The translations under genes and the position numbers were made by a program. The notes below the pieces were generated by a model. It did not search any database. It had not been told where the DNA came from and saw only the letters and a program-made list of their open reading frames with translations. A stretch of DNA of 63,861 nucleotides, filler included, from Platydemus manokwari (lineage: Eukaryota): the NCBI GenBank assembly GCA_037951405.1. It is 5 parts of 5 records of this genome, joined end to end, with 100 filler letters (N's around TTAATTAATTAA, not from the genome) between each part and the next. Parts side by side here need not be neighbours in the genome. Positions count along the whole stretch, not along the records: positions 25,220 to 39,120 come from JBBMOY011583632.1; 4 more parts are not named here. One strand, written 5' to 3'. Shown here piece after piece: positions 1 to 63,861 of the stretch. Within the stretch, counting starts at the first letter, position 1. The number at the start of each line of letters is the position of its first letter.

Positions 1-1114
1 CTTGCATTGACAATAAATCCGATAAATGTATTTTTTAAAATAAATCTTTACCTTTGAACAAAATGGCATATTGGATCAGAAAAATCTTCAATAGAAAAAT
101 CAATATACAAATCAAATCTTGATTATTTGTCTCCTCTTCTATTTTTCATTGGCAACTCCAACAAAAAGACAATGCTTGATATTGATTTATTTTTATTCGA
201 TTATCCAGCTTGTTGATTATTGATAATCAAATATTCAATGAGATTGACTTCATTGATTTCGATAACAATCGGTGGCAAGTTTTTTTTGCGGAGAAAATCA
301 ATAAAATTATTTTCCAAAAAAATAAAACCAAAAATCTATTTTTAGAAATCAATATGATCGATTCCCAAATAATAATTATTTTATTAGAATTTGGGAAGAG
401 CGTGATAAATATATTTATTTCATTATTTATATTTCCTTATTGATCGTCAGTCAGACAAATTAATCAATATATTTTTCAATTTAATATCTAATATTGTAAA
501 TGACATTGATTTATAAATACATCTATTGCTTCAATCACCATTATTGGACAAATCAATAAATTATCATTTCTACAAATCGATAAAATTATTTTTCTAAAAT
601 AATCCATTTGAATCAAAGCAAAAAATCCTTTCCGGAAATCAATATTTATTTATTTTTCTTCCAAAAATAATTATCTAAAATCAATCACAATATTTATTGG
701 TAAATATATATGTCATTTGTTGAATTATATTTATTTATTAATGAATGGCAAAAATAACGTGATCGCCGAAGTAAGATTGATTGGGTGAATAAATAACAAG
801 AAATGGAAATTTCTCTTTTTTCCTTGTATTTGGATTGGTTGGACTGATTCTCAATCAATAAACTCTTTAGACAAAGTTTTGCAAAATATTATTTTTTGTG
901 GTTTAATGCGTTTTTCCGTGGAATCAAAAGATCAAAACAATTCCAATATTGATTTCTTGTACGGGGAAAATATGAATGAATATCTCGTTGCAAAAAAAAA
1001 CAGAATTCATTGAAAATATCATAATCGTTGAAGTACTTGTTCAATGATTGTCGACACCAAACGACAATGTTTTCGTAGATTGGAAACTTGATTTTTTCTT
1101 GCTTATTTTTCAAC

Positions 1115-1408
1115 TTATTATTATTGATTATTATTATAATTATTATTATTGACTATTATTATTATCATTATTATTATTGATTATTATTATTATTATTATC
1201 ACTATTATTATTTATTAATATTATCATTGATTATTATTATCATTATTATTGATTATTATTATCATTATTATTGATTATTATTATCATTATTATTATTTAT
1301 TATTATCACTATTATTATTATTTATTATTATTATTATTGTTATTATTTTTTATTATAATAATTATCAATATTATTATTTTTGATTATTATTATTGATTTT
1401 TATTATCA
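1115..1408. repeat. Imperfect (ATT)n microsatellite, ~290 bp
   Basis: Long ATT/TTA run with scattered ATC/TTG interruptions, read directly. Confidence 0.95.
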
Positions 1409-3248
1409 CTGTATTTAAACAAAATAACAAGCGAAATTCAACTTTATTTATGTAACAATATCTATTTTTTATTTATTGTGATTTGTTATTGATAAATTTT
1501 TCCATATCCACTTCTCATGTCGATATCTTCATTATATCGGCATATATATCATACGATAGATAATCAATGATTTGCACTATATTTTTAGACATTGTTTAAT
1601 GATTGTCTGTAAAGCCTGAGAGTTTGTAAACATTGTCATTTGTTTTAGAAATGAAAAAATAAATTTTCAGTTGCTATAATAATATTTTTCTAAATCTTAA
1701 TTAATTTTTCTCGATGATGTAATAATGTGATTTTATAAAAATGTTATTGATTGGTAGATAAATTCGATGATGTTAAGAAGGGTTTCAACCACCTACTCGT
1801 TTATGGGCCAATGAGAAGAGATATTGATAGTTCTCTTGACATTTTAGTTCTGTCAGCAACCTTATGAAAAGCGGCTATTTAAATATAAGCTTAAATTCTA
1901 TTGGTTGTAACTTTTGATGAAGTTATTTCGAAATAAATTGTTAACAAAACATCATCCGATTGTCTACATTACATAAAATTCATTAATTTCATCGTCGGTT
2001 GGCGCTTTAATGTTCGTGGTTTCTAACTTGTAGTTTAAATAGTACAGAATACACTTTGGAGAAAGGTGTGATGTGCATAGTCAGTGTTAATATGGATATT
2101 TAGGATAATATAAGTGTAGGAATAATTACATAAAAATATGCGTAAATTGAGGTGATAAGAGATTCCTAGTAGAAACAAGACTTTCATTATGTTGTCTCTA
2201 AAGGTTTATTATCTTAATCTCTATCAGCAATCAATGATAGCAAATATTTTGATAGCAAAGTAAATTATATGGGTCACATTGTTTGGTAATATTATTTCGT
2301 AATCAACGGCATGTTTCAGCCCAGGAATTATGATGAATTAATGGTACAGGTCTCCGATAAAGGATGCAATCGACACGATACACATAATTATCTCACCTAT
2401 GATGCATGTCGAAAAGATTTTCTCAATAGAATTGAAAAGAAAAACTAATACAAGGAATTAAATTTTTATAACTATTGTGGCACCTTGGTGGTTTTTCACA
2501 TAAAATAATGGATCAGAAAACTGGAAAAATGAGATGTTTTTATGAGATTTGGTTTTCAGATCTTGACGCGTAAAGTGGTTCAATAAATTAAATTAGCTCG
2601 CATGTTTTTCGAAATAGATTCACAAACCGTGGCAATTTCGAAGTGCGACATTAGGCATTGGTGTGAATAAACCAGACATTTAATGGCCGATAAAAATGTG
2701 GGATATGTTTCTGATTCTCAGCGATGGTAGTAGCTGAAATGAAAGCAATAAAATGTGATAAATATATCCATGTTAAGCTCTTAAGCATTGTAAAGTTTGA
2801 TAAAAATAATAACACACATGATATGATGGGATACGTGTTGAGAATTGTTAGATTTGGTGGATTTTCTCTACTTAAGCTAATATTATGTAAGTAAAGCATT
2901 TGCAGAAAAATCCTCGAAATTAATCAATTCCTTTTTAAACTCTAGGTATATTTCTCAACTTACTTTGTGTAAATATATATTTGAAAGGTTTTTAATCTCG
3001 ATTATAAGTGAGGTTTCAAAGTACCAATCTCAAATATATTTAACCCTATGTGTGTGGAGATTATAATTTATTTTTTTCGCTGGAGAGATAAAATTCTTTC
3101 ATCAAGTTCAACTGATATTTGGTTACAACAAGCAGGTTATTTAATCAATTAATTGGCGATGGAAATCATGTGTATATATTAGACATAAATTAGATGGATC
3201 ATTGGATTGAATTATTTCCTATCTCTATGTGAACGTTTTGTGAAATAT

Positions 3249-3250
<2 letters not shown>

Positions 3251-3280
<30 letters not shown>
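3251..3280. repeat. (AT)15 microsatellite
   Basis: Perfect dinucleotide run. Confidence 0.95.
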
Positions 3281-3282
<2 letters not shown>

Positions 3283-4108
3283 AGAAAATCACAAGTGTAC
3301 TTTACTAGAAAAACATGTGTCTAAAAGTTTGTTCTCTACTGGAATTAATGTGACATGTTCAACTCCTTCACTGGAGAGGATATTAAGATATTGATCAATC
3401 CTCTAATCCAATAAGCCATTTCCAGAGATTATGAAACATCTTATCAGTGAAAAACAATATAATCCCCATGTTAAATTTACCAGGTTGGGAATTTCTGATC
3501 AGGAAAATCGTTGAGCGATTTGATAATGCACAGCAGTGATATTTGTTAGAAATATAATTTCAATGCTTGTGGATTATCGATAATTTTCTGATTAAACTGA
3601 CCTATTAAAATTCGGCGACACTGTTATTTCCGTATCAAAATTTCGTTTTTTTGTGTTGATTTTTTTGTTTTTGAGCTTGTGTCGATCACATAAACGTTTC
3701 ATTAACCAGCCTCTTCGTCGATGTGGTAAAAAAACTGTTTACAAATGCTGAAACAAAATTTATCCAACGATTATTGTAAGTTGGGAATCAATAAATCGAT
3801 TTCTCTCAGAAACTAATCGATATAATAATAATATTGATCTTACTAAAATCATCAAATCAATTATTTTGTGTATGTTTGTCGCGTCACTGTAATTGCCATA
3901 TGTCTTTTGTGGACATTATTATCATGGGCATTATTGTGAAATATTGATTATAAAGAAGCAAAAAATGAATTGGAATCGAGATCTGAAAGCTTGGTTCCAC
4001 TATTAATTGAAGAATATCTGGAAAAATTCCATAAAATATCGATTGAATGTTATTATTTCCATCAAAATTTAATTTATTATTTCATTCTCTTTGATTATAT
4101 TTTTATTG

Positions 4109-4156
<48 letters not shown>
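4109..4156. repeat. (ATT)n microsatellite
   Basis: Perfect trinucleotide run; explains the poly-Tyr tail of ORF 3970..4158. Confidence 0.95.
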
Positions 4157-4160
<4 letters not shown>

Positions 4161-4470
4161 ATTATTATTAGCAATAAATTATAAGAATCTAAAATCAATA
4201 TTGTGTATTGGGTGGGTTAATGAAAAATATTTCAATATCAATTTTATAAAATGTGAATCCACCAAATGGACCACTTCTTGATCAACTGATATCGTTAATT
4301 AGGTCATGCAATTAAAAATTTTCATGAAAATATTATCGCTTTTCTTGATTTGTATTAATCAATATTTCTTGATTGATTTTATTTTCAATCTGATTTGTTC
4401 GTATTAATAAAATATATATTATATTTATTGATTTGTTATTGAATAAATCAATATTTTTTTCCCATTGTAG

Positions 4471-4546
4471 TATCAAATGGGGATTTGTTTAACCACCAAT
4501 CAATGCTGAACTCGGAATCCGATGATTGCAACAGTGAATCTGACGA
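4471..4546 (+). CDS. Probable internal exon of an unidentified gene (SNGDLFNHQSMLNSESDDCNSESD)
   Basis: Acceptor tttttttcccattgtag and donor GA|gtaagt; open frame ending in phase 2, which fits the phase-2 start of the 9294 exon. Confidence 0.45.
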
Positions 4547-7500
4547 GTAAGTTTTACGAGATTGTGTAATAATTATTGGAAACAAAAATTTTTAATCGAT
4601 ACATAAAAAAGTAAATGGAAAATTATCAAAATGATTTTTTCTGTTTTTTTTTAAAGTCTAAAAATATGAATATAAACTGCTGTGTATGAAACACAGGGTT
4701 GAATTAAATTTAGAAATCTCAATCTCCATATAGACAGTCACTAATATCACAAAGAAACATTATCACATGATTTGCTTGCAAAATTCAGCTTTCACTCACA
4801 CCGTAAATACATTCCTCAAAACAAAATTGCCTTTGTTTCACTCTATCTCACCAGACTGCTGCTGCTCCTGCTCCTGCTAAATGGCTTGATTTCCTCGCTA
4901 GTTGCTTTTAGAAATTATCGTTTGTATAAAACTACATATATCAGGTCGTTTCATTTATTTTTCTGTTTGACTCAAATGGAAAGTGGTGACCTCCGATTTC
5001 CTGTAAATCGTAATCGATGATTGAACACATATAATGGCATTGAAATTGTGAATGATAATTGATTTTATCAGTTCGCGTTGATTAAGTCGAGTTCAAAGTA
5101 TAAAGTAAGAAATGGTTATGTCGAGACACTTGTTTTTCGTAGTTGTTATGGATTGAATATGTTGTAAAGTACTTCGATCGAATCTCCGAATCGATCGACC
5201 GGTTTTAATTTAATGCTCTTTTCATTCTCCAAATTCAAAGTGCATTACATCTGTCTCTTACGAAATCAATTTGACAGATTTAAGATATAAAATATATCAA
5301 TATACACAAGAATCGAAGGGAAATCACTTGCACTATGATGTGTGAACCTCCGACTCGCATATTGCTACACAACTACAGAGACAATTCCTTTTTTTCCTCT
5401 ACAAAATATATCCAGTGCGTCCATCAAAATATTCATCTGTAATAAAACAAATGACGAAAGGAAGCACACGTGCTCTCTTTCTGCATGTCGATATGTGAAG
5501 AAAATTCAATGCCCATTGGTTGAGTTGTCAATAAACATTATCGTCCCGATGAGAAAATATATCTCTTAATTAATCTCAAATATTTTCTCCATATATTAAG
5601 TTTGAAGATTATTTTGTTTTATTAGAGAGTATTTTTTTTTCCCATTTCATGTGAGATCGGGTTGTATCGGGTGGGTGTCGATTTTGAAAATGTATTTCGG
5701 GAGATAGATATGGGGAATAATGAAATGTTACAGCGTCATTTGATTTCAGTTTGTGTGTGTGCTTTCATTTTTTCTTTCATTCGTTTCTCTTAATTTGGTC
5801 GTCTGGTTTACAGTAGGTGGGGGTTTACAATGTGATTAGTTTTATTGTTATTTATTGATGCTTATCTCTTACAACTTCATCAATAATGCACTGTTGTCAT
5901 TTCTTTTTCTCAAATGGCTTTCATATTATATACACATAAACGTGTAATATGTGTCTAATTTATGTAATTATTTTTATTTGGTTTGAAATTATCGGGAAAT
6001 TTATTGATTTAATAATTGAGTCTGTGTGATGATTTGGATGATTTTTTTATTGTTTCGATTTAGATTTACCATGTATTTGATTCGAAATCTGTTAATCGAT
6101 ATATTTTATCGATAAAAATGTGAGTAAATGGTGAGGATGAAATTAAACGATTGATGGGATTTAACAAATCAATATATCGATTATTATTAAACCATTTGTG
6201 TTATTGAAAATTTATTTAATCAAAAAATATTGTAAAATAAGTCGCGTAGTTTTTAACGTGTTCTATATTTATCTGATATCGATGTCGATTTTTAACAGGC
6301 TCATCAATAAATTATATATATATATATATTGAATGGTTGGAGTATTTGATTTTAATGATATTCATTTGGCTTAGTCATGATTTCACGATATTCTAAATAA
6401 GAATCATCGTGTGAATAATCATTAAAGGTAAGATCACAGCCATTAAGATAGAATAACAGAATATTTTTGGAATTTTCATTTATCCGTGTTGTATTGATTT
6501 ACATGTAAAGGTAGGTGCAGTACTCCATTGGAAGTTGATATTATCGATTATTATTTCTATTAATAGATTTATCGTATTAATAATTCAGATAAAAATGAAA
6601 TAATAATCGATATAATTAACTGCTTGATGATGACAACATCATCACTGTGATAATATGTTATAACAATATTGATCTTAAAGACCGTAAAAAGTTTCTTGAT
6701 TCTTAAGATGAAATTTATTTTTTAACTCAAGGAATTTAGGCTTCGTAAAGCACTCTTTCGGTCATCTAAGAGTGTAGCAAAAACCAAAGTAGAATATAAA
6801 TAAAATTAAATGTAGTCTTTTATCTTTATTTTGTGCGATTAATTTAATGGAAACGGTTCTGTTATATAAACCCTATTTATGATCTAATAAAAATTACTAT
6901 CACTATCGATTAATTATTCAAAAAAATTTGAGAGAATATTCTTTTTTTTCACAAAATCAAATTTTAAAACGATATAAGTCATATTGTACGTTATTCCATA
7001 ATTCCGATATTCGTTCTGTCCAGTTATATAGGCTTGCGCACAGATAATTTATCAAGGATAAAATTATAAACTTTGGTGTCATTTTGGAAAATGATCTTTT
7101 CAGTGAGAAAACTTCATGTCGAGGGATAAAAAGCTTTTCGCTTTAAAAATCATTTTATGATAGGAATTAAATAGATTCAGAATATGATCTTAAAATAAAT
7201 ATAAAACCACAACAATTTGACGCCAATAAAACCACCTGCTTCATGATTGGGGAACATGTTAAGTTGACAATTTTTGACATTCTTTCAATAAATGACCGCG
7301 CCCCTGTAATTATATCATTGTATTGCATAGTCAATGTAATCGACACATTCTATAAAAATAATCCATAATTGAACCCCTCTTCATTTTGACATCTGAACTC
7401 AATGAGGTCATGGTTTATTATCATCTGGTCTATTTCCTTTGATTTAATCGATATCGATCGAACACTTCTTTCTGTCGAACGCTCTGAACTCGTAACCAGT

Positions 7501-9293
7501 TCGAAACGAACAGATCGACGTTTCAAAAGTTGTTTTTTCTTGCCGATTCTTTCGAAATGAAAAAAGATATTTCTTCGAATTTTTCACCTTATCAATAACA
7601 GCAGAATCACGCAGGTTAAGATTGATGGCTGTGAAATTCTTCTTCGACCTAAAATATTGCTTTCAAAATTTATTTTTCCATCTTGATATCGATCAATAAT
7701 CAATATCGTTGTAATCTAAAATACGGATCGTTCTCCCGGTGACAATGTTTTCAAGAGTGCAAGCAAATACAAAAAAAATAAAGGGAAGGAGGTGGTAAAG
7801 AAAAATTGGTTTTTGAATTTGAATTTTTTATATTTTAGTTTTTTACACATGTAAACTGAGTGTAATAAAACACAGACCTATTAATAGTTTAATACTAACG
7901 CCGTTATATCTACATACGAATAGTGGTTTTTGATATGTACCGCTGTCTACCTGTATTTTGTGATATTTTTTAATTATTGCTCCATGTCTGGTAATCGATT
8001 TTTTTCACTTGATTAAAACACAATTTTGAACTCAGATCATCACGTTCATTCGCAATTGATATCACAGTTATTTTAACAGTTTTATCACGTTTGCGACCAT
8101 GCATCGATCTACTACGTTATTTATCAAATCCTGTCTGAAAATTGAACCCATAATTCATCGTGACCAATGTTACGTAATATAGTAGAACTTACGTCAAGGA
8201 AAATCAATTACAAAACATTTCTTATCTTTTTGATATTTGGTTGGTGGAGTTCTGAATTGAATTTTTCTGGATTTATGTATTTTAAATATAATATTTTTAT
8301 GGATAACTCATTAACAGGATCTTATTGCAATTGACATCGGATTAAACTATATATTGTTACTGTTTTATCTCCCCTGTTAGCCTTGACTGATATCCTCATA
8401 ATATTGAGAAATTCAATACTTTTATAGACTGTTGAAATATTACGCCGATTGGATTATTATTGTTGTTAAGTTTTCTTTCATTTGTTTTGATGACGTAAAT
8501 TGATCTACTTAAATGAACTTTATAGTAGACTGCACGAGCAGCAAGTTATTAGTCGAGAAATATTTGTTGCTATGTGGAACAAAAAGCAACTTCATTAATC
8601 TTATCATGACCAAGCCAATAGCTCGTATTTATTTCTGTCCCAGTTCCCATTAAGTTGCCTGAATATATATATATTCGCTGAGAGATTTATTAAGCTTTGA
8701 CAAAGTTAATGGATTTTCTTTTTCGTTATTTCAACCGCCCTACAGTGTACATATAGAGCATCTTCTTAATCCACGTTGCCATTGCTTTGTCTGTGGAAAA
8801 GAAATTTCATAGTTCCATTGATCATTGTCTTTGTCGAGACATAATGATGATAATTATTAGATTGGACTGGAACATATAGAGGGATAAGATCTAGTGAATT
8901 GTAACACGTTTATATGGCTTTGTGTTAAAAAAGAAACTGAGATAAGAGTTCATCTTTAAGTGTATATGAATAAATATTGGACTTAAAATCACGTTCACAA
9001 ATCAATATGTTATGATATGAGAATAATGAACGATTGTTTATTGGAATATTTGCTTATAATAATCATTAATCCGTGACTGATAATAATGTGGTTAAGATAG
9101 ATATTATGAATGGTAATGTAAACAGACACTTATTATTTCGATTGTATTGATCAGGCTTGAAGCATTAACTTTGATAGATTGCTACCATCAATTATATATA
9201 TATATATATATATAATTTCACTTTATTTGTATGTTAATATCTCAATCTCCCATCAATCCAATCATTAATTCGTGTTTTCTTTTCCATTTACAG

Positions 9294-10277
9294 TTACAAT
9301 GTTCATTTTAATCCGAAACCCAGTCAAGATTTTGGTTTGGGTTACTGGATGAAACACACCAACCATCACCTTTATGAATCACAGCTACCACATTCAAAAT
9401 CCCCCAACTATCCAGCATTTATTCCCAAATCTAATCCGCACAACAACAACAACACCACCAGCAATAAACGAGTCAATCGATCAGATGCACTACGATCCAG
9501 TGAAAGTAGTGAGAAATCCAAAAAGTCCACGCATAATTCGAAGGTGAAAAAAGCCAAGGAGAAAAAATCGACAATCTCCAAATCCAATTCCAGCAAATCT
9601 GATTACAACATACCAAGATTAAAAATACCGAAGGATATTGTAAAGAAATACCTGAAAACCTTATCTCCATTGTCGTCATCATCTTCGTCATCCTCAGATT
9701 CAGAATCGTCACATAGTCAGAACATCAATCATAAAATCGATAAGACTAAACGCAAATTAAAACATACCAACCAATCAAAACCGATCAACAATTTATCAGA
9801 TTCGCCTTTATCAGATCAAAATGATTCCAGCTGCCTTCAAAAGTCTTTCCTTAGTTCCGATTATTCCAAATCACAATCACATTATCTTCTATCGGTTGCT
9901 AGTCACGACATCATGCATCTTTCCATGACGATAGATCAATCGATTTTCGATGTTTCCAGTCTTCCTGTGATAACAAATGGTAACAACAAGCGCGATTCGA
10001 AAACAATCACAGATTCTCTTCACTTGGAATTGGCTGAAAACAATTCGTCCAATATCAATATCAATATCATTTCCGATAACAAATCTGAACCGCACATCGA
10101 AAACAACGACACAACAATCATCATCAGTAGCAACGATAATAATAATATCGACAACAATCATCATTCGAATGAATTATTATTGGATGAAGATAAAATTAGT
10201 CTTTCAACACACTGTGATAATCAACAATTGGAAAGAAGCACAAACAATAATATCGTTGAACAGGAAAATGATTTCGA
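9294..10277 (+). CDS. Large 984-nt internal exon encoding Ser/Asn/Lys-rich, probably disordered protein (unidentified)
   Basis: Strong acceptor ttttcttttccatttacag, about 328 open codons (contains ORF 9337..10281), donor GA|gtaagt; phase 2-2; no recognisable domain. Confidence 0.7.
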
Positions 10278-11821
10278 GTAAGTGAATATTTGCAGACAGA
10301 ATATTTATATCGAATAATGGTTCTTGTGGGTGAAAATGGATATTTTTATCATCCCATAATTGCAGGTTATGTAATGGCTTATTAGTGCCTGTAATAACTT
10401 TGATCACTCTAGCTGTCATCATTATATATATTGATATTTTCTATAGAGATAATATATGTTATGTATATAAATATCCATAAAGCCGATAATATCGATAATC
10501 TATCGGATTTTTTTTAAAGGTTTGTTTCATATTATTTATCAAAAATTTACTTATCAAAACCGATTAAAGATTGCTTCTATTTCGCTCGAATATTATATAT
10601 GATATGCCATCGAATGAGTTCACGAAGGTCAAAACAATTATACTTATATATAATTCTGCAATTAAAATTGAGAGATAATACAAGCTAATTTTGAAAATAT
10701 TTTTTTGTTCAAAAAATTAAAGCTATCAACAACAGATCAAATGACACTGGTGATCTTCTTGGAATTTTATAAAACATGATTATGGCATTGAATTATTGAA
10801 TGACTATCAATGATATGATAATCGATAGAATCTTCAATGATAATGAATCGGTAACCAATGGAGAAGTCTGTGAGTTGGATTGATAATGTATTGATTGTAC
10901 AATCACTGCATTGATCTATTTTCATTGATTTATTATGAAAATATTCGATTTGAATTATAATAACTGCTTTTGACTAAAACTGAATTATTAAAAACTCCCT
11001 GACATCAATGAATGTGAAAACCCGTTATCGACCAATAAACTCATTCTTTTTATATTATTGGTTCTATTAAATCGCGATTCATTCGTATTTCACTCTCTAT
11101 ATTCTTATTTATTCGTTGAACATAAATCAATAATCGACTATTTATAGAAAAATCAACTACCAAAATTTTCAAACGGTATTCCTCGGAATTTTTAATGATC
11201 TTCTAGAAAGGAAAATTTAAGGATAACAACATGGTTGAGTTTTCAATATGTTTTGTATTATATTTCGACCTTGAAATGTACTTTCTTTCCGAATTGATTC
11301 GTGATTTTAGAATTCATTTTCAATAGATCTATTATTAGAATCAGATTGTGTTCTTTCAATTATAATTAAGAATGAAAACATTTTTCTCTCGTTACAATTC
11401 AATATTGCACACTTCGTGCTGTTGCTTATTATGCAGTTTAGGTTTGTGGTTATTTTTTGCCTTTATAGAATCAGCCACGCATATAATATAAGCATGCTCT
11501 TTATATCTATGTTTTGTATGTTACTAGTTGAGTCTTGTATGGCGTGGTCATTCCTTCAATAAATAGGCTCCAGTGATACAAAACCAATATATCTATAATA
11601 AGAACTAATGCGCGTAGTTTATGTTTTTTCATGCTCTCACATCATTTGAATCTTGATAACAATGTATTGAAACGATTTGAAAGAGGAATCTTCCGTGATT
11701 TAATTTTAATAATCTTTATTTTGATAAAAGTCAACATTTTTTTTGAAAAGAAAATCCAATGATTTCTGAAATTAAATAAATAGCAAATATCGATTTATTG
11801 GTTAAATTCAAATTTGAATCC

Positions 11822-11921
11822 NNNNNNNNNNNNNNNNNNNNNNNNNNNNNNNNNNNNNNNNNNNNTTAATTAATTAANNNNNNNNNNNNNNNNNNNNNNN
11901 NNNNNNNNNNNNNNNNNNNNN
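11822..11921. other. Assembly gap spacer N44-TTAATTAATTAA-N44
   Basis: Identical 100-nt construct with an all-frame stop linker at four places. Confidence 0.99.
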
Positions 11922-11989
11922 TTAACACTTGATGTTTTTTGTTTAAAAAATATATTAGTGAATATTTTTCTACTTCAAATAAAAAATTA

Positions 11990-13067
11990 GGCTTAAGTAA
12001 AAAAGGTTTCTTGACCTACTTTCGATATAATGAATTTTCGTGCATGAGATAATTTTATAACTTAATTTTACATATAATTGGGGTGTTTGATTTATTCGTA
12101 TCATTCAGTTAATATCTCACTTTTAAAGATATTTTATAGTGACAAAACATTGTTTTAAAACCAAGTTCCTTTCTAATCACAACACTTCTATATGATTATT
12201 TGAGTTTTTAAATTTAAATTTTTATAAATATAAATCGAGTTGGTTAATTACAGATATGTTTAATAATATCATTGTTTATTTTTATAAAATAATTGTACAA
12301 ATTGATAATATCTCTCAATTTGATTCTAATATTAAAAAAGGAGTCCTCACTAATTTTCAATAAATTGGCATTCGACATACTTTTTTCATTTTTTCAAATA
12401 ATCAAATTTTAGGAGATTTTTAAGCTCTAGTCTATTTAATATTTAATTTCAAACAACTAAAATTCTTCTTAAGTACTTCAATAAAAAATTCTAAATGTTT
12501 TTAAAGAATATGATTAAATAAAGTATATAGAATTTTGAAATATACTCAACAAATTTAAAATTTCATTTTAGGATCCTTTTTAACTTTTATGTTTAATTTA
12601 TTCATATAGTTTAGTTCAGGGGTGGCCAACCGGTCGATCTTGAAGCCAAATTTAGTCTATCGCGTGAGATGTTATTCAAATGATCTTACGTACACAAAAT
12701 TTGGCCACCTCTGGTTTAGTTAATATCTCACATTTTAGGATGTCGAAAAGGGACAAAACATATTTTTTAAACAATTCTAAATAATTTTTTGATTTTGGAA
12801 ATTTAAAATTATTTAATTATAAATGAACCTAGGAAACTCATGACATGTTCAATGGTTTAGTATCACTTGTTTTTATCAAATAATTGTAAATTTTTTAATT
12901 ATTTCAAATGACTGAAAATTTTCTCAAGCACTTAAATAAAAAATTCAAAATTTTTTTAAAGAATAAGCTAAAGTTTAAAAAACTAAACTATATGAATAAA
13001 TTAAACATTGTAAATATACATAAAAATAAGTTATAAAATTACCAGACCCCAATTCTTAACTTAAGCC
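11990..13067. mobile_element. Non-autonomous DNA element with GGCTTAAGT... terminal inverted repeats
   Basis: ta|GGCTTAAGTAAAAA at the left end and TTCTTAACTTAAGCC|ta at the right; the left ~590 bp recurs inverted at ~59612-60205. Confidence 0.65.
12617..12713. mobile_element. 97-bp hAT (Charlie/Buster-type) MITE
   Basis: TIRs CAGGGGTGGCCAA / TTGGCCACCTCTG; perfect 8-bp target-site duplication GTTTAGTT (12609-12616 and 12714-12721) with central TA. Confidence 0.9.
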
Positions 13068-13199
13068 TAATTCCATACATTCTATAATTCTAACAATTAT
13101 TATAAACTTAAGAATTCTTAAACCTGATGTTGTAATCCTCATATGATAATTATTATTATTATTGTTTATCATTATTATGATATGCTTATAATATTTTAG

Positions 13200-16100
13200 T
13201 TGGTTTGATAGTGCTGAGGGGGATGGGTTAACGGTGAGAGAACTTACAGGAACCGCTTTACTTGGAAGTTAGTGAGAAATAATCATAAGAATTCTGTTGA
13301 ATGTTCTTTACTGTTTAGAAGTGACATACGAAGTCGAAGTTAGAACGGGAAAAGTTGCAGGAGCTGGTACCGATGCCAATGTATTCTTACGCATTTTCGG
13401 TTCAGCAGGGGATACGGGAACTATTCAGCTGAAAACATCATCTACAAATATGAATTTATTCGAAACCGGTGCAACTGATCTATTTAAAATCGAATCCGAA
13501 GATATTGGTGAAGTACGTTTTTTATATTAAAAACGTTTAGCAACCCAAATTGTTGTTAGCTGAAAAGCATAAGATTATCTCATGACGACAAGGGAGCTGC
13601 ATCAGCTTGGTTTGTAAACCAGGTTTGTGTAATTGTTCCGAAGCTTGGTTCTAGATATGTATTCTTAATCAACAAGTGGCTCGATAAGAAAAATCTACAA
13701 GTTGATGTTGATCCTTCTAAAATTGAGAAAATCGAAAAAAGTGTTACAAATAATTTTTCCGCATAAATTAATAATCTCTTTCCAGCAATTCCTTATCAGA
13801 TAACAGTTTTCACTGGGGATCTTGCTCAGGCAGGAACAGACGCCAATGTGTTCCTTCAGATATATGGAAAAGAAAAGAAAACAGACCAACTAAGTTTGAA
13901 AAGTAATTCAAACACTTTTGAGAGGAATTCGGAAGACGTGTTTAAAGTAATACTGGTTTGTGAATGAATGATAAGTAATTGCTGCAACCGATTGTAGGTG
14001 AATGCCACTGATGTTGGAAAAATACAGAAAATACGTATTGGCCATGATGGCAAAAAACCCGGAGCAGGATGGTTCTTAGATTCAGTCCTTATAGAACTAT
14101 TGGGTCAGCCGAAAGAAGAGGAACCGAAACCTCGAAAAAAATGTGATTATCTAAATTATAATGTCAAACTAGATAGAATTTTTTTTTAAGTGCAACGATC
14201 AAAAGCATATTCATCAGAATCATCTTTCGATTCTTTCGATGAAGATCCTCCATCTTCGTTAAGATTAAACTCTAGCAGGTGAGCATAATCTTATTTCGAT
14301 AAAATACGGTAGAGCTAAAATTAGCATTATCAAGGTTCCTTAAGATCAAGCGAGTTTTTTATTGTATCGATAACAGTGAATAGCTTCCAAATTTTCTCTT
14401 ATTCCTCATCTTTGCCTTTTTCGAATATCTTGAATAAATAATAATTCCCCTAGTAATTTTTAAATTTAATTACACGTATATTAAATAAAATCGATAAAAA
14501 TGAATGGATGTGTTCAAGTATTCGAATAGATAATTGATCATTACTTTAGATCAATAAGAGTTTTGTTTTCAGATTTAAAATATATTTATTTCGTTCTCAT
14601 TGAATTTATTTGCAATTCTTTTTTCTGAATTAAGATTAGCGAAAAATTAAGAAAGCTTTCATTTTTTTCCTTTTCTTGGATTTTTAACAGACTGACAAAG
14701 TTATAAGTGGCCATTTCAACAGACCTACGAGATCAATTGAAGTCAATCAAGCTAATTTTGATTCAACTAAATCTCTATAATTAAAAAATTCAAATATCCT
14801 TCTAAACCTTTCCTACGTCCCTTGTTTTCTTTAGAAAATTAAATTTTTTGCCTTTTGATTATTAATACTCATTTGTGTCATCTCAATTACAACAACTTGA
14901 GCTCAACCATTCAACCAACTAAATTGTGAATTTTCAGTGTCATTACACAACTATAACTTCAATTCAATAAAAAATTCAAAAAAATTTGCTTGTATTATTT
15001 AAAAATCCTAATTTGCACGATAGGTTAACTTTGAAATTTTACGCTTTAACTTTTATATTATCAATAATTATCTACTAGAAATGTATTTTATCGATTAAGA
15101 AATTTTAGTTTGATTTTCTATTAAAATATCCAATCAAAACACGTGTTGAAAAATAATTATTTTTATAACTATAAATATTGCAATTAAAGAAATCAATTTT
15201 AAAAATCAGCTAAGTATAAATAGGAATATTAAGTTCATGAAAAAATATATAAATAATGTTGGTACTAAATTCTAAATAACCAAATAATTGCTGATTCCGA
15301 AAATCGAAGATTGCAAGTCTTATTTCTAACTCAGGTACCAAACAGTATGACTCACAAAGTATCACAAAAATGCAAACCAAAACTTGGCCTCCTATTAGCA
15401 CCTTACTAATTAGTACGACTTTAAAACTCAATACAATGTCCCAAAAAACGCAACCAAAACTTGGCTTCCAACCGACAGTTGGCCATCTTTACATAGATAT
15501 TTATACTCGAGATCTGTGGTTTATTTTTGTGTCACGTTTGTAACACATTTTGATTTGATCTTTACTTTTCTATATTTCTATTAGGATTATTGATTTTTCT
15601 ATGTGCGAAATTGGTCAATCCCTGTGTGTGTAATTGTGTGATCATGTCCTTTTTTCCAAATTTCGTTTTCCATCTAACTCAACTATGATTGGTTGATTGT
15701 CATGGCTGTGTGATTGTGTAGGTGTGTAAATGTTTGAAGCGCCAAAACAAGGTTTCCAAAGTGCAAATCCGTTTTTATTGTAAGATTTCGTCTCACTCAA
15801 TGATAGTATCATTTAGAAAAATAATCAATGGCATTTATATTATGTGCCGAACAATTCGTAATGTAATAATCGATAAAATGCCAATCATAAATTAGGAAAC
15901 TAGAAAGGAATAAATAGTTATTGATGACACCAATAGATTTCGATCACTACTGACCACCTTAATTATAAACTATAGAAGCTAAGATTTGATTCTTAGCAGG
16001 GGGATTTGTCGATGTGACACCATCTGATTTTCAAAGATGGAAAATGTACGTCTTCTTCAAGTGTTGGTAATTGTTGTTGGCAACGGAAAATAACCGGTTT

Positions 16101-19100
16101 AATTTATTGATATAATTGATATCCAAATCATCCGTTTGCGTAAACGCCCATTCATACTGTGAATAACCCGCCAACCTGTAGTTTTCAATAAAAATTTATT
16201 GATAAATTGTTAATGTTTATTTGTTTAGCATCGTTCGTTACGATCAGTTGTTCTAATTAAGTATTGATTAATCCTAAATTTTAAGCTAAAATATTTCTAG
16301 AGTTAATAATAAAATCGATTTTAAAATTTACATAGCGAATAATATATCGAATTTATATCTTGTCTTAATGTATAAAATACATTGTTATTATCGATAATCA
16401 ATATATTTGAATAAATGATAATTGGTTGATCTCAATCATCACTTTGGAATCCATATTCAGCTAAAATTTCATTGAATTTAGATCTGATCAAGAAGAAAAC
16501 GAAATTGAAAGATACTGGTTTTATTGCAAACGTTGGTTCGCTACTGATGAAGACGATGGCATGATTGTTCGAGAACTTCTTCCCACAGATGAAGCTGGAA
16601 GACCTTTGTCTGATTTGAAAGGTTATATATAATTTTCAAATAATTCACATTTTACGACATTGATACAGAAATAAGTTACACGGTTATCGTGAAAACTGGC
16701 AGAGAAAATGGGTCCGGTACTGATGCCAATGTGTTTTTCACTATTTATGGGAAAAATGGCGACTCTGGAGATAGAGCATTGAAGAATACGGTAGATTCTA
16801 AATCCAACAAATTTGAGGAAAATAGTTCAGATAAATTTCAAGTAACTTTAGCAATTTATTAAATTACGATCACAAGATATTGATCATTTGCGGGTTCCAA
16901 TGCTTAATTTTTAGTTTAATAATGTCAACTATTTTTGTTATCATTTTGATCTCATAAAGATGGGCTTCATGTGCTTTCAAATAAATATTAACATTAAATA
17001 AGCCATAATTTATAAAAATATCTTCTGGAAGTAACTGACTAGTGATACTTTATTTTTGAATATTTTTCTAGCTGTCCCGCTAGCCAAACGATTATAATGA
17101 ATCAACTACCAGAATTGTTTATCTCTTGAAGTTTTCTGTAAGATTTTATATTTAGAAATAGAATATATTGATTTGGCGATGTCTGATTCTTTGTTTTTCT
17201 GTATATCTTTTCCATTGATCCGATGTATTATTGATATTTTATTATCGATCTGAAAAGTTTTACCTTCGAATAGTTACCAATGTAAATATTATAAATTTTA
17301 TCAGCCAACATTTACCAAGCAAACCAAAAAGATAAATAATTACTATCTGAATCTCTTTAAGTGTGATATTTCGGTTTGCCGATAAAGCTAATAATTTAAA
17401 ATTTCCTTAATAAAATTTTCTTGAAAATTTTCGGATTACACAAAACTGTTATTTAGTTGTAGTTGTTGTATTCGACAATTTGATTGGTCGATTTAATATT
17501 CTGTAGTTATGGTAACATTCTATTAATGAATCGTAAACACTACAGCTTCCACATAGCAGTATTGAATTCCGATTCCAGAACTTATTGAAACGTTTAAGGA
17601 ATAAAATCTTCCGATATCAACATATTTATACCTACATACAACAAAATCTCTCTTTCCAGATTAAAGCAGTCGATTTGGGAATATTGGAGAAAATAAAAAT
17701 TCGTCATGACAATACCGGAACCGGAGCAGCTTGGTACGTCGAATATGTGTTGGTAAATGACGAAAAAGATGAATACTTGTTTCCATGTTATTCGTGGCTT
17801 GCCAAAGACAAGGACGATGGCCTGATTTCTAGAGAGATATTTCCGGCCAATGGTAGTATTTATGAAGATTGGAAAAATGGTCAACTCACCAAAGATAAAT
17901 TTAAAATATTTCAAGAAGGTGAATATTGTGGTCTAATTTTTGTGTTAAAGACCAATTCTCGATAGACAAATTGGAGACGTACACGGTGAAAGTGTACACA
18001 ACGAAGAAACTGTTCGCTGGCACTGATAGTAATGTTCACATTGTTTTATATGGAGAAAAAAGTGACTCGGGAATTGTTCCTCTAAAGAAAAGTGCAACTC
18101 ATGCAAACAAGTTCGAATCTGGAAACTGTGACGAATTCATCGTCAAATCTGCAGATCTTGGTGAACTGAAGAAAATCAAGTACGAATTGCTGATAAATTG
18201 AAAAATATTTGTTACTAATAGTGTTGCTATGGTAATATAATTTATTTTATTATTACTTAATAATTTTAGAATCGGGCATGACAATTCGACGGCGAGTTCC
18301 GATTGGCATTTGGCTAAAGTAGAAGTAGAAGCCCAGAAGCTTGGACAAAATTATGTTTTCCCTTGCAACGAATGGATTTCGGCATCGAAAGGTGATGGGA
18401 AATTAGAAAGAGAACTTTATTCAGAAACTCAGTTGACAATGACAAAACGACCGAGTAACACTATTATTGATGAAATGATTATGTGTTCTGATGGATAAAT
18501 AATTTAGAAATAAAATATGAAATAACGACGCACACCTCAAACAGAAGTGGTGCGGGCACAAACGCAAATGTGTACATTCAATTATATGGCAGAAATGATT
18601 GTACTGAGCAGAGAAATCTGGCTGATGCTGCTGATAAAAACAAATTTCAAAAGGGAGCTGTTAGCACATTCTATTTAGCTTTGGAGGAAATTGAGGATCC
18701 GATTGAAAAAATAAGAATTGGTCACGACGGAAAAGGTATCGGAGCTGGATGGCATCTGGAAAAAGTTCTTGTTAAGAAATTATTAGCTGATAAAAATGTA
18801 AGTATAAAACTTTGAGTTATTTCGAGATTAATGTTGTGTCTAGAAATCGATCACTTATGAGTTTCTTTGCAATCGATGGTTGGCAAGGGATGAAGATGAC
18901 GGAGCGATTGAACGTGAGTTATTACCAGAGAAAATTATTCGCAAAGGATCTCTTGATAAACATGGTCAATCAATAGAAAAGGTCGATAGTGTTGTCAGTC
19001 TTCTACAAAAGAAAATCTATTCGATTTTTGTACACACTGGTGATCACACCGGTACCAATGCTAATGTTTTTCTAAAAGTGTATGGAGAGGGTGGTGATAG

Positions 19101-21268
19101 TGGTGAACGACAACTTGTTGATTCGAAATCTCATTCCGACAAATTCGAACGAAATAATGTGATATAATTATATTTGTGATGTGATTTAATTAATGATTCT
19201 TCTTCTCAGATTGATGAATTCGAATGGGAAGCTGTAGATCTCGGTAAATTGTACAAGATAGAAATTAGACATGACAATTCTGGGTTGTTTAAAAAGGATT
19301 GGTATCTGAAGGAAGTGAAAATAATCGACAAATATGACAACGAAGCATACGTGTTTCATTGCGAGAGATGGCTTTCCAAATCTAAAGAGGACAAGAAAAT
19401 TAAAAGAACTTTTTATGTTGTCGGATATCAAGGTGAAAGATCGATAAGTAGTACTGGACGAAGTAGATCTGTATATAGTGGTGGATCTGCGGCCAGTTTT
19501 GATTCTACGAAAGAAGATTCATTAAGTGGAACATATCGATTTGAAATGGATGATGATAACAAAACGTTCACCGAATGTTAGATAACTTCTTTATGGTGGC
19601 ATGTTTATCAAAAATGTTTAGCTATTCCATACACTATCACAATAGTTACTGGTCCAGATAAGAATATGGGCTCATCGGGACCGCTTTGGATTAGATTTTA
19701 TGGTAATAATGAATTGAAAACCGCTCCAATATATCTCAATAAACTTGGATCAAATTACTTTGCTCCTGGATCAAAGGAAATAATGTCTGTCGAAGCTTCA
19801 GATGTAGGAGACATTAAGCAGGTTGAAATCGCTAACGAAGGAGTTGACAGAGAATCGAGCTGGTATTTGAATAGTATAACAATTGAGCTGCCGACAAAGG
19901 GGAAATTGTACAATATTACGTGTGCCTCCTGGTTTTCAAGATTTGAAGGAGAGCAGAAGACCAATCGGATTTATAACATACAAGATAAAATGATGACAAA
20001 AATAGCAAAAAGTATTGTTTCGTGGTTTGTATTATTAACTAATCATGTAATGACTAATATTCCATATTACTTAATAGGAAAGTATAGCTATAAGTTTTGC
20101 TTCTTTATAGTAATGTCCAACTCATTTCTTAAAATTTTAATAAATCGTTGGGATTTAATAATTATTTTTCTATGGTTACAGGGATTTATCAGTTCCAAAT
20201 CATAAATATCGATATCATTTGTATCTCATTTCTCGATAAAAATGAAATCAGGATATTTTTAAATGCGAGAAAAATACTTTACTGCTTAAATATCGATTTT
20301 TATGATCTGATATTATTTAAAAAATCTCGATAGATATCTGGCGACAAATGCGCATATTACCTATTTAATACTATTCATATGTCATACTGCTACCAGTCAT
20401 AATCTGCATAATGAATCTATTCCATGGGAATTCTATAGAAACTGGCATAATTCCATTATTGTGGATATTAATTGATGGAAAACTTTTCATCGGAAATTGT
20501 GAGGCAAATATTTATTTATGCTTTTAAATCTAAACTATAAAATAGCGTATACTCGCAAGCAATGAATATTTCAAAGAATATTCCAATTCTCGTTCAGATA
20601 TATTTCCTATCCACTTCATTGTATGAACTAACGTTCTTTGATCTCCTTTTCTTTATATCTTTTGAGAAATCGTGTGGATTATTTTATTAATTACATTAAT
20701 TACGAAAGCACTTTTCAAAAATTATTTATAATTATAATCTCTTGTTGTATTTTCAGAAATAACTTACACGATATCTGTAATAACGGGAGATATTGAAAAT
20801 GCAGGCACGAATTCATCATTATTTCTACAGTTGTTCGGAACAACTGGAAATTCATCCATTCATACATTCGATAAGAACTCTGATAATTTTGAAAGAGCTC
20901 AACGCGATATGTTTAAATTGGAAATGGAAGACGTGGGAGTCATAAAGAAAATAAGAATTCAAAATGGAAACGATGTATGGCATTGAGAAGTATTTTCGTA
21001 TAAATATTTATAAATATAGGGTGACAGACCAAGTTGGTTTCTTGAGAAAATGGATATCAGAAATGAGAAAACAATGGAATTTTATGAATTCGAATACAAT
21101 GAGTTCCTGAGTAAAAATCTGGGCCAGAAGAAAAGTCTTATTGCTGACATAGCCCCAATTAATGACACTAAAAGTAAGTTAAACATGATAAATAAATACC
21201 TGTGTAAGTGTATAGAGGGTTTACTGATTTATTCTTTTTCATTTCCAATAAGCAGTACCCTGATATAA
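13200..21268 (+). CDS. LOXHD1: Lipoxygenase homology domain-containing protein 1 (tandem PLAT/LH2 repeats), partial
   Basis: In-frame GT-AG exons 13200-13267, 13319-13512, 13560-13740, 13786-13946, 13998-14142, 14191-14278, 16482-16621, 16669-16841, 17660-17918, 17966-18179, 18270-18454, 18508-18797, 18844-19158, 19210-19576, 19622-20011, 20757-20974, 21020-21173, and probably 21216-21268. Repeated YxVxVx[24 protein letters not shown] and C..WLA..EDDG..REL motifs; order is colinear with vertebrate LOXHD1, including the charged insert in one PLAT and the diagnostic CTEQRNL..KKLLADK and [13 protein letters not shown] segments. 5' end absent. Confidence 0.9.
15263..15800 (+). repeat. Dispersed ~500-bp repeat family, copy 1 (in LOXHD1 intron)
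   Basis: Shares blocks CAAAACTTGGCTT, TTTATACTCGAGAT, ATTGGTCAATC, CATCTAACTCA, GATTGGTTGATT and AAGATTTCGTCTCA with 60335-60782, and more loosely with 27210-27640. Confidence 0.85.
18223..18236. promoter_or_regulatory. RFX X-box-like site in LOXHD1 intron (GTTGCTATGGTAAT)
   Basis: One mismatch to GTYNCY-AT-RGNAAC; a second weaker site GTAGTTATGGTAAC lies at 17503-17516. Confidence 0.45.
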
Positions 21269-23477
21269 CAGTTCCGTCAAAATCTCAAGTAAAAAATTTC
21301 AATTTATCGATTTCGAGTAGATCGAATTTTCATATTTTGTTTGTTGATGAATTAGAAACGATAGCCATTTCGCTTAAAATCATTCCTACTCACAACAAAT
21401 ATGTGTGCGCTTGTTGAATTCTGATTTGCTTGCACATATCTATATATTGCTCATATATACGAATAATATATTTTATTAAGAGTATTTCAGCATAAAATTA
21501 TGAAATAATAATTGTGAAAATTTTTAAATAAATTAAATTTTTAAAGATTTAATTCAGATTTTATATAAAATTATATTAATAAAATTATATCCTTGAAAGT
21601 ACAGGGTTGTAAAAATATATGATCCGCTAAACCCAATAAGATATGTATTTTTAAAACTTCCAGTATCCCAGTATTGATGAGTGGCAAGGGCTACTTAAAC
21701 GATCTATTATTGAAGTACGTAATATTTAGGATTCGATGAGCACACCAGCATTGCTTTAACAACACATAAAATAAACAAATATATATATGTGTGTCTGTGT
21801 GTGTGTGCGCCATAGGAGTTACACATACAACTATACCACATATTATTAAATTATTATTATATTAAAACTATTCAAAAAAATTCCGTGTATTTTGTTGAAT
21901 ATTTGATAATCCGTCCTCAACAAATAGTCGTCTAATGAAACAAATAGTTTTTCCTAATAATATAAATTAAAATTTGTTTGAATAAATGAAAACTTCAAAA
22001 TCAATAATGTCCTCTAATAGTCTATGAATGCTAACGAGAATTAATGATTTTATATTAGACGGTTGGTAAAAAATATTTTATTTTAATGAATAATTAATTG
22101 CTGTCATCAGCCAGAATCCACAGTTCAACATGATCCAACAACTATATCTACAAATACAATATAGATTCAAGTTGGCTATAAATGTTTATCAATCCACAAC
22201 AAATCTCCAGGGAGAACTTTATAAGTTCATCAATGCTTTTATTAAATGATGTATCGAAATAAAGTCTACATCTTCGAAGTATCGATTAAAGGTGAAGTCA
22301 TTCAACCATTACCATTATCCATAGCCATACATATTGGATGAGATAAAAAACATAATATATAATATCGAAACAAATGTTTTTCTGAAATATTTTATAATGG
22401 CCTTATTGATTGTGAGAAAAGACGATATATCAACAATATTATTGTTTACCATTGTGTTTTGAATTTGAATGAAGGAATTAAAATACAGATTGTTCCAAAA
22501 CAGAATTGCGTTGTCATCAGTAGGAAAAACCTGTCGAATCGATTATAAATCTGAAAATTAAATTTCTTCTCCTTTCCAAGCGGCATTGGAGTTTAGCGTG
22601 TTAAATCATATTTTATTAAATATTGATATATAGTTCAATGCCATCATACAACATTACATTGTTCAATAGAAAGATTTGTAAAGATCATGGTCGGTCAAAA
22701 TTTTCACGACACCAATGATCCAAAAGTAATTGTTGGGTTTAATAATTGTTTCATATTCAATCCAATTTGAATACTCAAATTATATATAGACATGGATGAT
22801 GTCTATAATCGATAAGGATGAGATCAAATAAATCATCATTAGATAAGATGAGATAAAATGATTCAATGTTTCCATTATCAAAATTTCGGGATTTCTATAT
22901 GTCAATAAACAAATCGTCAAAACATCACTAATATTACATTCTATGGTTTAATTAACAAATCGCTACTTGGTTAAAAGTAAATTTAATTTCTATTTGAATT
23001 TTCCTGAGAACTATTAATTTGTTAAATCTAAATATTTTTCATATTTTTCCCCAACTGTTCACAATGAAAAGCTATCGACGAAAAACACCAGAGATTTGGA
23101 GAAAGTCAGATTAAATTTCCATATTAATTAGTTCGTATATACACCGTGAAAATATTGAAGCTTTCATATCTGGTCTCCAAAAGGTTTTATATTTATATTT
23201 ATAAATGATTAAAATAACCAAGCAAAATACTCGAATAAATTGTTATTTCATTTGTGTTATTAACATGATGGAATGATATATAAAACATTAATGATTGATA
23301 ATTAAAAATAGTAAAATAAAACTACCTCAGCATATATTTTATAAGTTAAAAATGAAAATTAAAAAACTGAATTAAGACAATCAAGAACAATTCATCACAA
23401 GAATCAATTTAAATTTTCATACATTGGTCAACAGAAAGTAAAAATATTTTATCAATAGCACAGGTCATTGATAAATA

Positions 23478-24151
23478 CAGGATTGGAAAGAAAGTCTTGT
23501 CTGATAGAAAATAATATTTATTTAACCAATAAAAACAATATGTAAATTGAGAAATATAAACACAACATCATTCGCCTGTAAGTCTGAAATGTTGAAAAAG
23601 TCACCATTAAGGTTCTCATACTTTTGTCAGCGTTCTAGAAGTAGTTTTATGTCGTTTTCATAGAACTCCGCAGGTTTTGAAGCAAATCACTTTTCGAAAT
23701 CATCGTTAACCTCTTCATCGGAGTGATACGTTTTCCTACGAAATGAGTTTTTCATAGGAGAAACTAGGTAATAGTCTCAAGGGGCAAGATCTGAGGAGAA
23801 TGGTGGATGCGGTATTCCCGTAAAATTGGTGCCAAGCACGGAGTTCATCTTCTTGTCAATTGCTGGCGCATTCATTCCATCTTTACACAAACTTTTTCAA
23901 GTATCTTCGCTTAAACTCCATCATATACCACAAAATAATATTTTTTAAATGATGGCTATCTGAAACAATTATTTAATTATAAGATAATAATTAAACATTT
24001 AAAAAAGAATTTAATAATATGTTTAAACTAAACATTTCTTCATAAAATGTTTAGATTTACAGAACAATGTTTTGTTTATATTTCTCTATTGTCTTTATTG
24101 GTTAAATAAATATTATTTTCTATAGAATAAAAGAATTTCGTTCGAAACCTA
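23478..24151 (-). mobile_element. Mariner-derived deletion element with long (~90 bp) inverted ends
   Basis: Minus strand ~23590-23875 reads NAPA..IPHPPFSSDLAP*DYYLV..FASKPAEFYENDIKLLLER*QK (mariner C-terminus with stops). Flanked by inverted repeats with core TAGAAAATAATATTTATTTAACCAATAAA at 23505 and, reverse-complemented, ending 24122. Confidence 0.85.
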
Positions 24152-25028
24152 TATATGAATGACAAACAAAATAAACAATATTTAATAAATTATTATCGAA
24201 TGTTTCCAAAAATTTTAACAATGAATTATTGAAAATAACAATTCAACAGATTTACAATTATTTTCTGGGATTTGTCGAACATATGTCGAACAAATACTTT
24301 CAATATCTTATATCAACACCATCTATGATAATTTACAGAATCTCACATTGTTTCGTCAATGATAAAATTGAATTCAAAATAAAAAAAAAATTTATAATTT
24401 ACTTAGTATTGATGTGAAAATCTGATAACATATAATTAATTCGATTACATCATCATCATCATCATCATCATAATCACTGATGACTGTCTCATAGAGTAAA
24501 TAACCTTTGATGATAAGAATGAACCGAAATATAGTGGTTTGATTATGGATTAGATTTTGTATTTAATAAATCGAAAATCATCTTCAAAGGAAAATTATCA
24601 AAATACACTCAAAAGTATCTATTTAGTGGGCACTTTTAAAACAATAAGTAGAGATTTATGCATCAATTTTTGGTAAATAATTAAACTGTAATTATTAATT
24701 AAAAATCATCGATGCCTAGTAGGTTTTGATCAAATTTTATAGAATAATTCCAAGTTATATCATAAATTAAAAATGTTTCACGAATAAAGATGAGAAGCGT
24801 GCGCCAGAAAATATAGGTTTGATCAAACATTAAGATTTATTTTTATCTATGAAATTGCAATATTAGCGGTAATCCAAAAATTAGTTCAAATAATTGGTAA
24901 AACAGCACGTTAAACATTAATTTAATAAATTACATAATTTTTAAAATGCTTCAAATGATATATTTTATATTCGATATATCATGAAACACTTACAGAATGA
25001 TTTCAACATTGGATTCAATAGTTTTCTA

Positions 25029-25119
25029 TTAGGTTGTCCCACATGAAATGTCCGATTTTCATGCACATATTTGAAGAAGCATAACTCATAAGAAAATATT
25101 TTTTATTAATTAAAATAAG
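25029..25119. mobile_element. Mariner-like terminal inverted repeat truncated by the gap
   Basis: ta|TTAGGTTGTCCCACATGAAATGTCCGATTT resembles mariner TIRs and abuts the contig end. Confidence 0.5.
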
Positions 25120-25219
25120 NNNNNNNNNNNNNNNNNNNNNNNNNNNNNNNNNNNNNNNNNNNNTTAATTAATTAANNNNNNNNNNNNNNNNNNNNNNNNN
25201 NNNNNNNNNNNNNNNNNNN
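25120..25219. other. Assembly gap spacer
   Basis: N44-TTAATTAATTAA-N44. Confidence 0.99.
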
Positions 25220-25489
25220 TTTAATTTTATAAAAAATTAAATTAAGGTAAAATTGAAAATATTTGTTTAAATATTTGGATTTAAAATAGAATTGATCGTG
25301 TCTTGACTTTTTTGGTTTGATTTTAGTTTGTGTTTTTTAAAATTGTATGAGCGGCTAACACATACTATTTATGTCATTCATACTATTCGGATGATATTTA
25401 GATCTTTCATGTAGCTCTTCATTAGATTTACAAATTTCTTTATTTCAAATCCGACAAAAATATCGTGAAAAATATTCGACAAAAATTAT

Positions 25490-26255
25490 ATTGAAGATTT
25501 TATCCGAGTATTCCAACATAAAATGGATTTGATGGCTATTTCAGAATATCAAGAGTTATCTGAAGATTTAATCAGAGAATTCCAAGATAAAGTGAATTGT
25601 AAATAGGTTTCACAACGTTAAATTAAATCAAATATTATTTTTCTTACACAATTTTTAAATCTAAAAATGGCTTTTGTATAAAAAGAAATAAAATAATAAT
25701 TAAAGATCACCTAAGCATCCCTTAATCTTTTAGAATGTTAATTGTAGGAAGTTCCGGTTGTGGTAAAACTCAATTACTTTTTAAAATGTTGTGATAATTT
25801 AATAATATTTTCAAAAACTGTTTATCAAATTTCAATAATATCAAATTTTATATCATGGATTTACAAATGTTTTATCAAAAGAACGTATTATAAAATATTT
25901 GAAAAGCAGGTTGAATTTCATAAAGATTTAACTATAGGAGAAATTTGTGAACTTTACGAAGCAATGTTGTCACCTACGGAAATAGGTGCTATATCAATAA
26001 CCATGACTCCCAAATTTAATGACATTATAAATCCATCAGATCACATTGGGTTTCAATAAGTAAACACCATAAGATTTATTTTTATCCTTTTGAAACTTTA
26101 CCAACTAAAGATGTTTATAATTTCTTTGAAGACGATTTTGTTTATAATAATTTTCAAATACAAATTATGTGGACAATTATCTATGTATGTTTTATATTGT
26201 CTAGGTAACGGGTTAAAATTTGATTATATCATTGATAATATGAAGATTGAAATCG
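25490..26255 (+). mobile_element. Degenerate Maverick/Polinton (adintovirus-like) relic: Trp-repeat-like fragment, packaging ATPase, adenain-type protease
   Basis: ISEYQELSEDLIREFQDKVN; FRMLIVGSSGCGKTQLLFKML (Walker A 25747-25770) followed by NLIIFSKTVYQ; KIYFYPFETLPTKDV..YNNFQIQ..CGQLSMYVLY (CG at 26168). Stops and frameshifts throughout. Confidence 0.7.
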
Positions 26256-26471
26256 ATTAGGTAGGCAATCGGTGATAGCATTTTTCCCTTCACCAGAATT
26301 TAAATTGAGAATTTTAAAATAACCATAGTTCACAAATTTGATAATAGTTCAATAAATAATATGCATAAAACACTTGTTTATGAATAGCAGCAAGTCATTC
26401 TTTTCCCTCGATTTCTTTTTTGATGTCTTAAATTTTCTGAGTGATATTTTTTGCTTGATGCACTGACATCT

Positions 26472-26880
26472 TTAATTTATTTTTATATCCTCAATTGTGT
26501 TTTGAGGTAAAAACTTCATTAATGACGGTTTGGCCAATTTATGCCTGCGAGTATTGTCAATTATTTTCTCGATTTTTTCGAAGTATTGATTGCTATTTTC
26601 TTCCTTTCCTTTCCGGTATCTTAAAACTGTATCAATATCTGCAGCAAGATTAATTTTAGGTTCGCACGATTTTCTAAGGCTCTCTTCAAAACTTCTTTCT
26701 TTGGTGACCTCATGTGTTGGTAGCAATTTTATCCCGAGAAAAGCCCTCACCAGTGTTTCTTCGAATTATTTTGGCTGTTGAGTCAACTCAAAGAATCTTT
26801 TCGTTTCTGTGATGAATTTCTCCAAATAAACTTCTGCCTTTAATTGCTCTGGAGGTTTGATAAAATTTTGAATGTTGGCC
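26472..26880 (-). mobile_element. Possible LTR-retrotransposon gag relic
   Basis: IKPPEQLK..EKFITETKRFFELT..YRKGKEENSNQYFEKIEKI has a gag-like pattern; one internal stop. Confidence 0.35.
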
Positions 26881-27209
26881 ACTATGTAAGAAATAAGTCC
26901 ATTTATACGGAATGATTTATTTAATACAAATACAATGTTGTATACATCGTCTTATTACTGAAATTTTGGGAATTACTTTTCCAAAGAATAAAAAATGATT
27001 CAAATGAAATACGCTGTTTATTTTAGATATAGGAATGTTCATGGTGTAATTACATGACCTTTAAAACATTGTCCTTAATGGAAACAATTAATATTTGGAA
27101 TGTATGTTTGGTGATGAAGAAAAAATTGTTATAAAATATTTTTATATATTATATATTTATGTAAAAAAAACTATATTAAACTCATATTAACGATGATGGT
27201 GTTGGGATT

Positions 27210-27640
27210 TGCTTCTGAACAACTGAATAATCACTGACTCCAAAATTCCAAAGCTATTGACTTTATTTCGAACTTGCGTACTGATCACTACGACTTATAA
27301 AAATACATTAATACAATCAAACTAATGCTCGTATTACTTAAAAATATGTCCAAAACCTGGCTTTCAATTGGCAGTTAACTATTTTTACATCGATATTCAT
27401 GCTCAAGATCTGTGTGTAATTTTTGTGTCATGTTGTTTTGAGTTGGATTGATCAGTCCCTGTGTGTGTTGTTGTGCGGTTATGTCCTTTCTCTAATTGTC
27501 GTATACTATATAACTCCAATTTGATTGGTTGGTTACTTTGCTTGTATGGTTGTGTGAGCATGAAAATATTTACAGGAGTAAAACGAGGTTACCAAGGTGC
27601 AAATACTTTTTTCTTTTACAGAATTTTATCTCACAAAAAC
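27210..27640 (+). repeat. Dispersed ~500-bp repeat family, copy 2 (more diverged)
   Basis: Homologous blocks to 15263-15800 and 60335-60782 in the same order and orientation. Confidence 0.75.
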
Positions 27641-30600
27641 AAATTAAACTGTTGTTTAAAAACTTTGTGGTTCTCAAATGTCTTTCTAAAATTTTTAGAA
27701 GTTTTTGAAGTCTTCAGCTCTCAACTTTACCTTATCTATTTTGATGTTAGATTTGATCACATATATATTTAATATATTTCGAAATATTTTTCAAAAATAT
27801 TAGTATACAAATTTTATCACTGCATTTATCTTAATATTATATTCAAGATGTACGGAAAATCCAGTTGATGATCGCTGATTGATAATTACTGAAAAATTAA
27901 AAATTGCTAAAATTATTTCAAAAATTATTTTCTTTTCATTTTTTAAGGATTGTGACATACATTGAAATCATTATTAAAATTTATTAAGCAAATCGTTTTG
28001 CATAACACAATTTAACGTTATGGGTTTTAGTGGTTTAATTTTCATTATTTTATTTCTTGTGCCCTTGCATATTTATTCGATATGATGAATGAAAATACAT
28101 AATTTTACTAAATAAGAAATTTTAATATAAAATAATTGAAACATTTTTGCACTTCAGTTAGAATAGCAATCAAAATAATTAACTTTTAATTTATTTGTTA
28201 GTTGATTCATTATATCTCACAAAATCATTCACAACCGAAACCATCGGTTTTTTAAACAGCAAGGTATGAAACAGCGATAATTTATTATTTCATATCGATA
28301 ATGGATAAATTTCTTCATAAAAAAGAAACAGCAGAAATAGGTAAGCTTAAAGAATTGATTGCTTTGATTTCAGAATTTACAAATCTTGACATAGCTTCAT
28401 TTATAGAATTTTTAAATATCGAAAATGATAAAAAATATTTTTATAAATTGTATTAGACTTAATGCAATACCTTCAGAGATCTAAGAATTATCATCAATTT
28501 TTCTAATATTTTTGTTGAATCAATTTTAATGTGAAATTAATTTTATAGCCTGTTTTTCTCAGATGGTTTGATTGATTGTCATAGTCCTGCTTTCACAAAT
28601 GGTTTGTGCAACTTTTTGTTATTTTTCATGCAGAGAAAGTTTGATTAATTTTTTCGCTTTAACTAAACCTTTCATTCAGAAACAGTAGTAGTATATTTTG
28701 TTAATTGCAATTGAATATAATTATCGTGATGTGATATCAGATATACGAAAAAAAATTAAGTTGGAAAGCTTTAATTCACAGTCATTCCAATATTTCATAT
28801 TTATATTATCTCTGCTAAATCAGTACGATTGGTGAAAATTTAATAGTTTTACGCTATTGTTTGCTTGAAATCACTTAAAATATCTGTACTATGTGGATGA
28901 TTTTGGCTCAGAAATAATATTATAAGGCGATTTTAAGGAAATTGTTCATGTATGTTATGTAGGATCCAGAATTAAATAAAATACCTGTATGTAAAAGATA
29001 ATAATTTTCTATAATTATTATTTGATATAGAATAAATTTCACTTTTATCAAATAATTGTTATAAATTCATGCGAAAGTTCAGTATGTGATCAAAAACTAA
29101 GTAAAGATAAAATTTATTTACATATTTATTTTAATTATAATTCGTTAGAATGTTGTGATTTCTTATAGCTAATTTTAGATCTCAATTCATTTGAATTTTC
29201 TCATGTTAGCAGTATCAAACTACGATGTTAGTCTGGTCAACTTTCTGTTTAAGTAAATAAATTTTTACTCGATCATAAGCCTAAATTGTTACAGTTAATT
29301 ATGACAAACTAGATTTTTGAATTGCTTCTCTTTAATAAAAGATTAAAAACATGTTAATAATAAATATTTTTCTCACCGAATATTGTCAATTTTGATACAC
29401 AATACATCGTAATTCTGGTACAAAAGGGACGATCTTATTGTTGAAATCAGATTTGAAGTGAATATTTGATGGACTGATGAAAGGGGATTGGTAAAAGATT
29501 CATTGAAAACCAAGTATGGATAAGTTATTGTCAATTGATATTGACGCTTAGAATAATAAACATTATTTGATTTGGAGTTATAATATTGCAAGGTCCGTGA
29601 GTGGTTGAATTCTGAATTATTGGTTTGCGGTGTCAAAATGTCATGAAGAGTAACAACTGCGACCTCTGAAACAAAAAGATACATATACTTAAAGAAATAT
29701 TATCTTGAAAATGTTGGATATTACCTTCGACTACCAATAATAGCAAAAGTAGAATGAATGATCTACTTATCATAAGATTCTTGTGACAATTATGATCCTA
29801 ACAGGCTGGTATGATGCGGTGAGAAAAGTTGATGATAAAGGCTAATAAGAATAGTCGGTTAATCGGGATCTCTTACAAAATTCCAATATTAAAATGGAAA
29901 AAAAGTCTTAAATATACAAAAATTCAGGAACTGGTTAATAAACGGACCATTCGGTATTTTTATACATGATTGTGTGCGACTGAACATTTCGTTAAAATAT
30001 GATAGTGTGTACACTACCTTTATTTGTCAACTAAGGTATTGCAGCACAATGATATTTACAATAACCGAAGAAGATAAATTTCTCTTCATATTGGTCTGTA
30101 TAATTTATTGTATGATTCCAAAAATTATTATTTTCTAACGTTAAATAATCGAAGATTTATTTCTCATGCTTTAAATTAATCAGTTATTAATAATTGTTAA
30201 TACTTAACATCATTAATTTTATTATTGTGTTATAATTATTAAAGTTATAGCATTTAATTTCACTACCACAATTAATTTTTCCTCTATCTTATATATGGGT
30301 TACTAAAAATAGTTTTATGTAAATGTTAACAGTTTTCTTTGGTTTGAAAGCTCAAGTGAAATTTACTTTATTTGCTGTCACTTTTTATCCAATGTGTATA
30401 GACATTTAGATCTTATTCATAATTGAATTTACACACAATGGGTAATTTGCTTTTGGTCGACGATTGTTTTATTAATTTAACTTTTTTATCAAACCAAAGT
30501 GCAATTGATTAAAATCTTATGTATTGCTGATTTTAATTATTGTTTTGCTGATTCTAAAGAGGAAATTTCTACATTTTAATTTCAAATACATCGAATATTG

Positions 30601-33600
30601 TTTTTACGACTCAATTAAAGGTTTCAAGAAAAATTGTAACCTCGTTCTAATTGAAAAATTAAGTCATCGATATCTAAAATGATGTTATATTATAACCTCA
30701 TATTATAAATATCTAATTAAGCCATAATAAAATTAAAATTTACTTTCAATTAATAATTTGTATTATTTGATCCATCTTTATATATTTTAGTTTTATTATT
30801 TTAAAATTCTTTTAAAACTGTACAACCAAAATTTAAAACTATAAACGAAAAAAAATCGTCCACAAACATAGCTCATTGATTCAGTGTTGTATCAAATTTT
30901 AGAATAAGTATTAAAAAATTAAATATCAATTAAAGTTTTAATCAATTACAGTTATCAAGCTTATTAATTTAAGTTTGTTGTGTTCACCAAAATAAAGTAT
31001 TTCAAACAAGAACAAATTTTTATCAAATTCAATCAAATCGGTTTTCATTTAAATAAATACAATACGAACTGCCACTCTATTGGTTACACTTAACGAATTA
31101 CGTGACAATGTAATCGTGAAATAACGAAAATTATCCACATGGCAATTTTTACGGATTAGGTGAATTATTTTATTGAACTTTAATTACACAAAAAGTCCAT
31201 TTTCGCGGAGGAGTATTTTCAGTTAAATTATCTCGTTTATTGTTTATTGGAACAGTGTTGTATAGCTTTGAATGTGTTGTTAAAATGAATTACAATTCAA
31301 TTTACAACCCAGTCTAATTTCATTCACAATTATATTCACGTAAGTGACTCATGCAGTTTGATACGATTAAAATAGCCGCAAATATACATTGTGAATGGGC
31401 TTGCAAATTTTATTATTGTGATTCTATTTTGAATGAAATTCATATGGAAGGGCTTATTATTTTACAAGCTTTGAATTAATATTTTATTTAAAATCATTAC
31501 AATTGATTGAATTGTTAATTATAATTACCCTCAACCGCTTGTAATCTGAATAACATAACCCTATTAAATCAATTATGAAATCAGAACATTTTAATTCACT
31601 CATTTTTGGAAGGAGACACCTACTGGTTGATGTTACGATATTTATTATCAGGTATTTCAGTTGACAATAAAAATTAGTCATTACTTGTTTCTTTATTTTA
31701 ATTTCGAATTGTATTTGTTGATGAAAAGGTGTGAAATTAATATTTTAGTAAAACTGGATTGAATAATTTTAGTTTAATGAATAAATGCAACAATAATTGA
31801 CTAATATTGTATAATTTTACGTATAATATTCGACAATTAATGTTGTTTGGTAGAAACGATTTATCACCATATGAAATTTCTAAAGTTAGTGCAATGTTTG
31901 TTTTAATTTCTTGTCAATTTTTAAACCAATTTTTATTATAATTTCCGAAATGGAAAATCTCATCTTTGAACTTTAATTTACAGAATAATTATGTCATTCT
32001 ATTTAGTTTCAGTTAAGGAAGTGTGGAATTAATTTCAATGTTTTACTAGAAGTATCCGTAAAAATCATTAAACTTTGAACTCCATAAATTTTTAATTATA
32101 AAAATATTTCAGTAAGGACCAACTGATATTTTTAAAGATTTATGAGTCGGATTGTGGAGTTGTATTTTCTTAATGGACCCATATACTTGGTCAGAAAGTC
32201 AAAATCGAATTGATTTTCTCTCCAACTCACCATCTTTTTTAAGAACATATTCTATAATACCAAAGAAAATATTACAGGAATTGTATGAATTTCTTTTGGA
32301 ATTTTATAATTTGTTTGAGAATATATTTGATAGGTTTTTTTAATTTAATTTTAAACAACTTAAAGAAATCTTGACATGGTATTAAGTAGAAATATTTAGT
32401 TTTTTAATCTCAATGAAATATAATTGATCTGAACAGTTAGCACTTATCCTTTAATATTTATAGAATTAGAGTAGCCTTGACAACAATGATCACTAACAAA
32501 ATAATGCTTAAATATTTGTTTTGTTATTCTGCGAATAAATACTACGAATTTTTGGATTACATACAAACGTGACATTTGATTCAAATATATCAATCACTCC
32601 AACAATGGTTGACCTTGGCGAGAAGTTCGTTTTTGTGACAAATTTTTACGAATCCTTATTAAACAATACTAATTTATTTTATAATAACTTTTAAGTACAT
32701 AATATAAAATTTACGAATTTATTACAACATATTATTATAAACAAAAAATTAAAATCCATGCCAACTAAGATAAACAGAGTTCAATAAATTTCCAGGCTAC
32801 GTTAGTGAAATTAAATTATTTTATAATTTTGGAGAACTTTGGTACACCAGGTATTTACAATAAACTATTTGATCCATTTTTTAAAATTATCAAGAATAAC
32901 TTGTACTTTCAAAGAAAAGCATATCTATGCCAATTAAATGTATAAATTTAACTACAAACCATATTATAATAAAGATATAGTTATTGATTTTAAACAAAAA
33001 TTAATCGACACAGATTCCACATTTTAATTAAATATATGGGTAATTATTTTCACATGATATGTTGATGTTAAATAATCATTTCTTTTACCTTCGTTACACT
33101 TCATTTCCTTCATATGGCTGTTAAATGTTTTAAAATGTTTTTACATCATGTAATGTTTAATTAGAACATGTTGTCAAGCTATATTTCGAATATGATAATT
33201 TATTCGAAATTAAAAGATATCTTTCATTTCATTTTATATTATATAAAACTTTTATCCATTAGAATTCTTATAAATTATTCTTCCCGACATAACGGAATAA
33301 TTGAAGAGCATTTAACATTCTAACAAGATTCAATGCCAGATTATTAAAACAAAAAATTTTGTTTGAATTATTATCGATGTATTTTTTTCCATTGGTACAA
33401 AGCACAAAAGGTTTTGGTAATAAAATTCACCGGAAAGTGTCTAATGTTCACAAAAATATTTCTTTTACAAAAATATCACTTTACAATAAGGTTAATGTAG
33501 ATCGAATTTGACATTTTAAATACCAAAATTTCTTAACAATTGGAAACGTTTTTTCGACTACAATTGTCTGAAATTTTAAGACGTGACAAAATATTAAAGT

Positions 33601-33954
33601 AAATAACCACTTACAATTCACTGATCACTACTAACGACTTAATAAATGATGACAGGACCTATTACGGTTATTGACATGTCACCATGTCCCAAATATCAAG
33701 TAACGTATACCACCATAGATCTATGCGAAATAAATCGCCTAATATAAAATGGTAGGCATACAAAGTCCATTTAAACATTAATCTCTACATCAATGTATAT
33801 ACGTCTCGAAACCGATATTCACAAATACGTCACACATGGACACTTTTTCCACAAATAATTTTACAGATATTTTTTTTTTAATATCGATTTGGATTTTAGT
33901 TTTTCGAGCAAATAAAAAAATCAAGACAAAACTTTATGCTTTACAAAACACAAA

Positions 33955-35252
33955 TCATTCCAAGATCTCGACGACATTGGATGAATCTGTCGACAGATCG
34001 CTATTCATCAACGGCATCCAAATACTGGACTGAATCTGACCGACAGCGATTTGGGCAAATTGTGGATTGCATTCCAATGCACCGATATTCAACGGTGGCG
34101 TGCTACCGGATCGACCGGGATTATTGAAGCCTCCTGCCGATGTCCCACCTTCCGATGACTGCAACAGAGCAACCCTTTGAGCATTCGACACTCGCCAAAC
34201 ATACAGACGGCCTTCTGGACTACCAGCCATTAAATAGCGACTGTCGGGAGTAAAACAAGCATTGATATCGATTTGGGAAGGATTTGTCCCAAGAATCTAT
34301 AACAGTGATTAATAATATTCCCCAACAGAACGATATTCCTGAGTAACTACTTGTAATTGGTGAAGAGATCGTCCGGTAAATGAATCCAAAAGTGCGATTT
34401 GCGTACCCATCCCGCTTAATAATAACATTTTCCCATCTGGCGAGAACCTTAACGACGTAACATCGACTCGAGTATTTTCATGATGTAAAGCTGGCAATGA
34501 GAATGTTAGAAATGGACCTTGTTCAAAAGTTCGTAAATCGTAAAGTTTACACGTTTCTGAATTGATGCAAACACAGAAAATCAAACCCTCTGGATCGATG
34601 GCAGCTAACCCTTTATTCGGTAGTTGCATCAAGGCCTAGAACATTAATAAAAAAACCTATTGAGAGAAATAAATGAAAATTAACTTGACAATTTGAAGTG
34701 CGCAAATCCCACAACCTAATCGTTTTGTCCAGGGAACCAGAAAGAAATGTATCATTCGTAGGAGACATAGACAAACTAATGACTCTACAATTTTTAATAA
34801 AATTCAATTACTTTTAATAATTCCTAACTTTTTAGTATGACCTGGGTAAACTCGAATATATTTATTATCATGCAATGATAAATATCTTAAATTATCTGAA
34901 ATAGATTACAAATACAGCATTCCATGTTTAAAAAGTTTAAAAATTAATAACCATCGATTTTGTTAGACGCATGGATAACTGCTGTTGAACAGTGTGTAAA
35001 TTTAATCATTTCTATCCCATATTTCTTACTATAAATAGTTTGTAAGTGTCTACAAGTATTTAAAATTTTTATATTTTTGCAATTACCTTACTTTCCATTT
35101 ATTACATCGTAAACATTAATAGAATCATCATGACTGGATGAAATTAATTTTTCACCATTAGATGTAAAATTTAGAGCATTAACTTTGTCTGAATTGTCTT
35201 TAAAGCATTTAAAACACTCATAACTTCTCAAATTATCATCATTTAATTTCAT
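33955..35252 (-). CDS. WDR82: WD repeat-containing protein 82 (Swd2 family), 6 exons
   Basis: Spliced: [114 protein letters not shown]; matches WDR82 throughout. Confidence 0.95.
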
Positions 35253-35347
35253 CGCAAATCTTATGAATATTAAAACAATAAGTTAAATAAATTATAATTA
35301 AGTTTTATTTTATATAACATAATATATGCACAAAGTCATTTGAACAA

Positions 35348-38051
35348 TTATTCTTTTCTTGGATCCACTGAAGATGAAGGCGGCAAATTAGCTGGATATA
35401 ATTCTGTTATATTATCAACTGCTAATAGTTCGCCATCAAACCGTTTTCTTTTGGGCGAAAGCACATTCTCAGCAGCCAAAGAAAGCACCTCTCGCAAAGT
35501 TAAAGTACCTAATTATAAATAAATTCATTTTCATCAACATTTTTAAATAACCTTGTTCTGGTCGCCGCTGTTGCTTTCGAGATGAAAAATTATTTTTACT
35601 GTTATTAGTACTTATTTTATTTATACTTGAATTGGTATTTGGAAAATTATTGTCCCTGAAAATTATTATTTAATGTCTAAACATGTTCCCACTTACTGTG
35701 ACTGTGTAATGGACTTCAGTTTTGCTCCAGAATCCTTAAGCAAACGCTCCAATTTTGGTAAGCCCACATGAACATTACCATTATGTCCCTCATCGCCAGA
35801 TAATAATGTTCCGATATCAACAACACCCTTTAAACTGCTACCAAATACTTCAAAGGAATCTAACACCTCTTTGTGAGCTGGCGATCTATCTTGATACAAC
35901 CAGAGAAGAAGTTCCAATTCTGTTTTAAAAGCTTTTGTATCTTGTGTGCTTTATTTGTGTAATAATAATAATAATAATAATAATAATATAAGCTGGTAAT
36001 ATTTACCCTGTTTTTTTCGCAGTTTTTTCAGCATTGCTCTGATCGAATATCATTTGTTGAAGAAACCCAATACAGTTGCTCTTCTCTGAAAAATCAAGAT
36101 GCTTTTTAGCCAAAATCTCAGCCACTTTTGGCATCAAAGGCTACCAAATGATTGAATCAATGAACGTTTGTTATTCGACAATGATTTACCTTATTAAAAA
36201 TCAAAGTATCACTGGTAAGTTCGGGCCAATAACGTGTATGTTGTTCAATTTCCCTCAATGCTAACACAGCGACAATCACTGCTTGGTCAGATAATTAACC
36301 GATTTATATTTACCTCTATCCATTGGCAGAAAGGACGATTGCGGAGCAGCCGGAACCAGACGATTATTCAATATGAATTGACTAAAATCCGTTGTTCGGA
36401 GCTTGTTGAGAATCTTTTTGCTTGCCAATTCCGAAATATGGGGTATTTTGGTTTGGGAATCCGAACTGGGAAATATTGGATCTCGATGGGCACACAACGT
36501 ATGGACATGCAATAAACCGCTATGACTTGTTAATAAAAGGAGTTCATATTTCGGTTCCGGTAAACCGGGTGGCGCATGCGGTATGAGTCCATGATCAACT
36601 TCCAACACAACACTGCGGCCTGAACGTAAAATAACATTAATAAATCCCGTTAACAAATACTATTGCCGACCTTCAAGAACAAAATTGGCCAAACAACATG
36701 AAGCCCGATGACAAACATCGGCTGTTGTTATTCTATAAACACTATTCGTGTTATAATATTCTATTAAAAACCATTATTAACAATTATTCTGACATCACTA
36801 TCTAATTAAGCTCTACCGATATCTTGGGTTTGTTTTGGTGTCACCCATCGGATACCAATGCAACTGGAAAATCCACAATAAGGACGATGAGCCATCGTCA
36901 TTAGAGGCAACAATCCTGCTTGGACTATGTGATCTAATGCGGCCCGTGGATGAATTAATTCCACTCCATACATAGCGCTTTGGGTATTGTTTGTGTCTTC
37001 CTTCATGGGGATATTTTGAACTAGAATACACGCTAACTGGTGATGCTGTTCACACAATGCCATTAAGGATCTATGAAGATCTCGATTCGCCATAACTGTT
37101 TGACGGTAAAGCAAATGAGAGCTAGATTGTCCGGGCTAAATGAATAATATATATATTCGAACGGGTTATCATTAATCACTGAAGATGTCGTTAAAATCAA
37201 TTAGAATAGTTAATTATATTTATAAATTACCAATAATAAATGAAATATACCGAAACAAGAACAGGCAAATCATCACCCTGAGTGCCATCTAATATTGGTT
37301 CTACATCAATGAAATACCATTCACTAGCAGACACTTGTTGGCTGTTATTCAAAGTTAATATTTTAATATTAAGCGACATGTATTACCGAGAAGTTCCAAC
37401 AACGTCAGAAGCCAAAGAAGAATTAACATCTTCGATCCAATGGATTACATTCTCACTGAATATTGATTAAGCATTTTGACTAATATTGAAAATTATACCC
37501 CATCTTATATCCTAAAACAATTACTCTACCAGCATTGAGATGATCTTGATCTGGTTTCAGTTCTAGTATAGATTTTACGGAATTAAATCCAGGTAATACA
37601 TCGGGAACTAGGCTAGGTGTAGCATTTTGTGGAGAACCTATTTCAGATAACACTTTCATCCACTATACATTAAATAATTTTAAAAACATTTAAAAGTGCT
37701 ATAATGTTACATTTCGCCATGATTGTTGAGTTTTATCGTTAGTTGATATACATATTCTTTCTTTAGAATCAACCACAACCAGAGCCATCTGACAAATTAA
37801 TTTTATAACGTTTATATACATTAAAAATGAACTTCTCTTTCTGTTCCAAAAATATCATAGACAATCCTTATATATTCTAGAACACTTTCACAAACTGCAC
37901 TCCATAAAGTTTTGCTATACGTTAAAGGATTTGCGGAAAACGATTTTTTCGATTCTAAAGATATGTCAACACCAGATGGGATTAACATGTCACTTGTGTG
38001 AACAAGTACAAATATTGTTTTTTGGTTTAAAAGCTCAGAATGTTTTGTCAT
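35348..38051 (-). CDS. INTS13: Integrator complex subunit 13 (asunder), multi-exon
   Basis: KTIFVLVH..SKTLWSAVCESVLEYIRIVYDIF, NAGRVIV, NIPMKED..YGVELIHP, YRITTADV..CLANFVLEGRSVVLE, EQHTRYWP..TLIFN and C-terminal RFDGEL..TELY all align with asunder/INTS13; all introns GT-AG; stop TAA at 35350-35348. Confidence 0.9.
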
Positions 38052-39120
38052 TAATAATATAAAAAACTATAAATTATTTCTGAATAATATTTAAGAAATT
38101 TGAAAATTATAAAATTTTATTGGATATATTAAAACAAATGACCTCAAAACTGTTTATTGATTTATACATTTATATATATTGGATACAGACACTTAAAGCG
38201 TATGGGTATATACTACTAAAATAAAAGATTCATAGATTATTTTTGGGGAACACGCAAATAGCCAGGTCATTATTATAAGTTTACAATAGTCATTGTTAAG
38301 TATTCTTTGATTATTTCTTTGAATTATTTGAAATAATATTACATGTTATGGTCACTCGGCTCCAACTTAACTAATAAGTGAGTACATAAATTCTCTTTTT
38401 AATTGAAAAGAAAAACTTGTTATATGAAAATACTTTATTTATCTATGGCACATGTGTGCTTGCATTACAATTTATTCAATTTTCAATGAACTACCTAGCT
38501 TTTACAAAGCCTGCGAGTAAAGTTTATAAAACTAGTAACTAATTTTCCTATTATAAAATTACCATCATTTACTGTAAGTTTAAACATATATGTTTTAACA
38601 ATTTGATTGGCAACTTACTTGTTTGATACTAAAAAATTATTTAATATACAATAACGATTTACTCAAAGCTTGTATTTAACAAGTGAGTTAATCAATTAAC
38701 ATCATTACACAATTTCCCTTAAAACAAACACAATAGTTGTATAATTATTTATTCAGTCGAAATAACAAATACGACACTCATTTTAAATGAGACTATTCGA
38801 TTCACAAAAAATGAATTAATTATCTTTCAGGTTTTAATTATTAAGTTGTAGATGTTGAAATCCCTACAATTCTCAGAAAAGTATTTATGGTTAATAAACT
38901 CCACATAGAAGTACAACCTTATAAAATGAACCTTTTTCAAGTAAATATGTAATATGCATATAAATAATTATATATGATATTAACACTTAGGGTGTTTTAT
39001 GTTTCCTCTAAATCAAAAGGTTTCGATTTTTCCTTGTTAGGTCTGTGATATTAACACTAAGTTCTTCCAATTCATAACTTAGTTCTTCGTTACAAATTTT
39101 CTCTAGTGACTTTAATTAAT

Positions 39121-39220
39121 NNNNNNNNNNNNNNNNNNNNNNNNNNNNNNNNNNNNNNNNNNNNTTAATTAATTAANNNNNNNNNNNNNNNNNNNNNNNN
39201 NNNNNNNNNNNNNNNNNNNN
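39121..39220. other. Assembly gap spacer
   Basis: N44-TTAATTAATTAA-N44. Confidence 0.99.
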
Positions 39221-40860
39221 ATTTATCGGAAAAAATTTTATCATTATTATTCATGTCATTCTGCCCACACGCCTACATTTTAATTAGTGTGGGTTTTGGG
39301 TTTTTAATTATTATTATTTATTATTAATTTGTGGGGTTATATTATATAATTTATAGGCTTGCAGCCTGCATGGGTATTATCCCGACATTTAATTTAATTT
39401 AATAGATTTCTACGCTGTCCCGCTTATCTCCTTATCGGTTGAGAACGTCGAAGCGAAAGAACATCAGTATACATAGGTCATATTACTCCTGAGAGTCAAA
39501 ACGAACTACGAGAACTTATCAAGTCGTAGATTTCAATCAAATCAAATAATAATTGATACAGAAATAAAAGCAGTGACCTCAAAACATAATAGAATAGATT
39601 TTTCATAATTCCCATAAAAATAGTATTAAAGCAGAAAGAAAAATCAGGAAATCGTGCAAAACAGGCGGAAATAATTATGGTGCTTATAGAAAGGACTTCG
39701 CAATTTCTAAGTGTCAAATTGGTAAAATATTGATTTTTGTGAGTTATAGTAAACTGTTTATTTAAAATTTTAATGACCGATAATGTCTTTGTATAATATC
39801 ATTGTATAATTGAAAATCGTTTCAAATAACGAAATATAATTTTAGTATTCGTGCTTTCTTACCCCTAGCCTTTTATATAAAGTATTTCGTTGTCATTTTC
39901 TTTTTCTGTTACATCATATTTACTTGATATTCTGGCATATCTTGTCAATTTTGTTTCGAAATTTCTAATTTTTCACTATTTGTTTGAGCTAGCAATTATG
40001 TGTATTTTTTTTCATTTTCAGTTTCACTTTTTGAGAAGTGGTATTTTGCCAATTGTTAGTTTGTCTGACTTCCTGATAACCCTTAGAATTTTTATCCTTA
40101 TGAAAATTCGTACTTATTATCTATAAATTATTTTTCTTTTTATCTTTCCAAAAACTTTCCGAAGTCGTACTTTTCACAGAATTTTTGTTTCCAAGCTTTT
40201 ACTTTCAGTCGAAAATCTTCTTGTGTGAGCGAATTTTATGATTTTTCCATTCATTATAAAGTATTTTCTATGAAGGATTCTGAATAATCATCTTTGTTTA
40301 TTATTTTCTTTTTCCCTATTTTATTTTAAAATTATTTTAAAAATCCGCCTACATTAATAATTTTAATTTATTTTTCGTCCACATTTTAAAATTCCCATTT
40401 CGCCCTTTTTAATTAATTAATTTTTAAACCACTAATTTCTTTAGATTATATATAATCATAAGGTCACCTACTAAATATCCGTTTTATTGAACGACAAATA
40501 TTTCATTAATTATTATATTTCCTCGAATGGCATGTAATGCTCGATTCCATAAACAATTATCACAAAAAACATGATGAAAAATTAGGAAACATTTTCTATA
40601 ATTTTGAGGAACTGGTCTTAAGAAAGTCTCAAATAAATACATTTTCAATAAACAAGGATGTAATAAATACAATAAAAGAGAAGACCAGAGAGCTTTTTGA
40701 TTTATTGAATATTTATTTGTTTGTGTTTAAAATGAAAATGGATAGCATAATTTTATTACAATTATTAAGGTGAATCCATTCTTAGGAAAAGAGCTATTAT
40801 TTAAATATATTTGTTTATATATGTATATTATTTTTTTCAAACATTATTATATTTAAAATT

Positions 40861-41575
40861 ATGAAACGTAATTTTGATCAAATAAATAGAGGAAATCAAA
40901 TTTCAGATTTTCAAAGTAGATATCCTCCACCATTTATGCCACCATTTGCTAATCCGCTCCCAGCTTCAATTCGTCCACATTTTCCTACGCCACATGCTGA
41001 AAATCAAACTGTTTCGTAAGATTTAGGTAAATCGTGATTTGATAATATGATTACTTTTAGATATCATAATCCTGTGAATTATAATCCTAACTTTTCAAAT
41101 CAAAATGAAAATTCAGAAATGTATAGACAAAGATTTAGTCATTATCCTAATAATAATCATCAATCATTTAATTACAATAATAATAATAATACTTCTCAGT
41201 ATACTTATAATGATGTTAATAATTATTATGATTACAATTCTAATAAGAAAACAAGGTACTTGTTTGATATATAATTTAAAATTATATTTATTAAGAGGGG
41301 AGTATAAGCCAAGAGGAGCTTATAATAATAATAATAAGTTTCGTGGTTCATTTAAGTAAAACTAATAACTGCGGGTTAGTTTTTATTTAAGTTTAATTTA
41401 GGAATAATACTGGAAACAATTCCCATTCAAGAAGCACATTTAATGTATTTTGGTTTTTATTATATTAAATCTATGACATTTATTTTAGGGTAATGTAATG
41501 GAAAATCGAATAAGAGATCCTTGGAGTGACATGCAACATGTAAGTGCGCCATTAAATTCGAGTGGTTTAGTTTAG
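40861..41575 (+). CDS. MPLKIP/TTDN1-like small low-complexity protein, 5 exons
   Basis: Exons 40861-41015, 41061-41255, 41296-41355, 41402-41444, 41489-41575 splice in frame (introns 40-46 nt). Pro-rich N-terminus, Asn/Tyr/RG-rich middle, C-terminal MENRIRDPWSDMQHVS resembling the MPLKIP ..MLEDPW..L.PVS motif. Gene model solid, family call tentative. Confidence 0.6.
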
Positions 41576-43606
41576 ATATATTTTATTGAAATTTAATAAA
41601 TCTTAAAAAATCTTTTTAATTTTCATTTTGAATATTATTAATAATAAATGTTATGAAGCTATGTTATCAACAAGTACGATCGTTTAGAGATCACGATATT
41701 ATTGAGTAGTTTTATTGATACTGAGTAGTGTGTTGTGAGTATTTCATGAATAATTGTTGTAGACATATATAACGATATCTGATTGGTTGTTAGAAATAAT
41801 TTGATTGATTATTGATTTTAATACTTTGTTAATATATGCATGTTGGTTATTGCTTGTTTAGATGTGTTTTGAGATTATTGTGCACAACATATATTGAAAT
41901 ATTTACTATTTGTTTGAACTAATTATTCACCAGTTACGATATTTGGTGTAGCAGTGAAAAATGATTAATAGATTTGTAAAATATCATAAATAAATGTGTA
42001 CGAATATATGTTGATACACAATTATGATATCGATACAAGTTCTTATCATCGCACAAAGTTTTGGTCAAATAAAGAAACAATTAGACAATAAGAAGTCATG
42101 TTCAACAGCAGAAAAATAACTGAAATTATAACACAAATGACCGACTAATATAAACTATCATCACGAGAACATTTAATAAAGTCAATTAAAATTATTCGTT
42201 GTTATTCAACCCAATGGTTTCCGTATAATATTGTGATCTGGAATAAATAAGAAACCTTTAAACTATCATCTTACACATTTTCGATATTTGTATTGATTAC
42301 TATAGAGGGCAATCAGCCCATTAAATGATGCACTTGAGGAATAGGATTCTCCACAACCAATAGATCTTTGAATGTTGTGCTTATTACAATATAGTTTGTA
42401 TATTCATTTTATTTCCATCATATTTATCATCATCTTTACCGGGTGAAATCGAGCCTTTGCTATTTAACAAAAGAAGTTAGAATAGTTGAATATTTTATGA
42501 CTATCAAAATCTCCAGGCTAGAAGCCCTTCTGATTAATAAAAATTTTCAAACACTCTGATATCGATATTTTCGTAACATCAAAATTTTGATTTTATCCGA
42601 ACATGAACCTCAGCACTTAATGGATCTTTAGCACTTATTAAAATTACATTAAAAGTATTCAGTATATATTATAATTATTTCAAATGATATAAAAAGTTAT
42701 TATTATCTTCCTAACAGTATAAGTATAGTAACGAAAATAATGATTAATTTATATTAATTTTATTGTATGTTATTTATTTCAGATTGAAACAGTGCAATAC
42801 CAACTTGACTTAGGAATATTTAATGAATAGATTTTTTTCTAAACACCAGATAACCACCATATGTAGGTTTAACCATGCGGAAATATTTTGGTAGAAAATT
42901 TTATTTGGATTTTGAGCAACACCTTGTCTTGTACTTGAACAGAATAAATAAAATCTTAAAATAACCTTGCGCAAATTTCAATTAATAGTATTTATAGTAC
43001 CTAATTTTCAGCTAATATCATAATCAGGAAATTTTCACTCTAGTTCCTTGTTAAATTAAATATTTTGAATTTCGTAGCACTTACAAATAGAAATCTCACC
43101 AATTGACTTCACCTTTGAATTCGTAATAATCACATTCAATAGACATATTTAGTGACTTAATGAAATAAATATTAAATAGCCACATATAGACCTCACATTT
43201 TACGTGAATAAATATCAAAGTCCGATATTTCACGTGTTTAAATTAACAAAGCTGTAATAATCAAGTGGATATAATAATCATTAATAACAATCTGAAAAAT
43301 TTCAATGACAATAACTCAAATCAAATACTGAAATCAAAACCTCTATTAAATCTAACAAAATAATTTTATTAAAAATAATCATCTTATGAACCCAGCTTTA
43401 TTCAATAGATAAAACATTACAACATAACATTCTCAAATCTAAACATCACTACTTTTATCATCTCGGCTTTTCATGAATATAAATAACAAAACACAAATCA
43501 TAATTAAATAACAAATAATTTAAAATTATATATTAAATTAAACACAAATTTTCTAAACTGATTATAAACACACTTCTTTCTAGTCATTCGCGATTGCCAT
43601 TCCGCC

Positions 43607-43670
43607 CTAAAGAAAAAATAGATATATAAGACGAGAAAAAATAAATTTGATTGAGGTTCTTTAATCTCAC
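43607..43670 (-). other. 64-nt intron in SRSF1 3'UTR
   Basis: CAG|GTGAGA donor and tattttttctttag acceptor, beginning 180 nt after the stop codon. Confidence 0.65.
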
Positions 43671-43850
43671 CTGAGATTAACCAATCGATGTAAAACCAAT
43701 GTAGTGCACAAAACCATATATTAGATACCCTTTGTCAGAAAATGCCAAAAGAAATGAAAGAAAAGATCCTCATTGCCATAAAAGAACCAAAGAAGTTCAC
43801 CATCCAAAGATTCATTCGAAATATTCCAAATTGTGTAATTACCGATAATA

Positions 43851-44683
43851 TTAATTCGAGCTTGATCTTGATGATGAAGATGAATCTCTATCATTTCTTT
43901 TGGGCGAATAATTTGGTGATCGTCGGTAACGTTTTGGTGATTCCGACCTGGATCTCGAGCGTGACCTTGAACGTCGACCACCCCTTGATTCTCTCTCCAA
44001 GCGTATTCTTCCTACATCACCCTGAAATAAAAATTAACAATGCATTTCAAAGGATAACAATTTACCCTGTATGTTTTTAATTCAGAATCATCAAGTGTCT
44101 TTAATGCATATTTTAAGTCATCTTCATTTAAGTAATCGCAAACGCCTGTTCCATCACGAAAGACGTCAGCATAACTAACATCTCCAGCCGCTTTCATGTG
44201 ATCTTTCAAATCTTGCCAACTTGCACTCTGTGGAAGTCCAGTAACGCGTACTCGGAATTCTGTAGATTTAGATTTAGTACCAAATGTTCGTGGTCTTCCA
44301 GTGTTGCTACTTCTATCGTCATATCTACCATTATAGCTACCACGATATCCTCCACCACCACTTCCTCTTCTTCCACCTCGATCAGAACCGGCGCCTTTTG
44401 ACATTTCAACTTTTAAAGTATGTCCTTCATAACGGTAATTGTTACGGCCATGAATTGCATCCTCAGCATCTCTAAATTTTAAATAAAATAATAAATACAC
44501 CTAAGACCTTTCAAATTACCGAGATGATTCATATTCAACAAAAGCAAAGGAAGATTCGGCTCTGTTTTTAACGTCAACATCTTTAATTCTACCATATTTT
44601 TTAAAAACGTTTTCAACTTCGTTTGATCTTATATCAGAGGGTAAATTTCCAACATATACCTTAGTTGATCTACCATACGACAT
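43851..44683 (-). CDS. SRSF1: Serine/arginine-rich splicing factor 1 (SRSF1/SRSF9 group), 3 coding exons, 246 aa
   Basis: Exons 44683-44520, 44471-44066, 44021-43851. RRM1 (VYVGNLP..FAFVEY..DAEDA), G-rich linker, pseudo-RRM2 with [11 protein letters not shown] domain. 5'UTR intron 44777-44695. Confidence 0.93.
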
Positions 44684-47605
44684 TTTGGAAATTTCTAAAT
44701 TAAACAATTAAAACAAATATATGTTAAATATGTTTTACGTGTTGTGAAAGTACACATATTTTTCTAATATTTCTTACCAGCCGAAAAATGTTTTGAAACT
44801 TTTGAAATATATTATATTTGATAATAACCAGAGTAATTTAAATGACTACAAACTTTTTTATTTTAATAAAGTCTAACTAATATTAAATTTGTCAAGTCAA
44901 ATTAAAATAAGTTACAAAAAATAAAATTACAATTCGAAATTGATTTTTGCAAAAAAGCTTACAAGATTTTAGAAATATTTGGATTCAATCTTAATCGCAG
45001 TTTCCAAATATGTTATAATTCTTTTGCAGGCCATTTTATAAACTCAAGTTTGTACACTTTACACACTACTGCAATATCAAAAATAAAATAATTAAAAATC
45101 ATATCAATTACAATTTTATGTTTAATATAGAAATGAAATCAAAAATATGAATATGATTTTTTAATCAAGCAAAATTTATTTAACCGAACTAACAAGGTTC
45201 AAGACAAGATATCATTCAATTCATTTCCCACAAAAAGTAATTAAATAATTATAAATTTAATCCAAATATCTAAGACAATCATAATATTAATGTAAATAAA
45301 GTGTAAATTCTGAAATTATATATTTTGATATTTTCGATTTGGTGCATAAGTAAGTGTAAATAAGTATCATCGTATAACGTTAATATCTATACAATTTCCT
45401 CCATCAGTTATCCTTCATGATATAGTCATGTAAAGCACAAAGTGCCAAATTTTGATATGTATATATCAATTTATATTTTTATTTTATTTGTTCAACTTCA
45501 AGAGTAGCAACAATAATATTTTAATGTTATATTTATTTCTGTTTTGGTGGATTGTTTTACTCTCTAATTCACCAATTCGACAATTCTCTGCAAGCACCTG
45601 TAAATAGAATGTGAAATAGCACAAGAAAATGAAAACTGTTATATTATTTTTGCGCTGATCTGAATTTTAAGTTGATTCTCGTGACCTCTATTCGTTATTC
45701 CAATATTGATTAGTTATTTATATAGTAGAAATGATCTATAATATAAATTTCTTTTATAAAGAAAAATTCATGTTAAAAACTTGAAGATGTATCTTTGGTA
45801 TTAAGTTCTTCTATTGTTATATCGGAGTGAATATAGCACTAGTTAAACAGGATATGTTTATTTAAAAAACAAATATCACAAAAAAACAATGTTAATTTCC
45901 TATCATATTCACATGGTCATGGTAGTGTGTTAAGACTTTCGATAGAATGGTACCAAAAATGACATGATTTTCTAATTATCGAGTGTTTACTTAGCAAAGT
46001 AATATTTTAATTAAATTTATGTTAAGGTATTGCTTTGCTGGCGTTGTTGCTAATGATATCGACTCTATCCAAATAAGATGGTCAAATCAGTTCTTTAATG
46101 GTGCAAGTTCCTTGTTTAACCAAGTTTTAACTTATAGTTGCGAGTGACTAAATAATTTCATATAGGGCTATTTTTTGTCTTTAATTACTTTTACATTTTC
46201 TTCTAGCTTTATGAGCTCTGTCTGCACCATCAGTTATAGTATATCTCAAGTCCGAAATAGCACTGGCTAAAACGGGCTGTATTAGTATTTAAATATCAAT
46301 ATTTAATGACCATTAAATATCATTTTATTTTAACAAATATATATTGAGACGGGAGGTTTCATGTTAGCTCTCACTAGTCCTATAGGACTTCGGTAACTCA
46401 TATGAAGACGAAGTTACCTGAAAAATCAAATGAAGCGTCTAAAGGTTTGAAGCTATACAAATTGATTGTTGGAACAAGGATTCTTTGTCACACTGCAGTA
46501 AATTCGTTTGGTACTAGGAGTTGACAATAATTAATTAATATACATATTATCATTTGATATGTGTGAAATGTAATAACGATAATTGTCAATACGATTTATT
46601 TAAGAAATCAAAAATCGATTAAGAGCCAAACTAACGACAAAGAAAGGCAAAATGCGCAACGTACTACTCAAGTAAATTGCAACTAAATATTCATAAATGG
46701 GATATCGAAAATGATTAATTAAATAAATTAATGATTATCGTGCTATGATTGGATATGGTATAAAATTTAGTCATTCTTAAAATCTCATGTCAGTAATTTA
46801 TCATGGGAACCTTAGATCGTTTCTGTAATAACCTTCGCACATAGTCGGAATTCAAGATTATTTTGTGTGAAATATTGTCCGGTTCATTTTTTTTCTTAAT
46901 ACAAAATATTAAATAAGATATGGTTTTTTGTATTTATTATTTTATTTATTGATCCTTTGACATTTATTATTGTTGTACAAAAATAATAATTTTATGTGTA
47001 TAAAATAAGATTATAAGATATAAATTAATATTTAAAATACCTAAATTATTAACTGTTGGAGTTATTATTTTATTTTCCAAATTCTATTATGGGTTCTATA
47101 CCATTGTTTGAAGCGCAATGTCAGTCCGAATAGCGCATGTATTAGAATATTGTAATCAAAATAAATCGATGCAAAGAACTTGATATTCTTTTTATCTAAC
47201 TCTAGTACAAGTATACACAAATTAATAATTTAAATCCCTTTTACAGAAAAATAATTCAAATTCCTTTTTATTCAATGATTCAGTACTCTTTACACTCAGC
47301 TAATTTCGCAACCACTCAAGATTAAAAATTTACTCAGACACAGATTAAAAACGACGGTCAACTAGAGAAGGCTTTGATAACGAACCTTCTTTGTGTTGAA
47401 AATATTGAGTTTATATGCATATATATATATGAACGTCTCAATTAATTATTTTAATGTTTTAAAGCGTTGCTTATTTACAATTCAAAGGAATAATCATTAT
47501 ATTATTTATTTTACAATATTTATACGAAAAACTTTATGTTTAAATATATTAAATTCTCTAGTTAGTGATTTGTTTTATGATACGGATTTGAATTTTTAAT
47601 AATTA

Positions 47606-50107
47606 ATGAATAACGAAGACATTAAAGAAAATAATCCTCTTGTATCTAAAATACGTAAAGTTATAGATTTAAAGATTGAAAACGATGAAGTATGAAATAA
47701 CTGAAACTTTAATTCTTAAATTTTTTAAAGGAATTATTAGATGGATTGAAATTTCTTTCATTATATTTTAATGATAACAATATTCGTAATAGAAGAAATT
47801 TAAGAAGTCTCATTGAAAAACAAGGTATAGAAAGTCGTAAAACAGTGTTATTGGAATGTAAAGCTGTCGTAAAGGTATAATGTAATAAGTTATTTTCAAA
47901 ATAGAGTAAATTAGAGTAAAATTTAGCAATTAGAAGAAATCAGCGATATTGTTCGTGATATGAACGAACATTGCATGCAAATGAGTGACAGATTAAATGT
48001 TTGTTGGTTTTATAATATATACATTATTTAATTGATAATAAGAAAACAAAAAGTCAAACCCGAGATTTGATTCAACAAACGACAGCCCTTCAAGCGGAAG
48101 GGTAATGTATCATTATTAATCTTTGATTTCCGTGAACATTCGATGCCTTATTTTCAGTCAGAAAATTGAATTGAAACGCAAAGTTGCCGTTTCATTTGCT
48201 CAAAGATTTCAACTGACTTCCGAAGAACTGGAAATATTAAACAACGATGGGCCTGTGGACGAGAAATTTTTATTATGTCTGGAAAGATTAAAAGAAGTCG
48301 AAGATCATTGTCGATTGTTGCTACGATTGCCGAATCAAACGGCAGGGTGAGCAAAATACTGATTGGGCGATCATATTTTATTACTTCATCACATTTCCAC
48401 AGGGTTGAAGGTCTGGAAAATGCTTCCGCTTTAGTCGAATCAGCTTATGAGCGATTATATCGTTGGGCCCAACGGTGTTGTCGACAAATGAATGGTGAGA
48501 CTTGCGATATCAGTATCGGCCTATGCATGGCCATGTCGTATTTGCAAGAGAGGCCGTTATTATTGGAGTTTGTGATGAATTGATATCATTTTGACTGTTT
48601 AATATGTGCTTTGTTTTAGATATGTCATTGACGAGTTCAGCACTGCTCGTCGAGCAGCTTGTGCACATGCTTTTATAGATGCTTTGACGAGCAATCGTGC
48701 TGCTGCTCCGATTGAAATACACGCACACGATCCCGTACGATATTCCAGTGATTTGCTTGCTTGTTTGCACCAATTGGCTGCGACGGAAAAGGAACATTTG
48801 CGATCATTGCTCAGGAAATGCAATGAGCTCGAGTCGGGTGATATTCTTTCTGATTGCTTGGATCGAATTTGTGAGGGATTATGTCGACCATTCAAGGTGA
48901 GCCATCGACCATTGTTATTGTGTTAATCATTGGCACGCTGTTAACAAATCAATAAATCCAGATGCGGATCGAACAAGTTCTCGTCAGTGAGCAGGAAATC
49001 CTCACGTTGTACAAGATCAGCCATTTGCTCAAATTCTACAAGATTACTCTCGAGTATGAAGTTATTTGATTTGAAGTTGTCCAATCAAATATTCACAGTT
49101 ACGTTGCCATGGCAACAATGGAATCGTAACTCATCAAATTGTTACTAATTATGGCATCAATTATTTGTTTTCATTTGTAGACAGCAATTGCTTCATTCCG
49201 GATCGAATCTCTCCAGCACTGTTGAGGAAATGCAGCTGCTCAGCTGGCGATTGTTTTTCAGTGGACTCAAGAACCATTCGTGTAACATGCTGGAAAAGGT
49301 ATTTCTCGTCACCATGGCAACGTCAATTGACGATATAATTCTATCATTTTCTCACAGATCGAGAGCCCCCAACATAACCTCGTCCCCACTCCCGCCATCC
49401 AGCGAACCCTTCGTCTGCTCGAGGATATTCTCACAGCCCAAGACGTGTCCATGCTACCCACGGCCAACAACAAATCAGATCTGCAACAGATGCTCTACAC
49501 ACTTATTGATCCTCTGTTGCAATATTGCTGCTTATCTGCCAGCTCGATTGCTCCAGTAGAAGCGGCAGTTTATCTGTGCAATTGCCTCTACACTTATCAG
49601 ATCTCATTGGCCAAATTCGAATACACCGATGCCAAACTGGAACAGGTGTGTATTTATCGATAAATAGTTGTTTCCATGACTACTCTCGTCTATTAGATTC
49701 AAGGTCAATTGGATGCCAATATCGATTCACTGGTGAGCTTTCAAGCTGGCTTCGTTATTCGCAGCAGTGGCCTGAGTGCTCTTTATGAGCTCATTGAGCA
49801 AGAGAGTCACGACGGTGCCAACGAGATTGTTCTGAGTGATCGTGTGCCGGAATCGTCAGTTAAAAAGATCATGGCTCAATTCGATCTGTTTTTGGCACAC
49901 CCAGACACGCTTGTGATGCCCCAATTGGCCTTGCTATCAAGCATCAAGGTGCGCGATCTGATTCGTCGCCGATCGAACGATCTCGTTCACAGTGCTTATA
50001 CGCGCTTGTACAACGCGATCAGACGCCCTTCCAGTTGCTATAGCGATCCGTGCTCGCTTATACCCCGCACGCCAGAACAAGTTGCTGATTTGATACTCAA
50101 TTGCTGA
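47606..50107 (+). CDS. COG6: Conserved oligomeric Golgi complex subunit 6, 11 exons
   Basis: NPLVSKIRKV..ENDEELLDGLKFLS..RNRRNLRSLIEK..TRDLIQQTTALQ..FQLTSEE..AYERLYRWAQ..FIDALT..PIEIHAHDPVRYSSDLLACLHQ..CRPFKMRIEQVL..PRTPEQVADLI; all introns GT-AG. Confidence 0.95.
49103..49116. promoter_or_regulatory. Perfect palindromic RFX X-box GTTGCCATGGCAAC (COG6 intron 8)
   Basis: Exact match to the optimal RFX palindrome. Confidence 0.7.
49308..49321. promoter_or_regulatory. RFX X-box GTCACCATGGCAAC (COG6 intron 9)
   Basis: Full match to GTYNCY-AT-RGNAAC. Confidence 0.65.
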
Positions 50108-50880
50108 CGGGTCCTATCGGGCGGGGTTATTTCGTGAAATAAATTTGTTTTTGGCTTCTTTATTTGGCTTCAATATCTTCCATTTCGGTGTCTTTTATTT
50201 CTTTATTTATCGACAAATTCATAACGGTATTGATTGTTATCGTGACATGCCAACGTATCACTCAATCGTTATCAATTAATGTAATAAATTCGACTCAAAA
50301 CTGTTGATGTTCTGTTTAATGTCTGATTATAACTGACTAATATAAATGATGTTGCGAAATATTTGTCACATTATATGTGCGTGTGTGTGTGTTTGCTATG
50401 GTAACCAATATGACAATCCAGTCAAATATTTTGAGATTGAATTTAAGCGTATATTTCTTGTCATTTATAGCCGTATTGGCGAGGTGAATGTTTTGATTAA
50501 TGGGTTTTCAAAAATGATTTTATAACAAAAGCCAAAAACGAAACAATGATTGAAAAGTTCCTAGCTTCAAAATTGCCGTATTGACAATATGTTTTCCAGA
50601 TTTCCTAGGGGCTTCAGTATTTTCAAATGAGACAAATAGAAGAACATTTAATTGATTAAAGATACATATTTAATTGAAGTTTATGTAAATATTTTTGTAA
50701 ATATATATATTTTTTTATTTATATGAAAAAAAATAAAATTTGTAAAATAAACTGGAATTATCAAAAAATTACCAAGTGAATTAAAGAAATCAAATGAATA
50801 AATGGCAATGATAAATGGCACACAAATAATTCAAAAATAAGAAACGATAAAATAAACACGATATGATTAATGGTGTAATG

Positions 50881-50986
50881 CAGGGGTCTCCAAACTTTTT
50901 CAGCAAAGGGCCACATTGCTGATTTTTTAAAATTTGGAAGGCCAAAACTATGATAGGTTTACAAAAAACTCAAATTAGCCAAAATA
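50881..50986. mobile_element. hAT Charlie-type element end truncated by the gap
   Basis: CAGGGGTCTCCAAACTTTTT..AAGGGCCACAT is a typical Charlie-family terminus; the preceding 8-mer GTGTAATG has central TA. Confidence 0.7.
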
Positions 50987-51086
50987 NNNNNNNNNNNNNN
51001 NNNNNNNNNNNNNNNNNNNNNNNNNNNNNNTTAATTAATTAANNNNNNNNNNNNNNNNNNNNNNNNNNNNNNNNNNNNNNNNNNNN
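50987..51086. other. Assembly gap spacer
   Basis: N44-TTAATTAATTAA-N44. Confidence 0.99.
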
Positions 51087-52059
51087 TATTGATTATGTCA
51101 TTCCAACCAAACAGAATAAAAATTAAGGCTTGTTCACAACAAATCTTCCCTACCAACATATTTTTATCTTAACGCTCATTTCATACCGGTACACCTGATA
51201 TCTTGTAATAACCAATTTCCTATGGCCTCGTAAAACAATCATGTAGCACCCGGTGGTTATTTTAGCTCAGGCAAAGGAACCTCCAACTTAGCTAGTTTTG
51301 AGGAGTCATAGACCAGTTACATAAATGAAAAAATTTAAATGAACTTTAATGGAGAAAAAACTTTGAGGTGGTAAAATATATAATGGCGATGTGAGAACTC
51401 AAATCTTTCGTAATAATTCGTATGCTTTACAAATCCAAAACAAGGAAAAACATCAAAAATGCTTCGTTACTAAGGGAATATCAATCCGATGATTTTCTTG
51501 GATTAATATTTCATTCATTAGGTTTTTAAGATGTTTAACACATTGAAAGAGAATAAAAATATTTTAAAACTTTTTCATTGTCATCGAGAAAGTGGAATCA
51601 ACTTTTATAAATAAAGGGTTGAAAATAGATTTTTGATAAAAATAAGAAAGCTTAAGCCAGTGAAAATGTGTTCAATTTCGAAAAGAAATTCCAGCAGTAA
51701 AATCTAAAAATTTTTAATTGAACGGATTATTGAGCTTGATTCTTAAATATAAATTATGTTTCGTTGATTCTTGTTATCAACAACTCAACAGCAGTTCGCG
51801 TTCCGACAAGCGAGTTCATGGACTACTTGAGTTATTTAAATTAATAAAACTAAAAGCTGATTCAACTATTTTAGCACCACCATTATGAAATTCATACCTC
51901 TCAGCCTTAGCACTATAAATATGAATAGCTACTTTCTAACTGTAAATATTATTTTTATAAAACTGGATTATTAATTGGACTTAACCGTAAAGAGCAAAAA
52001 TTTTTATCTCATGAAATTGGAGAATAATTATAAACACACAGGATATAAGAATCTATCTA

Positions 52060-52702
52060 TTGGGTTGATGCATAAAGTCGTGCGGTTTGTTATAATTATA
52101 TTGCGTTGTTGAACCTCGGTTTTCGCTCGTGGTTATGGTTGCTTTTAAGGACTTACCCCAGCTTTTTCGTGTTTCAAATTTGCATACAGGCACCATTTCT
52201 CATCAGCTGTTACGATCCTGGAAAGGAAAAATTGATGTTATTATGCAGCGAACGGGTAAAGATGCAGAAATCGAAACAAGTTGATTTTTGTGACTTTCTT
52301 TAGGAAAGTGAGGTACCCATGATCCAAGTTTTTGAACTTTTCCTATTTTTTGAGATGTCGAGAAATAGCAGTGTGATCACAATCCATGGCTTGTCCAAGT
52401 GCTCCTGTCGATTGACACGGATCATCATGAATCAATTGGTTCAAACAGTTTTCATCAAGCATCATTTAAATGAAAATTTCCACTGTTAAATTTCGAAAAC
52501 CACTTATGTGCTGTTCGTTCACTGACTGCCTTTTCTCCATAAACGCAACAAATCATTCTGGAGGCTTCTGCAGCATTTAAATGTTGATTAAAATAGAAAA
52601 TGAGTACATGCCGGAAATGTTCATTTTTATCTACCTGACACTCCATTTTAATGAGGGTAATGAAAGTGAAAGAAAGCCGCATAAATTTATGCAACACCCC
52701 AA
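52060..52702 (-). mobile_element. Internally deleted mariner (mellifera-like), 643 bp
   Basis: TA-flanked ~30-bp TIRs (TTGGGTTGATGCATAAAGTCGTGCGG / rc TTGGGGTGTTGCATAAATTTATGCGG). Transposase from ATG 52646: MECQVDKNEHFRH..AAEASRMIC..ERTAHKWFSKF..GSWVPH..RIVTADEKWCLY. Internal stop; 3' half of the catalytic domain missing. Confidence 0.92.
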
Positions 52703-53939
52703 TATATCTTCTAATATATTGATGCCTCTCACAATAAATAGCAACCATATCAGCTTTAAAATTTATTTTTACATTTCAAGCACACTGAAAAGAAATTATT
52801 GAAAGTTCTCCTCATATTAAAGTCAAACTAAATGATATTATATCGAAACTTATCATTTGTATCAATAATATCTCAATCAAAACAGGAATTGCAAATCGAT
52901 TCTAGCGGATCAAATCCGCAATTTAATCGTGTCATACAAACACGTACAACAAACAATGGTTTCAGCTCGAAATTTTTCATCCGTTTAGAATGAGATTTAT
53001 TGTTATTATTCATTTTATTTCCTCAACAAAAAAATCTGAATTATATTTATCAGGTTTACTGGCAAAATGTTTCTATCTGTCGAAAACTGATCCGACAAAA
53101 AATAAGAAAAAATAAGAAAAATTAAAGAGAACAATTCAAAATTAGAAAATTTTTTATAATCGAACATAACGTCTATTGACCCAGTCAATCATTTAAACAA
53201 ATAAATGGCAGAAAACAATGAAACAACTCTACATATCGATTTTTCATTAAAAAAATAAAATAAAATAAACATTTCTAAAATGGAACGAGTGCTGCTATTC
53301 TGTTTCAATCGTGTTTGCTTATCGACTTTTTATAAAATGGTAAACAAAATTGTTTTACTTTGCTAGATTTGAAATGTCAACTCTAAATATAAAATGTGAA
53401 CTAAAAATTGTAAAAAAAAAATAAAAATTAGTAAAAAATAATAAAAATATCTAAAAAGAAACTTACCGTAACCATGCCACTAAAATTTATTATCAATCAC
53501 CCCCTAGTCGTTGACAGCTATTGTGAATGAATTAGTATATTACCATTATGGATATTACCATATCCATGACAATTATTAATATTTATTTTTCAAGATCTTT
53601 ATTAGACGATCAGTTTACATCTCAACACCCTTATTAGCTCTGGCAATGATTGATTAAGAATTTATGATATCTAGTTTATGAGAAAATTTATTTGAAAATC
53701 TTCTTCCAGTCAAACAATCGATTTATAATCGCTCACAAAGATTTATTAACTAATTCAGTGCTCCTTGAAAAAACCCTAAAATATCAGTGGAGGAAGTGAA
53801 AAGAATACCTTTCTCATTATAAAATACTTGAAAATATTTTGTAAAAAATTTGATTTTAATCTACTGATGACAATTGTGAGTAACGTATTTTCAGATAAAT
53901 TTAACTATTAATTTATTCTTGATTCTCATTCCTGACAAG

Positions 53940-55260
53940 GCAAATTGCAAGGTAAAATATCGAATACCAATATTTTTTCATGGCGATTTCAATGCCAGCA
54001 AAGGAAACTTAATCGCTTTAAAGATGTTAACACAATAAATATTATTACACAAGTTGTGGAACCCCTCCAAGTACCATCTACTGGAATTCATTGGCATTTT
54101 ATGCACGAGATTCATTGTATCACAATAAATCCTGATAATTTTAAAAATTCAAATTCCCTTTGATTATTGATTGCTGGAAAAGCTTGTATGTATTCAATTT
54201 GAACCACGCCAAGATGTCAAACAATGGGAGAAATTGTAAATAAAACTGTCGCGAGGTGACGGTACATTTTGAAAAATCGTATGCTAAATCAATTCGTGTC
54301 AAGTTAATTTTTTCGTCAATTGATAGATATAAACCAAACGAAAGTGTTGATAAAAACGCCCATGACAAACATCATGGCAGTAAATACAAAGTCGGTGCAG
54401 TTGGTAATGCTGTAAATGAAATATGTGATACCGGATACACCTATGAATCACCACATTCTTAAAATGAACTTGGATCTCAAACGCTTTTACTTTCCTTGAT
54501 TCATTGGGCTTAATGACGATGCCCTCCATCGATGACGGAGTTTCTGCGAATAATTCGTACGAGGTCTTCAAATCAACGGAGAAAAATATTTGAATAGATT
54601 ATCTCAGGTTCTATCTAAATTGATTTTTTCATAACAACTATTTTAGTGATATTATGAAAGTCAAAATTGTAATCAAATGAAATCAATGGATAAACGCGAT
54701 GTCATTGTTTGAGCTGTCATTTTGGTACAAGTAGTTAATGCGACCTGTTTCTCTGGGACAACTGTCGACTGTTAATATTATCTACTTATAATAAAAACAT
54801 ACTTCAAATATTATAGGAGGCCAGTGTGTGCTCATGCATAAATGGGCTCTCGATGAACTTCTAGCGAGATGTTGCATTGATCGCAGAGATTGCCTAACTT
54901 AACATTATGTGATTTCTTATTTTCAGGTCAAATGAAAGAAATAGCGTATCAGAATCAACCTCAAACCTTGGCTAAACTTAAAAATTGAAATTACATAGAA
55001 CTTCAGGACGTTGACTAAAGACCGTGTAGATATACATGTTCTAATTGTTCTAGTGAAACGAATTTGTCTCTTTATTAATGATAATAGCGGATATCTCGAA
55101 AACATCTTGAGAGGCATTACTGAATTGAAATGACATCGATTTACACTGACCAAGTTTTGACCAATCGTGAATGCCAGTAAAATTCATCAATAAACAAACT
55201 CTTGAATGACGCAATTGATATGGCTTTCGATATTGACTATTTAGGATTACCAAACCGGTC
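53940..55260 (+). mobile_element. Heavily decayed non-LTR retrotransposon (LINE) relic
   Basis: APE motif FHGDFNA (GDFNA at 53982-53996) and an RT-like FINKQTLE...DYLGL (YLG 55238-55246) on the same strand; many stops. Confidence 0.35.
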
Positions 55261-55373
55261 CATGAAACCACATTAATTCTTGATATCAAATTTTATAAAT
55301 AATTAAAATATTACAACAAATATTGCTGCAATTATATTTTCAAAACAAAAAACAATGGCAAACAAAATTAAAC

Positions 55374-56112
55374 TCAAATAGGAAAACTCAAAATTACAAA
55401 GTTAATTTTGGGAAGTAAAGAATTGTTGACGAAGTTGAAAACAATTTGTTCGATTAAGAACTTTATCGCACCAAATATTTTCGATTTCAGCAGAGTAAAT
55501 ATGCCACTATTAGGAGGCGGTAAAACATCACTGAAATCTACATAAAACGATATCAGTCTAGCAGTGCGCTTTCTTTTCAGAGGCAGTGCTATTTTGATTG
55601 AAACTGTTACATCTTTTAATTTCCAAGCCAATGACCTGCTAAAAGTTTTGATCCAAATCGTACCATTTAATGTCGTTTTAAACGTCGGTCCCTTCATCGT
55701 TAAACACAATTCACTGATGATATCTTTCGTACTTGGTTCGACATAGAGTGTGATATGGCAGCCTCGATGAATCGATAACAATCCAGAAAGAGTCGGTGTA
55801 GCCAACGTGAAATGTTTTGTTTTCAAATTAGGTATTGATAGAGAATCGAAACCTGGCAGCAATCGACTCATAAACTGATCGAATATAGCGTCCAGTTGAT
55901 TTGAGCATGCGAATACTAAATTAATTAGTAAGTCAAATCAATAATAATAATTATAATGAATATAATAATATAAAAATCGATAAAATATAAATAAATAATT
56001 CTAAACCACGATCGATACTGATGACGGAAGAATCTGATAGGTTTTGACAAGCCACGTCAGCAATTAAAACAAGGAATAACGACGAAACAATGAAAAAACT
56101 CCTGACAAACAT
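55374..56112 (-). CDS. Secreted 215-aa protein, probable TULIP / group-7-allergen-like lipid-binding fold (paralogue A)
   Basis: Exon 1 56112-56007 encodes a signal peptide (MFVRSFFIVSSLFLVLIADVAC); exon 2 55915-55374. LDAIFD helix, SGLLSIHRGC motif, alternating beta pattern, long C-terminal amphipathic helix. Gene model supported by the paralogue; fold call is inference. Confidence 0.8.
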
Positions 56113-56160
56113 AGTATATAATGGTTACAAGAAATATAATTAAATACTTATATATGTGTT

Positions 56161-56256
56161 GACCACTTTCTGCATTTTGTGGTCGATTGAGATTAAAAAT
56201 ATCAAAAATACATTCTAATATGTAGTGGCAGGAAAAGAAGAGATAGGAAAATACTT
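56161..56256 (-). promoter_or_regulatory. Conserved upstream block of paralogue A
   Basis: Gapless 82/96 identity with 62359-62454, just upstream of a TATA-like element. Confidence 0.7.
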
Positions 56257-56599
56257 CTCTATCGATTAGCATAACTAATTAACGGCAGTAATTTTATAAA
56301 ACGACAACAGAGTTGAAAGATTTAAAATACAATGAGGATAAGTTTGAGTTAATTAATCGATAAGCTTCACATGGGTAAATAGTTTTTTGATTTGATCGAA
56401 CATATCTTTGGCAATTATATGAGTTGACCTTATAAAGGAGAATAGACTTAACACGTAAAATTTATATCATTAATGGATTCAAGAATTTTATGACTTTTAT
56501 ACTGCAAGAGATTTAAAATTGACGAATAAATTGAAAAACGAGAAGAAATCATTTGAATGTTGAAAGCGTTGTATGGCAAATGTTGAGCGAATAATCCAG

Positions 56600-57080
56600 C
56601 AGACTGAAACAATTCTCTAATGTGCGGTTAAATTGGTTTGAAAGCTCTAAATAAAAATGAAAATAATTTCAATAAAAAGTCGGCTATGTCACGCATTTGA
56701 GTAAAAATTCCGTCAGGAATATCTGCTAAAATCAATGAAAAATACTGGATTAATTAGGAATTGATAAACTTTTCCTTCGATGAGGTTTTGACGAAAAGGA
56801 AAATTAGTTTATTTAATCAAGAACCATTTTTGATATAAGATTCGAGCGATGCTCATTCAACAGAGAATGTAAACGAATTAGCAACGATATTATGCACGAC
56901 ATCATTTGGTTTCACGAATTTATTTAGATCTTTAGATATTTCTGTCGGCAAATCATTTGAAAATAAACAAATCACGATATGGAGTGGAAAAATATTAGCT
57001 AATTAATAGCTTTATCATTGGACAAAAGGTGACAAAATGAAAGAAATGTCTTATAGTTAAATATAGAGATTGATAATAAA
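56600..57080 (+). mobile_element. pogo/Tigger DDE transposase relic
   Basis: KIPSGISAKINEKYWIN..PFLI*DSSDAHSTENV..GFTNLFRSLDISVGKSF..WTKGDKMK follows the DDE_1 consensus (N.kgWm, LLvwDsf.aH, GlT..LQPLDv.VNkpFK); stops present. Confidence 0.75.
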
Positions 57081-59611
57081 TATTTACTGATTCTATAATA
57101 CCAGAATGTATGATTAAGGACTTCAGAAAGTGATGAATGAAGATATTAATTTAAACCAATAAAATCAATCAAATTAATAAAATGGGGAGGGGTGCACAGA
57201 GTACCAAACGAGGTTAATCAGTTTATTGGGTTTAAAGAATAATGAAGATATGAATGCGATCGATTAAAAATAAATATAAATCAGCTATGAATTGAAAACG
57301 TCATGAGCATGAAAAAATGGTGTTCGGGGATTGATTGGCATGAAATACAAAATCTAAGATAAAATGAACAAAAGATGGCAATTGCTTAAAATATTCCATT
57401 TTAGTTGGTGTTAATGATTTGATATGGTGTCGATTATTGAACGTCAAGTGAAGAAGACAACAATTTAAACAACACCGTGACAATGCCAGTAGGTTTCATT
57501 GATTATTACAAAAATAAATTTTGAAGAGAATGATTCTGATATTGAAGAATTTTAATAATAAGCCATTTGGAATTTTATAAAAATGTTTTATTTCGTGTTT
57601 GTGAGCATTTTTGAATGAAATTAGTTTTTTAATATTTAATTCAAAAATTTATAAAATTATATCAATTTGTTTCTATAATTTTATTTAAATAAATAATTTG
57701 GAGTGTTTTTCGATACGTGTTTTATAAAATAGTAGCCGCTCAAATGGCGACCACTCATATGGGTTCGGTTCTCAAGAAATCAATGCCATTGAAATTATGG
57801 AAGAGTAGGAGGAAGATATTGAGAATATTTAAAGAAAATATAAAGAAACTGTAGAGAAGATATAAAGGAGATACTAAAAAAGGATACAAAGAAGATTGAA
57901 GAATTAGAGATTTTTATGTAGATGAATATGTAGGGTATTCGATACAGAGCCGATTATGAATGCCAATAAAATCAAAGATTTTAAAGAAAGGAATCTGTGA
58001 AAATATTAAATTAAATTATTTTTTTTAAAAAATGCGTTTTTTATGAAGTGATAATTGCTTACAGTGATTACAACTATTTTTAAAATCAATTTATTTATTG
58101 GTTTCGTCCAACTGAGCAGTTATATTTCATGATGCATGTGTCAAATAAAATAAAGGATTTCATCCCCTCTAAATGAGAGATAACACGAATAACTTGTTAA
58201 TTAAAACTTATCCCATTTCAATCGTTACAAAATATCAATGATACGAGATGATTACATCGTTGAAACTCGGGAGAATGTTCATGAAAGAAAATGTGAGCGT
58301 TAAAAAAAATCAGGAAATCACAAATTTTTGAATGTTCGATCGAGTAATTTGACATCGCCTCTATTTTAAAGTTATAAAAGGTTTGGAAAATATATATAAC
58401 TCATTTCCTCATAAAATATAAATTTCATTTGCCTCAAACGGTACATAGAGTCCAGTGTGTCACAAATGTCAGCCGCTACCATATTATAATGCCCCCATTA
58501 AAAAAACGAACTGAAAAGTCACGACACCAAATTATCGATTTAGATACAATTATATAAAATTTGAGTTAAATATTTGCAAATTTCATTCAATCAATAATTT
58601 TCACAACAAAAAACTCGAAATTAAAATCGAAAACCATAAAATTAGTCCATTAAAGGGCATACACTCTGACAGGTAATAGACCCTTTCCTGGTATCCAATC
58701 AGTGGAATTTAAGTGAATACTCTCTTAGTGAACATTACTTGAATTAATAATCGATATTTTTGAAGACACAAAAACACTTTCTTATGTTTTTATTAAAAGT
58801 CTGGTTAAGTCTTGCCCAGTGAGTTCGGTTTTAGTTTTTCTCGATGTCAGGCTAATCAGATTTTCTAAAATATTTTTATTTATATTTCTGTGGGGGTAAA
58901 ATACTTATAATCTTTACTTTATTTAGGCGCTAATGGCAAAAAAAATTTATTTTCATTAATTTGAAATAACACTTGAAATAACATTTCAATAACGCATCGA
59001 TTATTTTCTAAAAGAGATATCAGCTGCCGTCCAATTTTTTGAAATTTACCCCTTTGAATTCATTCATTATAATTAGCCTTTGTTGACCTTTAAAATTGAT
59101 GTGCATACATTATATATCTTAAAATATCGAATAGAATTTCCTTCATAAACATCAAAGAAATAAATCTCAATTTGTTATTAATAGATTTCAGCGATCTCAT
59201 AACATTGAACTGGGATTTCTTTTTAGCTTTATCTGACTTAATTCCAGGTTATCGATTAAGGATGAATAGATTATGTATCACAATGTGTTATATTTGTTAG
59301 TTTTTATTGATATTTCTGATTTCAAATATTAAGAATCCTTAACCATGTCCACGTTCTCCTTCAATCAATTCAATCATAAAATTTAATTGTTTCTACCCTT
59401 TGCATATTTATGCCGACATCGTGACTGAATTCATAAGAATTCTTCGAAAGTAAGACAAATTTTGAAATCGTGTTTAAAATAAGAAAAATTCGAAATAAAA
59501 GTAGTTTTTTACATTTCATTTTCAGCTTAGGAGATGCATACATATTTCTCGCAATAAAAATTTCAAAGGATCTGATTATTTTGTGGCAATGATTTCGCGG
59601 CTAACATTAAA

Positions 59612-60205
59612 AACCAGGGTCCTAAAATGAAATTTTAAATTTGTTGAGTGTATTGCAAAAATCTGTATAGTTTATTTATTTATATTTTATAAAAACATTT
59701 TGAGTTTTATATTTAAGTACTTAAGAAGAATTTTAGTTGTTTAAAATCAAATATTAAATAAACTAGAGCTAAAAAAATCTCCTAAAATTTGACTTCTTGA
59801 AAAAATGAAAAAATTAGGTCGAATTGCAATTTATTGAAAATTAGCGAGGACTCTTTTTTTAACATTAAAAGCAAATTGAGAGATGCTCTTAATTTTTACA
59901 ATTATTTTATAAAAAAAGGCAATGATATTATTAAACATGTATGTAATTAACTAACTCGATTTTAATTATAGAGAATTAAATTTAAAAACTCAAATAATCA
60001 TATAGAAGTGTTGTGATTAGAATGGGAACTTGGTTTTAAAACTGTTTTGTCACTATTAGACATCTTAAAAAATGAGATTTTAACTGAATTATACGAATAA
60101 ATAAGCATGGAAGTTATATATAAAATTAAGTTATAAAATTTTCTCGTGCGCGAAAATTCATTATAACGAAAGTAGGTCAAAGGTCTCCATTTCTTATCTA
60201 AAGCC
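59612..60205 (-). mobile_element. Second, inverted and partial copy of the 11990-13067 element
   Basis: Reverse complement matches ~11990-12580 (e.g. TTGACCTACTTTCG, TTCTAATCACAACACTTCTATATGATTATTTGAG). Confidence 0.85.
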
Positions 60206-60334
60206 ACAAATTTAAATAATTTTAAAATGAATTATAACTTAATTTTTAAAATTTAAATTTAAGGGAGTTATTTGAAATTTTAATGAAGCGATTTTTAAAT
60301 AATTTAAATAAATATTTATATATGTGTGTGTTAC

Positions 60335-60782
60335 GGTTAAATTCTGAATAATCAAGTAGCTGCTGACTCCAAAAATCGAAGTTTGTAAGTTTCTTTCTAT
60401 CTCCCGTACTAATCAGTACCGCTCTAAAATTTAATACAATGTCCCAAGAATACGTAGCCAAAACTTGGCTTCTAACTGTCAGTTGACCATTTCTACATCT
60501 GCATTTATACTCGAGATTTTTGTATAATTTTTTGTGTTATGTTGCATCACATTTTGATCTTTGCTTTCCCATGTTTCTATTTGGCTTATTGGTTTTCATA
60601 TTTGCCGGATTGGTCAATCACTATATGTGTGCTGTTATGTGACTATGTCCCTTTTCCCGATTGTCGTTTTTCATCTAACTCAGCAGTGATTGGTTGATTA
60701 CCATGCCTGCATGGATGAAATTCTAAACAAGGGTTCCAATATGCAAATTCTTTTTTCTTTTGCAAGATTTCGTCTCAGTCAA
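60335..60782 (+). repeat. Dispersed ~500-bp repeat family, copy 3
   Basis: Homologous to 15263-15800. Confidence 0.85.
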
Positions 60783-60899
60783 CATATTCCTGATTATGAT
60801 AATTATTACGTAAAACTTTTAAAAGGATAATTCTAACGAATCTCTGAATATAAATGAGATAGCTACCACTAGTACAATGCATGAGATTTTTGGTACAAA

Positions 60900-61145
60900 C
60901 CAGATAGTTTAACTGGTTTTCACTGACTTGGATAAAATTCAAAAATATTTCGATAATGCTGATTCAAACTCTCCATAACTGGACCACATAAAACTCTCAA
61001 CAACTTCACTCATTATATTTTGTACTATTAAAAGGATAACTCTGTCTTCTCTTTCATATTCATTGTCAACTAGTAATACTTTCAAGTATTTCTTGTTAGT
61101 CACAGCATTTTTGGTTTTATCCAAAAATTTCCTGGCATGTCTCAT
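60900..61145 (-). mobile_element. Mutator (MULE) transposase relic
   Basis: LLVDNEYEREDRVILL..NIMSEVVESFMWSSYGEFESA resembles the MULE FLl.D...RiliF..nL..L..s..W..DGTF segment; catalytic Asp lost. Confidence 0.45.
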
Positions 61146-61407
61146 TCATTTTTCCTCTTATTTATCACTAAAAAATCTGACATATTTAAAATAATATTTA
61201 TAGTTTATTGATTTAATTTCATGATAGCCCTAAAAGTGTCAGATATATTCATAGAGTTGAGGGACACAAAGTGTTCGTCTATCGCGCTCATATAAGATTA
61301 AGTTATTAACATAAAATAGGTAACGGTATTCCAAATTACCTAATAAATTAAGGAAGGCAAATAAATGAAACGATAAACAATTATATTTTTATTTTCATAA
61401 AATGCCT

Positions 61408-62317
61408 TTAAAAAGGAAGAGCTAAAAGAACAAGGTTAGCAGATGGGAGTACAGCCAAGTCTATCATGGTGATAATGCTTTTCTCGATTAAAACAGAGAA
61501 TGTACTCATGAAATTAGCTTTTGGAAATGAAAACATTCCACCTTTTGTTTCTTCTATCCCTCTACCGAGGTCGATTTTGAACTTTAACAGCTTTATTTTG
61601 CGAAATCTTTTCAAAGGAAATGCCAATTTTACCGAAACTTTCACATCCCTCAATTTGAAAGCCAAAGTCTTGTCAAAAGATTTGAACATAAAGCTTCCAA
61701 CAACATTGGTTTTAAATGATGCTCCTTTCAAAGTTGCACAAATTTCAATAATGAGATCCTTGGTGATTGGTTCGAGATCGATTGTGATATTGCAACTCCG
61801 TTCGACTGATAATGCCCCGGAAATAGTTGGCGATACCAATGACATCAGTGGCATGGAAACATTGGGCAATGACAAGGATTGAAATTTTAACAGCAATCTG
61901 GACATAATCTCATCGAATATTGCATCCAGATGAATAGAACATGGTAGCGCTACTCGTGAAATATAAATCAAAGATTACTTAAATAGATTGAGAATATATG
62001 TCTAAAAATTCGATATGATATGGATAATAAATTGTATACGTCACAGTTTTTATATCCCGATATATGGGATGATACTGAAGCGATAAAATAAAAAATACAA
62101 TATATATTTATAGATTGTTTTAATGAATTGATCGAATATAATAATAATTGATTTTAATATTGAATAAATTAATAGATATTTTATAAAAATCGATATTATG
62201 TATTAATAAACTCGTACCGTGATGAATTCTTGGGTGTTCGGAGAAGTTCTGGCAAGCCGCATCATCAATTAAAGCAAAGAATAACGACAAAACAATAAAA
62301 CAAATCCTGGTTAACAT
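61408..62317 (-). CDS. Secreted 213-aa protein, probable TULIP / group-7-allergen-like fold (paralogue B)
   Basis: Exon 1 62317-62218 (signal peptide MLTRICFIVLSLFFALIDDAAC); exon 2 61949-61408, same 542-nt length and phase as paralogue A; gapless alignment, ~43% identity, three shared Cys in exon 2. Confidence 0.8.
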
Positions 62318-62358
62318 CGCTTTTAATGGCTAAAAAAATTGATATTTATATTAGAGTT

Positions 62359-62454
62359 GACCACTCTCTGTATTTTGTAGCCGATTGATATTAAAAATAT
62401 CAGAAATACATTCTAACATATCATGGCAGAACAATAAGAGCTAGGAAAATACTT
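62359..62454 (-). promoter_or_regulatory. Conserved upstream block of paralogue B
   Basis: 82/96 identity to 56161-56256; TATAAATA on the minus strand at ~62343-62350. Confidence 0.7.
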
Positions 62455-63299
62455 ATCGATCGATCGGCATAACTAATTAAGAAGAACAATTTTATAAAGC
62501 ATTGCTGAAGGATTTGAAAAAAAATAAAGATATTTATTGAATAAATCAATCGATAAAATCTATTTGGAACTTTTTTTTAATAGGATTCCATCAGGAATGT
62601 GATATTGTTATTATTCCTTTATTGATTACACGATCATATTGATTTTCATTAATCTCATGCAATAAAACAATTAGTAGAAGGCAAGCGCCACCGATTCAGT
62701 GTGGCATTTTTTATCAAAATCAAAGATTTGAGATTACCAAGTACGGCAAACTAAGATTCAAGACCTTGTCAAATCCAACATGTGGCAAAGAATTCGTTAA
62801 ATCTTCTGAAAATTTAAATCCATATTTTGATTTTGATCTTATCATTTCGTTATCATGAGTTTGTCCATTCGCTGCTAAAACATAGTTACGTTGAAAGAGA
62901 ATATTGCCTGAGTTTAATGAAAGAAGAATCAAATCACTGATCAGTTGATGTCAGTCGTATATCATTGGTCATGTTTTATCGACGCAATAAATATTGGTAT
63001 GCTTAGATTACACAAGGCACAAAAATGGGAACAATTAACCATTCCGAACGCACAAAAATACTAAGATATAATTGAAGACAAGAAAATCATCACTAATGGG
63101 AATAGTCGATATTTAGAGAAGGATTTACATCAGAATCAAATTCGATTTATTTGACCATTCTCAGACAATATTTGGAAACAGCATTCAATCTGAAACCACC
63201 GATTTTAATCGAATTTTACTGTTAATTTTAATCATAATCGACGGTTCACCTCTGCTGATATACTTAGATATGTACAGGTCAACTACTTCATATCTCTTT

Positions 63300-63861
63300 T
63301 CTTATTTTTTGATTAAATGTAGCTGATATTCGGTTGTTAAACGACACCAGTGATAATGTTTATTTGGAGATCTAGATTCATTATAGTTAAGTCATAAGCA
63401 CATTCCGTCATAAGCACTAGCTTGCTGAATCTGTCGATAATCACTACTAGATATTTCTTGTTACTATGCATCGCGTCCATTTGTGCAATGCTCACTACGA
63501 TTTGCTCTTGAAACGCAGACCCTAACAGAGGGAGCAGAAACTCCTTAGTTCTCGATTGATCAATCTTTCTCTTTGCACATATCAAACATTCTTTCAGTAT
63601 CTTTTTGATGATGTTGAACATGTCTGGCCAATAAAAACCGTCGTTCAAATATGCGAAGGTTTTCTTTGAGCCTTAGTGGCAGAGCTCCTCGTGAATTGTC
63701 TTGACAAATTGAGCGGCAAAATCTTTTGGTATTATAGCAGCTAAACCTTTCTCTTTCTCCAGCATCAGCATATTGTCGATCACCTTCAGCTTATCTTTTA
63801 TTCTCGAAAGTGAATGTTTATTCCAGAATTCCGCGCTAGTTAGAGTTATTTCACCATTTAG
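63300..63861 (-). mobile_element. Ty3/Gypsy integrase relic (runs off the window end)
   Basis: IHEELCH*GSKKT..FYWPDMF..LKECLICAKRK (HHCC zinc finger) then YLVVIIDRFSK (rve core); stop codon and deletion. Confidence 0.85.

Follow-up and report, generated by a model that had tools for sequence, protein, structure and literature searches.

A closely spaced, same-strand INTS13 and WDR82/Swd2-like gene pair is a positional operon candidate in the flatworm Platydemus manokwari

In this study, we analysed a window of 63,861 nt (filler included) from the Platydemus manokwari assembly GCA_037951405.1 and found, in the part that spans positions 25,220 to 39,120 (JBBMOY011583632.1), a genuine head-to-tail pair of genes on the same strand, INTS13 followed by a WDR82/Swd2-like gene. 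Both lie on the minus strand with 95 nt between them, and by the positional definition in use for flatworms they are an operon candidate. Taxon and position together give about an even chance that the pair is a dicistron resolved by spliced-leader (SL) trans-splicing. The spacer sequence itself fails to separate the operon from the reading in which the downstream gene has a promoter of its own. The initial annotation had placed the INTS13 stop and the WDR82 start codon 95 nt apart, and direct reading of the window reproduced these coordinates, with the INTS13 stop TAA at 35350-35348 and the WDR82-like ATG at 35252-35250 of the minus strand. The layout of the locus is as follows.

35348 to 38051, minus strand: coding part of INTS13/Asunder; 13 exons, 685 aa, introns of 41-58 nt and one of 115 nt
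35348 to 35508, minus strand: last INTS13 exon, ending in the TAA stop; its C-terminal F-x-G...LY block aligns with homologues
35253 to 35347, minus strand: intercistronic spacer; 95 nt, GC 16.8%, one AG and four GT
33955 to 35252, minus strand: coding part of the WDR82/Swd2-like WD40 gene; 6 exons, 350 aa, introns of 42-56 nt

The upstream gene had been called INTS13 from the start, and this identification was borne out. Its 13-exon splice model is free of internal stops, and exons 1, 6 and 8 match the Pfam family PF10221 (Mat89Bb) at colinear profile positions (3-75, 235-322 and 353-432) with scores of 44.1, 47.9 and 24.6 bits against a curated cut-off of 25. Database, family, structure and Atlas searches were all run per exon for both genes, and the joined models were used locally only, for translation, for tblastn against retrieved loci and for MAFFT alignment with retrieved proteins. 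Over its full length, the INTS13 model can be aligned with INTS13 proteins from flatworms and from elsewhere at 24-32% identity, and the best database matches of the searched INTS13 exon carry the names INTS13, asunder or Mat89Bb. Since the last exon aligns with the C-terminus of these homologues, and since full-length homologues likewise stop about 10 residues past the conserved F-x-G...LY block, we regard the stop codon that bounds the spacer as authentic.

INTS13 also places the locus, on sequence comparison, almost certainly in a platyhelminth or a very close ally. An exhaustive phmmer search with the best-conserved INTS13 exon returned one 95%-identical fragment and then flatworms only, at 36-50% identity (Protopolystoma, Cichlidogyrus, Schistosoma japonicum, Taenia, Mesocestoides, Schistocephalus and Hymenolepis), before a tier of 31-36% that comprised a cephalopod, bivalves, an annelid, a barnacle and an insect. 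By pairwise BLASTP, the ten best named INTS13 matches were all Platyhelminthes (33-43%), followed by molluscs, an annelid and arthropods (33-36%). In a maximum-likelihood tree built on about 100 aa of INTS13, from a sample without any free-living flatworm or gastrotrich, this locus fell inside the flatworm clade with support of 100/100. A nematode or rotifer origin, suggested by the 41-58 nt introns and the AT-rich DNA, is rejected by the ranking of the homologues and by this tree.

The downstream gene is likely a WDR82/Swd2 orthologue, as judged from exon-by-exon comparison. Its splice model is free of internal stops, its exons match WD40 Pfam families, and its ATG is the first in-frame ATG past an upstream in-frame stop. 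When single WD40 exons are compared with solved structures, generic repeat matches, for example to WDR5 and G-beta, dominate the results and are no proof of orthology. The non-repeat exon 3, in turn, matches one WD40 chain only among the solved structures, residues 89-112 of S. pombe C824.04/Swd22, a WDR82/Swd2 homologue, and exon 5 matches residues 147-246 of the same chain, colinear with exon 3. Among the Atlas clusters matched by this gene, one with the name 'WD repeat-containing protein 82 family' came only at rank 17. In addition, the N-terminus (MKL...) and a 12-residue motif are probably shared with human WDR82. The initial annotation had named the gene WDR82 outright; its nature as a WD40 protein colinear with Swd22 stands, while orthology with WDR82/Swd2 is better described as likely. 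A drop in GC content at this gene's 5' end had been pointed out as well, and it appears here as a steep rise from the 5' to the 3' exon (0.24, 0.31, 0.22, 0.39, 0.40 and 0.48).

The junction between the two genes is contiguous DNA and no assembly join, because an independent 2,900-nt short-read contig from the sole public run found to contain this DNA (run X1, a non-RNA run and probably the source sample) spans 33900-35950 with zero differences from the window. The contigs of this run break solely at an (ATT)n/(TAT)n microsatellite at 35951-35997, within INTS13 intron 10. GC content at this locus is about 23-25% in non-coding DNA, 38% in exons and 23% in introns. No recognisable exons were seen over at least 1 kb upstream of INTS13, and the roughly 8.7 kb downstream of the WDR82-like gene (25220-33900) contained no recognisable protein-coding exon, its nine ORF segments being without a Pfam match. 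Rfam and tRNA scans of the 13.9-kb piece gave no match and no SL RNA. The 95-nt gap stands out for this reason, since the surroundings are gene-poor and not uniformly compact. Raised GC at about 26.4-27.6 kb and again at 29.4-30.0 kb may come from decayed mobile elements or from unknown genes with small exons.

The spacer holds the motifs that the initial annotation had listed, AATAAA, a U-rich tract and an AG 7 nt before the ATG, at the coordinates given here, together with a TATA-like sequence.

35308 to 35316, minus strand: TATA-box-like TATATAAAA, overlapping AATAAA, about 60 nt upstream of the WDR82-like ATG
35304 to 35309, minus strand: AATAAA hexamer that begins 39 nt past the stop, candidate poly(A) signal of INTS13
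35262 to 35291, minus strand: T-rich tract, 60% T, directly upstream of the AG
35260 to 35261, minus strand: the sole AG of the spacer (ttcataAG/atttgcgATG), candidate trans-splice acceptor, 7 nt before the ATG, with A at -3

Donor and acceptor matrices were derived from the 17 cis introns of both genes, and 8.7 kb of local non-coding DNA served as background. Taken singly, the spacer motifs are mostly no more than expected by chance. In 95 nt of local non-coding DNA, chance alone would give AATAAA 0.34 times and TATAWAW 0.24 times. The AATAAA is moreover embedded in TATATAAAATAAAA, which reads equally well as a TATA box at its distance of about 60 nt from the WDR82-like ATG, and this overlap makes a promoter belonging to the WDR82-like gene possible.

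The candidate acceptor is likewise unconvincing by score. With a value of -1.19, it is equalled or bettered by 52% of the 339 background AGs. Leave-one-out scores of the cis acceptors have their median at 5.0, and no more than two of the 17 fall below the candidate. Its main defect is the A at -3, a position occupied by C or T in 16 of the 17 local cis acceptors; the exception is the AAG of INTS13 intron 10. This intron (35949-36006, minus strand, 58 nt) has the non-consensus AAG (cacaaataaAG/C) as its sole frame-preserving acceptor, and the need for it to keep the reading frame suggests that AAG acceptors may be usable in this organism. The context of the candidate AG is more distinctive. It is preceded by an AG-free zone of 91 nt, a length reached by 2.7-3.3% of background AGs, against medians of 38 nt for cis acceptors and 16 nt for background AGs, though the zone is partly explained by the low G content of the spacer. 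The T fraction before the AG is 0.60, compared with 0.35 +/- 0.10 for background AGs and 0.33-0.57 for cis acceptors. Both the AG-free zone and the T-richness would fit a real 3' splice site at this position; under any model, a T-rich tract is equally to be expected here for the INTS13 poly(A) site, whose downstream element it would be.

The absence of a convincing donor in the spacer, noted at the outset, was also found by the matrices: the best GT (35318) reaches 0.9, equal to the background median, and the leave-one-out median of the cis donors is 4.9. A cis intron from GTTATA at 35318 to the AG at 35260 would measure 59 nt, a typical size for this locus, and was rejected because its donor and acceptor both score at the background median.

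Upstream of INTS13 itself lies a further AG.

38080 to 38081, minus strand: strong acceptor-like AG (ttaaatattattcAG/a), at 28 nt upstream from the start codon of INTS13

Its matrix score of 7.95 is above that of almost all cis acceptors and is reached by 0.9% of background AGs, and it follows an AG-free zone of 61 nt. INTS13 may itself be SL trans-spliced or have an intron in its 5' UTR. Closer to the start codon, at 15 nt upstream, is a second acceptor-like site (tttatAG/t) with a score of 4.23.

SL trans-splicing and polycistrons with short spacers are documented in flatworms (PMC3254664, PMC12582326, PMC8629364), where one function of SL trans-splicing is the resolution of polycistrons (PMC3254664). 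The polycistrons of S. mansoni were validated by RT-PCR and have an intergenic distance below 200 bp as their hallmark (PMC3254664). A study of 24 species took same-strand genes at most 300 bp apart as operon candidates, found mostly two-gene units, and reported a median of 99 bp from where the 3' UTR ends to the SL acceptor in S. mansoni (PMC12582326); in Macrostomum, trans-spliced genes are most often separated by close to 100 bp, and operons account for about 15% of genes (PMC8629364). The layout of the INTS13-WDR82 pair is ordinary for such a taxon, because flatworms trans-splice SL and short same-strand gaps are their standard operon candidates. The likeness to SL-trans-spliced units that the initial annotation had drawn is sustained to this extent, by the 95-nt same-strand gap and by the flatworm placement at 100/100.

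On the SL-dicistron reading, a single promoter upstream of INTS13 would give rise to a dicistronic precursor, from which the INTS13 mRNA would be cleaved and polyadenylated past the AATAAA at 35309-35304, while the WDR82 mRNA would receive its capped 5' end through SL trans-splicing at the AG at 35261-35260, leaving a genomic 5' UTR of only 7 nt. Gene boundaries, contiguous DNA, flatworm placement, non-compact surroundings and the splice-site-like context of the AG make this plausible. The score of the candidate acceptor at the median of random AGs, its A at -3 and the TATA-like overlap would count against it, as would the separation of the two genes in three neodermatan genomes and two metagenomic contigs described below and the fact that just 11-47% of flatworm genes are trans-spliced (PMC12582326).

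Compared with described flatworm polycistrons (the UbCRBP-enolase unit of S. mansoni and the operons of Echinococcus, Hymenolepis and Macrostomum lignano), the pair shares the phylum, the number of genes (most units there have two), the common strand, a spacer of about 100 nt with a poly(A) signal, a short intercistronic stretch and an AG just before the downstream ATG, and the lack of a donor upstream of that AG (PMC3254664, PMC12582326, PMC8629364). It differs in that the candidate acceptor is AAG instead of YAG or YTNCAG and in that INTS13 and WDR82 are unlinked in the Neodermata compared. In particular, the candidate acceptor cataAG does not fit the trans-acceptor motif [T/C]TNCAG of Macrostomum (PMC8629364). 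The order of AAUAAA, U-rich stretch and trans-splice site within about 100 nt is also that of the SL2-type operons of C. elegans; unlike these, the distance from hexamer to AG is just 44 nt here, the host is no nematode, and flatworms show no SL2 specialisation, genes inside and outside operons having one SL in common (PMC3254664, PMC12582326). The short gap and a TATA-like motif suitably spaced from the ATG resemble, on the other hand, tightly packed independent genes whose promoter lies over the 3' end of the upstream gene, from which the locus differs by its gene-poor, non-compact surroundings.

This last comparison leads to the main rival, in which the two genes are independent transcription units and the core promoter of the WDR82-like gene lies in the spacer or in the 3' end of INTS13. 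We rate it as a serious though less than even possibility. Here TATATAAAA (35316-35308) would be the TATA box, transcription would start near 35285 and give a 5' UTR of about 30 nt without an upstream ATG, and INTS13 would end at the overlapping AATAAA or further downstream. The position of the motif agrees with this, there being no ATG from about 35317 to the start codon, and so do the random-like score of the putative acceptor, the fact that most flatworm genes are without trans-splicing (PMC12582326) and the lack of conservation of the adjacency in other flatworms. The TATA-like motif is weakened as an argument by its chance expectation in AT-rich DNA, and the gap is not forced by crowding, given the gene-poor surroundings. 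Short same-strand gaps in flatworms are furthermore a distinct class enriched in SL-resolved pairs (PMC12582326, PMC8629364). An independent promoter would also leave the AG-free, T-rich run and the single AG beside the ATG unexplained, barring a downstream element of the poly(A) site. Co-transcription in the absence of SL, either as a dicistronic mRNA translated by reinitiation or internal entry or by cis-splicing that joins a 5' exon of INTS13 to the AG at 35260, has the same strand and the very short spacer in its favour and is unlikely in our estimate. Reinitiation is inefficient after an ORF as long as the 685 codons of INTS13, and the spacer contains two out-of-frame ATGs, at 35339 and 35320. 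As to the cis-splicing variant, flatworm acceptors are often common to cis- and trans-splicing, but those that resolve operons are rarely cis-spliced (PMC12582326), and a junction from the INTS13 exon-12 donor to the AG at 35260 meets a stop after three codons.

Synteny in relatives, which had been proposed as a check on the pair, spoke against a conserved linkage. In S. japonicum INTS13 is followed by a SCAP-like gene on the opposite strand, in Taenia asiatica by a zf-AN1 gene on the opposite strand, and in Cichlidogyrus by an unannotated gene of 189 aa and then a kinase; local tblastn found no WDR82 at any of these three INTS13 loci. Nor was WDR82 found by local tblastn on a 7.9-kb metagenomic INTS13 contig (L006), and a metagenomic contig of eukaryotic origin (L026, 31 kb), which carries a WDR82 orthologue of 46% identity, had no INTS13 within the 20-kb stretch examined around that gene. 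Since the pair is unlinked in the flatworms and contigs compared, the linkage would be lineage-specific at most.

INTS13 is a subunit of Integrator, and WDR82 promotes Pol II termination together with PNUTS-PP1 or Restrictor. From these roles and the operon-like layout, the initial annotation had derived a feedback in which the supply of a termination factor depends on read-through of an upstream poly(A) site. That the WDR82-like gene is expressed solely by read-through of the INTS13 poly(A) site, with its dosage tied to that of an Integrator subunit, would be very improbable, and we give just as slim a chance to a selected circuit in which this requirement for Pol II read-through provides negative feedback. 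The known protein roles and the layout are the arguments for such a circuit, and the evidence from elsewhere runs counter to it. INTS13 and WDR82 are not neighbours in S. japonicum, Taenia asiatica or Cichlidogyrus, nor on contigs L006 and L026. The cistrons of flatworm polycistrons display no functional pattern (PMC3254664), and the make-up of operons shows poor conservation (PMC12582326). With operon pairs numbering in the hundreds in each genome, and with many windows scanned, one thematic match is expected by chance. In our literature search, no paper placed INTS13 and WDR82 in one operon, and the flatworm operons described or found conserved did not include this pair. Most likely it is a coincidence that the two share a role in Pol II termination, and a feedback would matter only if the linkage were conserved in the lineage and the WDR82-like gene were without a promoter of its own.

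If RNA data confirm the SL-resolved dicistron, it would be one more two-gene operon beside the hundreds known in flatworms, notable only since both products act on Pol II termination. The AAG acceptor, if used, would provide a test of the degeneracy tolerated in flatworm trans-splice sites. For annotation, the practical consequence is that INTS13 and the WDR82-like gene are not to be fused into one chimeric model.

Two close relatives were recovered, and the contigs of both end short of the INTS13-WDR82 junction. One, from a Logan run (L004), covers INTS13 exons 1-6 with 94-96% amino acid identity in the conserved exons; the other, from a JGI metagenome (L008), starts at WDR82 exon 5 and is 77-81% identical over exons 5-6; the metagenome scan with exon 5 that retrieved it gave 81-84%. 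For WDR82 exon 1, a word search and a metagenome scan gave no match. In the aligned stretches (L004:1-1139 with window 37964-36808, L008:1-1072 with window 34637-34004), intron positions are common and amino acid identity is 77-96%, with a nucleotide identity of just 70-77% and a GC content of 47-49% in the relatives versus 34-39% in the same stretches of the window. There is thus a strong compositional shift between near relatives.

Some minor features of the two genes were also observed. The last blade of the WDR82-like protein carries a 24-residue Gly/Ser-rich insertion, common to L008. Past the stop of this gene (33560-33955, minus strand), GC stays at about 0.30-0.33 over some 350 nt and no canonical AATAAA occurs, which points to a rather long 3' UTR and a variant poly(A) signal. 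Finally, INTS13 intron 5 (37136-37250, minus strand) is an outlier at 115 nt, the other 16 introns measuring 41-58 nt; it contains an internal cttcAG and could conceal an old insertion or an alternative exon of small size.
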